Assembly (NCBI GenBank): GCA_012961925.1 | Contig: DTYK01000230.1 | Location: forward strand, 797 to 64,796 | Origin: Candidatus Latescibacterota bacterium | Lineage (GTDB): Bacteria > Latescibacterota > MVCY01 > DTYK01 | Reading direction: 5' to 3' | DNA length: 64,000 nucleotides | Part shown: positions 1-64,000 of the stretch, in pieces | Position numbering within the stretch: the first letter of the stretch is position 1 | Layout: each line of letters starts with the position of its first letter | The notes under the pieces: model-generated | Told to the model about the DNA's origin: nothing | Seen by the model: only the letters and a program-made list of their open reading frames with translations | The model's database searches: none | Translations under genes and position numbers: made by a program

Positions 1-350
1 TCTTCATTAAAGACGGAATTGCACAAGATATCGGAGAGCACGTCCAAGGCAACTGGCAGATACTCATCCAGAACTCTGGCATAATAACAGGTGAGATCAC
101 GCCCGGTGAAAGCATTGAGCTGCCCCCCAAGCGACTCCAAACTTTGAGCGATCTGAAAGGCATCTCTTTTAACCGTGCCCTTAAAAAACATGTGTTCTAA
201 GAAATGGGAGACCCCGTTTTTCGAGGGGGTTTCATCCTTCGAGCCGGAATTGATCCAGATGCCAAGGGAAACCGAACGGACATAAGGGATATATTCGGTA
301 ATGACCCTTATGCCATTACTAAGCACCGATTTCTGATAATGTGTCGTCAT
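1..350 (-). CDS. M16 family zinc peptidase (insulinase-like), N-terminal part; gene continues beyond window start
   Basis: Minus-strand translation of 1-350 gives MTTHYQKSVLSNGIRVITEYIPYVRSVSLGIWINSGSKDE...GVSHFLEHMFFKGT, the HxxEH-type M16 N-terminal signature. ATG at 348-350. Position downstream of pnp is typical. Confidence 0.8.
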   Translation of the reverse strand, partial: MTTHYQKSVLSNGIRVITEYIPYVRSVSLGIWINSGSKDETPSKNGVSHFLEHMFFKGTVKRDAFQIAQSLESLGGQLNAFTGRDLTCYYARVLDEYLPVALDVLSDILCNSVFNE

Positions 351-439
351 TTTACCTCTAATCGAATAAAAAGATGAGACGGAGAGATGGCATCCTCCCC
401 GTCTTCTATCGGTTTAAATTCATCTTATAGATTGAAGGA

Positions 440-2563
440 TCAGTTTTTTTTGCTCCTCTTATCATGGATCTTTAGCCGCCTCTGGTCACCCAAAAGTGCA
501 GCCTTTTTGCTCAATTTTATCTTGCCCGAACCGTCGATCCCTAACACCTTTACCAGAACCTCTTCTCCGACTTTAAGGACATCTTCTACTTTTTCTACGC
601 GTTGAGGTGCAAGCTCGGATATATGTAGCAGACCCTCCTTGCCAGGCAATATTTCGACGAAGGCACCGAACGGAGTGATCCGTTTAACCCTCCCTGTGTA
701 AAGTTCGCCTATTTCTGGCTCCTCGACAATTTTCTGGATCATTTCAAACGCCCGTTCGCTTGCAGATTTGTCAACCGAGGCGATCGTTACAGTGCCGTCA
801 TCCTCTATATCTATCCTCGCACCGGTCTGCTGAGTGATCTCACGGATTGTCTTACCTCCTGTACCGATCACTTCGCCGATCTTCGCCGGGTTAATCTTAA
901 AGGAAACAATCCTCGGCGCGTAGATGGAGAGCTCGGATCTGGGGTTGGGAAGTGTTTGCTCCATTATGTCAAGTATCTGAAGCCTTGCTTGCCTTGCTCT
1001 GATAAGCGTCTCTCTTATAATGTCCAGATTGATATCTCTTATCTTTGTGTCGAGTTGGAAGGCAGTTATACCCTTGCGAGTACCCGCTATCTTAAAGTCC
1101 ATATCTCCAATATGATCCTCGGTGCCGATGATGTCCGTCAGGATGGCGACCTTTTCGCCCTCTTTGATAAGACCCATAGCCACACCTGCCACATGGGTCT
1201 TGATCGGGATCCCGGCATCCATCAAGGAGAGGGACCCAGCGCATACCGTTGCCATTGAAGAGGACCCATTTGATTCGAGTATATCCGACACTATTCGGAT
1301 AGTATAAGGAAAAACATCATCACTTGGTATGACAGGTTCCAAGGCACGCTCTGCCAGATTCCCATGTCCCACCTCCCTGCGGGTTACACCCCTGAGGGGA
1401 CGGACTTCTCCTACACTGAACGGAGGAAAGTTATAGTGAAGCATATAGCTTTTCCAGGATTCTCCTTCAAGGGCTTCTATCTTCTGTTCGTCAAATTTTG
1501 TACCCAAAGTAGTCGTAGCCAAGCTCTGTGTCTCGCCCCTCGTGAAGAGAGCAGAACCGTGGGTTCTTGGCAACACACCCACTTCGCAGGTAATGGGCCG
1601 GAGTTCATCAAGCCCCCTGCCATCCACCCGCCGTCTCTCTCCGAGGATCATCCGGCGCACCTGTTCCTTCTCAATCTCGGTGATCTTCGCAACGATCAAC
1701 TCCTCACTCTCAGGATACTCTTCTGAAAGGGCGGCAATAGCCTCCTGAGCTATCTCATCGAGAGCACTCTGCCTCTCCTCTTTGTGCGGGATAAGGCTTG
1801 CCGAGATTATCTTATCCCAGCAGAGCTTTCGAAGCGACATTTCAAGGCCAGAGCTATCAGGTTCTTCAGGTGGAGGTGCCTTGGGCTTACCACAGAGCTC
1901 CTTAAGCTTCTCCTGGAGGTCGCATACCTTTTTTATCTCTTGAGAGGCCAGCTCTAAAGCCTCAACAAACTCCTCCTCGGATATCTCCTTTGCTCTTCCT
2001 TCAAGCTGGATGATGGCCTCTGGCGTGCCAGTCACTAATAGGTCTAACCGGCTCTCATCCAGTTGCTGAAAGGTTGGATTCAGAATGAGGTGATCTCCAA
2101 CTTTACCAATGCGGACAGCGCCCAGCACATGGTAGAAGGGTATGGGTGATATGGCCAGGGCTGCAGAAGCACCGATCAATCCAGGAATATCTGCGTCGTT
2201 CTCCTGGTCTGCGGAGAGAACCGTCACAATTATCTGCACCTCACGGTCATAATTCTTCGGGAATAACGGCCTTATCGGGCGATCTATAGATCGTGCCGAA
2301 AGGATCTCCCACTCATTTGGCCGCCCCTCTCTCTTGAAGAACCCCCCTGGGATCTTGCCCGCAGCATATGATTTCTCCCTGAACTCGACGGTAAGGGGGA
2401 AAAACCCTCTTGCCGCCACCGGTTCCTTGGAAGCCACCACCGTTGCGAGTACAACTGTATCACCGTACCTGGCAAGCACGGCTCCATCGGCCTGTCTGGC
2501 AACCCTTCCAGACTCAACCGAAAGCTTCCGCTCACCGACCTCCATCTCAACATTATGAATCAT
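440..2563 (-). CDS. pnp: polynucleotide phosphorylase (PNPase)
   Basis: 733-aa ORF with RNase PH domains, KH and C-terminal S1 domain. The likely start is the internal Met at 2563 (MIHNVEMEVGERKL..), which has a GGAG Shine-Dalgarno; the ORF M1 at 2641 would leave only 3 nt after the rpsO stop. Confidence 0.9.
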   Translation of the reverse strand: MIHNVEMEVGERKLSVESGRVARQADGAVLARYGDTVVLATVVASKEPVAARGFFPLTVEFREKSYAAGKIPGGFFKREGRPNEWEILSARSIDRPIRPLFPKNYDREVQIIVTVLSADQENDADIPGLIGASAALAISPIPFYHVLGAVRIGKVGDHLILNPTFQQLDESRLDLLVTGTPEAIIQLEGRAKEISEEEFVEALELASQEIKKVCDLQEKLKELCGKPKAPPPEEPDSSGLEMSLRKLCWDKIISASLIPHKEERQSALDEIAQEAIAALSEEYPESEELIVAKITEIEKEQVRRMILGERRRVDGRGLDELRPITCEVGVLPRTHGSALFTRGETQSLATTTLGTKFDEQKIEALEGESWKSYMLHYNFPPFSVGEVRPLRGVTRREVGHGNLAERALEPVIPSDDVFPYTIRIVSDILESNGSSSMATVCAGSLSLMDAGIPIKTHVAGVAMGLIKEGEKVAILTDIIGTEDHIGDMDFKIAGTRKGITAFQLDTKIRDINLDIIRETLIRARQARLQILDIMEQTLPNPRSELSIYAPRIVSFKINPAKIGEVIGTGGKTIREITQQTGARIDIEDDGTVTIASVDKSASERAFEMIQKIVEEPEIGELYTGRVKRITPFGAFVEILPGKEGLLHISELAPQRVEKVEDVLKVGEEVLVKVLGIDGSGKIKLSKKAALLGDQRRLKIHDKRSKKN

Positions 2564-2589
2564 TCCAATCTCCAGACGCTCCATTATTA

Positions 2590-2630
2590 ACAGAGCCAAG
2601 CCTCCAACCATATCGAGGCAAAAGCTCTGT
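2590..2630 (-). promoter_or_regulatory. rpsO-pnp intergenic hairpin (ACAGAGC...GCTCTGT), candidate rpsO terminator / RNase III processing stem
   Basis: 7-bp inverted repeat with U-rich 3' flank on the minus strand, in the 81-nt rpsO-pnp spacer. The analogous hairpin is known in the E. coli rpsO-pnp operon. Confidence 0.35.
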
Positions 2631-2644
2631 AGGAAGTGCATTTT

Positions 2645-2917
2645 TCAGTGTCTGAGCCCTAATTGTTCAATAAGAGACCGGTATCTTTCAGGATCTTTAT
2701 AATGAAGATACTTGAGCAACCTCCTTCGTTGTCCAACCAGCTTTAACAAGCCCTGACGGGAATGGTAATCCTTCTTGTGAATTCTAAAATGTTCAGTAAG
2801 TATCTCGATGCGCTTCGATATTAGGGCGATCTGGACCTCGGGCGACCCTGTATCCTCCGCCCATCGCCCGAAATTGGCGATGATCTCTTTTTTTTGTTCT
2901 TTTGTCAGCGGCATCAC
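2645..2917 (-). CDS. rpsO: 30S ribosomal protein S15
   Basis: 90-aa protein, [16 protein letters not shown]...[25 protein letters not shown], canonical S15. Confidence 0.95.
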
Positions 2918-2985
2918 TGATTCTCCTTTCCTAACCGCAATGGACCTCCAGGTTTGATTTAGGTCATTTCGGATTTTGATATCGT

Positions 2986-3933
2986 TTAGGGTTTAGTATT
3001 CAATATTTCGGCAGCAGCTTTCACATCGGCCTCTATCTGTCTGGCCAGATCCCTTTCTTTCATGAATCTTATCTCGTCCCTTAACCTAGCAACTATCCGA
3101 ACATCGATTTGCAAACCATATAGATCGCCGTTGAACTCGAGCAGATGGACTTCGATCGATTGTGGCCCTTCTCCAAAACTGGGGTGTTTGCCTATGTTCA
3201 TCACACCTGCCCTACGTCCTTCCGGGAGGATTACCCACACGGCATAAACACCGTCACGGGGGATGAGTTTTCTTGAATGGTTCACTTTCAAATTTGCGGT
3301 CGGGAAGCCCAATCTTCTGCCGATACCTTTACCACCACCAACAAAGGCCGTCAGTGAATAGTTGCGGCCCAACAGTTCAGATGCCTTCTCGATTTCCCCC
3401 TGGGCTATAAGGTTTCTTATCCGTGTGCTGCTTACCGGTTGGCCCGCGATAAAGACGGGCGGAACAACAATTACTTCAAAGCCCACTCGTTTGCCGACGA
3501 GTTCTAAATCCTGTGGAACCCCCCTGCGTCCCTTACCGAAGGCATGGTTGTACCCGACAACAAGTTCCTTTACGCCAATCTTGTCAATCAATACTTTTTC
3601 AACGAACTCTTCTGGTTCGGACTTTGAGAATTCCAGGGTAAAGGGATGGACAACTGCGGCATGAATGCCATGAAGGGCAAATAACTTCAATTTCTCCTCT
3701 TTGGTCGTCAGAAGCGGTGGGGCTGTATCCGGGGCAATCACCTGCTGAGGATGCGGGTCAAAGGTGAGGACAACAGCAGTACCCCCCTTTGCTGTGGCTC
3801 TACTTGCAACCTCCTTCAGAACAGAAGAATGACCCATATGAACTCCATCGAAGGTACCTACGCTCACCACCGGGTAGAAACCAAGATCTCCTATTTTCTC
3901 AATATTTTCTATCGTCCTCATTGTAAAACACAC
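2986..3933 (-). CDS. ribF: bifunctional riboflavin kinase / FMN adenylyltransferase
   Basis: [10 protein letters not shown] nucleotidyltransferase motif at the N-terminus and a C-terminal riboflavin kinase domain. Conserved truB-ribF-rpsO context. Confidence 0.9.
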
Positions 3934-4832
3934 ACGGGTCGCATCATATTCTGCGCAAGGTCAAGCTTGGCGACGCCTAACAGGTGACCTTCGCTATTCC
4001 TCACCCTAACTGTCGTCGCTCCATCAAAGGTAGTGGATAGCTTCAAAGCACCACCGTGTTTGAATCTGTCAGCCTCATCCGGATTGAGCTTCACATATGG
4101 AAATCTCTTCAGAGCATCATCAATAGACATGATGTTTGGAGCAAGATCACCTGCCTTTGCGAGAACCGTAATGTCCTCGACGCTTAGGGCTCTATCGATT
4201 GTGAACTCCCCTGACCTAACCCGACGTAGACCCGATAGGTGGCCCCCACACCCCAATTTCCCACCTATATCTGCTGCTAAGGTCCTTATATAGGTGCCCC
4301 TTGAGCAGACAACCCTCAGCACCAGTGACGGAGGCTGCCAGTTAACGACTTCTATCTCGTAAATATTGACCCTGCGGGGCGAAGGATGAACAGCTCTACC
4401 CTTTCTGGCCAACTGGTAAAGCCTTTGTCCTCCAATTTTTACCGCTGAGTAAACAGGCGGTATCTGTTCGATCTCGCCTTCAAAGCCTTTACATATTGCC
4501 TTTATTGAATCAAGACTGGTCCAGGGCACCTCAGTTATTTTCTCAACGCGGCCTTCGGCATCCAATGTATCTGTGGAGATACCAAGCCGAATCTCTGCAA
4601 TGTACTCTTTCTGGTTATCATCAAGGAAACGGAGGATCCTGGTGGCCTTCCCTATTAAGATGACAAGCACCCCTGTAGCAGCAGGGTCCAAGGTACCAGT
4701 ATGACCTATCTTTCTGACCCCCAATATGCTACGCAGCTTCGCCACCACATCATGGGAGGTCCAACCGAGTTCTTTATTCACAATCAGGACCCCATCCATA
4801 TTTGATATATCGCTTCCGAAATAAGATACCAT
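3918..4832 (-). CDS. truB: tRNA pseudouridine(55) synthase
   Basis: GHTGTLDPAATGVL catalytic motif; PUA-like C-terminus. Confidence 0.9.
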   Translation of the reverse strand: MVSYFGSDISNMDGVLIVNKELGWTSHDVVAKLRSILGVRKIGHTGTLDPAATGVLVILIGKATRILRFLDDNQKEYIAEIRLGISTDTLDAEGRVEKITEVPWTSLDSIKAICKGFEGEIEQIPPVYSAVKIGGQRLYQLARKGRAVHPSPRRVNIYEIEVVNWQPPSLVLRVVCSRGTYIRTLAADIGGKLGCGGHLSGLRRVRSGEFTIDRALSVEDITVLAKAGDLAPNIMSIDDALKRFPYVKLNPDEADRFKHGGALKLSTTFDGATTVRVRNSEGHLLGVAKLDLAQNMMRPVCVLQ

Positions 4833-4856
4833 TTACTATGGTTAATTTTGAACTAT

Positions 4857-5234
4857 TTATGCGTTGTCCTCTAATTCAGGATTTGCGATCGGGGCTTGGG
4901 CAAGTTGGTCGAGAATGGCATTGATTCGGGATCCGTGTTCTATTGAATCATCGTGGTAGAAGACGATCTCCGGTATACGTTTCAGGCGAATCCTGAGCCC
5001 AAGTTGTCCGCGGATGAACTTTGAAGCCCAATTGAGACCATTGATCGTCTCCTCCTTCTCCCTTAAGCTTCCGAAAACACTCACAAAGACTTTTGCACGT
5101 TTGAGATCGTTGGAGACGTCCACCCGTGTGATCGTGACAAAACCTATCCTTGGATCCCCTATCTTCCCCTTGATAATACTGGAAAGCTCATCGCGGATGA
5201 GCCCATTTATTCTTTCAATTCGTATGTGGTTCAT
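4857..5234 (-). CDS. rbfA: ribosome-binding factor A
   Basis: 125-aa protein with RbfA-type sequence (RINGLIRDELSSII..VTITRVDVSNDLKRAKVFVS). Confidence 0.9.
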   Translation of the reverse strand: MNHIRIERINGLIRDELSSIIKGKIGDPRIGFVTITRVDVSNDLKRAKVFVSVFGSLREKEETINGLNWASKFIRGQLGLRIRLKRIPEIVFYHDDSIEHGSRINAILDQLAQAPIANPELEDNA

Positions 5235-5259
5235 AGTGGTTTTAAGATTATATAACTTC

Positions 5260-5565
5260 CTACTTCATCTCCAGAGTGTAGTCAAGGAGCTGTACCCGTC
5301 GGTCGTTTTCAATAAGTTTTATCACGTTAGAAATGACTTGATTAGCATGCTTCGTCCCGTTAGAAACGACGGCCACTCCAAGGACCGCCTTTTGCCATAA
5401 ATCGTTATCTTCCACTTCAGCGACGGAGACATTAAATTTGTTGCTGATCTGGGCTTTGAGGCTGTTCAGAACGTACCTTTTCTCTTTTAAAGACCTGCTA
5501 TCCGAGATAAGCACCTCTATCCTGCATACCCCAATGATCAATCTCCCCCCCTTGCAGACAGACAA
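5260..5565 (-). CDS. DUF503 family protein (YlxP-like)
   Basis: 101-aa protein between infB and rbfA, the same position as B. subtilis ylxP. Confidence 0.7.
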   Translation of the reverse strand: MSVCKGGRLIIGVCRIEVLISDSRSLKEKRYVLNSLKAQISNKFNVSVAEVEDNDLWQKAVLGVAVVSNGTKHANQVISNVIKLIENDRRVQLLDYTLEMK

Positions 5566-5662
5566 ACTAATTACTCAACCTCTTGCAGAATATGTGACTG
5601 AACAATGAACTCTTGTAGCGATCGATAGACCCCTCTGTTTTGTGAAACATTCACAGGTCCTT

Positions 5663-7882
5663 CTATTTCAGTTCTCTGACGGTCTCGGTGACCTCGAAGA
5701 CCTCAAGGAGATCGTTTTCCCTGATATCGTCAGATCCTTCAATCCCCACTCCGCATTCGTATCCCGTACTCACCTCTTTGACATCATCCTTAAACCTTTT
5801 AAGAGAGGTTATAGAACCCTCAAAGATTACAGCACCATCTCTCAGGACTCGTACTGATAAGCCTCTTCGTATCACTCCCGACTGTACATAACAGCCTGCG
5901 ATCGTTCCAACCTTAGGAATCCTGAAGACCTGACGCACCGAAGCTGTGCCGATCACCTTCTCCTGGATCTCAGGCGCAAGCAGACCGGAGAGAGCGGCCT
6001 TCACATCATCGATTGCGTCATAGATGATCTGATAGAACCTTATGTCAACCTGTTCCTTAGTAGCAAGATCCCGAGCTCTGGCCTCTGCTCTGACGTTAAA
6101 ACCGATAATTATGGCATTGGACGCCGCTGCTAATAGAACATCTGATTCGGCGACAGCACCGACCCCCCGATGGATCACCCTGACAGTAACTTCTTCATTG
6201 CCAAGCTGCATCAAGGAGTCACTAAGGGCCTCTACAGATCCATCCACATCAGCTTTTACGATGAGAGAAAGGTCTTTGATCCGTCCTTCCTTTATCTGTT
6301 GAGAAATATCGCCCAGCGTCGGTCTCTTAACCCTTCGATGATCCTGTTCTCTTTTCAGAAGCTGCCTCTTCTGACTGATGAGTTTTGCCTCCCGCTCCGA
6401 AGAAAGTACATAGAAGGAGTCGCCTGCCTGTGGTATGCCTTCAATACCGAGGATCTGCACAGGAGATGAGGGCCCAGCTTCTTTCAACTGGTAGCCGCGT
6501 TCGTTGAACAGAGCGCGGACTCGCCCACTTGACAGTCCAACCACAAAGGGATCTCCAATCCCCAAGGTTCCGTCCTGTACAAGTACGGTTGCGATGCAAC
6601 CACGTCCTCTGTCGAGCCTGGCCTCTATGATTGTGCCCTTTGCCTTTCTGTGGGGGTTTGCCTTTAGTTCCAGCATCTCTGCTTCCAGGAGCAACATGTC
6701 CAAGAGTTTATCGATACCTTTTCCAGTTTTAGCTGAAACCTCTGCTGCTAAGGTCTTTCCCCCCCATCCTTCGACCAGAAGACCATGATCAGCGAGTTGT
6801 TGTTTTACAGCATCAGGGTTGGCCTTGGGAAGGTCGACCTTATTTATTGCCACAACAATCGGAACACCCGCTGCCCTGGCATGATCTATTGCCTCGACCG
6901 TCTGAGGCATCACACCCGAGTCCGCAGCCACGACGAGAACCACTATGTCTGTCACCTGCGCCCCCCTTGCCCGCATCGCCGTAAATGCTTCATGCCCTGG
7001 TGTATCGAGAAAGGTAACCTTGCCACCTTCAAGTTCCACCTCATAGGCACCGATGTGTTGGGTGATGCCACCCACCTCACCAGCTATGATATTGCTTTTT
7101 CTGATGTAATCTAACAGAGAGGTCTTTCCATGGTCAACATGGCCCATAATGGTCACTACTGGGGGTCTGGGCTGAAGCATGTCTTCATCCACTTCCTCTT
7201 CCTCTTTCTCCAAAAGATCTTCAGCATATTCTCCCAGAGGTTCGACCTCAAATCCAAACTCGTCGGCCACCATAGCAATTGTATCCATATCCAGCCTCTG
7301 GTTGATGGTGACCACAAGACCCATCTCCAGACATTTTGATATGACCTCGGATGTCTTAACACCCATCAGCGCTGCCAGTTCTGCAATTGAGGTGAATTCG
7401 CTGACCCTGAGGAGATTCCTCTCCTCTTCGACCTCTTCCCCCTGTCGTTGGATCTTCGGGCGCCTCTTTTTCCCTCTCACACCACTCTCTATCTGAGCAA
7501 GGGTCTTTCTGATGTTCTCCTCCACAATCTTCTGGTCAACCTCTCGCCTTTTCAAGCGAGATTTCCTTCTGTTCCTGAATCTTGACGGTCCAACAACCTG
7601 TTCCTTCTTCTTTCGTCTTTTCTTCTTCTGATCGGATGGAGCGGAGACTTTGGCAACAACGGTTTTCGTTCGTTCTTCCGTTCGCTTCTTCTTGCGCTTT
7701 ATTTCACGCCTGAACTCCTCCTTTTCCTCCTCAAACTTCTTGTGTATCTGTTCAGCCATCTTTTCATCAACGATACTCATGTAGCCTTTCACATCAAAAC
7801 CCATATCCTTAAGCATCGCTATCAGAGCATCGCTGGATATGTGATACTCCTTTGCTACTTGATGTACCCTCTTTTTCTCCAA
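5663..7882 (-). CDS. infB: translation initiation factor IF-2
   Basis: 739-aa protein with a Lys/Arg/Glu-rich N-terminal region and a GTPase domain ([24 protein letters not shown]). Confidence 0.95.
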
Positions 7883-7925
7883 AGAAACACACCTCCGTTC
7901 CGGGTAGCGGATCTTAATAAGTCAT

Positions 7926-9194
7926 CTAACCCTTATCGACGTTTTGCATCTCTGTCGATGTCATCTTTGATCCAAGTATCTCTTTTGTCTGTTGGAATAA
8001 TATCTCTGCCCTTGCCTTTCCTATACCGGGGATCTTAATGAGCTCCTCAAGATTACGTTTCGCAAGATCTTGAACAGATTTTATGCCTGCATCGGCAAGC
8101 TTCTTAGCCAGTTTTTCCCCAATCCCCTTAAGGGCGCTGAGAGGAATCGCCTCTTTCCGCTCCCGATATTCTTCTTCGCTTATTATGTCTACCCTCCATC
8201 CGGTCAGCATAGATGCCAGGCGGACATTCTGTCCCGCCTTACCAATTGCGAGGGAGAGTTGGTTCCCTGGTACAACAGCAATCATCCTGTGATTAGGCTC
8301 ATCCACATCCACCTTTGAGACAATGGCTGGGCTTAGGGCTCTCGCAAGAAAAACAGCTGGATCTGGGCTCCACTGGATGATATCTACCTGTTCGTTGTTC
8401 AGCTCCCTCACCACCGCCTGTACACGAGACCCTTTCATCCCGACGCAAGCGCCAACAGGATCTATTCTTGCATCAGTGGAGGCAACAGCTATCTTAGCTC
8501 TCTCCCCTGCTTCTCTTGCAACCGTTTTTATCTGTACAATCCCCTCATAGATCTCGGGCACCTCGAGTTGAAACAGACGTTCAAGGAAACGCGGATGTGT
8601 CCGGGATAGTATAATCTGAGGGCCCTTCGTTGTCTTAGTCACATCGACCAAATAGGCCCTTATTGTATCACCCTGGCGGTATCTCTCCTTCCTAATCTGT
8701 TCTGTAATCGGGATGATCCCCTCTCCCCTGCCAAGGTTTACGATCAGGTCTCCATGGTTAATCTGCTGGACGCTTCCGATGAGGATGTCACCCACCTTCT
8801 CCTGGAATTCTCGGTATATCCTCTCTCGCTCCGCCTCTTTAACCCTCTGGATAAGGATCTGTTTTGCCGCCTGGACTGCTCCCCTACCAAAATCGGCAAA
8901 GTTCAACTCTTTTTTAACTTCATCTCCAACCTGTGCCTCAGGGTTGAGCTTACGTGCCTCCTCAAGTGGGATCTCGAGGGCGGGATTCTTAACCTCCGAA
9001 ACAACCGTCTTCCTCGCGTATATCTCTACCTCACCGGTCTTATTATCAACACTGACCTCGATATTTACAGCGGTACCAAACCGTTTTTTGGCCGCCGAAA
9101 GCAGTCCTGCCTGAAGCGTCTCAATGACCAACTCCCGACTAACGTTCTTCTCCCGAGCGATCTGTCCAATAGCCTCAAGGATCTCGTAATTCAT
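7926..9194 (-). CDS. nusA: transcription termination/antitermination factor NusA
   Basis: NusA N-terminal domain, S1 and KH domains, and a C-terminal acidic repeat. Start taken at the internal ATG at 9194 (MNYEILEAIGQIAREKNV); the ORF-track N-terminal extension is non-homologous. Confidence 0.9.
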   Translation of the reverse strand: MNYEILEAIGQIAREKNVSRELVIETLQAGLLSAAKKRFGTAVNIEVSVDNKTGEVEIYARKTVVSEVKNPALEIPLEEARKLNPEAQVGDEVKKELNFADFGRGAVQAAKQILIQRVKEAERERIYREFQEKVGDILIGSVQQINHGDLIVNLGRGEGIIPITEQIRKERYRQGDTIRAYLVDVTKTTKGPQIILSRTHPRFLERLFQLEVPEIYEGIVQIKTVAREAGERAKIAVASTDARIDPVGACVGMKGSRVQAVVRELNNEQVDIIQWSPDPAVFLARALSPAIVSKVDVDEPNHRMIAVVPGNQLSLAIGKAGQNVRLASMLTGWRVDIISEEEYRERKEAIPLSALKGIGEKLAKKLADAGIKSVQDLAKRNLEELIKIPGIGKARAEILFQQTKEILGSKMTSTEMQNVDKG

Positions 9195-9249
9195 AGTACA
9201 TATGTCTCCCAAAATGAAAAACCTTCTTACAGTTCTTATCCTTCCTTTG

Positions 9250-9277
9250 GTTACTTTTCTTCTAAAAGAAAAGTAAC
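9250..9277 (-). promoter_or_regulatory. perfect 12-bp hairpin (GTTACTTTTCTT-CTAA-AAGAAAAGTAAC) in the rimP-nusA intergenic region
   Basis: Perfect inverted repeat read directly in the 173-nt rimP-nusA spacer. Candidate intra-operon attenuator or processing site; no U-run follows. Confidence 0.3.
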
Positions 9278-9367
9278 GCATCCTTCAAAACTTGACATAA
9301 ATTTTAAAATCTTGCTTTATGAAGACGAGTAGTTAAAAGTCATCCCCTCCCAGGGTGATCAGGCTAT

Positions 9368-9652
9368 TTAGTCTGAAGAGATGTTGTCAGGCTTGATACC
9401 GGGCGAGGACACCTCCAGCATATACCGCCCCTCGATCACATCCTCCATATCAAGGATATCGCTGATCTTCCTGCTGACACCGGCGCAATCCTCTACTGTC
9501 ACTCCGCCCGGTCTATCGATAAATATGCGAAGCCGGCGTCCTTTACCGAAACCTGCAAGTTTTATGTCAACCAACGTGACCGACTCGGCGGCAAGGACCG
9601 GTAATATAAGCTTCCGGATTTTTTCAATCAGATATGTATCAGCACCAGACAT
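9368..9652 (-). CDS. rimP: ribosome maturation factor RimP (short, 94 aa; C-terminal domain apparently absent)
   Basis: The N-terminal RimP domain is clearly recognisable (..LEVSSPGI..). The ORF stops after 94 aa, and no continuation was found in the RimP frame before nusA (other frames were not translated). Confidence 0.7.
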   Translation of the reverse strand: MSGADTYLIEKIRKLILPVLAAESVTLVDIKLAGFGKGRRLRIFIDRPGGVTVEDCAGVSRKISDILDMEDVIEGRYMLEVSSPGIKPDNISSD

Positions 9653-9675
9653 TCTGGAAGCGCCCTCATAATCAA

Positions 9676-9702
9676 AAAGTGGGTTCTGCGTTCACCCACT
9701 TT
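9676..9702 (-). promoter_or_regulatory. leader hairpin (AAAGTGGGT-N9-ACCCACTTT) followed by a U-run, 24 nt upstream of the rimP start; candidate attenuator of the rimP-nusA-infB operon
   Basis: 9-bp perfect inverted repeat. On the minus strand it is followed by UUUUUGAUUAUG, and it sits just downstream of the predicted minus-strand promoter. Confidence 0.4.
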
Positions 9703-9713
9703 GGCAAGAGATA

Positions 9714-9742
9714 AATATAAAACATTCTTTTTGATAAAGCAA
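9714..9742 (-). promoter_or_regulatory. sigma70-like promoter for the rimP-nusA-infB operon (-35 TTGCTT, 17-bp spacer, -10 TATATT)
   Basis: Read from the minus strand: TTGCTT-tatcaaaaagaatgttt-TATATT. Confidence 0.4.
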
Positions 9743-9807
9743 GAAAAAATTTAATTTGAAGGCAGGTATTTCCCTCAATGCACTATCGGGGTTACTACAA
9801 AAAGAGC

Positions 9808-9836
9808 TTGACCTCCCTGACCGTTTATGTTATCAT
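9808..9836 (+). promoter_or_regulatory. sigma70-like promoter for glnA (-35 TTGACC, 17-bp spacer, -10 TATCAT), with a ~170-nt leader
   Basis: TTGACC at 9808-9813, TATCAT at 9831-9836, divergent from the rimP promoter. Confidence 0.45.
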
Positions 9837-10003
9837 TTACTGTGTCGGACGAGCATGGTAACCCGTATGCCTGTCCCCATCATAATCGATTGAACATATT
9901 GAGCCGAAGAATCATCAATTGAATTCGTTGCGTCCTTTGTGTCTTCGTGATGATAAACTTAATGTAGTAGTATTAACACGGGAAACAGAAAAGGAGGAAT
10001 CGG

Positions 10004-11329
10004 ATGGTTAAAGACAAGGAATACGTGCTAAACGCTGTTAAGGAGAACGACGTGAAGTTCATCAGGTTATGGTTCACGGATGTCCTTGGATTTCTCAAGA
10101 GCTTCGCCATAACAGCAGAAGAGTTGGAGATCGCCTTAGATGAGGGGGTAGGTTTTGATGGTTCTTCTATCGAGGGTTTTGCAAGGATAGAGGAGAGCGA
10201 CATGATCGCCATGCCCGATCCAACTACTTTCCAGATCCTTCCATGGAGGCCTAAAGAGCAGGCTGTTGCCAGGATGTTCGCTGATATCTTAGAGCCGGAC
10301 GGCAGACCGTTTGAAGGCGATCCACGATATGTACTGAAAAAGATCCTTCAGCGTGCCAGAGAGATGGGCTTCACTTATTACCTTGGCCCTGAGCTCGAGT
10401 ATTTCTACTTCAAGACATCTGATGGGACAGAGATCCTGGATAAGGGAGGCTATTTCGATCTCACTCCGCCTAACCTTGCCCAGGATTTAAGGCGTGAGAC
10501 GATCTTTGCGTTGGAAAGCCTGGGCATTCCGGTTGAATGCAGCCACCATGAGGTTGCGCCATCTCAGCATGAGATCGACCTCCAGTATGCAGATGCGCTC
10601 ACAATGGCAGATAATGTCATGACCTATCGGCTTGTGGTAAAGGAGATTGCTCAACAGAAAGGTTTTTACGCTACCTTCATGCCGAAGCCCATATTTGGCG
10701 TGAACGGAAGTGGCATGCATGTGCACCAATCCCTTTACAAAGACGGCAAGAACGCCTTCTTTGACCATGACGATGTCTACCACCTCTCCCAGATGGGAAA
10801 ATCTTTCATTGCTGGTCTGCTGAAACATGCAAGGGAGATAACCTCGGTCACCAACCAGTGGGTGAACTCCTATAAGCGTCTCGTACTGGGATATGAAGCA
10901 CCCGTATACATCTCCTGGGCCCAGAGGAACAGATCGGCCTTGGTGAGGGTGCCTCTATATAAACCCGGCAAGGAGGGGGCGACTAGGATTGAGTTCAGGT
11001 CTCCGGACCCGGCCTGCAACCCCTACCTTGCCTTCTCAGTGATGCTGGCCGCAGGGCTGGAGGGAATAGAAAGGGGTTACGAACTGCCTGAACCCGTAAC
11101 AAACAACATATTCGAGATGACCGAGGAAGAAAGGGAGATGGCGGGGATAGACTCCTTACCCGAAAATCTGCTGGAGGCAATCAGGTTGACCGAAAGAAGT
11201 GAATTGGTAAAGAGGGTATTGGGCGAAAAAGTGTTTACGTACTTCATCAGGAACAAAAAAGCCGAGTGGGAGGAGTATAAGTCCCAGGTAACACAGTATG
11301 AGCTCGATAGATACCTGTCGATACTTTAA
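10004..11329 (+). CDS. glnA: glutamine synthetase type I
   Basis: 441-aa protein starting MVKDKEYVLNAVKENDVKFIRLWFTDVLG, with GS catalytic motifs (..MHVHQSL.., ..NRSALVRVP..). Confidence 0.95.
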   Translation: MVKDKEYVLNAVKENDVKFIRLWFTDVLGFLKSFAITAEELEIALDEGVGFDGSSIEGFARIEESDMIAMPDPTTFQILPWRPKEQAVARMFADILEPDGRPFEGDPRYVLKKILQRAREMGFTYYLGPELEYFYFKTSDGTEILDKGGYFDLTPPNLAQDLRRETIFALESLGIPVECSHHEVAPSQHEIDLQYADALTMADNVMTYRLVVKEIAQQKGFYATFMPKPIFGVNGSGMHVHQSLYKDGKNAFFDHDDVYHLSQMGKSFIAGLLKHAREITSVTNQWVNSYKRLVLGYEAPVYISWAQRNRSALVRVPLYKPGKEGATRIEFRSPDPACNPYLAFSVMLAAGLEGIERGYELPEPVTNNIFEMTEEEREMAGIDSLPENLLEAIRLTERSELVKRVLGEKVFTYFIRNKKAEWEEYKSQVTQYELDRYLSIL

Positions 11330-11434
11330 GGACACCTTTGGGGAGCTATAAACATGCCGTAACTTTTAGAAACACAGCAGTTAATCTCGCATTTCTTTCG
11401 ACGTGCAAGACACTTATCGATGTGAAGCTCAGAG

Positions 11435-12214
11435 GTGTCGGAAAGCCAGAGAAGGAGAGGGCTTGCTTTGGCTCCAGAATCAAATCTACCACAAAGGATA
11501 AGCTCATGGATCAGGGAAAGGGTCCGCGAGGCTGGGGCAGATGGGGTTGTGGTAGGGCTGAGTGGAGGAGTGGACTCCTCTGTCGTGGCAGCATTAGCAA
11601 GGATGGCACTCGGCGAGAGGCTGCTCGGCCTGATAATGCCATGCCAGAGCAAGACATCCGACATTGAAGATGCCCGTCTGGTGGCAAGAAGGCTGGGCAT
11701 TAAGATGAAGGAGATCCCCCTGGACCCCATCTACGAGAGTTTCCTCGAGATCCTTCCCCCTGGGGATAGATTAACCAGAGCCAACCTCAAGGCCAGATTG
11801 AGAATGGTTACTCTATACTATTATGCCAACGGTCTCAACTACCTGGTAGCAGGTACAGGCAACAAAAGTGAACTGTCAATAGGCTATTTCACCAAGTACG
11901 GCGATGGAGGAGTTGATATACTACCTCTTGGAGGCCTTTTGAAGACCGAGGTGAAACAGCTTGCCAGAGAGCTCCGGATACCCGAGAGGATAATAGAAAA
12001 GATCCCCAGTGCCGGCCTCTGGGAGGATCAGACCGATGAAGAGGAGATGGGGATGAGCTATGAGGAACTGGACAGAGCTATACTGGCCATAGAATCCGGG
12101 GATGCCAGCGGGCTAACCTCAGAGATTTTGGACAAGGTGGCGGAGATGATGAAGGCTTCCAGGCACAAAAGGCAGCCGCCGCCGGCCTTCGAAAGGCAGG
12201 GAAAAATGCACTGA
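11435..12214 (+). CDS. nadE: NH3-dependent NAD+ synthetase
   Basis: PP-loop SGGVDSSV, 259 aa. The exact start is uncertain; the ATG at 11435 gives a ~38-aa lead before the P-loop. Confidence 0.85.
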   Translation: MSESQRRRGLALAPESNLPQRISSWIRERVREAGADGVVVGLSGGVDSSVVAALARMALGERLLGLIMPCQSKTSDIEDARLVARRLGIKMKEIPLDPIYESFLEILPPGDRLTRANLKARLRMVTLYYYANGLNYLVAGTGNKSELSIGYFTKYGDGGVDILPLGGLLKTEVKQLARELRIPERIIEKIPSAGLWEDQTDEEEMGMSYEELDRAILAIESGDASGLTSEILDKVAEMMKASRHKRQPPPAFERQGKMH

Positions 12215-12300
12215 GAACCCTTCTGGATAAGCTTGCCAGACCTCCTTTACGTAAATTTCTCAGGGGCGGGCAAAGGCGATCATAGTTTGGGATGAGCCAC

Positions 12301-13242
12301 CTATACCTGCCTTTTTCTCCTCATGAGCTCTACAAGCCTTCTGTTGAACTCCCTGGCGGGATGGATGCCGCTCACCTTCAAGAGGTGGTTGAGGGCGACT
12401 ATCTCCGCAATGACTGTGATGTTCTTGCCGGGGTATATCGGAATGGCGACCACAGGGATCTCTATATCCAGGATAGATGTGGTCTTCTCTTCAAGTCCGA
12501 TCCTCTCGTAGTCAAGCGATTCATCCCAATCGACTAGCCGAACCTCTACTTCTATCCTCTTCTGCAACCGTACAGCTCTGATACCGAAGGTCCTTCGTAC
12601 ATCTATAATACCGACTCCGCGTATCTCTATATGGTGACGTAGGATATCGCTACCGGTGCCCATCAGTATGCCCTGAGCCCTTCTGGTGATTACAACCACA
12701 TCATCTGCAACCAGACGATGGCCCCGCTCCACAAGGTCGAGTGCTATCTCGCTCTTCCCTATCGAACTCCTCCCGGTGAAGAGAAGTCCCACGCCATAGA
12801 CATCCACCAGTGATGCATGCATGGTGATCTGTGGGGCAAAGACCTCATCGAGGTAGAGGTTAAAAAGATGAATAAACTTCGTAGTGGCGAATTTTGTCCT
12901 GAGCAAGGGTATCGCCCTTTTGTTTGAGAGCTCTGACAGGAGGGGAAAGGGCTCATTGTTGCCAGTAATCACTATACATGGGAGGTCAAACTGATATATG
13001 GTCTCCAATGCCTGGCGCCTCGCATCCTCACTAAGCCCCCTCAGGTAGATCATCTCAGTGTTGCCAAGCACCTGAACTCGATCGAAGGTGTAAAGTTCCA
13101 CAAACCCGGCAAGGGCCAGGCCAGGACGATGGATCTCCCCACTTGTCAGCGTTCTGTCCAGACCCTCTTGGCCAGCAATGAGTTTCAGGGCCAGTCTCCT
13201 ACGATTTTGTTTAAGCAGTTCACGAATGGTTATCTCCTTCAT
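12301..13242 (-). CDS. hprK: HPr kinase/phosphorylase
   Basis: 313-aa protein with Walker A GRSSIGKSE and the conserved HprK C-terminal domain. Confidence 0.9.
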   Translation of the reverse strand: MKEITIRELLKQNRRRLALKLIAGQEGLDRTLTSGEIHRPGLALAGFVELYTFDRVQVLGNTEMIYLRGLSEDARRQALETIYQFDLPCIVITGNNEPFPLLSELSNKRAIPLLRTKFATTKFIHLFNLYLDEVFAPQITMHASLVDVYGVGLLFTGRSSIGKSEIALDLVERGHRLVADDVVVITRRAQGILMGTGSDILRHHIEIRGVGIIDVRRTFGIRAVRLQKRIEVEVRLVDWDESLDYERIGLEEKTTSILDIEIPVVAIPIYPGKNITVIAEIVALNHLLKVSGIHPAREFNRRLVELMRRKRQV

Positions 13243-13907
13243 CTGGAAATCCCCCTTAGGGCATAATCCCTCAGAGTTTTAATGTTGTCCTCCACATTAC
13301 CCGGTCCAAAGATGGCCGATCCTGCAACGAGGATGTGAGCCCCAGCCTTTGTGACTAAAGGTGCTGTCTTATGATATATCCCGCCGTCAACTTCGATCTT
13401 GGCCTTCAGCCTGTCTTCGTCAATCCACCGGCGGAGGTTCTTTATCTTCTCCACCGAAGAGGGGAGGAAAGTCTGACCGCCGAAACCAGGGTTGACCGAC
13501 ATGACAAGAACAACGTCCAAAAGGCCCAGATATCTTCTTAGCCTGTCTGGAGGCGTTTCAGGGTTAAGGGCAACACCGGCGCAGACTCCCGTTGCAGAGA
13601 TATGGCGGAGGGCACCAGCAATATCATCACAGGCCTCAACATGGAGGGTGATACAGTCTGCACCACTTGCAGCAAAAGCATCGAGGTGCCTGTCAGGCCG
13701 TTGGATCATCAGGTGGACGTCAAGTTTCAAGTCGGTAAGCCTGCGCACTGCTTCCACAATGAGAGGCCCAAAGGTTATGTTCGGGACAAAATTCCCGTCC
13801 ATCACATCCAGATGGAGGAGATCTGCACCGCCTTTCTCTGCTTTCCTTATCTCATCCCTCAGGCAACCGAAGTCAGCCGCAAGCAGTGATGGGGCTATCT
13901 TGATCAT
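13239..13907 (-). CDS. rpe: ribulose-phosphate 3-epimerase
   Basis: Sequence MIKIAPSLLAADFGCLRDEIRKAEKGGADLLHLDVMDGNFVPNITFGP. Start taken at the internal ATG at 13907. Confidence 0.9.
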   Translation of the reverse strand: MIKIAPSLLAADFGCLRDEIRKAEKGGADLLHLDVMDGNFVPNITFGPLIVEAVRRLTDLKLDVHLMIQRPDRHLDAFAASGADCITLHVEACDDIAGALRHISATGVCAGVALNPETPPDRLRRYLGLLDVVLVMSVNPGFGGQTFLPSSVEKIKNLRRWIDEDRLKAKIEVDGGIYHKTAPLVTKAGAHILVAGSAIFGPGNVEDNIKTLRDYALRGISR

Positions 13908-13954
13908 ACGAGAATTCCTTCTAATTCGTAAAGGAAAACAGGGGACAGAGAACC

Positions 13955-14689
13955 TCAAAGTTTACTGACTACCAGGTCGATCTCGGCCCCTTTTCTTACC
14001 CGCCCTCCCGCAGGAATAGACTGTCTTAGAACGGTGTCTGGAAGATATTCAAGGCTTGATTGATAGGTTACCCTGCCGAGCCTTAAACCCATCCTCTCCA
14101 GGAGATCAGAGGCTTCCTGGAGACTTTTTCCGACCAGGTCGGGCATTAGAGCCAGCTCCGGTGGACCAGTACTAACCACCAGATCAATAAGCACATCTTT
14201 ACCTGCAAGTTCTCCTGGCTCGGGGATCTGCGAAATAACCACACCTTTTGGAAATTCATAAGAAGGCTGGCCAGTTATTGTTCCCGTCTTAAATCCTATC
14301 TGATCAAGAATCAGCATTGCCTGCCGCTGGGAGACACCACGGACATCCGGAACCTCATATAAACGGGCACCTCTACTGATAGCCACAAAGACACGACGTC
14401 CCCTTTTCACCCAGGAGTAAGGGGGCGGCGACTGAGAGATGACCGCTCCCTCTGGCAGCTCCTCATTCTCCTCCTGACGCTCCACCACCAAAAGGAGGCC
14501 CCGCTTTTGAAGGATATCCCTAGCCTCTTCAAGCCCTTTCTCTGTGACATCGGGCACTTCAACATCCTGGCCATGTTTAACCACCCATGGCATCACAACC
14601 CGATCCACGATGAAGAATCCCACGACCAGAGGAAGAAATGCCGCACAAATGAAGGGCAGGAAGCGCTTTCGAAATTTAGAAGATGTCAC
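13955..14689 (-). CDS. membrane-anchored PASTA-domain protein (three PASTA repeats, no kinase domain)
   Basis: An N-terminal transmembrane helix followed by three repeats of the ..VPDVxG.....A...L...G.......P.G.V..Q.P..G......I.L.VS.G pattern. It sits between rsmB and rpe, where Firmicutes carry prpC-prkC-rsgA. Confidence 0.7.
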   Translation of the reverse strand: MTSSKFRKRFLPFICAAFLPLVVGFFIVDRVVMPWVVKHGQDVEVPDVTEKGLEEARDILQKRGLLLVVERQEENEELPEGAVISQSPPPYSWVKRGRRVFVAISRGARLYEVPDVRGVSQRQAMLILDQIGFKTGTITGQPSYEFPKGVVISQIPEPGELAGKDVLIDLVVSTGPPELALMPDLVGKSLQEASDLLERMGLRLGRVTYQSSLEYLPDTVLRQSIPAGGRVRKGAEIDLVVSKL

Positions 14690-14749
14690 AATTGAAAATC
14701 TGAGTTAACCTGCGGTTAAAAACGAAAATTCCTATACCCTCATGTTAGA

Positions 14750-16081
14750 CTAATCAGATCTTTTGCGGAGTCTCGCTGCAAAGGATCCATCACAACCGTG
14801 CTTATGAGGAAAGGTCCTGACAAAACTATCTGCAACTTCTGATGATAGAAATTCCGACGCTTTCTCAAGTTCAAAAGCGGAGTTTCGCATAAGGAAGGCC
14901 TCTATGATCATCTCATTCTCCTGCGGCTCAATTGAACAGGTGCTGTACACTATGACTCCTCCCGCTCTTGTCAACTCTGCCCCCTTTTTTAAAAGAGCAC
15001 TCTGGAGTTGTGTCAATTGATCGATCGTCTCTTCCGCCTTCCAGCGAGCATCGGCCCTCCTGGCAAGAACACCAAGTCCGGAGCAGGGGACATCAACCAG
15101 GACCCTGTCAAAGGGTTGGGCGGCGTATCTTAAAGCGTCCTGCGCTTCTGCATGTATAATGCTTATCCCGAGCCTCCCGGAGTTTTCTTGCAACATCCTA
15201 AGACGACCCTTTTGCTTGTCCAAGGCGACGATCAAACCTATATTTCGCATAAGCTCGGCCACATGGGTCGCCTTCCCTCCTGGTGCGCTGCACACATCAA
15301 GAATCCTCTCGCCCGGATGCGGGTCCAGAAGGATACTTACCAGTCCGGCACTTGGATCCTGCACCTGAAGCCAGCCATCGGCAAAGGCCGTGGTCTCAAA
15401 CAGACCCTCCGCACACTCAAGGTCAAGGAAGTTAGAGACAAGTTTGTTCGGCTGTGCTACAATCCCGGCCTTGCTTAGCTCCTTCATCAACCTTTCAGGG
15501 GTAGTTTTCAGGGAGTTGGTCCTTATTGAAACCTTCGGAGAGAGATTGTTTGCCTTGCAAAGCTGGGCAGTCTCCTCAAACCCCCATCGTTTGATCCAGC
15601 GTTCTACCATCCATTCCGGATGGGAATAAAAAACAGACAGGTATGCCACCGGATCTCTGTCCCTATCAGGGTAACTGATATTGCCCTTTTCCCTGACGAG
15701 CGTACGTAGAACAGCATTAACAAGACCGGCCGTTCCGGGATGTCCATATTTGGTGGCCAGATTCACCGATTCATTCACGACAGCCCATGGCGGAACCCTA
15801 TCGAGGAAGAGGATCTGATAAGCCCCCAGACGAAGGATGTTCCGTATCCAGGCGGTGAGATCTTCCAGGTCCTTATGGACAAATTTCCGGAGGACCCAGT
15901 CGATCCGCCCTCTCCATCTCGTGGTGCCCAGAACCAGTTCTCGGACGAAGCCTTTGTCCTTCTGGATTAAATTCGCAGAAGAGATGCCATCCAATAGTTT
16001 ATCGGCGTAAGCCCCATCCTCCACTCGTCTTAAAAACCTGAGGGCGATCTCCCTGGCAGTTAGTGTAGTATAAGCAGACAT
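14750..16081 (-). CDS. rsmB: 16S rRNA (cytosine967-C5)-methyltransferase RsmB/Sun
   Basis: NusB-like N-terminal domain plus a SAM-dependent methyltransferase domain with the catalytic Cys region (DVPCSGLGV..). Confidence 0.85.
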   Translation of the reverse strand: MSAYTTLTAREIALRFLRRVEDGAYADKLLDGISSANLIQKDKGFVRELVLGTTRWRGRIDWVLRKFVHKDLEDLTAWIRNILRLGAYQILFLDRVPPWAVVNESVNLATKYGHPGTAGLVNAVLRTLVREKGNISYPDRDRDPVAYLSVFYSHPEWMVERWIKRWGFEETAQLCKANNLSPKVSIRTNSLKTTPERLMKELSKAGIVAQPNKLVSNFLDLECAEGLFETTAFADGWLQVQDPSAGLVSILLDPHPGERILDVCSAPGGKATHVAELMRNIGLIVALDKQKGRLRMLQENSGRLGISIIHAEAQDALRYAAQPFDRVLVDVPCSGLGVLARRADARWKAEETIDQLTQLQSALLKKGAELTRAGGVIVYSTCSIEPQENEMIIEAFLMRNSAFELEKASEFLSSEVADSFVRTFPHKHGCDGSFAARLRKRSD

Positions 16082-16088
16082 GGCGCTC

Positions 16089-16131
16089 AGATTCGCTTTT
16101 TCAGTGTTCAGTTTCAGGTGTCCGGATTCAG
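16089..16131. repeat. copy 1 of the ~40-nt conserved motif (GATTCGCTTTTTCAGTGTTCAGTTTCAGG-TGTCCGGATTCAG) between the FGGY kinase and rsmB
   Basis: Aligns with the copies at 44388-44426 and 59052-59092. Confidence 0.5.
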
Positions 16132-16202
16132 TTTTCTCATTTCCGCCGGTCCTTCTGAAGGGCTGACGTAACTTCTCCCCCGTAGCCTTCTGATGCTACC
16201 CA

Positions 16203-17708
16203 TCACAGGCGATAGCTTATCTCCCTGATTGCTGGATATATCTGTTTATAAATATGGAACTTCTCCTCGTAGATTTTGTTCTTCTCTCTATCAGGTTCAA
16301 AAGTCCGTTTTACCTTTACGAGGTTACGGACGGCCGAATCAATAGAATCATATGCGCCGATAGCCACCCCTGCCAGTATAGCAGTCCCCAATGCTCCTGC
16401 TTCGGAGACATACAGGGAAGAGACTGGTTTCCCGGTGATATCAGCTTTAAGCTGTATCCACTCGACTGATTTTGCCCCTCCGCCTGTAGCCCTCATGTTG
16501 TCAATTGGCACACCTGATCCTTCGAGTAATTCAACGTTCAACTTCATCTCAAATGTGGTGCCCTCTAAGATCGCCTTTACAATCTCCTCCCTTCTCGTTC
16601 CCAAAGTCAATCCGAGCATGGCACCTTTCGTCTTTGTGTCGAAGTAAGGGGTGCCACTTATTGTAAAATGAGGCAGTATCATCACGCTGGACGGTTTTTC
16701 TGGTAACTTTTCCAGGATAATTTCATAAGGATCTACCCCTCTCTTATTTGCCAGCAACGTCTCTTCCATCGCAAAATTGTCCCTGTACCATCTCAGGAGC
16801 GAACCACCGGTATAGTTGAACGCCACCGTCGTGTATAGTCCAGGGACTACATGGGGATAACACGAGAAGTTGTTTCGAAACATACCTTCGCTGGGTATGG
16901 GCCGATCAAAGGCTGGGGTGATACAATCGGTGGTCCCGGTTCCCCAGGCGGCCATGCGCCCTGTGATAATCCCCGAACCAAGGGCATTGCAGGGCTGATC
17001 ATGCCCTCCTGTAACCACTTCGACTCTATTCGGAAGCCCGAGCTCTTCAGCAACTCCCCTTGATACCCTCCCGATTACTGTGCCGGAGGGTTTCACCTCG
17101 GGCAGGATCTCCTCATCGATCCCTGCGACTTCCAGCAGTTTCTTCGACCACTCCTTTTGTCTGATATCGAAGGCCATGGTCCTGGCTGCGAGGGAGTAGT
17201 CTGTCACAGGGTCCGTACCCAACAGGTAGTAGGTGTATTCTTCAAAGCAGAGAAACTTGTAAAGTCTTCCAAAGACCTTAGGTTCGTTCTCTTTTAGCCA
17301 GATCAGCTTCAGGATCGTGTGCATGGGGTGGAGTGCCATTCCTGAGATATGAAAGGTTTCCTCCGGGGATATCAGTTCCTTCCACCAGATCGCTGTCTCC
17401 CTGGTTCTGGCATCGAAGGAGATCGGAGAGTTATACAGGATCTGGCCATCCCTTGAGAGCGGCACGCCTGCCTCCCCCTGAGCTGACACTGCCAGGGCCC
17501 TGATCGGATCCCTTTTCGTCCTATGGGCCACCTCCGAGATCACCTCTTTAATTGCGGAAGTGACCTGGTAAGGGTCAAGTTCCAGCCAACCCGGCCTGGG
17601 TTCCAGCAACGGATACTCCCGGTAAGCGGAGGTGATGATCTCCCCCTCCAGGCTAAAGGCTACCGCCTTGGTACCTGTCGTCCCCACGTCGATGCCAAGT
17701 AGACTCAT
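16203..17708 (-). CDS. FGGY-family carbohydrate kinase (xylulokinase/L-fuculokinase-like)
   Basis: N-terminal GIDVGTTGTKA and a C-terminal FGGY domain; 501 aa. The substrate cannot be assigned from sequence alone. Confidence 0.75.
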   Translation of the reverse strand: MSLLGIDVGTTGTKAVAFSLEGEIITSAYREYPLLEPRPGWLELDPYQVTSAIKEVISEVAHRTKRDPIRALAVSAQGEAGVPLSRDGQILYNSPISFDARTRETAIWWKELISPEETFHISGMALHPMHTILKLIWLKENEPKVFGRLYKFLCFEEYTYYLLGTDPVTDYSLAARTMAFDIRQKEWSKKLLEVAGIDEEILPEVKPSGTVIGRVSRGVAEELGLPNRVEVVTGGHDQPCNALGSGIITGRMAAWGTGTTDCITPAFDRPIPSEGMFRNNFSCYPHVVPGLYTTVAFNYTGGSLLRWYRDNFAMEETLLANKRGVDPYEIILEKLPEKPSSVMILPHFTISGTPYFDTKTKGAMLGLTLGTRREEIVKAILEGTTFEMKLNVELLEGSGVPIDNMRATGGGAKSVEWIQLKADITGKPVSSLYVSEAGALGTAILAGVAIGAYDSIDSAVRNLVKVKRTFEPDREKNKIYEEKFHIYKQIYPAIREISYRL

Positions 17709-17736
17709 CTGTGTCTGGGTTGAATGTTAGAAGGTA

Positions 17737-18954
17737 CTATTGCGGTTCATCATCGCCCTCCACCAACTCCACCTGGCAGAGGGCACTGCCCTTGTGGAAG
17801 CGTACCCTGACCTGGTCTTTAGGCGCAAGCACTGAGCTATCCCTGACGATCATCATCTCAGGAAGTTTCCTGCAGATGCTGAAACCGCGGCGGAAGGCGG
17901 ATAGCGGGCTCAGTGCATCGAGCATTCCAGTAGCAGCCTTCCAGGCTGAGGTCTTCCCCATCACGAGGCGGTCGAAGGTCCTGAGAAGCCCCCTCTCCAG
18001 TTCATCCACCCTTTGCCAGCGTTGGTTTATGACGTCCGGGAACCTCTGAAAGAGATAGCTGGATCGGAGGTCATTGAGCTCTGCCTCTGCCTCTCGAAGG
18101 CGGTCCTGGACCGCCTTCGTGCACCGCCGGTATAGGAAATCAACCATTTTAAGTAATTCGCCCTTATCTCTCACAGCCAGTTCCGCCGCAGCAGAGGGAG
18201 TGGGTGCCCTTTTATCGGCAACAAAATCGGCTATCGTGAAGTCAATCTCGTGTCCGACGGCGGAAATGATTGGTATTCTTGAACGATATATCGCTCTGGC
18301 GACCGTCTCTTCGTTAAAGGCCCAGAGTTCTTCTATAGATCCACCCCCTCTTCCGACGATGAGAAGATCGGCCTTTTCGTACTCGTTGAACTCATCGATG
18401 GCCATAGCTATCTCTTCAGCGGCACCTTCGCCCTGTACCTTGACAGGACGAAGGATTATTTGGACGCCAGGGAATCTCCTGCCAATGATATTGCAAATAT
18501 CTCTTATAGCAGCACCTGTAGGTGAGGTGATGACGCCTATGATCTCCGGGTATTCAGGGAGAGACCGCTTATGCCGCTCGTCAAAAAGGCCTTCAGTCCT
18601 GAGTCTGTTCTTCAACCGCTCAAAGGCCAGCTGTAACTCGCCAACTCCGGTGGGCTGGAGCTGCCTGACCACAAGCTGATATTGCCCCGACCTCTCATAG
18701 AGAGAGATATCGCCCTGAGCAAGAACCTTCATTCCATTCACAGGCATGAAAAAGAGTCTCCCCGCCTCTGTCCTCCACATAACACATCTGAGTTGACTGG
18801 ATTCGTCCTTCAGTGTGAAATATAAGTGCCCTGAAGAGTGGTGGGTGAAATTGGAGACCTCCCCCTGAACCCAAATGGTGGGGATGCTGGTCTCCAGGAG
18901 CATTTTTATGTGTCTGGTTATCTCTGATACGGTATAGAGCCGGGGCTCAATCAT
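17737..18954 (-). CDS. xseA: exodeoxyribonuclease VII large subunit
   Basis: OB-fold N-terminus (VSEITRHIKMLLE..IWVQGEVSNFTHHSSGHLYFTLKD) and a catalytic domain. Start taken at the ATG at 18954 (MIEPRLY..), just after the ymdB stop. Confidence 0.85.
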   Translation of the reverse strand: MIEPRLYTVSEITRHIKMLLETSIPTIWVQGEVSNFTHHSSGHLYFTLKDESSQLRCVMWRTEAGRLFFMPVNGMKVLAQGDISLYERSGQYQLVVRQLQPTGVGELQLAFERLKNRLRTEGLFDERHKRSLPEYPEIIGVITSPTGAAIRDICNIIGRRFPGVQIILRPVKVQGEGAAEEIAMAIDEFNEYEKADLLIVGRGGGSIEELWAFNEETVARAIYRSRIPIISAVGHEIDFTIADFVADKRAPTPSAAAELAVRDKGELLKMVDFLYRRCTKAVQDRLREAEAELNDLRSSYLFQRFPDVINQRWQRVDELERGLLRTFDRLVMGKTSAWKAATGMLDALSPLSAFRRGFSICRKLPEMMIVRDSSVLAPKDQVRVRFHKGSALCQVELVEGDDEPQ

Positions 18955-18958
18955 AAGG

Positions 18959-19789
18959 CTACTCCCCATCAGAAGGATCGGCTTTCTCTTCAAACTGTCT
19001 TGAGCTATCTGGGTAGTCCATCCGTACCCTCTCGATCTTCCTTGCCTTCCCCGTAGATTCATCAGCCTCGATTAACACACCACAGAGTTTAAGGTTGTTG
19101 GTAGCTGGTCTGAGTTTCACAGGTATCTGCAGAAGGAAACGTCTTATAGCAGCCTCCTTTTGGACACCGATGACCGAGTCGTGTGGACCGGTCATCCCGG
19201 CGTCGGTGATGTAGGCCGTCCCCCCCGGCAAAATCGTTTCGTCACAGGTCTGGACATGGGTGTGCGTTCCTATCACCGCTGTCACCTTGCCATTTAGGTA
19301 CCAGCCAAGGGCCATCTTTTCAGAGGTTGCCTCCGCATGAAAATCAACTATAATTATGTTGGTTACCTCCCTCAGTTTTTCTATCTCCCTTTGGCCGACC
19401 CGGAAGGGGCAGTCGAGTTCCCTGATATAGGTTCTGCCTTGAAGGTTCAATACGCCAACCAATGTACCGGATTTTGTCTGGAATATCACAGAACCTTTAC
19501 CCTCAACCCCAGGAGGGTAGTTTGCAGGGCGGATCAGATATTCCGCCCTCTCTATGTAGGGGAGTGCATCCTTTTTGTCCCACACATGGTTGCCACTTGT
19601 AATTACGTGGACTCCATACGTGTGGATCTTCTCGGCTATCTTCTCCGTAATACCCGTTCCTCCTGCCGCATTCTCTCCGTTTGCTATGCACAATTCCACA
19701 TCGTATCTTTTGATCAGATGAGGAATAAGTTCAGCGGCTATTCGTCTACCCGGTCTGCCGCAGATGTCGGCTACAAAGAGTATGTTCAC
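18959..19789 (-). CDS. ymdB: YmdB-family metallophosphoesterase (2',3'-cyclic nucleotide phosphodiesterase)
   Basis: Sequence MNILFVADICGRPGRR...GNHVWDKK, the calcineurin-like YmdB family. The conserved rny-ymdB gene pair is present. Confidence 0.85.
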   Translation of the reverse strand: MNILFVADICGRPGRRIAAELIPHLIKRYDVELCIANGENAAGGTGITEKIAEKIHTYGVHVITSGNHVWDKKDALPYIERAEYLIRPANYPPGVEGKGSVIFQTKSGTLVGVLNLQGRTYIRELDCPFRVGQREIEKLREVTNIIIVDFHAEATSEKMALGWYLNGKVTAVIGTHTHVQTCDETILPGGTAYITDAGMTGPHDSVIGVQKEAAIRRFLLQIPVKLRPATNNLKLCGVLIEADESTGKARKIERVRMDYPDSSRQFEEKADPSDGE

Positions 19790-19858
19790 ACCTGTCCTTT
19801 CGTTTTTATGAGATCGTTTTTGAAGGATCCCCGATGGGGTACGGGATTATCCCCTTTG

Positions 19859-21430
19859 TTAACGGGCGTAATCAACAGCCCTTCTCTCTCGAATAACGGT
19901 CACCTTAATCTGTCCGGGGTATTCCATCTCCGCTTCGATCCGGTCGGCGATGTCGCAGGCCATCTGCTCTGCCCTTGCGTCGTCAACTACGTCGCTGGCA
20001 ACCATCACCCTTATCTCTCTGCCGGCCTGTATGGCATAGGCCTTCTCGACGCCTTCAAAAGAATCAGCCAGTTCTTCCAGCCGTTCAAGCCTCTTGATAT
20101 ATCCTTCAAGGGTCTCCCTCCTGGCTCCAGGACGTGCGCCGGAGATAGCATCGGCCGCCTGAACAAGGACTGAAATCAGAGAGGTCGGCTCGGCATCCTC
20201 ATGATGAGCGGCAATGGCGTTTTGGATGAGCTCACTCTCATTATATTTTTGAGCCAGTTCAACTCCGATCTGGGAATGGGTGCCTTCCGATTCCTGGTCC
20301 GTCGCCTTCCCTATGTCATGTAGGAGACCGGCGCGTTTTGCTGTGGCAACATCCAGCCCCAGTTCGGCAGCCATCAGTCCTGAAAGGTGTGCAACCTCCT
20401 TGCTGTGTTGCAGGACATTCTGGCCGTAACTGGTACGGTATTTAAGTTTACCAAGGAGTTTGATCACCTGGGGGTGTAGCCCATGTATACCCACCTCAAA
20501 GGCAGCTTGTTCCCCTGCCTCCTGAATGATTTCCTCCATGTCCTGTTTGGTCTTCTCCACTATCTCTTCAATCCTGCCGGGATGAATTCTTCCGTCACTT
20601 ATCAGTCTTTCCAGGGCAATCCTGGCGATCTCTCTTCGTACCCGGTCGAAACCTGAGAGGATAACCGCTTCAGGGGTGTCATCAACGATGACATCAACGC
20701 CTGTAGCTGTCTCAAAAGCCCTTATATTTCTGCCCTCTCGCCCTATGATCCTCCCTTTCATATCATCATTGGGGAGCGATACCACTGATACGGTTGACTC
20801 AACTGTGTGGTCGGTAGCGCACCGCTGAATAGCCATAGCTATTATCTCTTTTGCCTCTCTATTTGCCTGGGCGATGGCACGGTCTTTGATCTCTTTTGCG
20901 CGCTGGGCCGCCTCTTGTCTGGCCTTGTTCTCAAGGTTCGCCATAAGAAGGCTTTTGGCCTGTTCCTGGGTCATACCGGCAATCCGCTCCAGTCTCATAT
21001 TCTGCTGCTTTATTATGACTGACAACTGCTCATCTCTGGCCCTCACCCTTTTTTCTCGTGCAGACAGTTCTCGTTCCCTGGCTTGAAGCTCCCTCTCTTT
21101 AGTAGAGAGCAGGTCAACCTTCCTGTCGAGCTTTCTTTCTCGGTCTGCAATCTGACCCTCTAACCTTTGAATCTCCTCCCTCTTCTCCCGGGTCTCCCTC
21201 TCGAACCTGGCCTTCTCTCTATGCCATTCGTCCCTTGCTTCCAGAGTGGCAGTCTTTTTAATGGTCTCAGCTTCTCTCTTGGCGTCAGCAATTATCTTTT
21301 CCGCAAAGGCATTTGCATTTGCTACCTTTCCCTGCGCGATTTTATTGTTAAATAACCAACCGAGGATAAAGGTAACTATGCCAACGGCGAGTAAAATGGC
21401 TGCCCATATCACTATCTGACCTGTATCCAT
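19859..21430 (-). CDS. rny: ribonuclease Y
   Basis: N-terminal transmembrane helix, long coiled coil, KH domain and HD domain (..[17 protein letters not shown]..). Confidence 0.9.
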
Positions 21431-21753
21431 GTTAGCCTCCTTATGGCTTCCGATTGAGCCTGCTCCTGCCGGAGGATTGCATAGCAGTTCAACTAGTGGG
21501 AAATTTGAAGCCGCACGGATCTATCCCCCCTCACAAGGTTCTCAAACCAGACAAGGGGTGTCATCCAGGCAAACAAGGGGATAAGAAAAAAGATTCCCCG
21601 CTTGCACGGCTAAGATACATGTATAGAAGCTCTTTCGAAGAGGGATAATAATGCTCCCTCCCCTCTTAGTTTCTATAGAGCTCTACTCGCCGACGAAGCG
21701 GGGTTCTAAGGACTCCACCAATTCAACTTCAACGCCAGAAAGGGGTCGATAGG

Positions 21754-22104
21754 CTAATTGTTGGCCTTGCGAATTTCGCCTCTTTCGGCCCTACTGGCTG
21801 TCTTTTTCATATATTCGTCGAGCTCTTTGTCAAGCATTCTGACGAGTTTTGTTACCCTTTCATTCATCTCCGAGATCAGGTTCTGTTTCTCTGCCCTTTC
21901 TTTGAACAGCTCATCTGTCAGGTTCAAAGCCGCTGCTACCGCCACCTTTATGGTTGAGCCGACAGAACCGCTACGGGAGACCTGTCTCATTTTGCTGTCC
22001 ACATAGCGCGCTACCTCCCGGATGTATTCCGGATCGGCATCACCCTTTATAGGGTATTCAATACCGAATATATCAACCGTCACCTGGGTTTTTTCGTCTG
22101 CCAT
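21754..22104 (-). CDS. zapA: cell division protein ZapA
   Basis: Sequence MADEKTQVTVDIFGIEYPIKGDADPEYIREVARYVDSKM.., with the ZapA fold pattern and a C-terminal coiled coil. Confidence 0.7.
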   Translation of the reverse strand: MADEKTQVTVDIFGIEYPIKGDADPEYIREVARYVDSKMRQVSRSGSVGSTIKVAVAAALNLTDELFKERAEKQNLISEMNERVTKLVRMLDKELDEYMKKTASRAERGEIRKANN

Positions 22105-22176
22105 CGCAATGACATACAATGGGTTGCTGGCAAAGAGTCCTTAGTTCCTCCGCTTGAGAACATCGGCTCACTCCGT

Positions 22177-22455
22177 CTATGCACCGGATGAGACGTTAGC
22201 GGTCTCCAGTCTGGTTAGCATCTTCTCGATCTGTGATCGCATCTTTTCCTTCTTTTGATCGAGAGGCAAGACCCTTCGACGGAGCTTCTCGTTTTCAATC
22301 TTCAGAGTTTCGAATTGTCTTTCACGTTCTGAAAGAAGGAGGCGAAACCCTCTGTTCTCCTCCTCAATATTCTCGTTTAACATCTTCAAGTCTCTGATTA
22401 TTTTAACGATTCGATCTATCCTTTCCTCTAAATCAGCTAAGCTTTTGACCTCCAT
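22177..22455 (-). CDS. small coiled-coil protein, ZapB-like (cell-division associated)
   Basis: 92-aa uninterrupted heptad/charged coiled coil immediately upstream of zapA. Confidence 0.4.
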   Translation of the reverse strand: MEVKSLADLEERIDRIVKIIRDLKMLNENIEEENRGFRLLLSERERQFETLKIENEKLRRRVLPLDQKKEKMRSQIEKMLTRLETANVSSGA

Positions 22456-22493
22456 TATTACCTTCTCCTTTTTTGGGCACGAATTACATAAGT

Positions 22494-24899
22494 CTATTCG
22501 TGCTTGGAGCGAAGCCTCGCTCCGAAATCCTTTTGTAATCTGTCAACGATCCTTCCGAAAAGCTGGTCCACTTCTTCGTCGGACAAAGTCCTTTCCGGTG
22601 ACCGAAATCTAAGGGAGAAGGCCAGACTCTTCTTTCCAGCAGGAATCTGTCCTCCCCTGTATACATCGAACAGATCCACCGACTCCGTAAGTATAGGGTC
22701 AACTGACAGGATCACTTGGGCTACCTTTTCGGCCTCGACATGATCGTCCACTATTACTGCGATATCCCTGTGGGCGGCCGGAAATCTGGGTAAAGGACGG
22801 TATCTTTTTCCCCTTTTACAGCAATTCAAAAGAGCATCAAGATCAAGGGAAAAGCCATAGACCGGCTGGCTCATGTCGAATCTGGCGAGGATGTCTGGAG
22901 AGACCATACCCAGGGTTCCAAGACCCTGTCCATCGACATACACTTCTACCGCCTGCGAGGATTCATAAATACCATCCTCCAGGTGCCTCATCTCCACCTT
23001 TTCGCAACCTATCCTCTCAAGGGTCATCTCCACGATGCCCTTGATATCAAAGAAATCCACCTCTATGGTCCCTTCACCCCAGCTTTGTCCCTTTCTCACC
23101 CCGGTGATGGCTCCTCCAACCTGGATTCTCTCCAAGATGGAACCGGAAGATCCGGACGATCCTGAGCTGCAGAAGACCCTTCCCACCTCAAATATCTTGA
23201 CTCCCTCTACCTTACGATTCAGATTCCAGGCTGTCACCTCAAGTAGGCTCGGAAGTAAGGCTGGCCGTAAGACCGACATCTGGTGGCTGGCCGGGTTTGA
23301 AATCCTCACCCAGGACGTTGCAGGAACAAACAGATCCAGGGCAGCAGGGTCTATCAGGCTCGATGTAACCACTTCTGTCATCCCCAAGCCTGTCAGTATA
23401 TCCCTGATCCGGGAGATCATCCTCTCCTTCGCGTTTATCTCGACTCCCAGACTACCTGAGACCCTTTCATCGGCAGGTATCCGATCATATCCGTAGATCC
23501 TCGCTACCTCCTCGATAAGGTCGATCTCTCGGGTAAGATCCGGACGAAAACTGGGGATGCACACCTGGAGGGTATCCTCCTGTCGAAAAACTTCACATCC
23601 CAGAGATGTGAGGATACTCTCAACCCTGGTCCTCGGTATGCGTACCCCCAAGATCTTTCCTATCCGCTGAGGCCGGAGCCTGATACGAGGTGGACTCAAT
23701 CTCTTCGGGTATTGATCGATAACTCCTCTGGCTATTACTCCGCCCGATAATTCTGCTATCAATCTGGCTGCCCTGTCCAGTGCCCCCACTGTGGCGTTAA
23801 AATCAGCCCCACGTTCAAAGCGTTGAGACGCTTCAGTAGAAAGGTCCAGTTTCTTCGCCCCTGCCCTGACGACCGGGGGATGGAAATAGGCACTTTCCAA
23901 GAGCACGTCCTTCGTCTGGTCCGTCACCTCCGAGTCCATACCACCCATTACCCCGGCAACGGCAACAGGTCTCTCCGCATCAGCGATGACCAGAATATCC
24001 TCATCCAGCCGTCTCCAAACGGAGTCAAGGGTGGTGATAACCTCGTCCTTTGCTGCCCTTCTGACGATGATCCTTCTCCCTGATAGTCTATCAAGATCAA
24101 AGGCATGGAGCGGATGTCCCAACTCCATCAGCACGTAATTGGTGACGTCCACGACGTTGTTGATCGGCCTTAACCCGGTCATCTCCAGCCTTCTCGCAAG
24201 CCAGGCAGGTGAAGGGCCTACACGGACACCCCTCACCACCCTTGCCGAGTAGCGTGGACAACTTTCCGTATCTTCTATCTCCACAGCGGCAAGCTCCTCT
24301 ACCCGTTCGCTTCCCTCCTCTACTGGACAGCCGGGTAGTTTTAAGGGCTTACCGACCACCACGCTCACCTCACGGGCGACACCTATCAGGCTCATACAGT
24401 CCGGTCTGTTAGGTGTCACTTCAAGGTCTAATATCACATCGCAAAGTCCAAGGGCCTGATCAAGGGGAGCTCCCACCCTGAATCCCTCAGGAAGTACCAT
24501 GATCCCTGATCGATCATCGCCAAGGCCCAACTCGGCTTCCGAGCAGATCATACCAGCCGATTCCAAGCCTTTGAACCTTCTTCTCTTAATTATACGATTA
24601 TCGGGTAGTTTTGCTCCTTGAAGGGCTACAGCAACTTTTTCCTCTTCCCTGACATTGGGAGCCCCACAGATAATAGGCAATCTTTCTGCCCCTACATCCA
24701 CCCAGCAGACCATAAGTCCGGAAGCCGAGGGGTGCCTTTCGACAGAGAGGATCTTGCCGACAACAACCCCTTCAAATCCAGGTTTCACCTCTTCGATCGC
24801 CTCCACTTCCAGACCGATCATGGTTAAGCGGTTAGCCAACTCAGGAGGTGAGAGATCGAAATCAACATAATCCTTCAGCCAGTTGTAAGGTACTCGCAT
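22494..24899 (-). CDS. pheT: phenylalanine--tRNA ligase beta subunit
   Basis: 801-aa protein with tRNA-binding, B3/B4, B5 and FDX-ACB domains; MRVPYNWLKDYVD start. Confidence 0.95.
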   Translation of the reverse strand: MRVPYNWLKDYVDFDLSPPELANRLTMIGLEVEAIEEVKPGFEGVVVGKILSVERHPSASGLMVCWVDVGAERLPIICGAPNVREEEKVAVALQGAKLPDNRIIKRRRFKGLESAGMICSEAELGLGDDRSGIMVLPEGFRVGAPLDQALGLCDVILDLEVTPNRPDCMSLIGVAREVSVVVGKPLKLPGCPVEEGSERVEELAAVEIEDTESCPRYSARVVRGVRVGPSPAWLARRLEMTGLRPINNVVDVTNYVLMELGHPLHAFDLDRLSGRRIIVRRAAKDEVITTLDSVWRRLDEDILVIADAERPVAVAGVMGGMDSEVTDQTKDVLLESAYFHPPVVRAGAKKLDLSTEASQRFERGADFNATVGALDRAARLIAELSGGVIARGVIDQYPKRLSPPRIRLRPQRIGKILGVRIPRTRVESILTSLGCEVFRQEDTLQVCIPSFRPDLTREIDLIEEVARIYGYDRIPADERVSGSLGVEINAKERMISRIRDILTGLGMTEVVTSSLIDPAALDLFVPATSWVRISNPASHQMSVLRPALLPSLLEVTAWNLNRKVEGVKIFEVGRVFCSSGSSGSSGSILERIQVGGAITGVRKGQSWGEGTIEVDFFDIKGIVEMTLERIGCEKVEMRHLEDGIYESSQAVEVYVDGQGLGTLGMVSPDILARFDMSQPVYGFSLDLDALLNCCKRGKRYRPLPRFPAAHRDIAVIVDDHVEAEKVAQVILSVDPILTESVDLFDVYRGGQIPAGKKSLAFSLRFRSPERTLSDEEVDQLFGRIVDRLQKDFGARLRSKHE

Positions 24900-24962
24900 C
24901 GTCGCCCTTTAAACCTCATAGTAAAAAGAACCGACAGTCCGAAGCCTTTGCCCCAACCGTCT

Positions 24963-25070
24963 TCGGCTCGCCCCAAGAGTTAACGCTTTAGCATTTCAGC
25001 CTGAGTAAGACAAACCGCTGAAGTCTATCCGTGAATGAAAGCCCAAAGGCTGAACTCCGACTTGCCTTCC
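24963..25070. repeat. copy A of a ~110-nt conserved intergenic element (pheS-pheT spacer)
   Basis: Shares (A/G)GAGTTAA(C/T)GCTTTAGCATTTCA...GAC...ATGAAAG...AACTCC(G/A)ACT(T/C)GCC with copies at 38329-38440 and 44468-44580; compensatory arm changes (see findings). Confidence 0.7.
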
Positions 25071-25072
25071 GC

Positions 25073-26086
25073 TCAGAATTGTTCTACGAACCTCAGGTCA
25101 TTTTCGTAGAAGAGCCTGACATCGTCTATCCCGTATTTTATCATCGCTATTCGTTCAATCCCCATACCGAAAGCAAAGCCGGAATATCTCTCGGCATCAT
25201 ATCCGACCTTTTCGAAGACGTTCGGGTCAACCATTCCTGCGCCGGCGATTTCAAGCCATCCCGTTCCTTCACAGAGCTTGCACCCCTTCCCCTCACAGAC
25301 CACACAGGAGAAGTCGTACTCGACGCTGGGTTCGGTGAATGGGAAAAAATGAGGCCGTAGGCGGACTTTAGCTCCCCTCCCAAGCAATTGGCGGGCAAAT
25401 GTGGTCAACACCCCCTTAAGATCGGCCATCGTCACGTCTGTGTCAACATACAATCCTTCCACCTGATGGAAATTGGGCGAATGAGTGGCGTCGGGCGTAT
25501 CCCTCCGATAACACCGTCCTGCATGAATGATCCGCACAGGCGGTCTCTGTTTCTCCATCACGCGGATCTGTACAGGAGATGTATGAGTCCTCAGGAGCTG
25601 ACCATTCTCCAAGTAGAAGGTATCCTGGATATCGCGAGAAGGATGGTCGGCCGGAGTATTCAGGGCATCGAAGTTATAATACTCCGTCTCCACCTCCGGG
25701 CCATCCACCAGAGAGAAACCCATCCCGTGGAATATATATATGATCTCTTCGGTCACCAGAGTGAGTGGGTGCTTTCTCCCCAAAGGTAACTTTCTACCGG
25801 GCAATGTAACATCGAAGAACGCAGGAGTCCTGCCGGCTTCTCTGGTTTCAAGATCTGAAGAAACCTCTTTAATCTTCTCCAATATCGCTTTCTTCGCTTC
25901 CCCTGCAGCCTTTCCAACGATAGGGCGTTGTTCAGCGGGCATGTCCGCGATCGCCCTGAACATGCGGGTGAGTTGACCCTTTCTACCAAGATACTTGCTC
26001 TTCAACTCGGCCAGGCGCCGGGAATCAGAGCAGGCCTGGAGTTCCTTTATGGCTGATACTTTGATGCTCTCTATCTCTTCGAGCAT
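25073..26086 (-). CDS. pheS: phenylalanine--tRNA ligase alpha subunit
   Basis: 337-aa class II aaRS core with motifs 2/3 (..FHQVEGL.., ..GFAFGMGIERIAM..). Confidence 0.95.
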   Translation of the reverse strand: MLEEIESIKVSAIKELQACSDSRRLAELKSKYLGRKGQLTRMFRAIADMPAEQRPIVGKAAGEAKKAILEKIKEVSSDLETREAGRTPAFFDVTLPGRKLPLGRKHPLTLVTEEIIYIFHGMGFSLVDGPEVETEYYNFDALNTPADHPSRDIQDTFYLENGQLLRTHTSPVQIRVMEKQRPPVRIIHAGRCYRRDTPDATHSPNFHQVEGLYVDTDVTMADLKGVLTTFARQLLGRGAKVRLRPHFFPFTEPSVEYDFSCVVCEGKGCKLCEGTGWLEIAGAGMVDPNVFEKVGYDAERYSGFAFGMGIERIAMIKYGIDDVRLFYENDLRFVEQF

Positions 26087-26164
26087 GTCTGAACACCCTC
26101 ATCCTATAGCGGATTTCGATAGGCCGGAAGCTAAGAAAGTATAATTTCCCTTTAACCTGTACCG

Positions 26165-26518
26165 CTAAAGACCAGCCTTTGCCTTCTCTGCCAGTGCCGA
26201 GAATGCCCCCGGATCAGAGATTGCCAGGTCAGCGAGGATCTTACGGTCAACCGTTACCCCAGCCTTTTTCAGGCCGGCCATCAACCTGCTATATGAAATA
26301 CCATAAGACCTGGCGGCTGCATTAATCCTGACTATCCAGAGCCTTCGGAAATCCCGTTTCCTCTGCCTCCGATCTCGGTAAGCGTAGACCATCGCCTTAT
26401 CAACGCTCTCACGGGCCCTCCGGTAAAGCTTGCTCTTTGCCCCGCGGTATCCCCTGGCAGCCTTCAGGACCTTTCTTCTCCTCCTTCTGGATGCTACGCT
26501 GTTGGTTACTCGCGGCAT
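26165..26518 (-). CDS. rplT: 50S ribosomal protein L20
   Basis: Sequence [28 protein letters not shown].. Confidence 0.95.
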
Positions 26519-26553
26519 TACAAATCCCCCTAATTCAAGATTTATTAATAGCC

Positions 26554-26748
26554 TTAACTGCTAATCATCCTCTTCACCTTCCGGAGATCTACGGATTCCA
26601 CAAGAGCGGACTTCCGTAGCAATCTCTTCCTTTTGGCAGTCTTCTTCGTCAGAAGATGGGACTTGTAGGCTTTGTTTCTTTTAATCCTACCTGTAGCTGT
26701 TATTTTAAACCTTTTCGCTGCACCTCTATGTGTTTTCATCTTCGGCAT
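26554..26748 (-). CDS. rpmI: 50S ribosomal protein L35
   Basis: Sequence [33 protein letters not shown]; ATG at 26748. The ORF-track upstream extension is not homologous. Confidence 0.9.
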
Positions 26749-26761
26749 CGCTTTTTGCCCC

Positions 26762-27271
26762 TTATTGTTTTGGTGAAAGGATAGCCACCAGGCTCCCGCC
26801 TTCTGAGCGGAGGGGACCCTGAAGTGAGGCCACCTCAGACGAGTCCTCAACAACTCGTTCAAGGAGTTTCCTGCCGAATTCCTTATGTATGTTCTCTCTT
26901 CCCCTGAAGATAACGGTCACCTTTACCCTGTCACCCTCAGCGAGGAACTCTTTGAGATGACGAAGTTTAAACTGATAATCGTGTTCGTCTATCTTCGGAC
27001 GCATCCTTATCTCTTTGAGATGGGAGACGTGCTGCTTCTTCTTTGCCTCCTTGGCCTTCTTCTCCTGTTCGTACTTGAACTTCCCGTAGTCCATTATTCG
27101 ACAGACGGGTGGATCTGCATTCGGTGAGATTTCCACCAGATCAAGCCCATGTTCAGCGGCCATTTGTAGGGCAGCCTTTGTATCCATTATACCAATCTGG
27201 TCTCCTTCCGGGCCGATCACCCTCACCTGAGGGCTTCGAATCTGATAGTTGATCCTGGCCTGCCTTTTAAT
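26762..27271 (-). CDS. infC: translation initiation factor IF-3, probable AUU start codon
   Basis: IF-3 homology continues upstream of the first GTG (..[29 protein letters not shown]..). The in-frame ATT at 27271-27269 lies 7 nt downstream of GGAGGTG. An AUU start on infC is a well-known conserved feature. Confidence 0.85.
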
Positions 27272-27303
27272 AGGTAATCACCTCCTTCGCCCTATTTGGT
27301 CCT

Positions 27304-29226
27304 TCACATCCTCTTACGGATCTCGTCCAGAATCCTCGTCCGAAACTCCTCTAACTTCACACTTCCAAGGTCGCCCTCACCCCGTTTCCTCAAGGATAAG
27401 GTCCCTTCCTTCACCTCTCTCGAGCCGACTACCAGCATGTACGGGATCTTCTGGATCTCTGCATCTCGAATTTTATGTCCGATCTTTTCGCTCCTCCGGT
27501 CAACCCACACCCTGATCAAATCGGCTTTGAGCGCTTCGGCGACCCTTTCGGAATACTCCATCTGTACATCGGTAATGGGGATGATGGCAACTTGTATAGG
27601 AGCCAGCCAAACCGGGAAGGCACCACCATAGTGCTCTATCAATCCCCCGATAAAGCGCTCCATCGCACCGAGCACCGTGCGATGGATCATAACTACCGAA
27701 TGCTCCCTTCCATCCTGGCCGATGTAGTTTATGTCAAAGCGTTCGGGTAGATTAAAATCCACCTGGATTGTTGGCCCCTGCCACTCCCTCCCAAGGGCAT
27801 CTTCGAGTTCAATATCGATCTTTGGTCCATAGAAAACACCTTCACCAGGATCCACCTGGTAGTCCAGCCCCATCTTTTCGAGGGTCATCCTTAGTGTATT
27901 AGTCGCTTTCTCCCAGGCTTCATCCGATCCGATTGACTTCTCAGGCCTTGTACTCAGATATGCCTTATAGCTGTAACCAAACGTGTCCATCATAAACTGG
28001 ACCAAATCCAATACACCCACGATCTCATCAGGTAGTTGCTCCTCGGTGCAGAAAATATGGGAATCATCCTGGGTAAACCCACGCACCCGAAGCATCCCAT
28101 GTAACACTCCTGACCTTTCATACCTGTAAACTGTGCCAAGTTCCGCATATCTTATTGGGAGGTCCCGGTAACTTCTCTGCCTGGTCTTGAAGATCAATAT
28201 ATGCCCGGGACAGTTCATAGGCTTGAGACGGTACGGTATGCCGTCAATATCCATCGGTGAATACATAAGGTCAGAGTAATTCTCTATATGTCCGCTGATC
28301 TGATATATCCTCTCGCTGGCAATATGGGGTGTGTACACGAGCTTGTATCCTCTTTTCCAGTGCTCTTCCTTCCAGAACTCCTCGATCACATTTCTGATCA
28401 CTGCACCATTTGGATGCCAGTGGATCAACCCTGCGCCGACGTCCTCATGTACGCTGTAAAGGTCAAGCTCCTGCCCCAGTCTCCGATGATCTCTTCTTTT
28501 CGCCTCTTCCAATTTGGAGAGGTACTCATCGAGTTGCTTTTGTTCAGGAAAAGAAATGCCGTAAATGCGCTGAAGCATTGGGTTTCTCTCGTTCCCCTTC
28601 CAGTATGCACCGGAGCTACTGAGGAGCTTGAATGCCTTTATGTAACCCGTAGAGGGCAGATGCGGTCCGCGGCACAGGTCAATAAAACCGTCCTGTTGAT
28701 ATATGATTGGCTGCTCCTCTGCATCAAGTTCCTCGATAAGTTCGACCTTGTAGTCTTCCCCCTTTGAGGTGAACAACCTTTGCGCCTCCGCCCTTGAGAC
28801 TTCTTTTCTCCGAAAGGGGAGATCTGCCTTTACGATCCGGCGCATCCTCTCCTCGATCTTTTCCAGATCTCCTGGCGAAAAGGGGTTTTGGACATCGAAG
28901 TCATAATAGAAACCGTTCTCAATCGATGGTCCGACCCCTAATTTTGCCTCAGGAAAGAGTTCCTTCACAGCCTGAGCAAGGATATGAGAGGTACTGTGCC
29001 AGTAAACACCCTTACCTTCCGGACTCTCGAAGGAGAGAAGTTTTACAGCACAATCGGAGGTCACCGGGGTAGAGAGGTCAACCAACCTCCCATCCACCCT
29101 GGCCACTAAAGGGACGTTTGATCCGAGATCTATCTCTGCAACAATATCAAACAGACTTGTCCCAGCCGGGTATCTCCTCTCAACTCCATCAGAAAAGGTA
29201 ACCGAAATCAGCTTCTCCTCTGACAT
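27304..29226 (-). CDS. thrS: threonine--tRNA ligase
   Basis: 640-aa protein with TGS, editing, class II core (..HRDLPIRYAE..) and anticodon-binding domains. Confidence 0.95.
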   Translation of the reverse strand: MSEEKLISVTFSDGVERRYPAGTSLFDIVAEIDLGSNVPLVARVDGRLVDLSTPVTSDCAVKLLSFESPEGKGVYWHSTSHILAQAVKELFPEAKLGVGPSIENGFYYDFDVQNPFSPGDLEKIEERMRRIVKADLPFRRKEVSRAEAQRLFTSKGEDYKVELIEELDAEEQPIIYQQDGFIDLCRGPHLPSTGYIKAFKLLSSSGAYWKGNERNPMLQRIYGISFPEQKQLDEYLSKLEEAKRRDHRRLGQELDLYSVHEDVGAGLIHWHPNGAVIRNVIEEFWKEEHWKRGYKLVYTPHIASERIYQISGHIENYSDLMYSPMDIDGIPYRLKPMNCPGHILIFKTRQRSYRDLPIRYAELGTVYRYERSGVLHGMLRVRGFTQDDSHIFCTEEQLPDEIVGVLDLVQFMMDTFGYSYKAYLSTRPEKSIGSDEAWEKATNTLRMTLEKMGLDYQVDPGEGVFYGPKIDIELEDALGREWQGPTIQVDFNLPERFDINYIGQDGREHSVVMIHRTVLGAMERFIGGLIEHYGGAFPVWLAPIQVAIIPITDVQMEYSERVAEALKADLIRVWVDRRSEKIGHKIRDAEIQKIPYMLVVGSREVKEGTLSLRKRGEGDLGSVKLEEFRTRILDEIRKRM

Positions 29227-29269
29227 ACACTCCCCAGCCTCTTCTATCGTTAAGTTTATTCTGATTATC

Positions 29270-29346
29270 TGGTGGGCGGTACTGGACTTGAACCAGTGAC
29301 CTCTTGCATGTCAAGCAAGCACTCTAACCAACTGAGCTAACCGCCC
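29270..29346 (-). tRNA. tRNA-Val (anticodon GAC), CCA encoded
   Basis: Cloverleaf folded by hand: GGGCGGU/ACCGCCC acceptor stem, D-arm GCUC/GAGU, anticodon stem CUUGC/GCAAG with loop UUGACAU, T-arm ACUGG-UUCAAGU-CCAGU, then ACCA. Confidence 0.9.
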
Positions 29347-29434
29347 TTGAAATCCTGAACGAACACACCCGCAACGGTGAGATATTCGATCATAAAAAAT
29401 TTACCACATTAAGGCCCGCTTGTCAAGGGGCAAA

Positions 29435-32302
29435 TCAGGTTTCCAGATCAAACCACTCCAGAATACCCTTAACCATCTCATCCGCTGATCTAAAGACAGC
29501 ATGTTTTCCTGGAAGTGAGTTCATAAAGACTGCCCCGTAATCCCTTGTGAGTACCCGGTTGTCCAGTATGACGACCACGCCCCTGTCGGTCCGATTCCTT
29601 ATGAGTCTCCCAAAACCCTGGCGGAGTTTTATCACTGCCTCGGGCAATGAATAATTATAGAATGGGTTCACCCCCTGTTGCTCCAGTCTCTCTATCCGTG
29701 CGGCAACAATGGGTTCGGTGGGAACCGCAAAGGGGAGCTTAACGATCACAAGCACCTCCAGGGCCTCGCCCGGCAGGTCCACACCCTCCCAGAAGCTCTC
29801 CGTGCCAAAAAGGACAGAGCCCGGCTCTTCAATAAACTGGGTCATGATGTTGGAACGGGAACCGTCAAGACCCTGACCAAGAAGGGCAATCCCTTCGGTA
29901 TCTGCAAAATCCTTCAGACTACTATAAGATTCGTTTAGCATTGCATAGGACGTGAAGAGGACAAGTGCCCCTTTCCTGATCTTCCCCGTCAGATTCTGGA
30001 TGATCTCATCGATCGAACTCTGGAACAGAGGAGACCCTGGCGGCGGAACCCAGGATGGGATACAGAGCAGACTCTGTTTTTTATAGTCGAAAGGCGACCC
30101 CAGAGCCAGGAGTTTCACCCTGCCATTACACCCGGGATCAATACCGAGTCTGCTGGTAAAATAGCTGAAATCACCGCCGACAGTGATGGTCGCCGAAGTG
30201 AAGACTATAGTTTTTAATCTGCTATACAGCCGGGACGACAAAAGAGGTGAAACATCGATGGGAGCGGCGCAAAGCCTGGTATCAAAGCTCTCCTCTCTTG
30301 CAGGCAGCTCGACCCAGTAAACATAATCGTCATCTTCGGCAGCAAGGAGAAAGGCAAAGTCATCGCAGATCTCCTGACAATCCATATATCTTCCCTCAAG
30401 ACTGGTTGTCAATTCCTCCTGCATCCTGAAAGTACCGTCTGGCAGACCCTTCAGCCACATACAGAACTCATACACCTCTGACCCCAATCGCTCCAGCAGA
30501 TGAAGGTAGTTCTCTAATCCACCATGGATAAGCTTAAAGACCCCTTCTTCCTTCTTATACCTTATCTTCTGGGAGCGAGGTGTGCTGTTATCGCCGAAGT
30601 AGTCCCTCACCTCCTTTGTCAGGTTCCGGAAAAGTTCTTGACCCTCCTGCCAGGCCGCCTTTGAGATCTCAATGAGCATCCTTATTCGTGAGAGGGAACT
30701 CTCAAGCATAAGCTGATCGACTTCCGAGTCCGTTAGAAGCTGCCTGATGGTGACCAACATTCCGGTTTCAGCGAGCTCCTTAGAGTAAAGACTGCGGACT
30801 AACGTCCTGATCCTCCATACATCCATCTGGCGTCCCAGGTACTGCGTTGCCACTTTTTCAACGTTATGCGCCTCATCGAGGATGAGATGTTCATAGTCGG
30901 CCAGCACAGCATTTTCGGATGCAAGGTCTGAGAATAGCAGCGAGTGGTTGACCACGACGATATGGGACTTGAGGGCCGCTTTCCTCACCTTTGTGACGAA
31001 ACATCTGTTATGATATTTACACCTCTGTCCAAGACAATAGTTACTTTCGGCGCAGATCTTGCCCCATAAGGTTGCATTTCTGAATCCCCTAAGCCCGTTG
31101 TTTTCGGCTATATCACCCGTGGTGGTCTCCTCCAGCCAGGTTAAGACAGCTACGGCTGCTCTCCTTTCGTCGTCTGAGAACGCGGTTTCAACCTGGCTCA
31201 GGGCCGTGTACCACTTGTTAAGGCAGATGTAGTTCGATCGTCCTTTGAGAAGCGTTGACCCAAAAGGTATAGCCAGAATCCTGGCCAGCTCTGGCAAGTC
31301 TTTGTAGAACAATTGTTCCTGGAGGTTTTTGGTATTGGTCGAGACGACCACCCGGCTTCTATTATTAACCGACCAGTAGATGGCTGGAACAAGGTAGGCG
31401 AGCGACTTCCCGGTGCCTGTTCCGGCTTCTACCACAAGCCATTGTGAGTTGTTGAACGTCTCGGCAACAACCCGCGCCATGACAAGTTGTTGATCTCTCT
31501 TCTCATAACCCTTAAGGCATCTGCTGAGGACCCCCTGCTCGGCAAAGATGGAGCAGATCAGGTCCACATCTATCCTCTCAGGTAGCTTCCCTTCAGAGCT
31601 CAGGTCAGAGGATGAAACGGCCAGTCCCTCCACATTAAACAGCTCCCTCAGGTACGAGACGTCGGTCTCTCGGGCCCTGATCTTGGTCCGTGGAACCCTC
31701 CTGATGAGAGAACCGGTGACCTCACGTAGGATGTACTCCAGACTGGAACCTGTCCCCTGCGCTATCCTGAGCATCTCCTGAACAGTAGCCAGATCCTTAT
31801 CCATGAGGGTATCGATCAACCGCAGGAACGCCAGGGCCAGTCCACGGGCATCGTTCAGAGCCCGATGGCTTTGGTCTTCGCCTATCCTAAGAAATCGGAT
31901 AAGCGTTCGAAGTCTATGATTAATCAACCTCGGCAAGACACAGCGGGCTAACTCCAGACAATCCCAGACCGGACGCACATTATGGAAGCCGGGATGTCTC
32001 CTGAGAAAGGCAAGGTCAAAGGGAGCGTTATAGGAGACAAGGGGATATTCGCCTATAAATTCCCTGAAGCTTGATAATGCCTGAGAGAGCTCAGGAGAAC
32101 CCCTTACATCATCGTCTGATATCCCTGTCAGTCGGGTGATAGAGGGAGGGATTGAGCCAGAAGGTCTGACCAGATGGTCAAACTCCCCGGCGACCTCTCC
32201 TTCCTCTACCTTGACCGCACCAATCTCGATTATCTCAGCAACCTCCGGGTCTAATCCGGTTGTCTCCAGATCAAATGCTACAAATGTATTCAAAACCGAC
32301 AT
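29435..32302 (-). CDS. dinG: DinG-family ATP-dependent helicase with N-terminal DnaQ-like 3'-5' exonuclease domain
   Basis: 955-aa protein. The N-terminus FVAFDLETTGLDPEVAEIIEIGAV is a DEDD exonuclease; helicase motifs (DEAHN, GTGKS), an Fe-S Cys cluster (CLGQRCKYHNRC) and a C-terminal helicase domain follow. Confidence 0.85.
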   Translation of the reverse strand: MSVLNTFVAFDLETTGLDPEVAEIIEIGAVKVEEGEVAGEFDHLVRPSGSIPPSITRLTGISDDDVRGSPELSQALSSFREFIGEYPLVSYNAPFDLAFLRRHPGFHNVRPVWDCLELARCVLPRLINHRLRTLIRFLRIGEDQSHRALNDARGLALAFLRLIDTLMDKDLATVQEMLRIAQGTGSSLEYILREVTGSLIRRVPRTKIRARETDVSYLRELFNVEGLAVSSSDLSSEGKLPERIDVDLICSIFAEQGVLSRCLKGYEKRDQQLVMARVVAETFNNSQWLVVEAGTGTGKSLAYLVPAIYWSVNNRSRVVVSTNTKNLQEQLFYKDLPELARILAIPFGSTLLKGRSNYICLNKWYTALSQVETAFSDDERRAAVAVLTWLEETTTGDIAENNGLRGFRNATLWGKICAESNYCLGQRCKYHNRCFVTKVRKAALKSHIVVVNHSLLFSDLASENAVLADYEHLILDEAHNVEKVATQYLGRQMDVWRIRTLVRSLYSKELAETGMLVTIRQLLTDSEVDQLMLESSLSRIRMLIEISKAAWQEGQELFRNLTKEVRDYFGDNSTPRSQKIRYKKEEGVFKLIHGGLENYLHLLERLGSEVYEFCMWLKGLPDGTFRMQEELTTSLEGRYMDCQEICDDFAFLLAAEDDDYVYWVELPAREESFDTRLCAAPIDVSPLLSSRLYSRLKTIVFTSATITVGGDFSYFTSRLGIDPGCNGRVKLLALGSPFDYKKQSLLCIPSWVPPPGSPLFQSSIDEIIQNLTGKIRKGALVLFTSYAMLNESYSSLKDFADTEGIALLGQGLDGSRSNIMTQFIEEPGSVLFGTESFWEGVDLPGEALEVLVIVKLPFAVPTEPIVAARIERLEQQGVNPFYNYSLPEAVIKLRQGFGRLIRNRTDRGVVVILDNRVLTRDYGAVFMNSLPGKHAVFRSADEMVKGILEWFDLET

Positions 32303-32325
32303 ATCATATCACCCGGGTAGTCCTT

Positions 32326-33348
32326 TCAATGGGGCAACAGTCGCTCAAGGGCTTCCAGAACCATTTCAGGAGTGATCTGCTCCATACAGATCCGTCTCTT
32401 TAATCTGCAGTCTCCCTCCCCATGCAAGCTACAGGGACTACAGGAAAGATTTCTACTGATCACAATGTCTTTCTCGCCCAGGGGCGAAAAACCAAGTTTC
32501 GGGTGGGTCGGACCGAAGATTGAAACCACCGGCACACCTAAGGCAGTTGCAATGTGCATAGGTCCACTGTCGTTGGATAAAAAGAGCCTGCAGAAGCTTA
32601 TGGCTGCCATCAGTTCCTGGATATCTAATCTTGCGGTCATATCAATAGGTCGTCTTCTCATCCAGGATAGAATTTCTCTGACAAACGGTACATCATCCTT
32701 ATCGCCAAGGATCAGGACCTTTGTCTCCCTCCTCTGGAGGAGGCTGTCGCAAACCGAAGCAAACCCTTCAGCCCTCCACCTTTTAGCCTTCCATCTGGCA
32801 CCAGGGCTCACCCCGACCAAGATATCATCACCAGATAGACCGCTCTCTATCAGAAGATCTCTCACCCTGTGTCTGGTCGTTGCATCGACGTAGAGCTTTG
32901 GCTTCCTCGGGCTATCCCTGATACCCAACCCTCTCACGGCATCAAGGTAGAGGTCAACTGTATGCCTGGGTTGAAAGTTGAGCCATTTGAGGTGAACCAT
33001 TGCCCATCTAATAAGGTGTCTCTTGTGATAGTGAACCTTTCTGTCAGCAGATACAAGGTTCCTGATAAGAAGGCTTCTGAGGTTGGAATGGATGTCTACG
33101 ATGGTATCAAAATTCTTCTTTCTAAGAGACCTCACAAGTTGTAGAAGATGGGGATGACCGGGGTGCAGAGGTATAACATGGGTGATGCGAGGGTCGCAAC
33201 TATACAGGCCGGCGTATTCAGACTTCACCAGGATGGAGAGGAGGGCTTGCGGTAGTCTTCTTTTAATAGCCCCGATAACAACAGATGCCAGAACAACATC
33301 TCCAAGGGAGCTCAGCCTGATCACCAGGATCCTCTCGGGGGTTCTCAA
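32326..33348 (-). CDS. glycosyltransferase family 9 (LPS heptosyltransferase-like)
   Basis: ILVIRLSSLGDVVLA N-terminal GT9 motif and a C-terminal GT-B domain. The start is uncertain (TTG at 33348 or GTG at 33324); the ORF-track N-terminal extension is non-homologous and overlaps the upstream gene. Confidence 0.75.
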   Translation of the reverse strand: MRTPERILVIRLSSLGDVVLASVVIGAIKRRLPQALLSILVKSEYAGLYSCDPRITHVIPLHPGHPHLLQLVRSLRKKNFDTIVDIHSNLRSLLIRNLVSADRKVHYHKRHLIRWAMVHLKWLNFQPRHTVDLYLDAVRGLGIRDSPRKPKLYVDATTRHRVRDLLIESGLSGDDILVGVSPGARWKAKRWRAEGFASVCDSLLQRRETKVLILGDKDDVPFVREILSWMRRRPIDMTARLDIQELMAAISFCRLFLSNDSGPMHIATALGVPVVSIFGPTHPKLGFSPLGEKDIVISRNLSCSPCSLHGEGDCRLKRRICMEQITPEMVLEALERLLPH

Positions 33349-33902
33349 CTTCCCTCCCTCTTCAGCCCTATGGAGTGCAACATCCTGATCAGGTCCTGGC
33401 ACATGCTGATAATCGACCCGCCTAGCCGCTTCGGTTGATATGCGATGTTGAAGAAAGGAGTTCCCTTTGAGCTTCCAAACCCTGCAGTAATGCGAGCACC
33501 GCTTTGCGCACATAGATAGGCCGTTGGAAGAAAGAATTCCCTGTGAAAATCAATCGCTATATCTACCCTCTCAGACTTAATCCTCTCAATGACCCGTCCT
33601 TTTGGCAAAAGGAACAATCCAAGGTCACTTCTGGAGAGCGTGAGGATCTCGGTCCTTGGATAGTATTGGACTACTGCCTCCGGACGGTCGGTATCGACCA
33701 GTATGACCGCCCCCGAAGGTACGAGGTCTTCAATCAAAGGTTCAAGGATCTCCTCTACAACAAGCTCCGCCGGAAGGCAGGCCAACAGCTTCTTCGCCGA
33801 TCGAAGAGTCTTATTAATATCAATCATCCCCATCCCCGGGTATAACTTCAGCTTCGCCCACGCCACCAATGTACCCGCTGAACTTCTTATAACATCAAGC
33901 AT
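33345..33902 (-). CDS. GT9 N-terminal-domain-only protein (truncated heptosyltransferase paralog, possible gene remnant)
   Basis: 185 aa aligning to the N-terminal half of WaaF/WaaC-type enzymes (..VDIAIDFHREFFLPTAYLCAQSGARITAGF..). The catalytic C-terminal domain is absent and the SSLGD motif is degenerate (IRSSAG). Confidence 0.4.
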   Translation of the reverse strand: MLDVIRSSAGTLVAWAKLKLYPGMGMIDINKTLRSAKKLLACLPAELVVEEILEPLIEDLVPSGAVILVDTDRPEAVVQYYPRTEILTLSRSDLGLFLLPKGRVIERIKSERVDIAIDFHREFFLPTAYLCAQSGARITAGFGSSKGTPFFNIAYQPKRLGGSIISMCQDLIRMLHSIGLKREGS

Positions 33903-33936
33903 ACCTGTCTCAAAAGTTTATTGGCTGCCGATCAGT

Positions 33937-34797
33937 CTATCTCTCATAAACTCTACCGTCCACTTCTTTGCCTTTTTCATAACAACCAAGCACTTTCATA
34001 AATGTGGCGACCTTCGTAAGCTCATCTAAAGCCTCTCGACATCTTTCTTCCCTTGTATCTCCCTCGAAATCAAGGTAAAACAGGTACTCCCAAGGCCTCC
34101 CGTATATGGGCCTCGACTCTATCTTTAGCAGGTTTATGTATCTTGTGGCAAATACTCCCAGGCTCTTATGAAGTGCGCCTGGGACATTACTGGTCGAAAA
34201 GACGATGGAGGTCTTAGGATCAGAAGCTGGTGTTGTCTCCTGTTTGGAGATGATGAGAAACCTCGTCAGGTTTCTCTGGTTGTCCTCAATCCCTGCCCTC
34301 AAGATCGCGAGGCCATAGTCGAAGGCAGCCTGAGCACTGGCCACCGCAGCTCCATCCCTCATCTGCCCGTCCCTGATCATCCTTACAGCCGCGGCTGTGT
34401 CATAGACCGTAATTAACTCCACCTGGCCCATCTTTTTGAGGAACTCCTTGCACTGGGACAGGGCCTGGGGGTGAGAATATATCCTTCTGATCCTATCCAT
34501 CCTGACCCCCGGATTCGCTATGAGATTGTGCACTATTCGCAGTTTTATCTCGCCGGTTATCGGCAGTTCGTATTCCAATAAAAGGTCGTAGTTCTCATGA
34601 ATGCTGCCGGTAAGGGAGTTCTCGATTGGGACGATGCCATGGGTGCTTTCGTCGTTCTTCACCGAGGAGAACACGCCCTCAAAGGTTGTCGTAGGGCAAA
34701 GTTTCGCTTCACATGCAAAGAATTCCCGCGCCGCAAGCTCGCTGTAAGCACCCATCTCCCCCTGGAAGGCAATCTTTGCCTCAGCCATACTTTTCAT
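33937..34797 (-). CDS. pheA: prephenate dehydratase
   Basis: PDT domain (KIAFQGEMGAYSELAA..) plus a C-terminal ACT domain with the ESRP motif. Confidence 0.85.
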   Translation of the reverse strand: MKSMAEAKIAFQGEMGAYSELAAREFFACEAKLCPTTTFEGVFSSVKNDESTHGIVPIENSLTGSIHENYDLLLEYELPITGEIKLRIVHNLIANPGVRMDRIRRIYSHPQALSQCKEFLKKMGQVELITVYDTAAAVRMIRDGQMRDGAAVASAQAAFDYGLAILRAGIEDNQRNLTRFLIISKQETTPASDPKTSIVFSTSNVPGALHKSLGVFATRYINLLKIESRPIYGRPWEYLFYLDFEGDTREERCREALDELTKVATFMKVLGCYEKGKEVDGRVYER

Positions 34798-34847
34798 GGG
34801 TTTCTCCCGTTTAGCCCTGAGTCAAAGGTAATCCTTAAATTACAATA

Positions 34848-34880
34848 CCACAGATTACACAGATTAACACAGGATTACAA
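34848..34880. repeat. tandem CACAGATTA repeats (ACCACAGATTACACAGATTAACACAGGATTA) upstream of pheA
   Basis: A related ACCACAGATTAACCCAGATTCGG lies upstream of the dehydrogenase gene at 44326-44346. Both sit 45-85 nt upstream of minus-strand start codons. Confidence 0.5.
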
Positions 34881-35939
34881 AGACATGATATCGGTTAAGG
34901 CTCGTACGAACCGCTTGTTTTCTTCCTCTTTTCCAACGGTCACCCTTAATGCCTTAGCAAGCATGGGGTACGAACTCACATCTCTTACCAGCACCCCGTG
35001 TTCAAGAAGCTTTGAAAACAGGTACTTCGCATCCAGAATGGTTTCGAAAAGGATAAAGTTCGCGTGGGATGGATAAGGTGTCACCCCTGGGATCTGCTGC
35101 AGTGTCTCATAAAGGATCTCCCGTTGGGCTATTATGTATTTAATCCGTTCCTTGATAATCATGATATTCTCTAAGACCTTCATGGCGGCCATTTGAGAGA
35201 AGAAGTTCAGATCATAGGGGAGCTTTGCCTTGGCAATCTCGCGGGTCAGTAAAGGATCGGCAATAAGGTACCCGACCCTCAGGCCTGCCAGCGAGAAGGC
35301 TTTTGAAAAGGTCCTGAGGATTATCAGATTTTTGTAGCTCTTTAAAAGCGGAAGGCAGCTTGTCCCGCTGAATTCACAGTAAGCCTCATCAACCAGTACG
35401 AGAGCATCGGTATTCTGAAGCAACAACCGAAGGTTTTCATCGGTAATAACACAACCTGTAGGATTGTTAGGTGAAGAGAGGATGAGAAGGTCGGCATCTT
35501 CTGCGGCCTCTCTGAGCGCTTCTGTATTGAAGGTGTAGTCTGTATTAAGTTTGACCTCAATCACATCGGCACCAAACAGAGTACTCATCAGTTTATACAG
35601 CGTGAAGGTTGGAACAGGAATAACCACCCTGGAACCTTTCTCTATCGAAACCATCAGAACCGACCTGATCAGCTCATTTGATCCATTGCCGACAAGGATG
35701 CCCTCCGGGTCCCACCTGACGTAATGGGCCAATTTCTGCTGAAAATCCCTTGGTACAAAGTCAGGATAACGTGCCCAGCTCCTGTCTCTGGCCAGCTCCA
35801 TAACCTGATCTTTCAAGTGGACTGGGATGTCAAAAGGGTTTTCGTTTTGATTAATCTTGATTTCGTATCGGTATTGCTCAAGGGTGTACTGGGACAGCCC
35901 CCTCACCTCCGGTCTTATCTTGTCAAGCGGACTTTTCAT
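34875..35939 (-). CDS. hisC: histidinol-phosphate aminotransferase
   Basis: 354-aa class II aminotransferase with PLP-Lys region (..RTFSKAFSLAGLRVGY..), in a his-gene context. Confidence 0.85.
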   Translation of the reverse strand: MKSPLDKIRPEVRGLSQYTLEQYRYEIKINQNENPFDIPVHLKDQVMELARDRSWARYPDFVPRDFQQKLAHYVRWDPEGILVGNGSNELIRSVLMVSIEKGSRVVIPVPTFTLYKLMSTLFGADVIEVKLNTDYTFNTEALREAAEDADLLILSSPNNPTGCVITDENLRLLLQNTDALVLVDEAYCEFSGTSCLPLLKSYKNLIILRTFSKAFSLAGLRVGYLIADPLLTREIAKAKLPYDLNFFSQMAAMKVLENIMIIKERIKYIIAQREILYETLQQIPGVTPYPSHANFILFETILDAKYLFSKLLEHGVLVRDVSSYPMLAKALRVTVGKEEENKRFVRALTDIMSL

Positions 35940-37302
35940 TCAAACCTCCGTTAGCATCCACGGGCAAATCAGGGGAGCTTCCACCCTTCTCCCTCACTTC
36001 GATTGCCCTTGCATGCCCTTCGAGCCCCTCTACACTTGCTAATCTTCGGATCAACGTTCCCTTCTTTTGTATCTTTCCCTTGGAGTATTCAATAATGCTT
36101 GAACGCTTGACGAAGTCATACACGCTAAGCGGAGAACTGTACCTTGCTGTCCCCCCTGTTGGTAGAACATGGCTCGGGCCGGCAAGATAGTCGCCCACAG
36201 GGACAGGTGAGTATGCACCCAGGAAGATGGCGCCAGCGTTCTTAACCTTTCGCAGGCACCGGCGGGGATTTTGTGTCATCAATTCCAGGTGCTCAGGGGC
36301 TATCAGGTTTACCAGCTCAATGCCTTCTTCCAGCGTCTTCACCACTATAATGGCTCCGTGGTTTTTTAGGGATTCTGCCACAATCCGCTGGCGCCTCAAC
36401 ATCTTTATCTGCCGGGCTATCTCAGCCTCTACCTCCTTGCCCAATCGGAGCGAAGTCGTGATGCAGATAGCGGTTGCCATCTGGTCATGCTCGGACTGAG
36501 CCAGGAGGTCTGCCGCAATAAACATCGGGTCTGCCGAGTCGTCCGCCAGCACAACGACCTCTGATGGACCTGCAATCATGTCGATGTCAACCACCCCATA
36601 GACATATCTTTTGGCCAGCGCTACGTAGATATTTCCTGGTCCGATGATCTTGTCCACCTTCGGAACGGTCTCCGTCCCGAAGGCCAGTGCAGCGATTGCC
36701 TGAGCTCCGCCGAGGGTATATACCTCCTTCAAGCCCAACTCTCCAAAGGTGACCAACACATGGGGGTTATCCGCAGAATTCTTGGGAGGCGTCATTACAA
36801 CGATTCTGCTCACTCCGGCAACCTTCGCCGGAACAGCGTTCATTACGATAGAGGAGGGGTAGATTGCTTTCCCACCCGGCACATAAAGGCCCACCTTCTC
36901 TATTGGACTGACCCGCTCTTCAAGGGACACCCCATCACCTTCCTCCAACCTGAAGGGTCTCATAAGCTCGTTCTCATGGTACTTCGTGATGTTCTGGATA
37001 GACTCCTGCAAAGCGAGAAGGAACTCAGCATCAACCTTTTCATAAGCAGCTTCTATTGTGGAAGGAGGGATCCTGAAGCTGCTTGGTGAAATCGACACTC
37101 CGTCAAACTCCTCTGTCAGTTTGACCAGTACCTCATCACCCATGTCCCTCACCGCATCAACAATCGCTCTGACTTCAATGTCTATATCTGGAAAGTAGAG
37201 GTTGCCACGTGAAATGACCTCTTGTACCCTTTTGTTTATCCTCTTAGTGTCATATTCTATAATCTCTATCATGCCACCATCAGCCATTTTTTCTCCCTGC
37301 AA
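35923..37302 (-). CDS. hisD: histidinol dehydrogenase
   Basis: 459-aa HisD; conserved ..GPGNIYVALAKR.. and ..SEHD.. motifs. Confidence 0.9.
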   Translation of the reverse strand: MQGEKMADGGMIEIIEYDTKRINKRVQEVISRGNLYFPDIDIEVRAIVDAVRDMGDEVLVKLTEEFDGVSISPSSFRIPPSTIEAAYEKVDAEFLLALQESIQNITKYHENELMRPFRLEEGDGVSLEERVSPIEKVGLYVPGGKAIYPSSIVMNAVPAKVAGVSRIVVMTPPKNSADNPHVLVTFGELGLKEVYTLGGAQAIAALAFGTETVPKVDKIIGPGNIYVALAKRYVYGVVDIDMIAGPSEVVVLADDSADPMFIAADLLAQSEHDQMATAICITTSLRLGKEVEAEIARQIKMLRRQRIVAESLKNHGAIIVVKTLEEGIELVNLIAPEHLELMTQNPRRCLRKVKNAGAIFLGAYSPVPVGDYLAGPSHVLPTGGTARYSSPLSVYDFVKRSSIIEYSKGKIQKKGTLIRRLASVEGLEGHARAIEVREKGGSSPDLPVDANGGLNEKSA

Positions 37303-37366
37303 TGTTCGGTAAGAGGCAGGCTTTCCTAAGCTTATACACGAGGCCTGGAAGATATACCAAACCCTA

Positions 37367-38287
37367 TCAGTATATCACCTTGTTGAGCGGATATTCTATA
37401 ATCCCCTGGGCACCAGCCTTTTTCAGTAGGGGGATGATGTCCCGGACGACCTTTTCGTCTATCACCGCTTCCACCGCAACCCAATTTTTGTCAGTAAGGT
37501 TGGACACAGTAGGGGTGTGAAGGGATGGTAACTTTTTAACGATCTCATCGAGCCGGTCCTTCTGAACGTTCATCTTCAAACCCACCTTCTCCTCTGCCTG
37601 CAGGGCACCCTGAAGTAACAGGGCGAGGTTTTCTGTCTTTTCACGTTTCCAGGGGTTCTCCCAGGCCTGTTTGTTGGCGATCAGCCTGGTAGTTGACTCC
37701 AGAACTGTCTCAATAACTCGAAGATTGTTAGCCCTGAGGGACGCCCCGGTTTCTGTCAGCTCCACGATGGCATCTGCTAACTGAGGGGGTTTCACCTCTG
37801 TTGCACCCCAGGAAAACTGTACATCCGCATGGATACCTCTCTCCTGTAGATATCGCTTCGTGAAACCCACAAGCTCCGTCGAGATCCTTTTACCCTCAAG
37901 GTCTTTCAGAGAATTGATCCGGGAGTCGCTGGGCACAGCCACCACCCATTTCACGGGACGGAATCCCGCCTTTGCATAGACCAGTTGGGCGACCTCTACT
38001 ACGTCGGATCCGGATTCCATTATCCAGTCCCTTCCGGTCAATCCCACGTCCAGGACCCCATCCTCTACATATCGAGCTATCTCCTGCGCCCGGATCAGAA
38101 GTCCCTCCATTTCAGGATCATCGATCTGAGGAACATAAGACCGGGACCCGACAGATATCCGATAGCCGGCCTTCCTGAACAGTCGGAAAGTAGCTTCCTG
38201 GAGGCTTCCTTTCGGAAGACCTATCTTCAATTTCCTGACCTCTCCCTTCTTGTATTCGTCTGATCCAGTCAACTCTCCTCCTATCAT
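37367..38287 (-). CDS. hisG: ATP phosphoribosyltransferase (long form with C-terminal regulatory domain)
   Basis: Sequence ..[23 protein letters not shown]..; 306 aa. Confidence 0.9.
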
Positions 38288-38328
38288 GCTACATAGAACG
38301 ACCTAATCAAATGCGCATAAACTGCCGC

Positions 38329-38440
38329 AGCTTCGCTCAAGGAGTTTAATGCTTTAGTATTTCATCTTGGGCAAGACAAACCGTTGAGTCTGTACATCTG
38401 AGGATGAAAGTCTAAAGACTTAACTCCGGCTCCATGCGCT
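38329..38440. repeat. copy B of the ~110-nt conserved intergenic element (aminotransferase-hisG spacer)
   Basis: Same element as copy A, with terminal GGAGTT...AACTCC arms and inner TTTCATC/GATGAAA arms. Confidence 0.7.
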
Positions 38441-38463
38441 TTTCAATCCAAACCCGTGGTTCT

Positions 38464-39660
38464 TCACCTCTGAAGTTTCTTGAGTCCTTCCTCGATCCTG
38501 TCCATCGCTTTCTCGATGTTCTCCAGCGAAGTGGCGTAAGAAAGTCTGATGTTAGTATCCATCCCAAATCCAGCCCCTGGCACACAGGCGACCTTCATCT
38601 CATCAAGCAGAAACTCGCAGAAATCCACGGAATCTTCTATCCTTTTACCCTTGTGAAAAAAACCATAATAGGACGAAACATCCGGAAAAACATAGAAGGC
38701 CCCCTGTGGCACAGGACAAGAGATGCCTTCGATGGAATTGAGCCTGTCAACTATATATCTCCTCCGCCTGTCGAAGGCCTCTATCATTGCGCCGACGCTA
38801 TCCTGCGGTCCGGTAAGAGCTTCAAGGGCTGCCATCTGAGCTATAGAACAGGAGTTGGACGTCTCCTGGCTCTGGATCTTCCCCATCGCCGATATTACAG
38901 CTTCCGGGCCAGCAGCGTACCCTATCCTCCACCCTGTCATTGAATAAGACTTTGACACTCCGTTCACGACCACCGTCCGCTCCACCATACCTTCTACAAG
39001 CGAGGCAATGCTACAGTGTCTTGCACCATCATAGATGATCTTCTCATAGATCTCGTCTGAGAGTACATATATACCAGCCTCCAACACAACTTCCGCCAGA
39101 GCTGCAAGCTCGTCCCTGGTATAGACGATCCCACTCGGATTCGAGGGGCTGTTTAAGATCAGAAGTTTGGTCCGCGAGGTCAGGGCACTCCTCAGATCTT
39201 GAGGTGAAACCTTCAGCCCGTTTTCCTTCGTAGGAGTGAGAACTACCGGATTGCCCCCTGCGATCCTAACCTGCTCCGGATAGCTGACCCAGTATGGCCG
39301 GGGGATTATGACCTCGTCACCTTCATCTACCAAGGCGAGGATTGCAAGGTAGATCGAATGCTTTCCACCACAACTGACAATCACCTGAGACGGATCATAT
39401 GCCAGGCCATTATCCCTTTCGAACTTTTTGCATATCGCCTTCCTCAGTTCTAATATCCCTGTGGCGGGTGTATATTTTGTGAATCCCTGATTTATAGCCC
39501 TTATTGCGGCATCCTTGATGTTCTGCGGTGTGTCAAAGTCTGGTTCTCCAGCACTCAATGATACAACATCGATGCCCTCTGCCAACATCGCCTTCGCCCT
39601 GGCAGTGATGGCAAGGGTCACCGAAGGTTTTATCCGCTGGATATTTCTGGAGATCAACAT
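38464..39660 (-). CDS. aspartate/aromatic aminotransferase (class I)
   Basis: 398-aa protein with AAT_I fold, ..SKSYSMTGWRIGY.. PLP-Lys region. Confidence 0.8.
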   Translation of the reverse strand: MLISRNIQRIKPSVTLAITARAKAMLAEGIDVVSLSAGEPDFDTPQNIKDAAIRAINQGFTKYTPATGILELRKAICKKFERDNGLAYDPSQVIVSCGGKHSIYLAILALVDEGDEVIIPRPYWVSYPEQVRIAGGNPVVLTPTKENGLKVSPQDLRSALTSRTKLLILNSPSNPSGIVYTRDELAALAEVVLEAGIYVLSDEIYEKIIYDGARHCSIASLVEGMVERTVVVNGVSKSYSMTGWRIGYAAGPEAVISAMGKIQSQETSNSCSIAQMAALEALTGPQDSVGAMIEAFDRRRRYIVDRLNSIEGISCPVPQGAFYVFPDVSSYYGFFHKGKRIEDSVDFCEFLLDEMKVACVPGAGFGMDTNIRLSYATSLENIEKAMDRIEEGLKKLQR

Positions 39661-39677
39661 CCCATTTCCCCCGTCGC

Positions 39678-40805
39678 TTACAGCCAGCCAGTCAGTTCCG
39701 CCAGCAATTTTGAATATTCGACGTAATCAGGCCATGATATGTCGGGTGGGACCCCGTGATCGCATCCGGGGATGAATCCTCCATCTTTCAATAGGGGAGG
39801 TACTACTCGCATGACTTCCCTCTCCATGGCCCGTCCACCCTTGGCAAGGGCACGTTTATCAATGCCGCCGATATATGCCATCCTGTTCCCATATCTCTTC
39901 CGATACTCGACGATGTCGTTGCCAGCGGCGACCTCCACAGGCTGGCAGCAGTTGATCCCTGCCTCTATCCAGATAGGGATCAGTTCACCGATGTAACCGT
40001 CCGAATCCATCGAAACCAGAGGACAACCGCTTGCCTTGATCTCTGAAACCCAGCGATCGTATGTTGGCAGTAAAAACTGCCGGACCATCCTCGGTGAGAT
40101 CATGCTGTGGCCCTTGTAGGCCATGTCCTCCGAAATACATACGCTGTCCACCTCGACCTTTTCAAGGATAGGCGCCATCGTCCGGGAGACGAACCCGGCC
40201 CAGAAATCGATCATCTCTTGTACAAAATCAGGATCATCCATCATCAACATGCAGAGGTTTTCGAAGCCACACCATTCCCGGAGCTGCCAGAAAGGTCCAT
40301 TAAAACCAAAACTCACCACATAATCTCGGTTCTTCAACCTCTCGCATCGCTGCTCAAAATCCTCCGGGTAGCGCCCAGGCGCCTTTGGATCGAAACGTCT
40401 TTTCATCTCCTCCCAGTCCTTGTGGTTCTCTACCGGGAACTTGTGCCACTTCCGGGTCACGAAATCCTTAGCCGAACGGATGTAGGTGTAGTCGTATTGG
40501 TCTGAGATCTCAGTGATGGCCCCCATCCAGTCCTGCACCACGTAATGTCCATCCCTGTGTTCAAGCACCTTCTCCTCAAATTTGGGAATCATCTGAAACG
40601 ATACGCCCAGATCGACCCTCGGCTCCTGAGGTTCCTGTTCTATGCCGAGGATGTCAAGCAGGGCCTCGTAATAGCTTGCTCCTTCGGGAAGCCCCTGCTG
40701 GTGCCATGTCGCCAGGGTGGATTCTCTCGGGCCCCCAGGAGAAAAGGGTATCTTATCAGGTTTACCAAAAAGGAGTGTTTCCCGATACCGCTCCCTCTTA
40801 TTCAT
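39678..40805 (-). CDS. uroporphyrinogen decarboxylase (URO-D) family protein of unknown function
   Basis: 375 aa with a URO-D/MtaA-like TIM-barrel pattern. It lies inside a pentose/pentitol catabolic array. Confidence 0.6.
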   Translation of the reverse strand: MNKRERYRETLLFGKPDKIPFSPGGPRESTLATWHQQGLPEGASYYEALLDILGIEQEPQEPRVDLGVSFQMIPKFEEKVLEHRDGHYVVQDWMGAITEISDQYDYTYIRSAKDFVTRKWHKFPVENHKDWEEMKRRFDPKAPGRYPEDFEQRCERLKNRDYVVSFGFNGPFWQLREWCGFENLCMLMMDDPDFVQEMIDFWAGFVSRTMAPILEKVEVDSVCISEDMAYKGHSMISPRMVRQFLLPTYDRWVSEIKASGCPLVSMDSDGYIGELIPIWIEAGINCCQPVEVAAGNDIVEYRKRYGNRMAYIGGIDKRALAKGGRAMEREVMRVVPPLLKDGGFIPGCDHGVPPDISWPDYVEYSKLLAELTGWL

Positions 40806-41485
40806 CTGACCCCCTCCATCTTTTCCTGTCCGTATCTATGGTGGTACCGATCCCACCATTTCTCGATCTCATCCGGCGATAATTCATCGGGCTTCCCCCT
40901 CAGGAGAGTGAGGTAGACGGTCTTTGCTACGTCTTCCACCATCACCGCTGCCTTCAAGGCAGCAGATGGAGAAGGACCAAAGGTAAAGACCCCATGATTC
41001 TTCAAGAGTACGGCCGGGCCTCTATTCATCGCACGGACGACGGCCCTCCCTATGTTGTCCGCCTCGTTACTTGCATATTCCGCACACGGGATCTCTCCGC
41101 CAAATTCATCCGCTATAGCCGTCAGATAGGGTCTGATAGGCTGCCCCAATGCCGCAAAGCTCGTGGCATAGTTCGAATGTGTATGAACAATACCGTTTAT
41201 CCCGGATTTATGACGATAAATGTAAAGATGATTGGGCAGATCTACTGACGGGCGGAAGACGCCTTCAAGGGCATTCCCATCAAGATCAACAACCACCAGA
41301 TCCTCAGGCTTCATCTCCTCAAATCTCACACCGCTTGGCTTGATGACTACGTAATTGGTCTCCGGATCTCGGCCACTCACATTGCCGCTTGTCATGGTCA
41401 CCAGTCCCTGTCTCGGCAATTCCTGGTTCATCCGCCATACTTCCTGCCGTAGCCTTTCCAACATGATCAGATCCTCCCTTGACAA
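40802..41485 (-). CDS. araD: L-ribulose-5-phosphate 4-epimerase (class II aldolase family)
   Basis: Sequence LVTMTSGNVSGRDPETNYVVIKPSGV...NGIVHTHSNYAT...IPCAEY, which matches E. coli AraD motif by motif. Confidence 0.8.
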   Translation of the reverse strand: MSREDLIMLERLRQEVWRMNQELPRQGLVTMTSGNVSGRDPETNYVVIKPSGVRFEEMKPEDLVVVDLDGNALEGVFRPSVDLPNHLYIYRHKSGINGIVHTHSNYATSFAALGQPIRPYLTAIADEFGGEIPCAEYASNEADNIGRAVVRAMNRGPAVLLKNHGVFTFGPSPSAALKAAVMVEDVAKTVYLTLLRGKPDELSPDEIEKWWDRYHHRYGQEKMEGVR

Positions 41486-41493
41486 CCTTTCAC

Positions 41494-43170
41494 CTATCTT
41501 GTCACCTCCGCCCTGATCCTCTTTAGCCTCTTCATCACATCGTTTTCGCCGCGTCCGAAGTAATCATGCAATCTGGCATATTCCCCAAATAGTTCCTCAT
41601 ATATCCTTTTGTTCTCCGGGATGGGGATGAACTTCTCGTCCTTGATCCTCGCCATCCTCCGTGCTGCCTCGAAGATATCGTCATACCCGCCATTCTCACT
41701 TCCTGCGGCCACAGCCCCGAACATTGCAGAGCCGAAGGCGGAGGTCTGAGGGGAAGCCGCGAGCTTTATCTCCCTTCCCGTGACATCGGCGAAGATCTGC
41801 ATCACCAGCTTATTCCTTTCAGGCAATCCCCCGCACGCATATATCTCATCAACCGCCACACCCGAGTCCTCAAAGGCCTTTATGATCATCCGCGTGCCAT
41901 AAGCAGTAGATTCGATAAGCGCACGGTAGATCTCTTCAGGACGAGTATTGAGCGTACAACCCATGAGAAATCCCATGAGATCAGCATCCACCAGCACCGA
42001 CCTGTTTCCATTCCACCAGTCCAGGGCCAACAGACCTGTCTCTCCTGGCTTGAGCCTGGAGGCCTTCTCCTCCAAGAGGGCATGAAGGTCGATGTCCCTC
42101 CGTTCTGCTTCTTCATGGTACTCCGGAGGGACACATGCCTTTAGAAACCACGCATAAATGTCTCCCACCGCAGATTGTCCTGCTTCGAAGCCGATGAAGC
42201 CGGGCAGGATACCGTCCTCCACGGCTCCACACATACCTTCTACGGTCTTCCTCTCCCTCCCCAATACCATATGGCAGATGGAGGTCCCCATTATCATAAC
42301 CATCTTACCCGGCTCCGTCACAGTAGCGGCGGGCACGGCAACATGTGCATCCACGTTGCCAACTGCCACGGATGTCCCAGGCTTAAGACCTGTCAGCCGG
42401 GCCATTTCTGGAGTGAGACCGCCTGCCTTCGTGCCAAGAGGGTATATGTCAGTCGAAAGTTTCTCCTCAACTACGTTCTCAAACCCTGGATGCACTGACC
42501 GGAAATAATCCCTGCTCGGATAACCATGTTTTTTATCCCATATCGCCTTGTAGCCCGCTGTGCAGAGGTTACGTCTTTCATTGCCTGTGAGCTGGAGTAC
42601 GATCCAATCTGCCCCTTCAATCATCCTGTCCGCAGCCTCATATATCTCCGGGGCTTCGTTCAGTATCTGGAGGATCTTCGGGAAAAACCACTCCGACGAG
42701 ATCTTTCCCCCATACCTCAAGAGGAATTTCTCCCCCCTCTCTCTAGCCACCTGATTTACCCTGTCAGCCTCCGGCTGGGCCGCATGGTGTTTCCACAGCT
42801 TCACCCAGGCGTGGGGATTACCTTTGTACTGATTCAACATACACAAAGGGGTGCCCCCTTTATCTATAGGCATCATCGTACACGATGTGAAATCTATCCC
42901 CAGGCCGACCACACATTCAGGATTAATCCCCGCCTGCTCGATCACAGCCGGTATTGTGGTCTTCAGTACCTCAATGTAATCGGCTGGATTTTGGAGCGCC
43001 CAGTCCGGTTCCAACTGGGTACTTCCGTCCGGCAGCACTCGGTCTATAACTCCATCTTTATAGTGATGCACGGATGTGCCAACCTCCTCACCCGTCTCCA
43101 CGTCCACGAGAACAGTTCGGCCTGACTCCGTACCGAAGTCTATGCCTATGGAGTATCTTTTGCCATACAT
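41494..43170 (-). CDS. araB: ribulokinase
   Basis: 558-aa FGGY kinase; [31 protein letters not shown] parallels the E. coli AraB region. Confidence 0.85.
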
Positions 43171-43248
43171 CTGTTACCAAGTCCTCCTTTCATGGAGATA
43201 TTTTGCTGATACAATGTGACATCTATACGAAAAGGGCAAAAACCTTCT

Positions 43249-44280
43249 TCAAATCCTGATGACAGCTTTAACTACTCCATCACCGTAGCTCTCGACTAAA
43301 TGAAAGGCGGATACTATCTCTTCAAGAGAGAACTCATGAGTAACCAGAGATTTAACATCGACCAACCTCTTCTCAACCAACCTGATGGCCCTGGGATAGG
43401 TATGTCTCATCCTCCTAACCAGCTTGATGGTAATCCCCTTACGACGGGCAGAAGAGGCACTTAAATGGATACTATCCTCGGAAGAGATACCTATGAGGAC
43501 CACCCTGCCCCCGGGCTTCACTATATCCACTGCCTGCTGGGGCGTTTCTACCACGCCGGCCGCTTCAAAGACCACATCTACACCTCTATTACCAGTTGCA
43601 TCCGTTATCCTTCTCACCGGGTCTTCAACAGCAGCGTTAATCACCAGGGAGGCACCGAAATGTTCCGCCCAACTGAGCCTATCCCGAAGCAGATCCGTAG
43701 CATATATCTCAGCCGCTCCTGTCAACCTGACGAGCTGGATTACCGAGAGCCCGATCGAACCAGAACCCAGTACGGCTACTGTCTCCGCGGGCTTAACCTT
43801 ACCGAGATCTACAGCATGAAGGCTCACGGCCAGAGGTTCTATCATTGCCCCTTCAGCAAGGCTCAAGCCTCCTGGTAGTGGAAAAACGAAGTCCGAAGGG
43901 TAGGGTATCTGCTCCCTGTAGCAGCCGTCAACCGGCGGAGTGCCGCAGAACTTCATACTTTTACATAGGTTATAGTTCCCTTCACGGCATGCCTCACAGA
44001 CACGGCAGGGCACCCCTGGTTCGACACAGACGGGAACCCCGGGCTCTAATCCATCCACCCTCTTCCCCACCTCTTCTACCACACCGGCGAATTCATGCCC
44101 AAGGATGATAGGTTTAGTAACGACAGCGTCTCCTATCCTACCGTATCTGAAGTAATGAACATCAGACCTGCAGACACCAGCAGCTTTTACCCTGATCAGG
44201 ACCTCGCCATCTCTGATCCCTGGCGGCTTGGCGTCTTCAATACGCAGGTCCCCTGGACGATACAGTCTGGCAACTCGCAT
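43249..44280 (-). CDS. Zn-dependent polyol dehydrogenase (sorbitol/xylitol/arabinitol dehydrogenase family, MDR)
   Basis: Catalytic Zn ligands (GVCRSDVHY, GHEFAG), a structural Zn motif CRVCEACREGNYNLC, and a Rossmann GSGSIG. Confidence 0.75.
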   Translation of the reverse strand: MRVARLYRPGDLRIEDAKPPGIRDGEVLIRVKAAGVCRSDVHYFRYGRIGDAVVTKPIILGHEFAGVVEEVGKRVDGLEPGVPVCVEPGVPCRVCEACREGNYNLCKSMKFCGTPPVDGCYREQIPYPSDFVFPLPGGLSLAEGAMIEPLAVSLHAVDLGKVKPAETVAVLGSGSIGLSVIQLVRLTGAAEIYATDLLRDRLSWAEHFGASLVINAAVEDPVRRITDATGNRGVDVVFEAAGVVETPQQAVDIVKPGGRVVLIGISSEDSIHLSASSARRKGITIKLVRRMRHTYPRAIRLVEKRLVDVKSLVTHEFSLEEIVSAFHLVESYGDGVVKAVIRI

Positions 44281-44325
44281 CTCTCAACCTGTAACTTGAT
44301 AGTATAGGAGTTTCCCCTTTTTAAA

Positions 44326-44346
44326 CCACAGATTAACCCAGATTCG
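44326..44346. repeat. CACAGATTA-type repeat upstream of the polyol dehydrogenase gene
   Basis: ACCACAGATTAACCCAGATTCGG, related to 34848-34880. Confidence 0.45.
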
Positions 44347-44387
44347 GAAAACACCGAACAAACGCCGAAAACAACTGACCTAACTTC

Positions 44388-44426
44388 TTCGAATGTTTTT
44401 CAGTGTTCAATTTCCCGGATTTAGCA
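44388..44426. repeat. copy 2 of a ~40-nt conserved motif (CGAATG-TTTTTCAGTGTTCAATTTCC-CGGATTTAG)
   Basis: Aligns with 16089-16131 and 59052-59092. Confidence 0.5.
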
Positions 44427-44431
44427 CTTTC

Positions 44432-44452
44432 GGTCGGGGGTAAACCCCGACC
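44432..44452. promoter_or_regulatory. GC-rich hairpin GGTCGGGG-GTAAA-CCCCGACC
   Basis: Perfect 8-bp stem read directly, in the rplS-dehydrogenase spacer between the two repeat elements. Confidence 0.35.
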
Positions 44453-44467
44453 CTACCTCCGTTTTCA

Positions 44468-44580
44468 GCTCACCCCAGGAGTTAATGCTTTAGCATTTCA
44501 TCCTATGTAAGACGTACCCCCGAGCCTGTAGAGCGGGGGATGAAAGGCTGAAGTTTGAACTCCAACTCGCCCTCCCTTTC
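44468..44580. repeat. copy C of the ~110-nt conserved intergenic element (rplS-dehydrogenase spacer)
   Basis: Same conserved termini as copies A and B. The variable core forms its own hairpin, CCCCCG-agcctgtagag-CGGGGG. Confidence 0.7.
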
Positions 44581-44693
44581 GATCAGAGGCGCCTGAAAAC
44601 GGCCGTTCCGTTTGCCGGACGGTCATAACGGCTCAGGCTTAAGTGCACCTCATCCTCCACTACGCCAAACGGGTACAGCACCTTTTGAGGTAG

Positions 44694-45035
44694 CTATCTC
44701 CTTTTAGCGATCCTTGCGGCTTTCCCCTTGAGTTCTCTCAGGTAGAAGAGCTTCGCCCTCCTTACTCTGCCTCTTTGAACCACCTCGATCTTAACCAGGT
44801 TTGGAGAGTGTAGGGGAAATATCCTCTCTACGCTTACTCCGCCCGATACCCTTCGGACGGTAAAGGTCTCACTGATGCCACTGCCTCTCCTCTGGAGGAC
44901 TACCCCCTGAAATATCTGGGTCCGTTCCTTTTCCCCCTCAATCACTCTTACGTGTACCCTCACCGTGTCACCGGGACCAAACTCCGGGATATCATCCTTG
45001 ATCTGGTTTGCGACGACAGAAGTTAAAACATCCAT
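44694..45035 (-). CDS. rplS: 50S ribosomal protein L19
   Basis: 113-aa canonical L19 (..[25 protein letters not shown]..). Confidence 0.95.
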
Positions 45036-45121
45036 CTTCTCTCCTTCTGATTCAAAATTTATGATTCATGAGAGACTATAACATATTGGAGGAGGCGGAA
45101 CCCTCTAACAACCCAGGGGAC

Positions 45122-45811
45122 TTAGAGATCGTCCCCGGATATTAAATCCGGTCTTCTCCTCCGTGTCCTCTCCAAAGATTTCGCTCTTCTCCACTCCTCT
45201 ATCTTTCGATGATCTCCTGAGAACAGGATCTCGGGGACTTCCATCCCCTCAAATACCCTGGGACGCGTATACCATGGGCAATCAAGAAGGCCATCTTGAA
45301 AGGAATCGTCCAGGGCAGATTGTGAATCGTTCAGAACGCCGGGCATTAAACGTACCACGGCATCAATGACCACCATTGCTGCAAGCTCACCGCCGCTGAG
45401 AACATAGTCGCCAATTGAGATCTCATCGGTCACGTATTTCTCTCTTATCCTTTCATCTATACCTTTATAATGGCCACAGATGAAGACCAAGTGCTTCTCC
45501 AGTGAAAGTCTATTTGCCATCGACTGAGTGAATAGTTCACCCTGCGGTGTAAGAAAGATAACCCTCTTTGGTTCCTCCCTTCCTCTTTTGAGCGACCGTA
45601 ATGCCCGGGCTATGGGTTCTGGTTTGAGCACCATGCCAGGGCCTCCGCCGAAGGGGTAATCGTCCACTTTCCTATGGGCATCGAGTGCAAAATCACGGAT
45701 GTTGTGTATCTCTATGGTGATCAGCCCCTTATCTCTGGCTCGGCGGACAAGTCCCCCTCCAAATGGAGCGCAGAACATCTCCGGGAATATGGTCAATATA
45801 TCGATCAACAT
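45122..45811 (-). CDS. trmD: tRNA (guanine37-N1)-methyltransferase
   Basis: Sequence [13 protein letters not shown]...[17 protein letters not shown]. Confidence 0.9.
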
Positions 45812-46326
45812 GGTTCTAACAATCCATCGAGAAGCGAAATCACCATCTTCTGTCCTTCGGTATCAATCTCCTGCACCACATCCTCGATGGCCGGAATCAA
45901 TACCTCCTTCCCTTCATGCTCGACTACATATACATCATTGGCCGGAAGTTCAAGTACATCCTTCACAGTGCCTATATACTCTCCAGCATCGGTTTCAACC
46001 TTCATGCCGATAATATCAAAAACCCAGTACCCACCTTCTGGGGCAGGAGGAATCTGCCTCCTCTCCACCAATATTAGTGTATCCCGCAGCCGATCAGCGT
46101 TAGAGATGGAGTCTATACCTTCAAACTTCACCAGTAGAAAGTCTTTCCGTCTCTTTGCTTCCTCGATCTGTAAAGTCTCCGTCTTACCGTCAGCGAACTG
46201 GACAAGAACCGACCTCTGAGAACATAACCAGTCGATCAGCTCCTTCAATGGCTTTATTCTGACCTCACCACAGTCACCACTGGGCCTTGTAATCTCTGCG
46301 ACAGCTACAAGCTCATTGCCACGCAT
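45805..46326 (-). CDS. rimM: 16S rRNA processing protein RimM
   Basis: 173-aa protein with RimM N-terminal and PRC-barrel domains; rpsP-rimM-trmD-rplS context. Confidence 0.85.
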
Positions 46327-46444
46327 GACGGAACACCAATGCCTCCGGACTCGGCTCTACCAGGATTGAGTCACCCTGATGTCACTCTGCCTCTTAATAT
46401 CTGCTATAAACATCGACCCTGCGTTGTCTCGTAATACCGCCCTC

Positions 46445-47044
46445 TTAATTTCCAGTGGCATCTTCGGCCTGCGGCTTCTGTTTCTGCTGCCTGGCGCGGC
46501 GCTGTTTCTTTGGCCTTGTTTCAGCCACGGTATCACCCTGCGTCTCCGGAACAGGCGGCTCAGGCTCCTCGGCAGCTTCATCTCTTCCTTCTGCGTCCGA
46601 CGGCGCAGGTTGGACTGGCTCCGTCGGCGTCTGCTCCTCTCGTTCAGTTGGCGTTTCTGCTGGAGGAACATGCTCGGCTGGTTCCGGGGAGGTCGTTTCA
46701 GCCTCACCGACTTCTGGCTCCGTTGGTTCGGGCGCGGCAAGCTCTGGCTCAACGCTCACAGGTTCAGCCGTTGGAGTGGCTCTGCGTATCTGATCCCATT
46801 TGCTCAGGACACCATATCGCTTGAGCAGACTTCTGGCCGTCTCAGTAGGTATTGCGCCTTTGCTTAACCAGAAGATCACCCGCTCTTCGTCGATCCTCAC
46901 CTCTGCAGGATCCGGGATGGGGTTGTAGAAGCCTAACTCCTCGATGTATACACCATCTCTCGGGGCCTTTGAATCCGCAACAACTATCCTGTAGAACGGT
47001 CTCTTTTTGGCCCCCATTCGCTTCAACCTGATCTTTACTGGCAA
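46445..47044 (-). CDS. rpsP: 30S ribosomal protein S16 with ~115-aa Pro/Glu/Thr/Ala-rich C-terminal extension
   Basis: Canonical S16 over aa 1-80 ([31 protein letters not shown]..), then a low-complexity acidic tail (..[27 protein letters not shown]..) ending in a basic [12 protein letters not shown] patch. Confidence 0.85.
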
Positions 47045-47079
47045 GATTACACCTCCTTTGAAATCTTCATGGAAATCCC

Positions 47080-48405
47080 TTAAAAAGGGAACATCGGTCT
47101 ACTCGTACGTCCTACCTTCATCTTTCCGATCTTCCTGGCCATTTTCTGGATCATGGAGAACTGTTTTAATAACGAATTTACCTCCTGTACACTGGTACCA
47201 CTTCCCATAGCGATCCTTTTACGCCTGCTCCCGTCGATTATGTGCGGCTTTCGCCGCTCTTCTTTAGTCATGGAGTTGATGATTGCCTCGGTACGTATAA
47301 GGGCACGTTCGTCCGGCTTTAATCCCTTAAGAACCTGTCCAGCTCCAGGGATCAGATCGAGGAGCTGATCAAGAGGCCCCAGTCTTTTCACCTGGCGGAG
47401 TTGCTCGAGAAAATCATCAAAGGTGAAGGTCTCTTTTCTAAGCTTCTCCTCAAGTTCCTTCGCCTTTTCGATATCAACGGCCTCCTGGGCTTTTTCCACA
47501 AGTGAGGGCAGGTCACCCATGCCGAGAATGCGCGATGCCATACGTTCAGGGTGGAAAACCTCAAGTGCATCAACCTTTTCTCCCACTCCCACAAACTTTA
47601 TGGGTTTTCCGGTGACCGTCCTTATTGAGAGAGCAGCACCCCCCCTCGCATCTCCGTCGAGTTTCGTCAGGATCACACCGTCGAAACCCAGTCTCTCATG
47701 GAACTCTCCTGCAATGTTGACGGCATCCTGACCTGTCATCCCGTCGGCCACAAGCAAGATCTCGTGAGGGCGTACCCTTTCCCTAATCTTTACAAGCTCC
47801 TCCATCATCTCCTGGTCTACGTGGAGCCGGCCAGCGGTATCCAGTATTAACAGATCCAGCCCAGAACGTCTGGCTGCGGTGACGGCGTCGGTACATATAT
47901 CTATCGGGTCTGTATTGGCATCAGGCGAATGGACCGGGACATCAAGGGCTAAACCCAGGACCCGCAACTGTTCAACTGCCGCCGGACGGCGGGTATCAAC
48001 GGCTACCAGCATTGGACTCTTTCCCTTCGACCTGAAATACCGGGCGAGCTTTGCCGCAACTGTCGTCTTACCACCTCCCTGAAGGCCAACCAGCATTATC
48101 ACCGTCGGCGGAGCCGGGCTAAAATTGATCCCCACAGCAGAGCCTCCCATCAGATAGGTGAGCTCATCATAAACTATCTTTATCACCTGCTGTGCCGGGG
48201 TAAGGCTTTTTAAAACCTTCGCCCCGATGGCCTTTTCGCCTACCCTTTCGATAAACTCCCTTGTAACCTTATAGTTAACATCTGCCTCCAATAGGACACG
48301 TCTGATATCCCTTAAACAGTTCCGGACGTCCGATTCGGATAGCTTACCACGTTTCCCCAATTTCCTGAAAACCTGCTCTAACCCTTCAGACAACAGCTCA
48401 AACAT
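47080..48405 (-). CDS. ffh: signal recognition particle protein Ffh
   Basis: N domain, G domain (GLQGGGKTT) and M domain; 441 aa. Confidence 0.95.
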
Positions 48406-48522
48406 ATCTCAGCCTCTCAAATTCAATACATAAAATCCTAAACAGCACCAAAATTCTATATTCAGATGTTCAAAACTGTGGGGGCCGAAGGTTCTTTGTC
48501 ACCATCACAGAAGGTTCGCGGG

Positions 48523-49053
48523 TTAATACTCTATTCCTCTTCTGGCCTCCAGCCCCCTCTCAAAGGGATGTTTCACATCCAGCATTTCGGTGACAAGATC
48601 CGCCTTCTGGATCACCAGCGGCCGGGCATTTCTACCCGTAAGGACCAGGTCGATCGTCCCAGGACGGAGGTCGATCAGTTCAATTGCATCCTTCTCCTCC
48701 ACAACACCCAAGTCTACAGCGGTATTTATCTCATCGAGTATCAGAAGATCACATTCACGGTTCTCCATGATCTCCCTGGCCCTGGATACGCCGGCAGAGG
48801 CAAGCCTTAAATCTTCCGGACCGGGGTTCCCTTTCCTGATGAACTCCCCTGTACCAAAACATTCGAACTTAAGGTTCTGAAGCCCGGCGGCGGAACGAAG
48901 TTCTCCAGAATTGCGTCCGTTCTTCAAGAATTGAAGAACTATCACCCGGAGGCCCCACCCGCAAGCTCTCAGGGCCTGTCCCAGAGCTGCCGTTGTCTTG
49001 CCCTTTCCAGAGCCTGTGTAGACCTGCACAATTCCAGGGTCCTTAGAACCCAT
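48523..49053 (-). CDS. cobO: ATP:cob(I)alamin adenosyltransferase (CobO/BtuR type)
   Basis: Sequence ..GIVQVYTGSGKGKTTAALGQALRA... Start taken at the ATG at 49053, which overlaps the upstream stop as ATGA; the M1 at 49128 would overlap the upstream gene by 76 nt. Confidence 0.75.
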   Translation of the reverse strand: MGSKDPGIVQVYTGSGKGKTTAALGQALRACGWGLRVIVLQFLKNGRNSGELRSAAGLQNLKFECFGTGEFIRKGNPGPEDLRLASAGVSRAREIMENRECDLLILDEINTAVDLGVVEEKDAIELIDLRPGTIDLVLTGRNARPLVIQKADLVTEMLDVKHPFERGLEARRGIEY

Positions 49054-50198
49054 CAAAACCCCTCCTGGGCTAACCTTATGATGGTCGGCAGTATCCTCTC
49101 CAGCTCCTTTTTTATCCTTTGATAGCATCTCCGGTAAGCCTCCAATGGCTTTCCGGCTGGATCGGAGATCGGAATCGTAGAGCCTCGGCCGGCATCGAAC
49201 TCCTTGAGGGTGAAAAGCCGGTCAGGCGAAACCCCCATTTGCCCAACGACGGCCTTCTGTTCAGCAGAAAAGGTGAGGACCAGATCGGCTTCCCTCAGGA
49301 GTTCTTCATTAATTGCGCGGGACCGGTGGGCTGAGATGTCCACCCCATCCTCTCCAGCGGCCGTCACAGCTTCAGGAGCAGGGGGATTCCCATAGGAGGC
49401 GGCTGTGCCTGCCGATGTCACCCGAACCCTTCCGAGGATATCTGCAGGAAGCATCTCTTCAAGGATACCCTTGGCCATAGGACTACGACAGGTATTGCCC
49501 GTACAGACGAACAGTATATTAAAGGTCTCCTTCTGGTCCCTGGTTTCTCCTGGATCTACGTTTAGCAAACCAACCGCCCTTTGGATCTCTTCAACCCCTA
49601 TTCTCCCAGGTCTTATTACCTTAACATACCGGCCGGACACATCCACTACTGTTGATGGCGTCAGATCCTGAAAACAGCCGCCATCTATGACCAAAGAGAC
49701 TTGACCGCCAAAATTCTCCACCACCTCCTGAGCAGAACAGGCAGGTGGTCTTCCTGATATATTGGCGCTGGAAGAGGTCAACGGCTGTCCCAGTATATCG
49801 ACAAGACCGTTTGCAATTGGGCTGCTCGACACCCTGAGGGCAATCGTGTAGCCGTCACCTAACAGATGTTTCGGCAGATCTCGCCTTGCCTTGACCACGA
49901 TCGTCAAAGGCCCTGGCCAGAAGCTTTTCATCAAGGAACGTGCTGTATCGGGCAGCGTCTCCACCAGATGCTTTAACATTCTCTCTCCGGAAATCAGAAG
50001 GCCGATGGGCTTGGTCGGATCCCGTCTCTTCAGTTGATAAATTCTATGCCAAGCCTCCGCATTAAAGGGATTTGCACCCAGGCCGTACACCGTCTCCGTG
50101 GGATAACCCACAACTTCCCCCTGATGGATCAGCCGGGCAGCACGTCTCAGAACCATCTCATCGGGGTTATTCGGGTCTACCGCCACTATCTCTCTCAT
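49053..50198 (-). CDS. fusion protein: L-threonylcarbamoyladenylate synthase (TsaC/YrdC/YwlC domain) + low-molecular-weight protein phosphatase (YwlE-like)
   Basis: N-terminal YrdC fold (..VVGYPTETVYGLGANPFN..SSANISG..). C-terminal LMW-PTP with the CX5R P-loop (FVCTGNTCRSPMA) and a DP motif. Start at the ATG at 50198, which has an AGAAGG Shine-Dalgarno. Confidence 0.8.
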   Translation of the reverse strand: MREIVAVDPNNPDEMVLRRAARLIHQGEVVGYPTETVYGLGANPFNAEAWHRIYQLKRRDPTKPIGLLISGERMLKHLVETLPDTARSLMKSFWPGPLTIVVKARRDLPKHLLGDGYTIALRVSSSPIANGLVDILGQPLTSSSANISGRPPACSAQEVVENFGGQVSLVIDGGCFQDLTPSTVVDVSGRYVKVIRPGRIGVEEIQRAVGLLNVDPGETRDQKETFNILFVCTGNTCRSPMAKGILEEMLPADILGRVRVTSAGTAASYGNPPAPEAVTAAGEDGVDISAHRSRAINEELLREADLVLTFSAEQKAVVGQMGVSPDRLFTLKEFDAGRGSTIPISDPAGKPLEAYRRCYQRIKKELERILPTIIRLAQEGF

Positions 50199-50253
50199 GG
50201 GGACCTTCTTATCTCTTCGCCTGTCCATTTCCAGGCATCTGACTTCGACATCT

Positions 50254-50712
50254 CTATTTCTCTGCCAGCTCTTTCCGGTACTCCTCGAGCCTCTCCCTGA
50301 GGGTCTCGTCGGAAAGGGCAAGTATCTCTGCGGCCAGGATCGCTGCATTCTTCGCGTTGTTAATCCCCACAGTGGCCACCGGAACTCCTGTGGGCATCTG
50401 AACCATCGAACAGAGAGAGTCAAGCCCTGCCAATGGGCCGGCCGATATCGGGAGCCCTATCACCGGTAGGGTTGTATAGGAGGCAATCACACCTGGCAAG
50501 GCCGCGGAAAGACCTGCCGCAGCGATGATCAGCTTCAACCCCCTTGATCCGGCGCCTCTGGCATATTCCTTTGTCCCCTCAGGGTTACGGTGTGCAGAAC
50601 TGACGACAAGTTCGTAATCGATCCCAAACCTGTCCAGTAGCGTAGACGCTTCCTTCACAACCTCAAGGTCAGAACGGCTACCAACCACTATACCGATAAG
50701 CCTCTGTTTCAT
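50254..50712 (-). CDS. purE: N5-carboxyaminoimidazole ribonucleotide mutase
   Basis: Sequence MKQRLIGIVVGSRSDLEVVKEA..SAHRNP..; start at the internal ATG at 50712. Confidence 0.9.
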   Translation of the reverse strand: MKQRLIGIVVGSRSDLEVVKEASTLLDRFGIDYELVVSSAHRNPEGTKEYARGAGSRGLKLIIAAAGLSAALPGVIASYTTLPVIGLPISAGPLAGLDSLCSMVQMPTGVPVATVGINNAKNAAILAAEILALSDETLRERLEEYRKELAEK

Positions 50713-50784
50713 CACCCTTTCCCGGTGTTTAACTTCCCATCTGGTAATTTCATAATTTATTTCTATCCAGCCACCATATGACAC

Positions 50785-52074
50785 TTAGCCTTCCTGAAGT
50801 CTTTTCAGGGCCTTGTATCCGATGTCTTGTCTGTAGTGCATGCCTTCAAAGCTGATCCGCCTTACCGCCTCGTATGCCCTATCTATTGCCGTAGTGATAT
50901 CTTTCCCAATGGCTGTAACCCCAAGGACTCTGCCACCATTGGTCAATATCTTGTCCCTTTCGGTCTTAGTCCCGGCATGAAACACGACGACACCTTCCAA
51001 CTCCTCAGCCTGATCCAGGCCCGAAATCTCCTTCCCCTTCTCGTAGGATCCTGGATAACCCCCTGAGGCTATAACAACGCAGACAGCTGCCCGGGTATCC
51101 ACCTCACACCCCACTTCATCCAGCCTGCCATCGGAGATGGCTATTAACAGGTCCAGGAGATCCGCTCTGAGGAGTGGAAGGACGACCTGCGACTCGGGAT
51201 CACCAAAACGGCAATTAAACTCCAGAACCTGAGGGCCATCATTGGTGACCATCAAACCGGCATATAGAACCCCTTTATAAGGTATACCCTCAGCCTCCAT
51301 CGCATTGATGGTCGGGGTTACTATCCGTTGAGTTATCTGTTCTGAGAGCTCCCGCGTGATGACAGGAGCAGGAGCATAAGCACCCATCCCTCCAGTATTG
51401 GGGCCCCGGTCATCGTCGAAGATCCGTTTGTGGTCCTGAGAAGAGGCCAGGGTAACTACGGTATTCCCATCGGTCAGGGCAGTTATGGTAGCCTCTTCAC
51501 CTTCTATATAGTCCTCTACAATAACCTTGTTCCCCGAATCCCCGAAGATCCTATGGACCATTATCGTTTCGACAGCCTTTACTGCTTCCTCCACCTCCAT
51601 AGCGATGATAGACCCCTTCCCAGCAGCGAGACCATCCGCCTTCACCACAATTGGAGCACCCTTTGCCTCAATGTATTCGATCGCTTCATTCGGCGATTCG
51701 AACACCTCAAAATTGGGTGTTGGGATGTCGTACTTTCTCATCAGTTCCTTGGCAAAAACCTTGCTGCCCTCGATCTGAGCTGCCCTTTTCGAGGGACCGA
51801 AGATCATCAGTCCGTCCTTCTCAAACCTGTCAACGATGCCTTTAACCAGTGGAGCTTCAGGGCCGACTACTGTCAGATCTACACCTTCCTTACATGCAAA
51901 ATCGACCAGAGCATCTATATCGGTTGGTTCGATGGATACTGAGCGAGCGATCCTGGAGGTTCCTGCGTTGCCTGGCGAGACATATATCCTTTCCACTTTG
52001 GAACTCTGACCGATCTTCCAGGCCAGGGTATGCTCTCTGCCCCCACCACCAACTATCAGGACTTTCATAGCCAT
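50785..52074 (-). CDS. purD: phosphoribosylamine--glycine ligase
   Basis: Sequence MAMKVLIVGGGGREHTLAWKI.., ATP-grasp; 429 aa. Confidence 0.95.
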   Translation of the reverse strand: MAMKVLIVGGGGREHTLAWKIGQSSKVERIYVSPGNAGTSRIARSVSIEPTDIDALVDFACKEGVDLTVVGPEAPLVKGIVDRFEKDGLMIFGPSKRAAQIEGSKVFAKELMRKYDIPTPNFEVFESPNEAIEYIEAKGAPIVVKADGLAAGKGSIIAMEVEEAVKAVETIMVHRIFGDSGNKVIVEDYIEGEEATITALTDGNTVVTLASSQDHKRIFDDDRGPNTGGMGAYAPAPVITRELSEQITQRIVTPTINAMEAEGIPYKGVLYAGLMVTNDGPQVLEFNCRFGDPESQVVLPLLRADLLDLLIAISDGRLDEVGCEVDTRAAVCVVIASGGYPGSYEKGKEISGLDQAEELEGVVVFHAGTKTERDKILTNGGRVLGVTAIGKDITTAIDRAYEAVRRISFEGMHYRQDIGYKALKRLQEG

Positions 52075-52125
52075 CTCCTTCTTTCTCTTCTGTCCCCCGA
52101 TCTTTAATCGTCCTCTACTTGTCTC

Positions 52126-53010
52126 CTACTCCAGGTACCCGAACTCCCTCAGGGCTGAGTCTTTCTTCCTCCAATTTTTTCGGACCTTTACCCATAGGTC
52201 CAGATATACCGGACGATCCAGGAAGGCTTCTATCTTCTGCCTTGATGATGCCCCGATCTTCTTGAGCATCGCCCCTCCAGCTCCAATAACGATGCCCTTC
52301 TGGGATTCTTTCTCCACATAGATGATTGCCCTGATATAATCCTTACCTTCCTTTTCTTCGAACTGGTCTATCTTCACCGCGATTGAATAGGGAATCTCCT
52401 GTCTCAGTTTCTCAAAGACCTCCTCCCTGATCATCTCGGCCGTGAAAAACCGTTCAGGTTGGATTGAAAGCACATCCTCCGGGTAGAGGAATGGGCCGAT
52501 AGGAAGATTTTGCTCAATCAGGACCTTCAACTGATCAAGGTTGTCCCCTCTCAGGGCAGATATGAACACAATCCTGTCCGGGTGCTGATGGTCTCCCAGT
52601 TCCCTGTTGATGATGGAAAGGGTCTCCTGGTCAGCACAATCTATCTTGTTGACAGCTACGATACTGGGCTTTTTTGCCCTGGACAGGCTTTCCCGCAGGA
52701 TCTCGTCAAAACTGAACTCGAAATCCGACGCATCAACCATGAACAATAACAGGTCAGAGTCTTTGACACAAGTCTCTATCTGTTTGACCATAGCCTCCTG
52801 CAGTCGGTATTTCGGGTCCAGGAGGCCGGGGGTGTCAAGGAATATAGCTTGCAGGGTATCGGTTGTCAGGATGCCAACGACCCTTGCCCTTGTCGTCTGT
52901 GGCTTGGCCGTAACAATCGAGAGCTTCTGTCCGAGAAGCGCGTTCAAGAGGGTCGATTTGCCTACGTTGGGCCGACCAAGAATGGCAACATATCCAGATT
53001 TAGTCACCAC
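52126..53010 (-). CDS. era: GTPase Era
   Basis: G1 motif GRPNVGKSTLLN, G3 DTPG, and a C-terminal KH domain; 294 aa. Confidence 0.95.
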   Translation of the reverse strand: MVTKSGYVAILGRPNVGKSTLLNALLGQKLSIVTAKPQTTRARVVGILTTDTLQAIFLDTPGLLDPKYRLQEAMVKQIETCVKDSDLLLFMVDASDFEFSFDEILRESLSRAKKPSIVAVNKIDCADQETLSIINRELGDHQHPDRIVFISALRGDNLDQLKVLIEQNLPIGPFLYPEDVLSIQPERFFTAEMIREEVFEKLRQEIPYSIAVKIDQFEEKEGKDYIRAIIYVEKESQKGIVIGAGGAMLKKIGASSRQKIEAFLDRPVYLDLWVKVRKNWRKKDSALREFGYLE

Positions 53011-53576
53011 CGGGATATCTGCTCCTCGACCAATTCACAGACAATATGATAGGCTGTCAGGTGCCCTTCTTGGATGAGGGGCGACCCTTCGGCTGGAACA
53101 ATAAGGGGAACATCTACCAGATCTTTCAGCTTGCCACCTTCTCCACCGGTGAAACCGACAGTTGACATCCCGATTTTTCTGGCGGTCTCCACTGCTCTGA
53201 GGACGTTGGGTGAACTGCCGCTGGTTGAGAAGGCTATCAGGAGGTCCCCTGGTCTACCCAACGCTTCAACCTGACGGGCGAAGACGGTCTCGAAACCATA
53301 GTCATTTGAGATTGCAGTCAAGACTGATGTGTCTGTGGAAAGGGCTATCACGGGTATCCCCTTCCGTTCCAACCTGAACCTTCCGACCATCTCACCAGCG
53401 AAATGCTGACAGTCGGCAGCAGACCCACCGTTTCCGCAAAGCAGCACCTTACCCTCTGTCCGGATGACCTGGATGATCAGCTCGGCTATCCTGGCAATCA
53501 GATCGGCGGTCTCCTTTACCATCTCCTCTTTCAGGCTGGCGCTTCTCAGCAACCTCTCCCTTATCCTCTCTATCAT
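53004..53576 (-). CDS. gmhA: D-sedoheptulose-7-phosphate isomerase (SIS domain)
   Basis: Sequence ..KVLLCGNGGSAADCQHFAGEMVGRF..; 190 aa. Confidence 0.8.
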   Translation of the reverse strand: MIERIRERLLRSASLKEEMVKETADLIARIAELIIQVIRTEGKVLLCGNGGSAADCQHFAGEMVGRFRLERKGIPVIALSTDTSVLTAISNDYGFETVFARQVEALGRPGDLLIAFSTSGSSPNVLRAVETARKIGMSTVGFTGGEGGKLKDLVDVPLIVPAEGSPLIQEGHLTAYHIVCELVEEQISRW

Positions 53577-53686
53577 TTCGAACTTTGCTTTCCTCCGCGA
53601 TTCACCGGAGATAATCCATCAAGGTACGGCCTGACCATAGCATCGGAGGATCAACACTATTCCCCGATCGCAGGATCTCACCGTTT

Positions 53687-54649
53687 TTAAAGCTTGAACG
53701 ACAGGGAGATCCTGTGTGTATCATCCAGCTCCTCATGCTGCAGGAAGGCATAGTCGATACCAACCCTTCTGTAAATCCTCAGGCCAACGCCCGCTGTGAA
53801 ATGCCGCCTCTGAACCCCCAGCCTGAGGGCAACCAGATCCCTGTACCACCATTCCAGCCCAGCATTTATGGACTTATCAGGGACCTCTCTACCTCTTTGC
53901 GTTCCAACTCCCCCAGCCACCCGGCTCTTCAGGAAGGGGACGGATCTTGAGTACGCCACGCCCATTCTTAGGCTGGGCAAGATAACATCCCTGGCGCCCG
54001 TGTCCCACCATTCGACCGTTGTAGATGTGATATCACAGAGACTTATCCCCACGGAAAGTCCAGAAATCGGCTCATATAAGACACTCACGTCGATCCCATA
54101 TCCAGAGGCCGTGTCATCTCCGATCTTCCGTCTGATTATCTTAACGCTCGATCCGATCGAAATGTCCCCACGAACTGACCTGCCATAGGAAAGGTAGAAA
54201 GCATAGTCGGTGTTGCCCACGACCCTGTAGACTTCCGGCCGGTTCGTAGAACTTAAGGCCTCCCGCGGAACTTGTAGCCTGGTGTACTTAATGTCGTCAA
54301 CGCCGGTCCTTAGGAGGCTGATACCGAAGCCTCCGGTCCCCCCAGCAGGAAGCACACAACCAGCAAAATCGCTCTTGACAATTCCTGCGAACCGTTCAGA
54401 ATGTGAAAGGATCAGCTCTGCAGTATCCAGCCGGGGTATGGCTGCAGGATTCCAGTAACCCGCCGTCGCGTCGTTACTCAGAGCCACGAAGACGCTTCCA
54501 AATGTTTCTGCTCTGGCCCCGGTTCCAAGCCATAAGAAATCGCCTGCATATCTGACCGATGCCGACACAACTCCCCATCTCGTCAGGGAGAGCACAAGGG
54601 CAAAAACCGTCACTAACCTGTTAAGTCGCATCTGCTTCTGAGAGGACAT
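53687..54649 (-). CDS. hypothetical secreted/outer-membrane protein (predicted beta-barrel)
   Basis: N-terminal signal-like hydrophobic segment, then alternating amphipathic beta-strand pattern rich in G/Y/W, ending ..SLSFKL. No confident family assignment. Confidence 0.35.
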   Translation of the reverse strand: MSSQKQMRLNRLVTVFALVLSLTRWGVVSASVRYAGDFLWLGTGARAETFGSVFVALSNDATAGYWNPAAIPRLDTAELILSHSERFAGIVKSDFAGCVLPAGGTGGFGISLLRTGVDDIKYTRLQVPREALSSTNRPEVYRVVGNTDYAFYLSYGRSVRGDISIGSSVKIIRRKIGDDTASGYGIDVSVLYEPISGLSVGISLCDITSTTVEWWDTGARDVILPSLRMGVAYSRSVPFLKSRVAGGVGTQRGREVPDKSINAGLEWWYRDLVALRLGVQRRHFTAGVGLRIYRRVGIDYAFLQHEELDDTHRISLSFKL

Positions 54650-54811
54650 GCCAAGATTGTAAAATGAGAGATTGCCTATAAAGTTACTTCAATCGGTGAA
54701 TCTTGTCAAGGGGTTTCTCGCTGGACCCATTGTTTTCACATTCCATCCCTAATGGGACGGGTTAAAACCTGGTGCCTGGTGATAAAGTCCTCAAAAATTA
54801 ACTCCGGAAGT

Positions 54812-56149
54812 TCACCTCACGAGGACAAGCTGGATGTCCATCACATTAGTGCCCGTTGGACCTGTGATGACCAGATCTTCAAGGGGCTCGAAGAGATTAT
54901 AGGAGTCGTTCTCTTCAAGACACTTTGAGGGGGAGAGTCCCAGTTCGGTTGACCGACGGATGGTGTCTCCATCGGCCACAGCGCCTGCTGCATCTGTGGG
55001 GCCATCTGTTCCGTCGGTGCCTGCACTGAAGATGACCACATCTCCGATCCCCTCAATTTCAATCGCCGCCGAAAGCACGAACTCCTGATTTCTTCCCCCT
55101 TTACCCCGGCCGTGGATGGTGACCGTCGGTTCCCCGCCACTTATGAGGCATGCAGGAGGAGGTACTGGATTACCTGAGCATCGGATCTCTTTCGCCAGAG
55201 CAGCATGGACCTTAGCCACCTCCCTGGCCTCCCCTTCAATCTGGGACGATAATATCAGTGTGTTGTATCCAAGAGAGAGTGCCTTTTCTCTGGCCCCCTT
55301 AACGGCAATACGGTTGCTTCCGATGATGAGATTCTGACAACGGTCGAAGGCTCGATCTCCCTGTTTCGGTGTCTCTTCAACCAGGCCGGTTGCACCGGAC
55401 TCAAGATACTGAATAACATTCTCCGGCATCCTGTGATAAAGGCCATATCGTCTGACCACCTCCAAGCAGCAGGCAAAGGTAGTGCTATCCGGGCTCGTCG
55501 GGCCAGAGGCGATTACGTCCAATCTGTCACCCACCACATCGGAGAGGATGAGGGAAACTACCCGGGCCGGATAGGCCATCTCACATAACCTGCCTCCTTT
55601 GACCCTGGAGAGATGTTTTCTAAGGGCGTTTATCTCGTCGATCCTTGCGCCACACTCCAAAAGCAACTGCGTCGTCTGCTGTTTTTCTTCGAGGGTTATA
55701 CCCTCGGCAGGGGAGGCCATCAAGGCGGACCCGCCACCGGACAGCAGGCAGAGGACGAGCGTCCGCTCATCGGCCTCTTCCAACCACCGGATCATCCTCT
55801 CTGTCCCCTCAACGCTCTTCTGATCAGGTAATGGATGTCCCGCCTCGTTTACCTCAATCCGGCCCAATGGACCGGAATGGCCGTACTTTGTAGTTATAAC
55901 TCCTCCTGTAAGATGGTCACCTAAGATAGCTTCAACCGCCCGGGCCATAGGGACGGATGCCTTCCCGGCGCCCACAACTATGGTCCGGGAGAAATCGGCA
56001 AGATCATAGCAGACCTCACCAACCCGAAGCGTTCTTCCGGTCAGGGCGAGGTTGCGTCTTATGCACGCCGAGGGATCTGCCGCATCCAGCGAGGCACGGA
56101 ATATGTTGAGGGCGTCCTCCCTCATCTCTCTGACTCTTTCGTTTCGCAC
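54812..56149 (-). CDS. glycerate 2-kinase (MOFRL family)
   Basis: Sequence ..IVVGAGKASVPMARAVE.., plus a C-terminal MOFRL domain; 445 aa. Confidence 0.8.
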   Translation of the reverse strand: MRNERVREMREDALNIFRASLDAADPSACIRRNLALTGRTLRVGEVCYDLADFSRTIVVGAGKASVPMARAVEAILGDHLTGGVITTKYGHSGPLGRIEVNEAGHPLPDQKSVEGTERMIRWLEEADERTLVLCLLSGGGSALMASPAEGITLEEKQQTTQLLLECGARIDEINALRKHLSRVKGGRLCEMAYPARVVSLILSDVVGDRLDVIASGPTSPDSTTFACCLEVVRRYGLYHRMPENVIQYLESGATGLVEETPKQGDRAFDRCQNLIIGSNRIAVKGAREKALSLGYNTLILSSQIEGEAREVAKVHAALAKEIRCSGNPVPPPACLISGGEPTVTIHGRGKGGRNQEFVLSAAIEIEGIGDVVIFSAGTDGTDGPTDAAGAVADGDTIRRSTELGLSPSKCLEENDSYNLFEPLEDLVITGPTGTNVMDIQLVLVR

Positions 56150-56282
56150 GACCCAACTTCCTATGGTCTGCGGTAAGCCACAGGCTCACCCCTCGCAATC
56201 TTGCTCAGCCCCTGCAGTCGAAAGAGGCGTCCGTCCTTGACTTTCTCGGTCGCCCTTTGAGATCATAACGAAAAGCAGAATA

Positions 56283-56618
56283 TCAATACGTTATCTTATC
56301 CTCGGGCAGATAGGGAACCTTGATGAAAACCACCTTCGTCTCTTCTTTTGTGTCGTTGACGATGTCGTGTTTCTCCCCCGGCTCTATCCGGAAGGCATCC
56401 CCAACCTCTACCCGATATTGAACATCATCAACCACCATCTTTGGCGTCCCCTGGAAGAAGTAGAAGGTCTCCTCGACCTCCCTATGGCCATGGGCCCCCA
56501 TGGTCTCCCCAGGTTTTAGAAGAATAACTCCCCAGTCGATTCTGGGCCCGCGGAGCAAGTATTTGACCCCTGAGGTGCCGCCACGGTAAGCCCGGTCCTT
56601 CTCGTTCATCTTCTCCAT
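56283..56618 (-). CDS. cupin-domain protein
   Basis: 111 aa with a G(X)5HXH-type cupin motif (GETMGAHGHREVEE). Confidence 0.55.
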   Translation of the reverse strand: MEKMNEKDRAYRGGTSGVKYLLRGPRIDWGVILLKPGETMGAHGHREVEETFYFFQGTPKMVVDDVQYRVEVGDAFRIEPGEKHDIVNDTKEETKVVFIKVPYLPEDKITY

Positions 56619-56672
56619 ACCATCTCTCCTCTTGATAGTAATGGATAACCTGATATCTTTTTGCGATTCATA

Positions 56673-57791
56673 CTATATGACGGCCAGGAGTATACCCTTA
56701 AGCTCCTCATCAGATGCCTCGCGAGGGTTTTTGCTCATACTGGAACTCCTGGCTCCGGAGACGATCCTGTCGAGATCGAACTCTGATATCCCATATCCTT
56801 TGAAGGATTCCGGGATTTTGATCCTCCGTTCCAGCTCTCGTATCTTTTCAATGGACCCTTCGGCCGTATCAGCACCGAAGGCGACTGCCAATTGATAGTA
56901 CTTGTCACGGCTGGACTGTAGGTTGAACGACATTACATGGGGTAGTAGCACTGCACAGACAAGGCCATGCGGGATGTTGAAAAGAGCACCTATTGGGTGG
57001 GCAAGCCCGTGCACAGCACCCAGCCCAGAGTTTGAGAAGGCCATGGCTCCGAGCAGGCTTCCGAGCGCCATTTGATATCGAGCCTGTCGGTTGTGACTAT
57101 CCTCCACGGCAACAGGTAGGTTATGGTATATTATCTCTGCGGCCCGCAAAGCCAGGATGTCGGTCACAGGATTGGATGCCCTTGTCACATAGGCCTCTAT
57201 AGCCTGGGTCAGCGCATCCATCCCTGTCTGCGCAGTGATTTCGGGCGGCATTGTCACTGTAAGCTCGGGATCCACCAGCGCAAGCCTGGCTATCATCATT
57301 GGACTACGAAGGCTTTTCTTAACCTCCTTTTCCCTATCTATCAGAACGGCATTGTTCGTAATTTCCGCCCCGGTCCCGGCCGTTGTAGGGATTGCTACGA
57401 AAGGTAACCCGGAATTCTCTATTTCCCTACCCCGATGGTAATCCCAGATCGTCCCCTCCTGTCCGGCTATGACAGCGATGGCCTTTCCCACATCTATTGC
57501 GCTTCCGCCTCCAAGGGCCACCACAAGGTCGCACTCCTCACTGCGTGCCAATTTAACGCCCCTATCTACAATGGACAGGCAGGGATCACGTTCGACATGA
57601 TCGAACAAACAGGTGCCGAGTCCCCGTGACATAAGGATCTGTCGGACCCTGTCTAAGGCACCCGCCCGTTGCATCGCAGACCTACCTGTCACCAGGAGGG
57701 CTTTTGTGCCAAGACACTTAGCCTCTTTGCCGAGAAGCTCCAGAACACCCTCCCCGAATATGATCTTCGTGGGGTACATCAGTGTGAACAT
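56673..57791 (-). CDS. iron-containing alcohol dehydrogenase
   Basis: 372 aa with the Fe-ADH fold (..GGGSAIDVGKAIA.., His-rich metal site ..AVHGLAHPIGA..). Confidence 0.8.
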   Translation of the reverse strand: MFTLMYPTKIIFGEGVLELLGKEAKCLGTKALLVTGRSAMQRAGALDRVRQILMSRGLGTCLFDHVERDPCLSIVDRGVKLARSEECDLVVALGGGSAIDVGKAIAVIAGQEGTIWDYHRGREIENSGLPFVAIPTTAGTGAEITNNAVLIDREKEVKKSLRSPMMIARLALVDPELTVTMPPEITAQTGMDALTQAIEAYVTRASNPVTDILALRAAEIIYHNLPVAVEDSHNRQARYQMALGSLLGAMAFSNSGLGAVHGLAHPIGALFNIPHGLVCAVLLPHVMSFNLQSSRDKYYQLAVAFGADTAEGSIEKIRELERRIKIPESFKGYGISEFDLDRIVSGARSSSMSKNPREASDEELKGILLAVI

Positions 57792-57803
57792 GGGATGCTC
57801 CTT

Positions 57804-58703
57804 TTACCTTGAGAGGCCAAGCAGGACAGAGCCTGCTGTGGCAGTTGCCATTCCCAGCAGAATTTCTTTCTTATGTACCGGGTAATTTATCTCCTTAAAG
57901 AACACGATGCCTACTGCGACTGCAACCACAGTGTTCAGATTTGATAAGGGCCAGGCTACAGCGACCCCCACCATTTTGATAGACCGGGCCAGAGCTGTCA
58001 CTGCCAGGGCCCAGATTATACCACCCAGCAACCCGAGTATCTGATTCCTCGAGGTTTCCCTTAGCCATTCTGAGATCCTGCGGCGTTGGGGCAGGGAGAG
58101 GATCAAAACACCGAGCAGGCAACCCTGTCCCATAAAGACTATGAGCTCCTCCAAGGAGACACCTCTAAGCATCACCATTTTGAAAGGAATCGTATATGAT
58201 GCATAAGACCCAGCCGCCAGGAGGCCAAATATCACGCCCAACGATGTTGATGAACTATGATTGTCTCCGGTATTATAGCTTGTTCTGGCCAACAGTACAG
58301 CAGTCCCTGCGATCAGAATACTTCCAGCAGTCGCCGTAAGTGGGTCCGTGGTCTTATACTCGTCGAAGAAGAGCATCCCTATGCCGGTGCCGAGCACAGC
58401 AGTTGTGTTTTTCACCGGTGTAGCCCTGGACAACCCCATCCACCTGACGGAGGCTATGAAGCAGAATGTACCCAGAGCCCATAGCAGTCCGCACACATAG
58501 GAAAGGGCTATTTCAGCCGACCCCGCTGTCCAGCTCCTGTCTAAGACGAGCTTAAGACTGATAGTTGTCACCAATACCCCTACGCACATGCTGAGGAGGT
58601 GCGAATGTGGGGAGGCGTCGGACAACTTCCTGGGGACCATATAGAGCCCAAAGAGCAACATGCTGAGAAAACCGTAAGACAGTCCAAGGGCTGTCTCTCC
58701 CAT
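57804..58703 (-). CDS. DMT-superfamily (EamA/GRP-like) integral membrane transporter
   Basis: 299 aa, about 10 predicted transmembrane helices, duplicated 5-TM organisation. Confidence 0.55.
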   Translation of the reverse strand: MGETALGLSYGFLSMLLFGLYMVPRKLSDASPHSHLLSMCVGVLVTTISLKLVLDRSWTAGSAEIALSYVCGLLWALGTFCFIASVRWMGLSRATPVKNTTAVLGTGIGMLFFDEYKTTDPLTATAGSILIAGTAVLLARTSYNTGDNHSSSTSLGVIFGLLAAGSYASYTIPFKMVMLRGVSLEELIVFMGQGCLLGVLILSLPQRRRISEWLRETSRNQILGLLGGIIWALAVTALARSIKMVGVAVAWPLSNLNTVVAVAVGIVFFKEINYPVHKKEILLGMATATAGSVLLGLSR

Positions 58704-58779
58704 TCGACATAAGCTCCTGTTTTAAGCTTTACAATACAATTAATTTAACAAATATTGCTAAAAAAGCAAGACAAAAATA

Positions 58780-58809
58780 GCTGTGTCGGTGGGGCACAGC
58801 CTTTTCCTT
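58780..58809. terminator. orphan bidirectional intrinsic-terminator-like hairpin (A-run, GCTGTG-loop-CACAGC, T-run)
   Basis: Sequence aaaaatAGCTGTGtcggtggggCACAGCCttttcc, with an A-tract 5' and a T-tract 3'. No convergent genes; it sits ~80 nt upstream of the DMT transporter start. Confidence 0.35.
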
Positions 58810-58899
58810 CAGATCCTTTCGGGTAGATATTCACACTCCTGCTATTAGCAGTGCTGCCAACATTGGTGAGGAGAGAGCGCCCCGGGAAACCGTGGATTA

Positions 58900-58913
58900 C
58901 CCTATGTATAGGG
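58900..58913. promoter_or_regulatory. perfect palindrome CCCTATGTATAGGG ~45 nt upstream of the ABC-operon -35; candidate operator
   Basis: 14-nt dyad read directly from the sequence. Confidence 0.3.
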
Positions 58914-58956
58914 CCTTAGACAGGCAAAAAGTCAAAGATCGCTACCACAAACTTTG

Positions 58957-58985
58957 TTGACCGGTGGCCACTTTTCTCTTATATT
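58957..58985 (+). promoter_or_regulatory. sigma70-like promoter of the ABC transporter operon (-35 TTGACC, 17-bp spacer, -10 TATATT)
   Basis: TTGACC-ggtggccacttttctct-TATATT, about 120 nt upstream of the substrate-binding-protein start. Confidence 0.45.
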
Positions 58986-59051
58986 ACATAGGGCTGTGCC
59001 TTGCACGTAGATTCCTTGTAGTATAAACGCTCGAAATAAAACTGATTCGAA

Positions 59052-59092
59052 AGATTCGGCTTCTTTCAGTGTTAATCTTCCAGGATTTGGGC
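59052..59092. repeat. copy 3 of the ~40-nt conserved motif (GATTCGGCTTCTTTCAGTGTTAATCTTCC-AGGATTTGG) in the ABC-operon leader
   Basis: Aligns with 16089-16131 and 44388-44426. Confidence 0.5.
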
Positions 59093-59108
59093 TGAAAAAG
59101 GAGGTAAG

Positions 59109-60872
59109 ATGAAAGTAGAGAGCTTAACCAGAATAGTGACCGTCTTTATGCTGACAACATTGCCCTCCCTGGCGCTTTGTGATCTAACCACGCCGCAAAG
59201 TGGAGAGCCGGTCAGAAAACTCCCGCACGGGATGTCTTCGGTATGGAGGGCATACTTCGAAAATGTTGACTTCGACGGTGACGGGATAAGGTATATATAC
59301 GACAGATATCTCGGCAGAAACGATAAAGAGGTGGACTTCAAGGCGAAGCTGGGCGGACGACTGAGGGGGATGAGCTCCGAACTCTCCACCGTAGACCCGA
59401 TACAGGCCACGGACACGGCGTCCAGCGCAATAGTAAACAAGTACCTGGATGGGCTGGTACAGTTCGTGCCATACTCCACAGAGATAATGCCAAACCTGGC
59501 CCTGGCATGGGAGATCTCGGAGGATGCACGGATCTACACCTTCTACCTGAGAAGGGATGTGAGGTTCCATAATGGAGCAAAGTTCACGGCTGATGACTTC
59601 ATCTTCTCTTATAACAGGCTCATAAACCCCGTCTATGCTTCTCCAAGGATAAGCTTTGCTACGGATTTCATAAAACGGGTTGAGAAGATAGGCGATTACA
59701 CCGTCAGGATAACACTGAAAAAACCCTTTACTCCGTTTCTCAAGCTTCTGACCTACGACTCCTTCTCCGTATTACCGAGGGGATATGTCTCTGCAAAAGA
59801 GACCGTCACCCAGGAGAAGGCAGAATATAAATGGTACGACCACCCCGTTGGGACCGGCCCCTTCAAGGTGAAGGAATACGTCCCTGGCGACCACATAACC
59901 CTTGAAGCCTACGATGATTACCACGAGGGAAGACCATACCTGGATGAGTGGTACGTGAGATTTGTGGAGGAGGAGGACACGATCATCCAAGCCTTTAAGG
60001 CCGGGCAGATCGACGTGACTGGCGTCCCATCAAGGTACTGGGAGGAGTTCAGGGAGAGATACAAGGATGTGATGATAACCAAACCCCAACTGTCAACCTT
60101 CTGGCTAATCCTTAACTGCGGAGAATGGCCGTTCGAAAACAGGAAGATAAGACAGGCCTTTGCATACGCGATGGACAGGACAGGGGTTATCAACACGATA
60201 TTCAAGGGTAGACATATACCCGCCCATGGGGTCCTCCCTCCGGGGTTGTTCGGGTTCTCACAGGAATTGTACGACCACTATGCATATAACTATAACCCGG
60301 GAAAGGCAAGGAGGCTTCTCGATGAAGCCGGGGCTCTGGACACCGATGGGGACGGCATAAGGGAGTATAAGGGTAAACCTCTGAAATTGGAACTCTCCTC
60401 ATACGTGAGCGCTGACTGGAAAGAGGCAGCAAAGACATGGAGGACTAATTTGAAAGAGGTAGGGGTCGAGATAACCTATCAACAATACGACTTTCCTACC
60501 ATCCTGGACATGACCGATAAGGGGACCTTCAAGATGATAACCCTGGGATGGATAAACGACTACCCGGATCCGGAAAACTGGTATATCCTGTTTGAATCGA
60601 AGAACATCCCGGATCCGAATAGCTCCCGATACACAAATCCCGAAGTGGACAGGCTGGTAACCCAATTGAGGATTACACCTGACCCTACAAAGAGAAGGAG
60701 GATAACCTATGAGATTGAGAGGATAATCCAGGCTGATCATCCTCATATCTGGTTCATGCATCCGAGAGGGTCCACGGTTTACCACAAGTGGGTACATGGC
60801 TGGGATTTCGGGCCGATGGGAGGACACCTTGAGAAACGCCTTGATGTCTGGCTCGACAGGGATCACCGATGA
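59109..60872 (+). CDS. ABC transporter substrate-binding lipoprotein, family 5 (peptide/oligopeptide/nickel type)
   Basis: Lipobox signal ..LPSLALC; 587 aa with the SBP_bac_5 architecture. Confidence 0.85.
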   Translation: MKVESLTRIVTVFMLTTLPSLALCDLTTPQSGEPVRKLPHGMSSVWRAYFENVDFDGDGIRYIYDRYLGRNDKEVDFKAKLGGRLRGMSSELSTVDPIQATDTASSAIVNKYLDGLVQFVPYSTEIMPNLALAWEISEDARIYTFYLRRDVRFHNGAKFTADDFIFSYNRLINPVYASPRISFATDFIKRVEKIGDYTVRITLKKPFTPFLKLLTYDSFSVLPRGYVSAKETVTQEKAEYKWYDHPVGTGPFKVKEYVPGDHITLEAYDDYHEGRPYLDEWYVRFVEEEDTIIQAFKAGQIDVTGVPSRYWEEFRERYKDVMITKPQLSTFWLILNCGEWPFENRKIRQAFAYAMDRTGVINTIFKGRHIPAHGVLPPGLFGFSQELYDHYAYNYNPGKARRLLDEAGALDTDGDGIREYKGKPLKLELSSYVSADWKEAAKTWRTNLKEVGVEITYQQYDFPTILDMTDKGTFKMITLGWINDYPDPENWYILFESKNIPDPNSSRYTNPEVDRLVTQLRITPDPTKRRRITYEIERIIQADHPHIWFMHPRGSTVYHKWVHGWDFGPMGGHLEKRLDVWLDRDHR

Positions 60873-60944
60873 ATTGGTGACCCTTACAAGGTAAGATATT
60901 AAAATCCATGTCAAGTTTTGAAGGGAGGAGAGTGAAGTAAGAAG

Positions 60945-61904
60945 ATGAGAGAATACATAGTCAAGAAGCTGGCCATAGCCGTGATTGTGCTGATAGGGGT
61001 ATACACCATAACGTTCGTTCTGACGTTTATGATGCCGGGAGATCCGGCGAGGGTCTCCATGGGGCAGTTCGGTAATCCGGAAACGGTGAAACTGATAAGA
61101 CAAAGGTGGGGACTGGATAGGCCCCGATATGTCCAGTACATCAAATACGCCGGATCTTTTCTGAAGGGGGAGATGGGGATGTCCTTCAGATACGACAGGC
61201 CAGTATTGGACGTCATCAAATACAGGTTCCCACGATCTGCCTACCTCGGCCTGTGGGGCATACTCTTCTCCATTGTGCTATCCATACCCCTGGGAATTGT
61301 GGCTGCCTGTAAACAGAACACGCCTCTCGACAATGCCGCCGTTCTCTTTTCGCAAATAGGACGTTCCCTGCCGAGCTTCTGGCTGGGAATGATGCTCATC
61401 GCCATGGTGGCTGTGGGTCTGGGGTGGGTCAAGGTCGTCCCGGAGGTGGAACCGGGCCGATTGTGGTCATTCTCAGGATTCTTCACAAGTCTGGATGACT
61501 ACATTCTGCCTGTAATCACCCTGGGTACGGGGCTGATGGCAACGACCACCCGGATGACGAGGTCCAGCATGCTCGAGGTGATAAGGGAGGACTATATAAC
61601 CCTCGCCAGGGCGAAGGGACTTCCGGAAAGAGTGGTTATCCTCAAGCATGCGCTCAGGAACGCACTGATCCCCGTTGTAACCCTGATAGGGATGCAATTT
61701 CTGTTAATCGTAGGGGGAGTCATAATAACGGAGACAGTTTTCGGCATCAATGGGATCGGGAGATTATACGTAACATCCATACAGATGAGAGACTATCCCG
61801 TTGTGATAGCTTTAACCCTGATATACGCCTTCGGAGTTGTCCTGATAAACCTGCTTGTCGATCTGACATATGGGTGGATAGATCCAAGGGTCAGGTTAAG
61901 GTGA
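60945..61904 (+). CDS. ABC transporter permease (DppB/OppB-like)
   Basis: 319 aa, 6 transmembrane helices, EAA-type loop (..ITLARAKGLPERVVILKHALRNA..). Confidence 0.85.
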   Translation: MREYIVKKLAIAVIVLIGVYTITFVLTFMMPGDPARVSMGQFGNPETVKLIRQRWGLDRPRYVQYIKYAGSFLKGEMGMSFRYDRPVLDVIKYRFPRSAYLGLWGILFSIVLSIPLGIVAACKQNTPLDNAAVLFSQIGRSLPSFWLGMMLIAMVAVGLGWVKVVPEVEPGRLWSFSGFFTSLDDYILPVITLGTGLMATTTRMTRSSMLEVIREDYITLARAKGLPERVVILKHALRNALIPVVTLIGMQFLLIVGGVIITETVFGINGIGRLYVTSIQMRDYPVVIALTLIYAFGVVLINLLVDLTYGWIDPRVRLR

Positions 61905-61909
61905 TCGAT

Positions 61910-63073
61910 ATGGATGAACGGTTCAAGGGGCGGTTCATGGATACATTTGTGTGGGAAGAGAAGAAAGCAGAAAATAGGAAGATCCGTGTGGTTTTAGCCA
62001 TCACCGTCATAGGGCTGGTCCTGATCAAGATCCTGTTTATCAGTAGAGATACGATTCCCCAATGGGGGCTCAGGTTAGGCGTAGTTGGCCTCTACCTTGG
62101 GGTCTGGTATCTCTTCCTGGAGCGGATGTATAGATGGTATGTCAGGGTCAACTATGACAAACGCGCCAATCCAATAGCCAGGTTCTTTTTGAGGTTTTAC
62201 AGAAACAAACTGGCTACTTTGGGGTTTTTCATCGTGCTCACCCTTGTGGTGGTTGCAGTATTCGCCCCAGAGATCGCAAAGTACCCAGGGGAATACAGGG
62301 CTGAATGGAAAGAGTATGCCCTGATGCCCCCTTCAAGGGAACATCCATTAGGCACTGTACCGTCCGGCGAAGACCTGTTCTCCCTGATCTGCTATGGTAC
62401 CAGGATCTCCGTCACCTTAGGGATCTCTGTGGTATCCCTGGGCGCAGCGATCGGGATTGCCCTGGGCGTTACCGCTGGATATTACGGTGGCAAGGTGGAT
62501 AAGTTAATCAATTATGTGACCGATGTGGTCATGAGTTTTCCCTTCCTGGTCCTGATCCTGGTCATTGTCGGTGCGCTACGGTCAAATCCCCAGATAAATG
62601 AAAGGTTAATCGAGGTCGGAAAGACTGTCGGAGTGGACGCCCATCTGCTCATGGTCTTCCTCGCCCTCTCCTTTCTTGGCTGGACAGGCACTTTCAGGAT
62701 CGTGAGGGGGCAGGTCCTGAGCATAAGGGAAAAGGATTATGTTGCAGCCGCGAAGGCTATCGGGGCCACCTCAAGGAGGATTATCTTTCGCCATATAGCG
62801 ATAAACACCCTGGCCCCCGTGATCGTCGTGATGACGCTTGGTATCGGAGGGGTAATCCTCACGGAAGCAGCACTTTCATATTTAGGATTTGGGGCCAGCG
62901 TCACCACACCCTCGTGGGGCAGACTCCTGTCCGAAGCCAATGCCTATGTTTCACAGCTCAAATACATACACCTTGTGCTCTTTCCAGGGCTGGCGATCTT
63001 CTTGGCAATCCTGGGATTCACCACCATGGGGGATGGGGTGAGGGACGCCATAGACCCACGACTGAAGTTGTAA
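61910..63073 (+). CDS. ABC transporter permease (DppC/OppC-like) with ~90-aa N-terminal extension carrying two extra predicted TM helices
   Basis: Canonical OppC core from ..RFFLRFYRNKLATLGFFIVL.. onward. ATG at 61910 lies 5 nt after the upstream stop, with an AGGTGA Shine-Dalgarno; the ORF-track GTG at 61874 is less likely. Confidence 0.8.
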   Translation: MDERFKGRFMDTFVWEEKKAENRKIRVVLAITVIGLVLIKILFISRDTIPQWGLRLGVVGLYLGVWYLFLERMYRWYVRVNYDKRANPIARFFLRFYRNKLATLGFFIVLTLVVVAVFAPEIAKYPGEYRAEWKEYALMPPSREHPLGTVPSGEDLFSLICYGTRISVTLGISVVSLGAAIGIALGVTAGYYGGKVDKLINYVTDVVMSFPFLVLILVIVGALRSNPQINERLIEVGKTVGVDAHLLMVFLALSFLGWTGTFRIVRGQVLSIREKDYVAAAKAIGATSRRIIFRHIAINTLAPVIVVMTLGIGGVILTEAALSYLGFGASVTTPSWGRLLSEANAYVSQLKYIHLVLFPGLAIFLAILGFTTMGDGVRDAIDPRLKL

Positions 63074-63086
63074 TACGGAGAAGAAG

Positions 63087-64000
63087 ATGGGAGGGAAGCT
63101 GTTAGAGATAAAGGACCTTGTCGTCCATTTCTTTACGGAGGATGGCGTGGTCAAGGCCCTGGACGGGGTGGGGTTCCATGTAAACAGCGAGGAGACCTTT
63201 GCCCTTGTTGGAGAAACAGGCTGCGGGAAGAGCGTCACCATGCTTTCTGTCCTGGGACTAATTCCCATACCTGGAAAGGTTATCAACGGAGAGGTCCTAT
63301 TTTATGATGAGGATCTCAGGCATGAACTCGGCATCGGAGGTTCGGGCCCTGTGGACCTGTTAAAACTCTCACCGGAGTTGATGAACAGGGTGAGGGGTAA
63401 GCGGATATCGCTGATTACGCAAGACCCTATGACATCTCTTAACCCGGTCTACACATCTGGAAACCAGATAATGGAGGTCCTGACCACCCACAGAGGAGTT
63501 GACAGGAGAGGGGCCGAGTCCGAGACGTTCCGGCTTCTGGAAAGTGTGGCACTGGTGCCTCCAAAGCAGATAGCAGAAAAGTACCCCCACCAGCTTTCCG
63601 GGGGAGAAAGACAGAGGGTTGTAGCCTCCATATCGCTGGCTGCCAGCCCCAATCTGATAATTGCCGATGAGCCTACAACAAACCTGGACGTCACGGTTCA
63701 AGCGCGTATCCTGGAGCTGTTATTAGAACTGAAGGAGAGGTTTCGCACATCCCTGATCATGATCACCCATGATTTAGGAATTGTCGCTGAGACTAGCGAC
63801 AGGGTAGGCGTTATGTATGCCGGCAGCGTAGTTGAGCTCTCCGACGTATTCGCCCTGTTCAAGGAACCGCTCCACCCATATACAAAGGGCCTGCTTGAGG
63901 CCATCCCAAATCCCAGAAAAAGACGAAAAGGGCCTTTGAAATCAATCCCTGGATCTGTACCGGATCTGATCGATCCACCGGAAGGGTGCAGGTTCCATCC
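63087..64000 (+). CDS. ABC transporter ATP-binding protein (DppD/OppD-like), 3' end beyond window
   Basis: ATG at 63087; Walker A GETGCGKS, signature LSGGERQR, Walker B IIADEP, and the oligopeptide-type C-terminal region (..HPYTKGLL..). No stop before the window end. Confidence 0.85.
   Translation, partial: MGGKLLEIKDLVVHFFTEDGVVKALDGVGFHVNSEETFALVGETGCGKSVTMLSVLGLIPIPGKVINGEVLFYDEDLRHELGIGGSGPVDLLKLSPELMNRVRGKRISLITQDPMTSLNPVYTSGNQIMEVLTTHRGVDRRGAESETFRLLESVALVPPKQIAEKYPHQLSGGERQRVVASISLAASPNLIIADEPTTNLDVTVQARILELLLELKERFRTSLIMITHDLGIVAETSDRVGVMYAGSVVELSDVFALFKEPLHPYTKGLLEAIPNPRKRRKGPLKSIPGSVPDLIDPPEGCRFH

Follow-up and report, generated by a model that had tools for sequence, protein, structure and literature searches.

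What kind of element is the ~40-nt motif that recurs in three gaps between the genes of a Latescibacterota genome? The window considered here, meaning the whole stretch of DNA that was analysed, is 64,000 nucleotides long and comes from a Candidatus Latescibacterota bacterium (contig DTYK01000230.1). The three stretches recorded by a first-pass annotation are present where it placed them, on the plus strand, at 16090–16131 (site 1), 44388–44425 (site 2) and 59053–59091 (site 3). All are intergenic, as that annotation stated, and intergenic DNA accounts for ~6.6% of the window. The GATTCG with which the three had been aligned is found at site 1; site 2 reads CTTCGAATG instead. Judged from the alignments, the 40-nt motif is one arm of an imperfect inverted-repeat element, namely the 'long' arm, which is the better conserved. 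The whole unit is ~90–190 nt in size, two to four times longer than described before. It is non-coding and there is no open reading frame inside. The parts found in the window are as follows.

16090..16131, plus strand: site 1, solo long arm (leave-one-out E = 0.038)
44337..44425, no strand assigned: site 2, whole element (short arm, ~15-nt spacer, long arm)
44337..44372, minus strand: site 2, short partner arm, inverted (profile E = 6e-4; foreign-only profile E = 0.003)
44388..44425, plus strand: site 2, long arm (leave-one-out E = 7e-5)
59006..59091, no strand assigned: site 3, whole element (left-half homology to site 2)
59006..59046, minus strand: site 3, degenerate partner arm (p = 0.003 and p = 0.007; weak)
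59053..59091, plus strand: site 3, long arm (leave-one-out E = 0.0057)

The 12-mer TTTCAGTGTTCA occurs exactly at 16099 and 44398, and with one mismatch at 59064. From base composition, over both strands of the 64 kb, 0.007 exact matches are expected and 2 were observed. Allowing ≤1 mismatch gave 3 matches against 0.26 expected. With ≤2 mismatches the figures were 8 and 4.65. This is no enrichment, and so the signal depends on the three sites alone. In pairwise BLAST comparisons within the window, sites 1 and 2 have 18 of 19 bases in common (E = 0.002). In ungapped BLAST, site 3 is tied to the other two through a 10-mer only (E ~2). Each copy was recovered by a leave-one-out profile (E values listed above), the held-out copy being the top window match among sequences left out of that profile.

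The profile search also returned a fourth true copy, overlooked by the first-pass annotation, at 44337–44370. It is inverted, on the minus strand (E = 6e-4), and was recovered again by a profile made from foreign copies only (E = 0.003). Searching the whole window with the profile gave no copies beyond the three sites and this inverted one, and there were zero additional copies in ~8 kb to the right of the window. The ~72 kb of source genome covered contains three loci and five arms, one arm being weak. A weaker match near 48457 had been annotated too. The letters exist, but no profile search reported them, which places the match at chance level. Separately, the minus strand at 59711–59722, within the coding region of a binding protein, has a 12-nt match to TTTTTCAGTGTT (E = 0.12) that is probably due to chance.

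Eight arms, from three genomes, form one alignable family. The order of the element is short arm, variable spacer of ~10–115 nt and long arm. Read from the inside to the outside, the arm consensus is TTCRGTG, 3–4 nt, TTCRGTG, 3–16 nt and a terminal box, TCCGRRTYTGGG. A third, degenerate TTCRGTG heptad is present in some arms. The heptads are spaced 10 or 11 nt apart, start to start, in seven of the eight arms, which is about one helical turn. Outer boundaries of the arms are sharply defined. There are two types of arm: the long-arm consensus is TTCAGTG-TT(C/A)AATT-TCCGGATTTRGG and the short-arm consensus is TTCGGTG-YTT-TCCGARTCTGGG. The difference is consistent at all three loci with clear pairs (site 2 and two foreign loci, L001 and L003, introduced below). 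Since it is kept in every clear pair, the element has a polarity and appears to be inherited as one unit.

At site 2 the long arm reads TTCGAATG-TTT-TTCAGTG-TTCAATTTC-CCGGATTTAGC, and the short arm, on the minus strand, reads TTTTCGGCG-TTTG-TTCGGTG-TTT-TCCGAATCTGGG. The site 3 long arm has the letters GATTCGGCT-TCT-TTCAGTG-TTAATCTTC-CAGGATTTGGG. Its partner (CGTAGATTCC...AAACGCTCGAAATAAAACTGA on the plus strand) has homology with the left half of site 2, and is so degenerate that the arm profile misses it. Homology between sites 2 and 3 extends along the whole ~90 nt; that of their left halves, outside the annotated motif, has p = 0.007 against shuffles. The long arms in the window are ~60–75% identical to each other in alignments.

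Site 1 (GATTCGC-TTT-TTCAGTG-TTCAGTTTCAGGTG-TCCGGATTCAG) has additional TTCAG units, which follow the second heptad and precede the terminal box. The position where a partner arm would lie is occupied by the first codons of rsmB. A 10-mer, TGTAGTATAA, was seen at 16063–16072 and 59017–59026, 36 and 47 nt to the left of the core of sites 1 and 3, respectively. Its occurrence to the left of both sites has an uncorrected p of 0.013. We treat it as probably a chance match, because at site 1 it falls within rsmB codons 4–7. It might otherwise hint that a former left arm gave rise to the first codons of rsmB.

We next asked where else the element occurs. A pattern derived from the three copies was used to scan genomes (one genome per species), metagenomes and viral contigs; the source genome is outside these collections. 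There were nine genome matches, nine metagenome matches and no viral contig matches. Seven of the nine genome matches were scattered by chance in unrelated taxa. The other two look homologous well past the pattern, and represent the same two-arm element in a KSB1 MAG (L001) and in a second Latescibacterota MAG (L003). A further match, L020, is the same locus as L001. All remaining matches were rejected as chance-like, in unrelated taxa or in coding sequence. Across the genome, metagenome and viral scans, the two foreign genomes have one locus each. A BLAST search of a plasmid collection with the site 2 element gave E ~3 matches only, and a literature search on Latescibacteria and inverted repeats turned up nothing relevant. 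The window DNA itself is present at 99.94% identity in several metagenome assemblies, including contigs of 127 kb and 211 kb.

In the foreign genomes the flanks outside the search pattern are conserved. Both L001 and L003 have a second, inverted copy 65–115 nt from the first; the inverted pair in L003 consists of 23-nt arms, 87% complementary, that are 115 nt apart. The short arms of site 2 and L001 are identical at 22 of 25 bases (~88%). The site 2 and L003 long arms are ~89% identical, by eye, in the alignment. Copies in the window resemble each other no more than do copies from different phyla. The spacers are completely different between genomes.

The distribution is patchy. RsmB of the window organism is 47–62% identical to RsmB of other Latescibacterota and KSB1 bacteria. 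No motif was found in ~85 kb, on seven contigs, around the genes for RsmB relatives, and the upstream neighbours differ in relatives with 55–62% identity. Nor was there a motif upstream of the gene for the closest homologue of the binding protein encoded next to site 3 (65% identity, on a contig of 37% GC). In total, the element is absent from ~95 kb of other related contigs.

Two KSB1 strains allowed a closer comparison. Between L001 and its counterpart L028 there are no substitutions in 147 nt of element. Conversely, 37 of 1020 sites (3.6%) differ in the flanking genes, and the contrast with the element has P ~0.005. The two elements differ inside by exactly one 7-nt unit, a slippage indel. 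The interior of L001 (5627–5703) has tandem TGATTGC units on one side and AACAATT/AGCAATT units on the other, and the two sides make up an inner imperfect palindrome.

The first-pass annotation placed the motif immediately upstream of start codons. This is so at sites 1 and 3, and not at site 2, where the alcohol-dehydrogenase ATG is 108 nt away and the partner arm intervenes. Site 1 is flanked by the stop codon of an FGGY kinase gene (16203) and the rsmB ATG (16081), both on the minus strand, and is therefore downstream of the kinase. Its GATTCG begins 8 nt from the rsmB start codon (16079–16081, minus strand). Between the element and this ATG, at 16082–16089, there is no recognisable Shine-Dalgarno sequence (the minus strand reads GCGAATCTGAGCGCC, then ATG). 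Elsewhere in the window, glnA (10004) and the binding-protein gene (59109), among others, are preceded by strong GGAGG sites.

Site 2 is in a 413-nt gap between rplS (stop codon 44694) and a Zn-alcohol-dehydrogenase gene. The outer end of the short arm is 56 nt from the ATG of the latter (44280). The dehydrogenase gene is followed by a second FGGY kinase gene and then by a class II aldolase gene, all on the minus strand. A G+C-rich hairpin at 44432–44452, GGTCGGGG-GTAAA-CCCCGACC, directly adjoins the long arm. Neither strand has a T-run there, and the hairpin was not called in the terminator scan. The same gap contains one copy of a second, unrelated conserved element of ~100 nt, which is probably what the first-pass annotation called its first motif. 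Three copies of this second element were seen: between pheS and pheT (~24945–25065), upstream of hisG (~38330–38445) and downstream of rplS, adjoining site 2 (~44455–44610). Their RNA sense is on the minus strand, which would form a long imperfect hairpin (GGAGTTCAGYCTTTRGRCTTTCATCC ... GGATGAAATGCTAAAGCRTTAACTCC). Of the 36 pairs predicted in the consensus fold, 4 show compensatory changes, and no Rfam family matched.

The GGG end of site 3 is 17 nt ahead of the ATG (59109) of an oligopeptide-type ABC substrate-binding protein gene on the plus strand. A promoter scan located a σ70-like promoter on the 5' side of the site, at 58957–58985 (TTGACC, 17 nt, TATATT). Site 3 lies between this promoter and the ribosome-binding site. 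Since it is downstream of a good σ70-like promoter, it falls in a predicted 5' UTR, that of a peptide-transporter operon. In the operon region (59109–63073 and beyond; L026 and L027), the closest homologues of the substrate-binding protein are named as Candidatus Methanofastidiosa archaea (52–59% identity). One 65%-identical protein, on the 37% GC contig of uncertain origin, is the exception. Because the closest named homologues are archaeal, this suggests that the operon may have been exchanged between archaea and the window bacterium.

When all eight arms were mapped against gene starts, position and orientation relative to the neighbouring genes were mixed. Five arms are directed into the 3' ends of convergent genes. 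The remaining three are directed at gene starts: the site 2 short arm at the alcohol-dehydrogenase gene (56 nt), site 3 at the binding-protein gene (17 nt) and the L001 long arm at a HAD hydrolase gene (~60 nt). In L003, one arm and the 3' end of an MFS transporter gene overlap, and three open reading frames in the foreign loci extend into an arm.

Of the two possibilities left by the first-pass annotation, a small dispersed repeat fits best, and a protein-binding site is a live rival. We assign a probability of about 45% to the reading that the element represents a new family of MITE/ERIC-like dispersed repeats in Latescibacterota and KSB1. The class is suggested because the element is short, free of open reading frames and intergenic, with differentiated ~40-nt inverted ends, a variable interior and occasional solo ends. 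It is also found in either orientation to genes, and is patchy across two candidate phyla. Terminal inverted repeats bounding a short element with no open reading frame are found at site 2, L001 and L003, and weakly at site 3. From these properties we infer mobility, and recognition of the arms by a protein. The element would behave as a non-autonomous repeat. Its arms would most likely be recognition ends for a transposase supplied in trans, or for another end-binding protein, and the heptad arrays resemble multiple binding sites for such a protein. Copies would settle into intergenic DNA, their interiors would vary through slippage of short tandem repeats, and a solo arm like that of site 1 would be a deletion remnant. 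Copies in a UTR or between cistrons, as at all three window sites, may incidentally form a weak mRNA hairpin.

The flanks of the elements were inspected for target duplications. The 4-bp sequence ATAA flanks both ends of the element in L028 only; L001 has ATAG at one end and ATAA at the opposite end. The flanks of site 2, site 3 and L003 showed no duplication. No relative yielded an empty site; L001 and L028, the one pair of close strains, each have the element. Neither the annotated parts of the window nor the L001 and L003 open reading frames compared with Pfam yielded a transposase. The divergence of spacers between genomes appears unlike that expected of young MITE families. Similarly, the lack of clustering by genome would be better explained by selection for a functional consensus than by recent spread. 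Taken with the zero substitutions between KSB1 strains, it would fit a functional consensus at least as well as recent transposition. The apparent constraint in KSB1, and the lack of clustering by genome, are why we keep protein binding and a role at the RNA level as live rivals.

Known repeat families provide a frame for the dispersed-repeat reading. Like MITEs (e.g. Correia elements of Neisseria), the element is ~90–190 nt long and has no open reading frame, with terminal inverted repeats of ~35–40 nt and defined outer ends. Intergenic location in either orientation, solo ends and presence in unrelated contexts and more than one lineage are further likenesses. As differences from MITEs, no target-site duplication was seen at three of four full copies, and no cognate transposase was found among the open reading frames examined. 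Its interiors are unconserved between genomes, its observed copy number is low (in ~72 kb) and it does not cluster by genome. The ERIC (or IRU) sequences of Enterobacteria are 127-bp imperfect palindromes, present in transcribed intergenic DNA in both orientations and at modest copy number. They are conserved across genera without evidence of current mobility, and internal insertions and deletions give rise to size variants. Our element resembles ERIC, as generally known, in being an imperfect palindrome of ~100 nt in transcribed intergenic regions, in both orientations, with modest observed copy number and size variants, and in being shared between lineages without direct signs of current mobility. 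The two differ in that they have no sequence similarity and occupy other phyla. Moreover, the arms described here consist of heptads ~10 bp apart and pair poorly as RNA (z ~−1).

REP sequences and BIMEs with their RAYT proteins are similar in being short extragenic repeats, single or in inverted pairs, between genes. However, the REP unit is a stem-loop preceded by GTAG, whereas single arms of our element lack self-complementarity. The alignment shows no conserved GTAG, and no RAYT gene was seen. We also compared the arms with ISEcp1, of the IS1380 family, whose ends (IRL CCTAGATTCTACGT; IRR complement CCTAAATTCCACGT) were checked in plasmid pIP843. The arm tips, CCCAGATTC, CCTAAATCC or CCCAAATCC, are near CCTAGATTC and CCTAAATTC. 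Target duplications in the IS1380 family are 4–5 bp in size, and the L028 element is flanked by a 4-bp repeat. This candidate was rejected: the similarity is limited to the 9-nt tip, and local alignment of the eight arms with IRL and IRR was at chance. The single match with p = 0.014 involves the inner end of a 60-nt end segment, 47 nt from the tip. No IS1380-type transposase was found.

The first alternative is that the arms are DNA sites, of the operator or activator kind, for a DNA-binding protein conserved in these lineages. One candidate binder would be a protein of the response-regulator type that reads direct heptads one helical turn apart, and inverted pairs would bind two oligomers. 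The arms resemble the Pho box, and other operators of the OmpR/PhoB group, in having direct 7-nt units with a period of one helical turn. At least two repeats are present at a 10–11 bp period, and they are followed by the conserved terminal box. Consistent with this alternative, copies from different phyla are as alike as those within the genome, and the KSB1 strains combine an unchanged element with 3.6% divergence of the flanking genes. In addition, the window copies are near genes for sugar or polyol use: the FGGY kinase at site 1, the Zn-alcohol-dehydrogenase, FGGY kinase and aldolase genes at site 2, and a cluster with a sugar transporter and an Fe-alcohol dehydrogenase. The position and orientation of the arms are, however, inconsistent for an operator. 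Site 1 is downstream of the kinase, site 3 is between promoter and ribosome-binding site, and L003 overlaps the MFS gene. The spacing is equally loose, at ~10 to 115 nt between arms and 3 to 16 nt within them. The conserved asymmetry of long and short arms argues for one inherited unit rather than independent sites. No fixed position and orientation was found at orthologous genes; relatives have no motif upstream of rsmB or of the binding-protein gene. Unlike the Pho box, the arms have no fixed position relative to a −10 element, and there are 2–3 units per arm, in differentiated inverted pairs. The same differences set the element apart from the cyanobacterial STRR, which it resembles in the tandem intergenic heptamers, varying by slippage, inside L001. 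Regulation by such sites is an unlikely explanation, if one that deserves to be kept in view.

A related proposal, which we consider doubtful, is that the element is a two-ended docking module with a conserved function, rather than selfish DNA. The phased TTCRGTG heptads and the TCCGGATTTGGG box would be bound by a putative protein common to Latescibacterota and KSB1. Purifying selection might then have kept the module across phyla, and the partner could be a factor of the nucleoid, of transcription or of RNA processing, for instance, at work between cistrons.

The element could instead act as RNA, either as a UTR or intercistronic hairpin with an effect on the stability or translation of the mRNA, in the manner of ERIC and REP sequences, or as a small RNA gene. 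All three window copies are probably in transcribed DNA, site 3 being in the predicted 5' UTR, and the promoter scans located no σ70-like promoter in the gaps that contain sites 1 and 2. Long imperfect hairpins are predicted for sites 2 and 3, and in both cases the strand with the better energy is the sense strand of the flanking genes (−25.9 versus −15.5 kcal/mol at site 2 and −19.7 versus −14.2 kcal/mol at site 3). However, these folds were no improvement over shuffles (z −0.2 to −1.2), and site 1, with its single arm, had no fold (z = +0.8 to +0.9). Paired arms differ by 5–6 transversions per pair, and by transitions in both directions, which is no compensatory pattern. Neither a promoter nor a terminator accompanies the element consistently. 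In Rfam searches only a tRNA-Val was over threshold in the window, and permissive thresholds returned nothing at the three sites. An RNA-level function is, on this evidence, rather improbable.

A promoter for an alternative sigma factor, with inverted pairs as divergent promoters, is a very improbable reading. In its favour are the three arms directed at nearby gene starts (56, 17 and ~60 nt), and the failure to find a σ70-like promoter for rsmB or the alcohol-dehydrogenase gene. On the other hand, five of the eight arms point into convergent 3' ends. The distance between the two conserved blocks, 3–16 nt in the alignment of eight arms, is a misfit to a fixed −35/−10 geometry. At site 3 just 17 nt, including the Shine-Dalgarno sequence, are left before the ATG. 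Promoter and terminator scans identified no consensus overlapping the arms. The first-pass annotation had argued against a simple orientation-dependent promoter, and this holds: no σ70-like site overlaps the arms and their orientation to genes is mixed. Its statement that the motif fits neither σ54 nor σ28 also stands, since neither consensus pattern overlaps any arm. An invertible-promoter switch was dropped, as such a promoter would not fit into the short spacers of sites 2 and 3. LexA, cre, parS, Noc, Fur and Rex boxes, integron attC sites, the tRNA T-arm and DNA-uptake sequences were dropped by eye.

Finally, chance resemblance among T-rich intergenic sequences is scarcely credible and, for sites 1 and 2, effectively refuted: the unenriched 12-mer at ≤2 mismatches and the 10-mer link of site 3 count in its favour, but the exact 12-mer pair, the leave-one-out recovery of every copy and the conserved foreign flanks speak against it.

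To our knowledge, small dispersed repeats have hardly been described in uncultured phyla of the FCB group such as Latescibacterota and KSB1, and we know of no experimental study of regulation in these organisms. The best-supported conclusion is that the element represents a new family within a known class, in a phylum that has been little studied: an ordinary kind of bacterial dispersed repeat, putative as to function. A family with a clear consensus and two arm types, present in at least three genomes, could mark horizontal exchange between these lineages. It could also cut annotation noise, because three open reading frames in the foreign loci run into an arm. The family may, furthermore, help to identify the protein by which the arms are recognised. 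Were the apparent constraint not real, the element would be an ordinary repeat; were it real, this would point to a cis element with a conserved partner protein.

Follow-up and report, generated by a model that had tools for sequence, protein, structure and literature searches.

Three homologous copies of a ~120-nt intergenic repeat, designated A, B and C, were found in the 64-kb stretch of DNA analyzed here (64,000 nucleotides, referred to below as the window), all in one orientation (minus) and all between minus-strand genes. To judge from their similarity, the three copies demonstrably descend from a single ancestral ~120-bp sequence. On balance, we think that they represent an old, low-copy, lineage-specific family of non-coding, imperfectly palindromic intergenic repeats of the ERIC/Correia/RUP/YPAL class, a reading that we hold with some, but far from full, confidence. 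A repeat or MITE-like origin is favored over a regulatory RNA because significant covariation is lacking, the hairpin is about equally good on both strands, the stems are the conserved part and the element is absent from three relatives. The whole units and the structures associated with them are as follows:

24957-25078, minus strand: copy A, whole unit (covariance model R1, 125 bits; nhmmer 24961-25074)
24976-25058, either strand: hairpin core of copy A (83 nt), the most degenerate of the three
24933-24961, minus strand: second hairpin just 3′ of copy A, GACGGUUGGGGC AAAG GCUUCGGACUGUC (sense), from the fold of the whole spacer
38322-38447, minus strand: copy B, whole unit (covariance model R1, 134.6 bits; nhmmer 38326-38444)
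38341-38427, either strand: hairpin core of copy B (87 nt), the long hairpin being the minimum free energy (MFE) structure on both strands
44459-44583, minus strand: copy C, whole unit (covariance model R1, 138.7 bits; nhmmer 44464-44580)
44478-44563, either strand: hairpin core of copy C (86 nt), better on the plus strand
44593-44602, minus strand: 5′ arm of an outer stem, CCGUUUUCAG (sense), copy C only, in the MFE and centroid structures of the whole spacer and read from the sequence
44432-44452, minus strand: second hairpin just 3′ of copy C, GGUCGGGG UUUA CCCCCGACC (sense), from the fold; it has no U-tract and received no terminator call

The original prediction had placed homologous elements in these three spacers, and nhmmer, the covariance model and blastn agree on all of them. 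Pairwise blastn within the 64-kb window gave 74-75% identity over 105-117 nt, with E values of 8e-15 to 3e-18 (A vs. C, 74.4% over 117 nt, E 3e-18; B vs. A and C, 74.3-74.8%, E 8e-15). A three-copy nhmmer profile run on the window matched A, B and C only, and the next best match of the unfiltered covariance model reached just 12.6 bits (E 0.2). The unit is ~115-135 nt long. Its divergence is star-like, all pairwise identities falling between 72 and 76% (~25% apart), and the similarity of B to C does not exceed that of either to A. Chance similarity, or spacer that is simply drifting, would be compatible with the small copy number alone; it is refuted by pairwise E values of 1e-15 to 1e-18 in 64 kb and by the fact that this is the sole sizeable repeat family in the window, apart from one 37-nt pair. 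The view that these are a structured RNA or a REP/MITE-like element rather than drifting spacer is thus borne out by similarity far beyond chance, by a long hairpin in every copy and by stems that are more conserved than the rest. The two members of the 37-nt pair (9282-9318 and 60888-60924) are 86% complementary on the plus strand and hence have the same orientation relative to their local genes; they lie in the rimP-nusA spacer and in a substrate-binding-protein-permease spacer (opp-like operon), and both end in GTTTTGAAGG just before the start of the downstream gene.

All three copies lie within 20 kb, and no further copy was found in the ~78 kb made up of the window and ~14 kb of edge extensions. 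Exact split-motif scans returned 35 loci from a genome contig collection, all attributable to chance (nhmmer E of at least 0.014), and 42 from a metagenome contig collection, likewise all chance (none with nhmmer E≤0.01). The window's own copies were among neither set, showing that these collections lack the source genome, and both scans are uninformative on copy number. Viral contigs scanned with two 3′-end patterns gave 0 matches, blastn of a plasmid collection found nothing similar, and blastn of a phage collection gave a single 29-nt chance match (E 0.4). The same contig was recovered in ENA ERZ23486261, JGI 3300013797, 3300005745 and 3300009429, and two Logan runs. These assemblies represent one strain, with copies A and C identical throughout, and a search for strain variants or near relatives through exact L19 and Zn-ADH proteins returned the same strain only. 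Looking for paralogues of an NHL-repeat protein brought up nothing from the source genome. The contigs of six or seven assemblies pass unbroken through A and C, and only one contig (Logan contig L101, at ~38368) ends inside B, which argues against near-identical recent copies elsewhere.

The genes flanking the copies are those named in the original prediction: PheS and PheT for copy A, a class I/II aminotransferase and HisG for copy B, and L19 and a Zn-ADH for copy C, all on the minus strand. The unit of copy A, between thrS-infC-rpmI-rplT-pheS and pheT, starts directly at the stop codon of pheS (TGA, 25073-25075). Copy B begins ~17 nt past the aminotransferase stop codon, between a run of genes for Zn-ADH, FGGY kinase, aldolase, a UroD-like protein and the aminotransferase on one side and hisG-hisD on the other. 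Copy C begins ~110 nt past the rplS stop codon, in a 413-nt spacer between rpsP-rimM-trmD-rplS and the Zn-ADH gene. The genes downstream of the copies (pheT, hisG and the Zn-ADH sugar operon) are functionally unrelated. There is no reading frame common to A, B and C: where A and C remain open, B runs into a stop after 5 codons. A small ORF in copy C (an SD-like GGGAGGG followed by TTG) was rejected on the ground that its frames are not conserved. The source genome also has three FGGY-family carbohydrate kinase genes in ~80 kb (16203-17708 and 41494-43170 in the window and 17856-19400 on the extension contig L088), which suggests an expanded sugar-kinase family.

Scans of both strands detected no sigma-70-like promoter at any copy, with a consensus that may not be this phylum's, and the consensus scan for intrinsic terminators was negative at every copy and on either strand. 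The Bacteroidetes-type promoter motif TAnnTTTG is absent from the element by inspection. At the gathering threshold, Rfam 15 recognized only a tRNA in the whole window (29273-29346, minus strand, upstream of thrS; 72 bits), and this position is also a breakpoint of the JGI contigs from two samples. At E≤10 the copies themselves attracted just generic long-hairpin miRNA models, at 15-18 bits vs. thresholds of 64-104. The Rfam scan foreseen in the original prediction therefore gave no hit to a known family, and its view that the element is not recognizable as a named one holds at either cut-off. A small RNA gene, transcribed in sense or antisense from its own promoter and ending in its own terminator, would suit a stable intergenic hairpin, the more so as no other fold is as strong as that of C in antisense; the missing promoter and terminator, the missing Rfam match and the position of copy A, which abuts the pheS stop codon, make such a gene very unlikely.

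Read in the sense direction, each copy consists of GGAGUU, a variable stretch of 9-11 nt, CUUUCAUCC, an apex of ~35 nt, GGAUGAAAU, GCUAAAGCAUU and AACUCC. The inverted-repeat arms are ~26 nt long (21/26 matched in copy C) and make 21-23 pairs. They are internal to a slightly longer conserved unit, with non-palindromic extensions outside the hairpin of ~15-20 nt on the 5′ side (GAUCGAAAGG...GCGAGUY) and ~19 nt on the 3′ side (UGGGGYGAGCYGAARACGG). The GC content of the element is 0.44-0.53, vs. 0.51 for the window. Two pairing models were scored, each on both strands: a single long hairpin (23 pairs) and a four-way junction (21 pairs) with the local hairpins AGCC-UUUG-GGCU and AUGC-UAAA-GCAU. 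Paired cells amounted to 90-94% in all four models, compared to 30-57% when the 3′ partner was slid by 1-3 columns, and this difference indicates that the palindrome is real in every copy. On either strand, the scores of the junction and of the long hairpin were nearly equal. Variable positions made up 9/46 stem columns vs. 21/41 unpaired columns (Fisher p=0.003). Conservation thus resides in the stem sequences and not in loops or junctions, the unpaired columns being the most variable.

The individual arms described in the original prediction are present: GGAGTT/AACTCC as outer arms and TTTCAT/ATGAAA as inner arms in all three copies, a G-U in the outer arms of copy A that exists only in the minus (sense) reading, and the CCCCCG/CGGGGG hairpin in the core of copy C. 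The written consensus fits A and C, but not B, which has an extra T, GTA for GCA, GCAAGAC and the right flank GGCTCCATGCGC. What had been described as a variable core, different in each copy, can be aligned across A, B and C; it represents the apex of a single hairpin, where constraint is weaker, rather than an exchanged cassette. Nor do the inner arms co-vary as proposed. In register, B equals C in arm sequence and A differs by a T.C mismatch and a G-U; the pair put forward for copy A, TTTCAGCC/GGCTGAA, makes use of a different, out-of-register segment (GGCTGAA at 25048-25054). In the long-hairpin model, 15/23 pairs are invariant, and a double substitution occurs at only one, which reads C-G in A and U-A in B and is mismatched in sense C. 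The core variation said to be compensatory comes down to this one double change, and shuffles equaled the observed double-change values in 85-190/500 trials. The covariation test suggested at the outset thus returned nothing significant, on three sequences and with correspondingly low power. The hairpin is accordingly kept because the arm sequences are conserved, without demonstrable compensatory change, and the argument for a structured RNA from compensatory variation does not hold.

The isolated cores fold better than shuffled sequence on both strands (z -1.8 to -4.8), as expected of an inverted repeat at the DNA level. Core A forms the long hairpin in sense (MFE -24.0 kcal/mol, z -2.05) and a different structure in antisense (-18.6 kcal/mol, z -1.77), while core B is similar on the two strands (z -4.55 sense, -4.37 antisense). 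Core C is considerably more stable on the plus strand, i.e. in antisense (-36.2 kcal/mol, z -4.75, vs. -25.8 kcal/mol, z -2.67, in sense), because two A.C mismatches become G-U there. Together with its flanks, copy A folds no better than shuffles (z -0.1 and +0.4; whole spacer z -0.8), and the long hairpin is not the MFE structure of the full spacer. Over the alignment, 94.2% of cells are paired in sense vs. 89.9% in antisense, and five G-U cells are sense-only vs. two that are antisense-only. The strand evidence therefore conflicts, A being better as sense and C 10 kcal/mol better as antisense.

Some structures extend beyond the repeat itself. In copy C, the arm at 44593-44602 pairs with the repeat's 3′ extension CUGAAAACGG (44459-44468) to form a 10-bp outer stem around the whole element, and in both B and C extra outer pairings of unrelated sequence lengthen the hairpin. 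The hairpin at 24933-24961, which adjoins copy A on the 3′ side, has a U-run behind it (GGUUCUUUUUAC, 24921-24932), ~25 nt before pheT. This hairpin contains four G-U pairs and is therefore predicted to form in sense RNA only; by its folded form it resembles a terminator, though the consensus terminator scan did not flag it. The hairpins at 24933-24961 and 44432-44452 are possibly homologous. An intrinsic terminator was rejected as the identity of the repeat itself, as the scan is negative and the only U-run is at the separate hairpin after copy A.

These features bear on a different explanation, namely a cis-acting structured RNA selected in the sense transcript and maintained by selection rather than mobility. 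Such an RNA would either control intercistronic processing or stability, as a site for RNase III or RNase Y or as an obstacle to 3′ exonucleases, or serve as an attenuator of pheT, hisG and the dehydrogenase operon. We gave it more weight than we otherwise would have because all three copies are sense to their flanking genes, the hairpin after A depends on G-U pairs and has a U-run, and B and C have outer pairings of unrelated sequence. The slightly higher pairing and greater number of G-U cells in sense, the second GC-rich hairpin that follows both A and C, the conserved stems and the presence of the RNase Y and PNPase genes in the same window point the same way. However, covariation is limited to one double change and is not significant, C folds far better in antisense, A barely folds in its spacer, and it is the stems and not the loops or junctions that are conserved. 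Moreover, the downstream genes have no common function, the pheS-pheT spacers of relatives lack the element (see below), and three copies would share the same orientation by chance with a probability of 0.25. We therefore regard a selected sense RNA as a possible but rather unlikely account. The narrower idea of a riboswitch or leader-type cis-regulatory RNA is not supported: there is neither significant covariation, at the low power of three sequences, nor a conserved unpaired core, the element is absent from the orthologous pheS-pheT position, and its downstream genes form no coherent regulon.

The nearest relatives, as measured by PheS, are 72%, 70% and 64% identical. No similarity to the element was detected in the pheS-pheT spacers of L082, L084 or L103 with nhmmer or the unfiltered covariance model, and no copy was found in 44 kb from these three relatives. 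Neutral DNA is beyond alignment at 64-72% PheS identity, so all that this absence excludes is deep conservation as an RNA; it does not establish a recent insertion. The spacers are unrelated in sequence across the four Latescibacteria lineages, with lengths of 173 nt here (24900-25072), 185 nt in L082 (11033-11217), 202 nt in L084 (4369-4570) and 217 nt in L103 (5012-5228).

The pheS-pheT spacer is unusually long in all four lineages and strongly structured in 3/4: that of L084 (GCA_030608245.1) has a different, nearly perfect 100-nt hairpin at 4409-4506 (z -4.9) and that of L103 a z of -2.9, while that of L082 is unstructured. A T-run occurs 30-60 nt before pheT in each. In the window it takes the form of the hairpin 24933-24961 plus a GGTTCTTTTTAC tail, which as modeled looks like a terminator or attenuator. 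L084 also has a ~110-nt repeat of its own in its thrS-infC and rplT-pheS spacers (1804-1911, 3217-3311). This repeat and the hairpin indicate that lineage-specific structured repeats in operon spacers recur in the clade. In the same genome, an 8-nt unit (CCCTAYGA) is repeated 11 times in tandem between ymdB and xseA (10465-10587). One could imagine that the Latescibacteria have domesticated a sense intercistronic module, consisting of the long hairpin (plus the second hairpin in A and C), that is cleaved by, or forms a decay barrier to, RNase III, RNase Y or PNPase and so sets different expression levels on its two sides, with each lineage having its own sequence version. Such versions would explain why the spacers of four lineages are 173-217 nt long, mostly structured and yet unrelated in sequence; we nevertheless consider this scenario unlikely.

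Copies B and C are direct repeats around a ~6-kb block (38464-44280) encoding Zn-ADH, an FGGY kinase, a class II aldolase, a UroD-like protein and an aminotransferase, which is wedged between the rplS and his operons and is not anomalous in GC content or skew. At 44394-44424, 35-65 nt downstream of copy C and beside the hairpin GGTCGGGGGTAAACCCCGACC (44432-44452), there is a break in four independent assemblies (JGI 3300005745 and 3300009429; Logan SRR8626128 and SRR26701722), with the next contig overlapping by ~31 nt; two long assemblies continue across this point. The break might reflect a short repeat, reduced coverage at the hairpin or a junction between strains. The repeat could in principle be a binding or recombination site at the DNA level, for a nucleoid protein, recombinase or transposase, with B and C bordering a mobilized sugar-catabolism cassette. 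Conservation of the arm sequences on both strands, the direct repeats around the block, the breaks close to C and the contig end in B would all be in keeping with this. It is nonetheless improbable: B and C are no closer to each other than to A, the base composition of the cassette is ordinary, the break is not in the element but next to a strong GC hairpin, two long assemblies pass across it, and there is no recombinase nearby.

Several known element types were also considered as identities and rejected. An integron attC site is incompatible with the ends of the unit, which are GGAGTTAAY and TGAACTCC and not RYYYAAC/GTTRRRY core sites, and with its housekeeping flanking genes. Hammerhead- or twister-type ribozymes, a T-box and a group II intron domain were ruled out by the sequence together with the Rfam results.

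We thus return to an interspersed stem-loop repeat as the preferred explanation. An old burst of non-autonomous transposition or recombination may have spread the unit into spacers that tolerate insertion. Copies A and B, at least, are probably transcribed within polycistronic mRNAs, where the hairpin would form, since the genes on either side of them are co-directional and neither a terminator nor a promoter is predicted in between. An interrupted helix of 21-23 bp could plausibly be cleaved by a double-strand-specific RNase or hold up 3′ exonucleases, and any effect might consist of mRNA processing or of a differential stability of the upstream and downstream cistrons, by analogy with NEMIS and ERIC/REP. 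Ligand sensing or a trans-acting RNA would not be part of the role of such a repeat. Of the two alternatives offered in the original prediction, then, the REP/MITE-like one is the better supported; the specific argument for a structured RNA does not hold, given the lack of significant covariation, a hairpin that is about equal on both strands, conservation in the stems and relatives without the element.

The best flank matches over nine offsets (6/11, 5/12 and 7/11) give no significant target-site duplication. The hairpin flanks are weakly alike (GGCGAGTT / GGTGAGCT in C) and are also similar between copies, and so are more likely to be part of the repeat unit than a target duplication. The termini (GGAGTT...AACTCC) have no TA, the element is not A+T-rich, and neither a transposase nor an IS with matching ends (GGAGTTAATGCTTTAGCATTTCATCC) was found in the window and its extensions. 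By the look of its ends and composition, the element is not a canonical TA-targeting MITE: of the MITE features given by Delihas (2008), it has a length of <200 bp, lack of coding capacity and inverted repeats folding into a long stem-loop, and lacks 5′-TA-3′ termini and A+T-richness. Also counting against a repeat family are the occurrence of just three copies in ~78 kb, all within 20 kb, their uniform sense orientation and the G-U-dependent hairpin after A. The last two hint at a constraint at the RNA level, which would be superfluous for a purely selfish DNA element.

Should the family be confirmed across the genome, it would be the first of interspersed stem-loop repeats described in uncultured Latescibacteria (WS3). 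It could then be of use as a marker for strain typing or assembly, and might be among the determinants of mRNA processing in operons. The family opens no new kind of biology, and the long, structured, lineage-specific pheS-pheT spacer is the more interesting thread.

Families of this sort are common in bacteria. Cozzuto et al. (2008) described 92 stem-loop sequence (SLS) families in 29/40 genomes. Two thirds of the families are intergenic and have a fold in common; many are lineage-specific and previously undescribed, and comparable families exist in most bacterial genomes that have been systematically examined (PMC2267715). Our copies, as repeated intergenic sequences with a shared predicted stem-loop, resemble this class, to which membership is by description only and which carries no mechanism.

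REP/BIME sequences are intergenic, often between genes of one operon, and transcribed, and their hairpins shield upstream mRNA from 3′ exonucleases. The element is likewise intergenic and lies between co-directional genes; its 83-87-nt hairpin starting with GGAG, with no RAYT seen, is unlike the 20-40 bp palindrome with a GTAG/CGTC head, and a REP/BIME identity was rejected. REPs are characterized in PMC3733652 as 20-40 bp sequences with a GTAG or CGTC head that are linked to RAYT transposases.

The ERIC/IRU element is a non-coding, imperfect palindrome of 127 bp found in transcribed spacers, including inside operons, with old and diverged copies and an orientation-dependent effect on the stability of flanking cistrons (PMC2229807). 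Our repeat is similar to ERIC in size, in its long stem-loop palindrome, in being non-coding and intergenic and in the divergence of its copies, but has no sequence similarity to it. The TA termini, target-site duplications, occurrence in both orientations and tens to hundreds of copies that are features of ERIC have not been seen here either.

Correia elements generate a duplication of their TA target, can contain IHF sites as well as ends that resemble promoters, and number hundreds of copies, whereas the present element has neither TA nor a clear duplication. In Neisseria, the Correia/NEMIS elements (~105-155 bp) have arms of ~24-26 bp, are co-transcribed with their neighbors and form an arm hairpin that is an RNase III substrate (PMC2229807). 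Their arm length is comparable to ours (~26 nt), and NEMIS would be the mechanistic model by analogy. For NEMIS such an effect on cleavage or decay has been demonstrated; for ERIC and REP it has been deduced (PMC2229807). The same review supplies the defining features of the class and the precedents with RNase III and RNase E.

The YPAL/RU-2 element of Yersinia (168 bp) is not A+T-rich, has no terminal TA, contains internal inverted repeats with asymmetric extensions and inserts beside regions of dyad symmetry (PMC2229807). YPAL makes target duplications of 3-26 bp and has filled vs. empty sites between species. In comparable fashion, our element extends 15-20 nt beyond the hairpin in conserved sequence, and copies A and C are neighbored by GC hairpins. 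With its lack of TA termini, of A+T-richness and of a clear target duplication, the repeat finds its closest analogue in YPAL.

Follow-up and report, generated by a model that had tools for sequence, protein, structure and literature searches.

Palindromic repeats that are dispersed through a genome and lie at operon junctions are familiar from phyla other than the Latescibacterota. MITEs are defined by terminal inverted repeats, a target-site duplication and a partner IS, and GTAG-tagged REPs are mobilised by RAYT transposases. ERIC (enterobacterial repetitive intergenic consensus) sequences are 127-bp imperfect palindromes with orientation-dependent effects on mRNA stability (PMC2229807), and GTAG REPs are 20-40-bp palindromes that carry an unpaired GTAG at one end (PMC3733652). 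Here we describe a long spacer on a Latescibacterota genome that is probably a mosaic of dispersed, non-coding ERIC/MITE-like repeats at the junction of two operons, presumably assembled by a mobile mechanism.

The window that we analyzed is the whole stretch of 64,000 nucleotides taken from contig DTYK01000230.1 of a Candidatus Latescibacterota bacterium (GenBank assembly GCA_012961925.1). The spacer lies at positions 44281-44693, between rplS and a Zn-dependent dehydrogenase gene, and is 413 nt long based on ORF coordinates; the first-pass annotation gave it as 414 bp. All genes around the spacer are on the minus strand. The upstream neighbor, rplS (44694..45035, minus strand; ribosomal protein L19, from the ORF and Pfam Ribosomal_L19), is the final gene of the conserved block ffh-rpsP-rimM-trmD-rplS. 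Downstream of the spacer, the gene for a Zn-dependent MDR dehydrogenase (43249..44280, minus strand), which scores under every NCBIfam equivalog cut-off, is the first of an operon that continues with ribulokinase (41494-43170, minus strand) and L-ribulose-5-P 4-epimerase (40802-41485, minus strand), both of which pass their NCBIfam cut-offs. In the order of transcription, the epimerase gene is followed by a URO-D-like gene, an aminotransferase gene, hisG, hisD, hisC and pheA, and farther along by rplT, pheS and pheT.

This genome has no close relative in the collections searched; among 5.8 billion proteins the next-best TrmD is 77% identical, the best Latescibacterota MAG genomes reach at most 75%, and the PheS identity of the nearest relatives is at most 72%. 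The ffh-to-rplS block is syntenic in 13 Latescibacterota loci, and in 13 of 13 the genes that lie downstream of rplS in the window are absent after rplS, so that these relatives offer no orthologous spacer for alignment. The gap following rplS is 3-43 nt in 10 of these 13 relatives and 108-381 nt in the other 3 (simple ORF finder). Given the short gaps and the differing downstream genes, the 413-nt spacer is atypically long and marks a synteny breakpoint. It thus does part the ribosomal block from a pentose/pentitol operon, as originally noted, and the suggestion that small elements accumulate at this site is borne out both by the length of the spacer relative to those of relatives and by its content, since ~60% of its length is made up of sequences that this genome also has in other intergenic gaps. 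The spacer shows no variation within the population: 10 contigs from six samples carry no SNP or indel in it, and hence no insertion polymorphism. It has no similarity to plasmids or phages.

The part of the spacer nearest rplS (44603..44693, minus strand) has no repeat elsewhere in the window. It contains a weak hairpin at 44603-44622 (7 bp, one bulge), after which the minus strand reads CCGUUUUC, with only 4 U; read from the sequence, and unflagged by the terminator scan, this hairpin and its UUUU may be a weak terminator that ends the rplS transcript. Scanning 43900-45300 gave no Rho-independent terminator on either strand, and no promoter-like or sigma-70-like sites were found in the spacer. 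Folding of the entire spacer is modestly better than that of shuffled sequences (z = -2.3), an excess for which the two hairpins account.

The first-pass annotation had listed four small elements in the spacer, and all are present in essentially the places assigned to them (sequence, repeat and hairpin searches). The description of the four as unrelated does not hold: the “CACAGATTA” repeat forms one end, and the “TTTCAGTGTT” motif the other, of a single unit of ~95 nt, here called family 2, which occupies 44330..44427 on the plus strand, with a tandem of CAGATT 10-mers at its left end and GTTTTTCAG...CCGGATTTAG at its right end. The left end carries the tandem CAGATTAACCCAGATT (44329-44344), an instance of the pattern CAGRTT-N3-5-CAGRTT, for which the window has 3 matches where 0.14 are expected, all of them in intergenic DNA (3/3). 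The right end is the 40-nt TTTCAGTGTT motif (44385-44424), for which the window itself offers marginal partners at 16097-16115 (E about 0.001-0.07) and 59064-59088 (E about 0.006-0.07). Stronger copies lie just past the ends of the window (E 1e-5 to 4e-6), on ~15 kb of the same genome recovered from public contigs (L092 to the right, L094 to the left). Window positions 44328-44387 and 44394-44424 match L092 20768-20886, and 44330-44415 matches L094 17530-17609. In both of these gaps a CAGATT-type start and a TTTCAGTGTT-type end are joined in one unit of ~90-120 nt, which is why we treat the two motifs of the spacer as a single element.

Across ~80 kb of this genome, family 2 is represented by 4 full and 2 partial copies, occupying five gaps besides the spacer. 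A copy that lacks the CAGATT end (59025..59095, plus strand) is directly 5' of the AAGGAGG of an SBP_bac_5 gene and stops 14 nt ahead of its start codon. One partial copy, consisting of the right-end motif only, is at 16084..16131 (plus strand) in the gap between an FGGY-kinase gene and rsmB; its E value of 5.7e-5 comes from a model whose training set includes this very sequence. The other, at L092 20589-20627, was detected with a profile built from the full copies. Overlapping the left end of the unit in the spacer is a 53-nt segment (44292..44344, plus strand) that is 77% identical to the reverse complement of 14697-14747 (E 3e-5, and 3e-7 among intergenic DNA); this second copy (14697..14747, minus strand) lies in the gap between rsmB and a PASTA gene and includes the tandem CAGGTTAACTCAGATT. 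On its minus strand, the segment in the spacer has a TATACT ~20 nt upstream of the start codon of the dehydrogenase gene. A further tandem, CACAGATTA-CACAGATTA(A)-CACAGGATTA, is in the hisC/pheA gap (34851..34865, plus strand). Family 2 is richer in AT than family 1 (below), and its orientations are mixed, with copies after mutL, before an asparaginase gene, 14 nt before the SBP gene and antisense in two gaps. A terminal inverted repeat reaches significance in just one copy of the four compared (left half against the reverse-complemented right half). The 8-nt sequence GGTTAAAC flanks the L092 copy and none of the remaining copies, which are few and have uncertain boundaries.

Assembly data point to further copies of family 2. 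Four independent fragmentary assemblies (two JGI, two Logan) break within 44393-44424, a 32-nt segment that reads ATGTTTTTCAGTGTTCAATTTCCCGGATTTAG; contigs from the dehydrogenase side end at 44424 or 44422, and those from the rplS side at 44393 or 44395. An exact repeat makes a de Bruijn assembler end contigs from both sides. As contigs arriving from both directions end in the same 32 nt, an exact repeat probably exists at 44393-44424, and because every other readable copy differs somewhere in these 32 nt, family 2 would have at least one additional copy elsewhere in the genome. In the tiling from JGI 3300005745 (>100 kb), the sole other break is in tRNA-Val, at 29298-29304 (from contig ranges), and another metagenome contig stops at 14693, adjoining the 14697-14747 copy of the 53-nt segment.

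The right-end motif of family 2 is also present in a second lineage. In the Latescibacteria MAG GCA_030608245.1 (L103; PheS identity 70%), the region upstream of ftsW has the motif, as GTTTTTCAG..CCGGRT, at two sites 210 nt apart. When 1.05 Mb of fetched loci were scanned with a regular expression for it, there were 3 sites in this genome, 2 in L103 and one other site. Retention of the motif at 70% PheS identity exceeds what is expected for neutral selfish DNA, and this cross-lineage conservation is the observation least well explained by reading the repeats as selfish.

Could family 2 and the 53-nt segment be protein-binding or regulatory DNA that serves the dehydrogenase/ribulokinase operon and other loci of a regulon, as operators, iterons or a promoter module? 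We consider this unlikely. The CAGRTT tandems have a spacing of 9-10 bp and, as noted, are enriched and always intergenic; those at 44329-44344 and 34851-34865 sit 50-65 nt upstream of a start codon, and three copies adjoin sugar-related genes (ribulokinase, FGGY kinase and a sugar transporter/SBP pair). In L103 the two right-end motifs upstream of ftsW are followed by TATAAT or TATAAG. However, the copies are inconsistent in orientation and position relative to genes (3' of mutL and of the FGGY kinase gene, antisense to their neighbors in two gaps and, for one copy, 14 nt ahead of a start codon), and the neighboring genes are functionally unrelated (rsmB, the PASTA gene, pheA, the asparaginase gene and ftsW). 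The -10-like hexamer of L103 is absent from the copies in this genome, where TATAAT is replaced by TTTAGC, TTTAGG or TTTGGG, and the spacer has no sigma-70-like site. The exact 32-nt duplicate implied by the assembly breaks also suits a repeat better than an operator. The narrower proposal that family 2 is a sigma-70 promoter was rejected, both for the altered hexamer and for the copy that ends 14 nt before a start codon.

The second repeat in the spacer, family 1, was first described as a 110-nt element. It is an imperfect palindrome of ~125-145 nt with three copies within 64 kb, which are 74-82% identical and share about 123-133 nt. Copy C, in the spacer, occupies 44459..44602 (plus strand), with similarity to copies A and B over 44459-44590 and a core hairpin at 44478-44563. 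Copy A (24957..25079, plus strand) fills most of the 173-nt pheS-pheT gap, and copy B (38320..38452, plus strand) most of the 176-nt gap from the aminotransferase gene to hisG; each accounts for ~75% of its gap of ~175 nt. Copy C is 74% identical to 24957-25070 over 117 nt (E 5.5e-18) and 74% identical to 38333-38432 over 100 nt (E 1.1e-14). The 3' end of copy A overlaps the pheS stop codon (25073-25075), and Correia and ERIC insertions likewise often overlap stop codons. The genes on either side of each copy are on the same strand, and all three copies face the same way with respect to transcription; this agreement could hint at a role at the RNA level, but with three copies it has a one-in-four chance of arising at random.

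The core of family 1 reads GGAGTTAATGCTTTAGCATTTCATCC ... GGATGAAAGGCTGAAGTTTGAACTCC, with arms of 26 nt whose complementarity in copy C is 81%. Conservation is highest in the stems, and the apex is variable; ~20 nt of common, non-palindromic sequence flanks the palindrome on each side, so that the 26-nt arms are internal and the similarity between copies runs ~20 nt past them. A perfect 10-bp outer inverted repeat (44459-44468 / 44593-44602) closes copy C alone. Inspection by eye revealed no target-site duplication at the boundaries, which are uncertain with three copies. A conserved small ORF inside the element was considered and rejected, as the reading frames differ among the three copies, and no T-run follows the hairpin.

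Searches for family 1 beyond these three copies were negative. No further diverged copy was recovered with nhmmer --max from the window, the extensions or the relatives' loci, and none with a covariance model (filters off) from the window, the extensions and six other loci. In E. coli there was no match for 44455-44605 (blastn word size 11; 5,426 genomes, 28 Gb). Exact-pattern scans gave 0 matches in a genome collection that does not include this genome, 1 match in a metagenome collection (L007, AT-rich and with no ORF, attributable to chance), and, in a viral collection, 3 chance matches for family 1 and 0 for family 2. In the relatives, nhmmer and the covariance model recovered neither family, apart from the right-end motif in L103, and the gaps compared are non-orthologous or unrelated. 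In the two nearest relatives, pheS and pheT are separated by 185 and 202 nt that are unrelated in sequence to the gap of the window, and the pheS-pheT gap of L103 carries its own, different large palindrome (z = -5.5). Palindromic repeats specific to one lineage seem, on this evidence, to be common in the group and to turn over in the same permissive gaps.

Between the two repeats of the spacer is the fourth listed element, a perfect 8-bp GC-rich hairpin, GGTCGGGG-GTAAA-CCCCGACC (44432..44452). It occurs once in the window, with no further copy even when 3 mismatches or a variable loop are allowed, and it is the sole intergenic perfect stem of ≥7 bp above 80% G+C in the window. A role as the rplS terminator was rejected, as there is no T-run on either strand.

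A reading that assigns a function to each family seems to us rather improbable. It holds that the right-end motif (GTTTTTCAG-N12-14-CCGGAT) and the CAGATT tandems are a lineage-specific signal, and that family 1 is an ERIC-like element for RNA processing or stability. The signal could be an array bound by a nucleoid protein or a regulator, or else a promoter or leader module of an unusual type, and family 1 could set the dosage of its neighbors (pheS vs. pheT, the his operon, rplS vs. the sugar operon). We know of no experimental genetics in this candidate phylum.

It is very unlikely that the spacer holds an unannotated structured RNA, either family 1 as a cis element or a small RNA on the plus strand that extends from the family 2 motif to the GC hairpin. 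As a cis element, family 1 would control relative expression within pheS/pheT, the his operon and rplS/dehydrogenase. Its plus strand folds better than shuffled sequences in copies B (z = -2.7) and C (z = -3.9), its stems are best conserved, as described, and its three copies lie in one orientation inside transcription units; a hairpin is located 8-85 nt after the family 2 right-end motif in 5 of 7 cases, and ERIC sequences provide a precedent for orientation-dependent effects on mRNA stability (PMC2229807). The folding excess is weaker on the minus strand, however, and copy A folds no better than shuffles on either strand. Across the three copies 92% of cells pair on the plus strand and 91% on the minus, most pairs are invariant, and covariation is not above that of shuffles (181/500 and 88/500; three copies). 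Because pairing is equal on both strands and there is no excess covariation, the hairpin is best regarded as a property of the shared palindromic sequence; nothing points to selection on an RNA structure in family 1. Family 2 was rejected as a structured RNA, as RNAalifold yielded no consensus structure (7 pairs on one strand, none on the other and no covariation).

Known RNAs were likewise rejected as an explanation for the spacer. Rfam 15 at gathering score gave tRNA-Val as the sole match in the whole window; relaxing the threshold to E up to 10 over 44100-44900 gave a best E of 0.77, which is at the level of chance, and the extension and the relatives' loci contributed one tRNA and nothing else. 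With the covariance model (filters off), there was no homolog of family 1 in the relatives' pheS-pheT gaps or in ~90 kb of loci that include Latescibacteria MAGs. With no Rfam family, no promoter- or terminator-like site, no structure in family 2 and no covariation in family 1, the idea that the spacer is a non-coding gene, raised in the first-pass annotation, is not supported.

That the spacer is instead a rearrangement scar, in which recombination mediated by dispersed repeat copies brought the pentose operon next to the rplS block and the repeats did not insert there later, agrees with synteny that stops exactly at rplS in all relatives and with assemblies that branch inside family 2 as if linking alternative genomic contexts, but is highly doubtful, as contigs of 127 kb and 211 kb and the window show one arrangement, no alternative junction was recovered, and the reading presupposes dispersed repeats and so refines the mosaic explanation rather than replacing it.

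We therefore favor the mosaic of dispersed repeats. The spacer would consist of the unique rplS 3' region and a short dehydrogenase-proximal region flanking two repeat families and a solitary GC hairpin. The conserved trmD-rplS block would end here, the pentose/pentitol operon would have been joined to it in this lineage, and the insertion-tolerant junction between the operons would have acquired, through transposition or recombination, a copy of family 1 and a copy of family 2. Family 1 would be an ERIC/MITE-like element that is co-transcribed with its co-directional neighbors and whose RNA would fold into a long stem-loop. Family 2 is unstructured and present in either orientation, probably with one or more recent identical copies at other sites of the genome. 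We infer that both families are or were mobile; searches for an empty site, a target-site duplication and a sharp terminal inverted repeat found none for either family. The repeats themselves are real, dispersed and intergenic, and if they act at all, the transcribed stem-loops would most likely insulate rplS from the sugar operon, as a barrier at the mRNA 3' end or as a processing site, in line with the ERIC precedent.

This genome thus has at least two, and probably four, short intergenic repeat families that lack matches in the libraries searched. The repeats lengthen certain gaps within operons, of ~45 nt otherwise, to ~175 nt and break short-read assemblies, as at 44393-44424. If mobile, they would be the first MITE/ERIC-like elements noted in this candidate phylum, as far as we found, and could provide strain markers and a handle on genome rearrangement. 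They alter no general principle: the phenomenon in the spacer is ordinary for bacterial genomes, and it is the sequences that match nothing in the libraries.

A GTAG beside a hairpin can arise by chance, and no RAYT gene was seen in the window. The GC hairpin shares several features with the GTAG REPs described in PMC3733652: it is a GC-rich palindrome of 21 nt, it is downstream of a coding region and between genes of the same direction, and on the minus strand a GTAG directly precedes it (44456-44432 reads GTAG-GGTCGGGG-TTTAC-CCCCGACC, with CTAC at 44453-44456 on the plus strand). REPs are defined by high copy number, whereas this hairpin is single-copy in ~80 kb. More generally, the repeats described here belong to the same generic class as the stem-loop-containing repeat families of PMC2267715, which are repeated intergenic sequences that form hairpins and are often claimed to be transcribed; that class is descriptive and implies no mechanism, and family 2 has no stem-loop. 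Both families are of MITE size and have several dispersed copies, and no ORF is conserved across them. The Correia/NEMIS and RUP MITEs are alike in being small (100-200 bp), non-coding, dispersed and intergenic, with transcripts that form long stem-loops (PMC2229807). A close counterpart of family 1 is ERIC/IRU, which it matches in form only, with no sequence homology to the enterobacterial consensus; family 1 further differs in belonging to another phylum, in a similarity between copies that reaches past the palindrome, and in that TA termini and a target duplication were not seen. It is like ERIC/IRU in its size, its imperfect palindrome and its predicted single long stem-loop, in the divergence of its copies to 74-82% identity, and in its location in transcribed gaps between co-directional genes, including the pheS/pheT operon (PMC2229807).

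The intergenic DNA of the window is enriched in the heptamer TTTTCAG (or its complement): intergenic sequence makes up 8.6% of the window and contains 6 of the heptamer's 17 occurrences. Half of these six (44397, 44462 and 44593) lie in the spacer between rplS and the Zn-dependent dehydrogenase gene, with the rest scattered in other gaps, and TTTTCAG and its complement form the outer inverted repeat of the spacer copy of the imperfect palindromic repeat. A 37-nt sequence, AAGnnAAGATnTTAAAATnnATGTCAAGTTTTGAAGG, is present in two copies (9282-9318 and 60888-60924; 86% identical), each just 5' of a start codon and oriented alike with respect to the gene it precedes: one immediately precedes the nusA start codon and the other lies ~20 nt upstream of that of an ABC permease. 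This sequence may represent a further short intergenic repeat family, or a common translation-initiation or leader motif.

The rpsP gene (ribosomal protein S16; 46445-47044) is called at 190-199 amino acids, about twice the usual length, and aligns to relatives over roughly its first 80-100 residues only, which implies a C-terminal extension specific to the lineage. The pentose/pentitol operon includes a gene for a URO-D-like protein (39678-40805), flanked by an epimerase gene on one side and an aspartate-aminotransferase-like gene on the other; the protein has a weak Pfam match, confined to its C-terminal half, and matched no NCBIfam family. Among the contigs of metagenome assembly JGI 3300005745, which tile the window region, the break point other than the one in the spacer falls in tRNA-Val(GAC) (29270-29346), at ~29298-29304 as computed arithmetically from the contig ranges. 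A break within this gene suggests that the genome carries a second, identical tRNA-Val gene elsewhere.

The related Latescibacteria MAG L103 (GCA_030608245.1, ~70% PheS identity) has repeated sequences of several kinds. Upstream of its ftsW, a unit of ~90 nt occurs twice (11801-11886 and 12011-12099; 97-100% identical), the copies being 210 nt apart; in each, TATAAG or TATAAT comes after the motif GTTTTTCAG..CCGG, and a strong hairpin lies downstream. The gap between a ymdB-like gene and xseA (10465-10587) holds ~11 tandem copies of the 8-nt unit CCCTAYGA. Two adjoining repeat segments, ~56 nt in total and 86-93% identical, are found 5' of infC and again 5' of pheS (1841-1911 and 3256-3311), and may be a common leader or yet another repeat family.

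A long pheS-pheT gap (173-202 nt) is present in three Latescibacteria lineages: at 24900-25072 in the window, at 4369-4570 in L103 and at 11033-11217 in the locus of another relative (L101). The gap sequences are unrelated to one another, and that of L103 has a palindrome of its own (~130 nt, z = -5.5). Either this gap has been colonized repeatedly by different repeats, or a structure has been kept there without conservation of sequence.

Follow-up and report, generated by a model that had tools for sequence, protein, structure and literature searches.

The first step in making t6A37, a universal tRNA modification, is the formation of threonylcarbamoyl-AMP (TC-AMP) by TsaC from threonine, CO2 or bicarbonate, and ATP. 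In Bacillus subtilis this activity belongs to YwlC, a Sua5/TsaC2 protein, which is genetically linked within one operon to YwlE, a protein arginine phosphatase. B. subtilis YwlE also shields the t6A protein TsaD from phospho-arginine (pArg)-dependent ClpCP degradation: TsaD is a McsB/YwlE target, which carries a phosphoryl group on Arg282 and gains stability from YwlE. Work on protein arginine phosphorylation has been confined almost entirely to Firmicutes (PMC9604228). McsB is retained in Chlamydia. Residue signatures have been described for both enzyme classes. TsaC is told apart from its paralogue YciO by the KRSN tetrad (PMC4615747), and PMC7772506, citing Fuhrmann 2013, links pArg specificity of the phosphatase to Thr instead of Ile at position 5 of the P-loop, a rule known from a few enzymes only.

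We analyzed a 64-kb stretch of DNA from an uncultured Latescibacterota bacterium (the window), in which the two domains are encoded by one gene. The complete coding sequence (49053..50198, minus strand, as are all features given below) is a single uninterrupted open reading frame of 381 codons plus TGA, comprising a TsaC-type TC-AMP synthase domain, a linker and a YwlE-class low-molecular-weight (LMW) phosphatase domain. The original prediction of a TsaC/YwlC fusion with a YwlE-like phosphatase is thus borne out by one continuous frame matching Pfam PF01300 and PF01451. The GenBank record (HID95896.1) names the product solely as threonylcarbamoyl-AMP synthase. Annotated starts vary among records, giving 381, 391 or 431 residues. 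The ATG at 50198 has the better Shine-Dalgarno sequence (AGAAGG, 50204..50209, 5 nt upstream) and agrees with the N-termini of homologues; the alternative ATG at 50228 is preceded by a weak GGA alone.

Upstream, after a gap of 55 nt, lies purE (AIR carboxylase, 50254..50784; PF00731, E 2.4e-60). Downstream is a translationally coupled gene for a cobO-like corrinoid adenosyltransferase of 176 residues (48523..49053; PF02572, E 3.8e-57), whose Shine-Dalgarno sequence AGGAGG (49061..49066) sits inside the final codons of the fusion, 8 nt before the cobO ATG. An ATGA-coupled array with cobO had been proposed; the array does overlap, but the motif is TGATG (49051..49055), with stop and start sharing 1 nt. 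An Rfam search for RNA elements near the fusion gene returned one distant tRNA and nothing else, and promoter and terminator scans around it gave scores at or below chance.

The fusion is genuine. The junction between the two domains contains neither a stop nor a frameshift, and homologues align end to end over it. A JGI metagenome contig with 6 mismatches to the window over 15,836 bases carries an identical coding sequence, and the protein cluster has five members, each from a separate assembly (JGI, NCBI HID95896.1, ENA and Logan). Since the same coding sequence recurs in five independent assemblies, a frameshift or assembly artefact is excluded, which settles the concern about a missed stop at the junction. 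GC and GC3 are alike in the N-terminal half, the C-terminal half and the neighboring genes; a recent horizontal insertion of the phosphatase segment was considered and rejected for want of any compositional signal.

The N-terminal part of about 200 residues had been described as a YrdC/Sua5 fold, and profiles, structure and catalytic residues agree. The catalytic domain (aa 23-198, 49605..50132) matches PF01300 (Sua5_yciO_yrdC) with E 5.4e-53 and 179.6 bits, and with the NCBIfam TsaC model TIGR00057 it reaches 187 bits, where the cut-off is 123. Among solved structures Sua5/TsaC2 proteins are the best matches (E 5e-44), and Foldseek recovered 6f89, 9d3h and 1k7j, the last with TMt 0.91. Both halves of the KRSN tetrad, K57-x-R59 (50022..50030) and S144-x-N146 (49761..49769), are invariant in alignments of 22 and 50 fusions, and the intact tetrad rules out a YciO identity. 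No Pfam match to the SUA5 domain (PF03481) was found in the fusion protein, which scores 125 bits with the 'type 1 TsaC' model NF007919, under its cut-off of 175. Judged from these signatures, the domain belongs to the TsaC/Sua5 family (COG0009) and is of the single-catalytic-domain TsaC type and not of the Sua5/TsaC2 subtype.

The C-terminal part of about 150 residues was expected to be an LMW phosphatase with a CX5R P-loop and an ISDPAG loop. Both motifs are present, and the domain (aa 228-368, 49095..49517) passes the profile search with PF01451 (LMWPc, E 1e-30, 107.2 bits). The P-loop CTGNTCRS (C232-T-G-N-T236-C-R238-S239; 49482..49505) is encoded by TGT ACG GGC AAT ACC TGT CGT AGT, and the D-loop D346-P-A-G (49152..49163), with the putative general acid Asp, by GAT CCA GCC GGA. 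The P-loop C, R and S as well as D346 and P347 are invariant among fusions in the 22- and 50-sequence alignments. A 13-residue stretch that includes the P-loop, FVCTGNTCRSPMA, is identical in this domain and in B. subtilis YwlE, Thr included, which justifies the YwlE-like label. In comparisons with PDB, matches of the YwlE type range from 1e-21 to 1e-26 (4egs, E 9.9e-26; YwlE itself, E 1e-21). Foldseek aligned YwlE with TMt 0.85-0.90, and many LMW-PTPs reached 0.80-0.90. Assignment to the YwlE class is therefore supported by sequence, with pArg activity itself a prediction. A pI258-type ArsC identity was rejected: the cysteines of the domain are C232, C237 and C354 only, so that it is without the Cys82/Cys89 redox pair, and its scores of 53-56 bits fall below the cut-offs of 174-215 (ArsC in PDB, E 8e-12).

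AlphaFold2 models show two well-folded domains with a flexible linker between them; most of the phosphatase core has pLDDT of about 96-98. The linker (aa 211-225, 49524..49568), delimited by low pLDDT and by alignment with the standalone TsaC proteins described below, has pLDDT 56-57 over residues 211-220 in both models and below 50 at 217-222 in the model built with 50 sequences. A fixed domain interface found no support in the two runs, given this low-confidence linker and pTM values of 0.58 (22 sequences) and 0.63 (50 sequences; pLDDT 93). Most likely, the two domains work as independent enzymes on a tether some 15-25 residues long. At Leu211 there is an in-frame TTG preceded by a weak AAGG-like motif, and internal initiation could occur there.

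A phylogenetic survey of the fusion, as had been proposed, found it to be common: both domains are present in 118 of the 120 best database matches, spanning at least seven phyla. Two architectures occur, short (YrdC+LMWPc) and long (YrdC+SUA5+LMWPc). The domains share one reading frame at 27 of 80 GTDB loci (Omnitrophota, Planctomycetota, Verrucomicrobiota, Aerophobetes, Gemmatimonadota and Bacillota) and lie in adjacent, separate genes at about 20 more, the latter arrangement being frequent in Clostridia. Neighbor-joining trees imply about 10-15 switches between fused and unfused states. Carriers include a cultured organism, Stieleria (Stieleria magnilauensis NZ_CP036432.1). Because the KRSN tetrad and the C/R/S/D/P residues are invariant in 50 short-form fusions, both active sites are under selection. 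In Lachnospiraceae, catalytically dead LMWPc copies remain beside sua5 or fused to it. The Latescibacterota fusion is an ordinary member of this large, unstudied architecture. Literature searches on the fusion, t6A reviews included, found no description of it, and the database fusions are all annotated plainly as threonylcarbamoyl-AMP synthase, so that product names, that of HID95896.1 included, give no hint of the phosphatase half.

The main added value of the window is a clean presence/absence contrast at one locus. The closest relatives, two other Latescibacterota (L086 and L087), share the purE-tsaC-cobO order but have a standalone 217-residue TsaC (MCK4417053.1 and MCK4590139.1), 53% identical to the fusion over aa 1-210. 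This protein stops about 8-10 residues past a helix corresponding to aa 202-210, without the phosphatase module, and its stop overlaps the cobO start just as the fusion stop does here. The cobO gene in the window is 65% identical to the one that follows the standalone tsaC. Because the sister locus has purE-tsaC-cobO without the phosphatase, the module has been gained or lost at this syntenic site. The sister lineage gets by with a standalone TsaC, and the tether is thus dispensable. The purE-tsaC-cobO order is specific to Latescibacterota, with and without the phosphatase, and the nearest fusions elsewhere have other gene neighbors, so the idea of a conserved 'system' that includes cobO and purE was rejected. 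Compared with the P0002 group of fusions, each domain shows about 43% identity; the nearest representatives of the C-terminal domain are mostly standalone proteins (40-51% identity).

The reading that we favor, and regard as rather probable, is a bifunctional protein in which a TsaC and a YwlE-class phosphatase, both predicted to be active, are tethered, the phosphatase probably acting on pArg and possibly on t6A proteins. Pairing of tsaC/sua5 with a following ywlE-like gene is widely conserved and has repeatedly been fused and split, the fusion being one result. The N-terminal domain would make TC-AMP from threonine, CO2 or bicarbonate, and ATP. In the phosphatase, Cys232 would attack the phosphoryl group bound by Arg238, the leaving group would take up a proton from Asp346, and a preference of the pocket for phospho-arginine would come from Thr236. 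The benefit of the fusion would most likely be that the phosphatase is co-expressed with, and kept near, the t6A/translation machinery, where it might strip degradation-marking phospho-arginine off partners, for example TsaD. Weighing against this reading are the differing gene neighbors of the nearest fusions, the small number of enzymes behind the Thr rule and the dispensable tether.

Another account, which we consider unlikely, is that the domains were fused merely as neighbors in an old housekeeping operon (of the prfA-prmC-tsaC-ywlE-rpiB type), that their jobs are unrelated and that the fusion carries no information on t6A. The adjacent, separate genes of Clostridia fit it, as do a fusion of TsaC with the other operon neighbor, HemK, in Mycoplasma genitalium, the lack of a confident AlphaFold2 interface, the sister Latescibacterota without the module and the mostly standalone nearest relatives of the phosphatase domain. 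However, the module sits here in a purE-tsaC-cobO array and not in the Firmicute operon, the pairing extends across at least seven phyla with two architectures and about 10-15 switches, dead copies are kept with sua5 in Lachnospiraceae, and YwlE is tied to TsaD by genetic work in B. subtilis.

At the other end of the range stands a bolder version of our reading, to which we give a similarly low likelihood: the recurrent fusion and adjacency might mark a direct, ancient coupling of pArg and t6A that reaches far past Firmicutes into FCB and PVC phyla, the tethered phosphatase docking on or near TsaC-TsaBDE and shielding it from pArg-directed ClpCP degradation. Counted in its favor are the spread over at least seven phyla, the roughly 10-15 switches, the dead copies beside sua5 and the insertion site in purE-tsaC-cobO. 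If true, the ability of the cell to make an essential tRNA modification would be coupled to its stress and proteostasis state. Against the favored reading, none of the genes for McsB, McsA, ClpC or TsaB/D/E was found within the 64-kb window. When the B. subtilis McsB sequence (100% identical to PDB 8wtb) was searched against all open reading frames of the window and of 90 loci, the sole match came from a Planctomycetota metagenome-assembled genome (L016), where one contig carries both mcsA-mcsB and a fusion. The kinase therefore occurs outside Bacillota too. This proximity of mcsA-mcsB to the fusion is not kept in the related genomes L088-L090; McsB is conserved across Planctomycetota. A signaling link between t6A and pArg is our inference, to which the recurrent fusion, the B. 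subtilis TsaD data and the L016 contig lend weight.

Less probable still is that the LMWPc domain serves TsaC directly, either as a structural or regulatory stand-in for SUA5 (a binder of PPi or phosphate, or a gate to the active site) or by acting on a small phosphorylated molecule. The domain does occupy the position that SUA5 has in Sua5/TsaC2, and pseudophosphatase versions are kept beside sua5 or fused to it. On the other hand, long-form fusions have SUA5 and LMWPc both, the catalytic Cys, Arg and Asp are invariant in short forms, the P-loop stretch is identical to that of a protein phosphatase, YwlE, the models show no confident domain packing (pTM 0.58-0.63) and the sister standalone TsaC has no such partner in cis.

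It is more doubtful again, and very improbable in our judgment, that the C-terminal domain is a classical phosphotyrosine (pTyr) LMW-PTP, for example a Wzb-like partner of a BY-kinase, and not an arginine phosphatase. The two kinds of enzyme share the fold and the CX5R chemistry, YwlE itself was initially described as a pTyr phosphatase, and 27 of the 146 nearest representatives of the domain have Ile at P-loop position 5. Nevertheless, the Latescibacterota protein has Thr236 where pTyr enzymes typically have Ile, 141 of the 144 fusions examined having Thr or Ser at position 5, and no aromatic pair follows DP: the D-loop across the 144 fusions reads DP[IMVFLAY]G, and DPYY occurs in none. A Wzb/Etp-type identity was rejected on this DPAG loop and on NCBIfam scores (50.7 bits against 243 for Wzb, and 48.3 against 247). 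In the PDB comparison, pTyr enzymes (MPtpA, E 4e-12) were about ten orders of magnitude worse than YwlE. Finally, an artefact, whether a sequencing or assembly error merging two genes or a pseudogene, has in its favor only that the source is a metagenome-assembled genome and has next to no chance against an identical coding sequence in a contig with 6 differences elsewhere, five separately assembled cluster members, end-to-end alignment of homologues through the junction and matching GC/GC3 of both halves and neighbors.

As a recurrent Rosetta-stone fusion, the joining of TsaC and a YwlE-class phosphatase makes t6A synthesis a testable candidate partner pathway for YwlE-type phosphatases, in agreement with the sole genetic report, which names TsaD of B. 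subtilis as a target of McsB and YwlE.

Compared with known systems, the protein combines familiar parts in its own way. Its best solved N-domain relatives are the Sua5/TsaC2 proteins of T. maritima (9d3h), P. abyssi (6f89) and S. tokodaii (2eqa), at E 5e-44 to 6e-38 and about 33% identity; they share the KRSN tetrad, whereas here SUA5 is absent and the catalytic domain is followed by an LMW phosphatase. For the C-domain, the top match among solved structures is the Thermoanaerobacter tengcongensis LMW-PTP (PDB 4egs, deposited as 'RpiB'; 38% identity, TMt 0.89), a standalone protein, unlike the fused domain. YrdC domains are often joined to operon or pathway partners, as in M. genitalium MG259 (TsaC/HemK), TsaN (TsaD-TsaC-SUA5-TcdA, 8ide), HypF and TobZ; there the partners are pathway or translation enzymes and none is a phosphatase. 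The TsaC-LMWPc fusions in databases (Stieleria, Omnitrophota, Fidelibacterota, Clostridia) have the same architecture and invariant residues but are at most 43% identical to the Latescibacterota protein and lie in other gene neighborhoods. With respect to B. subtilis, ywlC and ywlE had been described as neighboring separate genes; in the sampled Bacilli the LMWPc gene lies 0.9-2.9 kb downstream of sua5 and is not its immediate neighbor. YwlE is about 35% identical to the C-terminal domain, and McsB kinase is known from B. subtilis, whereas the host here is a Gram-negative-type bacterium of the FCB group, in which both activities would reside in one polypeptide whose TsaC part is without a SUA5 domain.

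The 381-residue product of the gene at 49053-50198 (minus strand), which joins a YrdC/TsaC half (N-domain) to a YwlE-class low-molecular-weight phosphatase half (C-domain), genuinely belongs to a large family of TsaC-YwlE-type fusions; the family can be seen in databases and is functionally unstudied. The gene is a single ORF of 381 codons plus TGA, with no internal stop or frame change. Public annotations place its start at three positions, so that the product is given as 381, 391 or 431 amino acids; the 381-residue start, an ATG at 50198 preceded by AGAAGG, best fits the N-termini of homologues. As the original prediction of a fusion implied, no missed stop or frameshift occurs at the domain junction: the frame is uninterrupted and the coding sequence is identical in the JGI metagenome contig L001, which shows 6 mismatches to the window in 15,836 bases. 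Clustered at 90% identity, the protein falls in a group of five that come from separate assemblies, among them GenBank HID95896.1, named [quoted passage not shown]. An artefact is ruled out by the L001 match and this five-assembly cluster. GC and GC3 are alike in both halves of the fusion and in neighbouring genes. The ThrRS encoded in the window matches a Latescibacteria MAG protein at 100% identity, which places the sequence in an uncultured Latescibacterota bacterium.

Upstream lies purE, which ends 55 nt before the fusion ATG. Downstream, a cobO-like gene (48523-49053, minus strand, 176 aa; Pfam CobA_CobO_BtuR, E 3.8e-57) has an AGGAGG 8 nt upstream of its ATG. The ATGA coupling first proposed for this pair needs correcting: the actual overlap is TGATG, with one base shared between the fusion stop and the cobO-like start. 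For cob(I)yrinic acid a,c-diamide adenosyltransferase, the cobO-like protein reaches neither of the two NCBIfam cut-offs (155.6 versus 167.75 and 169.2 versus 185). Where the linker begins, codon Leu211 (49566-49568, minus strand) is an in-frame TTG preceded by a weak AAGG-like motif; it might in principle permit separate translation of the phosphatase half.

Over about 58 kb (window 1-58703) nearly all genes are on the minus strand and of housekeeping type (pnp, rpsO, ribF, truB, infB, nusA, rny, pheST, rplT, infC, thrS, his genes, trmD, rimM, ffh, purDE, era); the exceptions on the plus strand are glnA, nadE and some short ORFs. The rpsP gene (46445-47044, minus strand) encodes an S16 protein that, at 199 aa, is over twice as long as usual; about 110 residues, rich in Pro, Glu, Ala and Thr, extend its C-terminus. 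A gene at 13955-14689 (minus strand) that lies between rsmB and rpe and neighbours hprK (12301-13242) encodes a 244-aa protein made up of three PASTA repeats, with no kinase or transpeptidase domain. A 955-aa DinG-like helicase (29435-32302, minus strand; DEAD, Helicase_C_2) has an exonuclease domain of RNase_T type at its N-terminus.

The predicted YrdC/Sua5 fold of the N-domain is borne out by Pfam (PF01300 Sua5_yciO_yrdC, residues 23-198, E 5.4e-53) and by the NCBIfam TsaC equivalog TIGR00057 (187 bits, cut-off 123). The N-domain has the KRSN tetrad (K57-x-R59 and S144-x-N146), by which the t6A literature separates true TsaC from its paralogue YciO, and the tetrad is invariant across 50 aligned fusions. 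The C-terminal half likewise passes the profile search as a low-molecular-weight phosphatase (PF01451 LMWPc, residues 228-368, E 1e-30), and both motifs quoted in the original prediction are present (CTGNTCRS, encoded at 49482-49505, and DPAG, at 49152-49163). Cys232, Arg238, Ser239, Asp346 and Pro347 are invariant among aligned fusions; both active sites thus appear to be kept by selection. The C-domain lacks the redox cysteines of ArsC and the aromatic DPYY pair. Position 5 of its P-loop is Thr236, and this position is Thr or Ser in 141 of 144 fusions. Threonine here gives phospho-arginine preference in YwlE and in Drosophila DARP, and its replacement by isoleucine shifts the enzyme towards phosphotyrosine (PMC7772506); the phosphatase half is predicted to prefer phospho-arginine.

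Among 5.8 billion proteins, 118 of the 120 best matches contain both Pfam domains, either as a short form (YrdC+LMWPc, about 350-390 aa) or as a long form that also includes SUA5 (YrdC+SUA5+LMWPc, about 475-630 aa). We found no description of this architecture in the literature, TsaC/Sua5 family reviews included. We also scanned GTDB species representatives, re-calling ORFs and searching them with domain HMMs: both domains share one ORF in 27 of the 80 loci kept, from Omnitrophota, Planctomycetota (including the cultured Stieleria magnilauensis), Verrucomicrobiota, Aerophobetes, Gemmatimonadota and Bacillota. At about 20 loci, mostly Clostridia, sua5 is directly followed by a separate LMWPc gene; the gap is 0.9-2.9 kb in the Bacilli sampled, and none of the sampled archaeal loci has an LMWPc gene in its flanks. 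Neighbour-joining trees, which are rough and built from a sample biased towards high-scoring matches, separate the short and long forms cleanly and suggest about 15 switches between fused and unfused states for YrdC and about 10 for LMWPc (49 and 21 after label shuffling). The second-best C-domain match in a library of 1.84 billion proteins, P0258 (1679 aa), has six LMWPc-like stretches and four CX5R-type motifs (CAGNACRS, CSFNTSRS, CTHNTSRS, CAANHSRS), in which the position-6 Cys is mostly replaced by Ser; it seems to consist of LMW-phosphatase-like domains in tandem.

The active site is degenerate in the LMWPc gene that immediately follows sua5 in Clostridia from gut and rumen (Lachnospiraceae, Eubacterium, Roseburia): the P-loop Cys and/or Arg are replaced (for example, FICMDNTSGSIMA, FVTDSDTSLGPLA and FAAESGTCRAPMA) and the D-loop Asp is often gone. 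Such genes are found at L030 2287-2832, L045 7057-7521, L055 7024-7839, L057 7051-7503, L059 7087-7578, L060 6927-7547, L068 7016-7507 and L069 7181-7666, and a degenerate copy is fused to sua5 at L074 4044-5582. These are likely pseudophosphatases, and their retention beside sua5 hints at a non-catalytic, Sua5-linked role of the fold. The dead copies support less conventional readings; they say nothing direct about the window protein, in which the active site is intact.

Closest to the N-domain are proteins without the fusion, namely standalone TsaC of 217-218 aa (53% identity) encoded in other Latescibacterota MAGs. Two sister loci (L086 5144-7181; L087 1566-3237) have the same purE-tsaC-cobO order as the window, a CobO 65% identical and no further cobalamin genes near tsaC-cobO. 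Their tsaC stop also overlaps the cobO start, so translational coupling is conserved in the phylum. The sister TsaC stops 8-10 residues past helix 202-210, where the window chain runs into the linker and phosphatase; at this one syntenic site the module was therefore either gained by the window lineage or lost by its sister. A single group of fusions shares about 43% identity with each of the two domains, which favours a fusion that would have been inherited and later lost in the sister lineage. Contrary to this, when 1.84 billion representatives are searched exhaustively, the nearest C-domain relatives are mostly standalone proteins of ~160 aa (40-51% identity) with the same C-terminal E(L/I)ERILP helix, which would point away from inheritance and loss.

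AlphaFold2 is highly confident in the fold of each domain (mean pLDDT 88.8 and 93.0 in two runs) and leaves the linker ill-defined (residues 217-222, pLDDT <50; pTM only 0.58-0.63), so in these models the domains look flexibly tethered and not packed on each other. Most likely, the protein would act as two independent enzymes joined by a flexible tether. A direct regulatory tie between the phosphatase and the t6A machinery would be of real interest if true; it is plausible, though we consider it unlikely. A functional link to t6A, which is inferred, is supported by the recurrence of the TsaC/phosphatase pairing across phyla and architectures and by Bacillus subtilis, where TsaD is phosphorylated on Arg282 and loss of ywlE reduces TsaD-dependent expression, an effect suppressed by R282K (PMC7546277). 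The occurrence of a protein arginine kinase outside Bacillota in fusion-bearing lineages also counts for it. A validated B. subtilis McsB query, run against the window and all compared loci, had a single match, on the Planctomycetota MAG B140_G9 (L016 2734-7271), where the fusion, rpiB, coaD-like, queD-like, mcsA-like (UVR motif) and mcsB genes lie on one strand. This McsB, with its McsB_C domain, is >80% identical across >100 Planctomycetota/Sedimentisphaerales clusters; McsAB and ClpC are also kept in Chlamydia (PMC11708050). The link is weakened by three related Planctomycetota loci (L088-L090): they conserve the coaD-queD-mcsA-mcsB block and, 1-1.5 kb downstream of it, dnaK, and the fusion does not lie beside this block, so that the L016 proximity is not conserved. 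It is further weakened by the lack of mcsB, clpC and tsaBDE within the 64-kb window and by the viability of the sister lineage without the tether.

With regard to known systems, the best solved relatives of the N-domain are the catalytic domains of Sua5/TsaC2 (E 5e-44); the window protein lacks their SUA5 domain and is thus of the single-domain TsaC type. Among structures, the C-domain matches YwlE-type phosphatases (E 1e-21 to 1e-26; Foldseek TM to YwlE 0.85-0.90) ahead of classical phosphotyrosine enzymes (4e-12) and ArsC (8e-12). Its alignment with B. subtilis YwlE runs from end to end, and the two are identical over the P-loop-containing stretch FVCTGNTCRSPMA.
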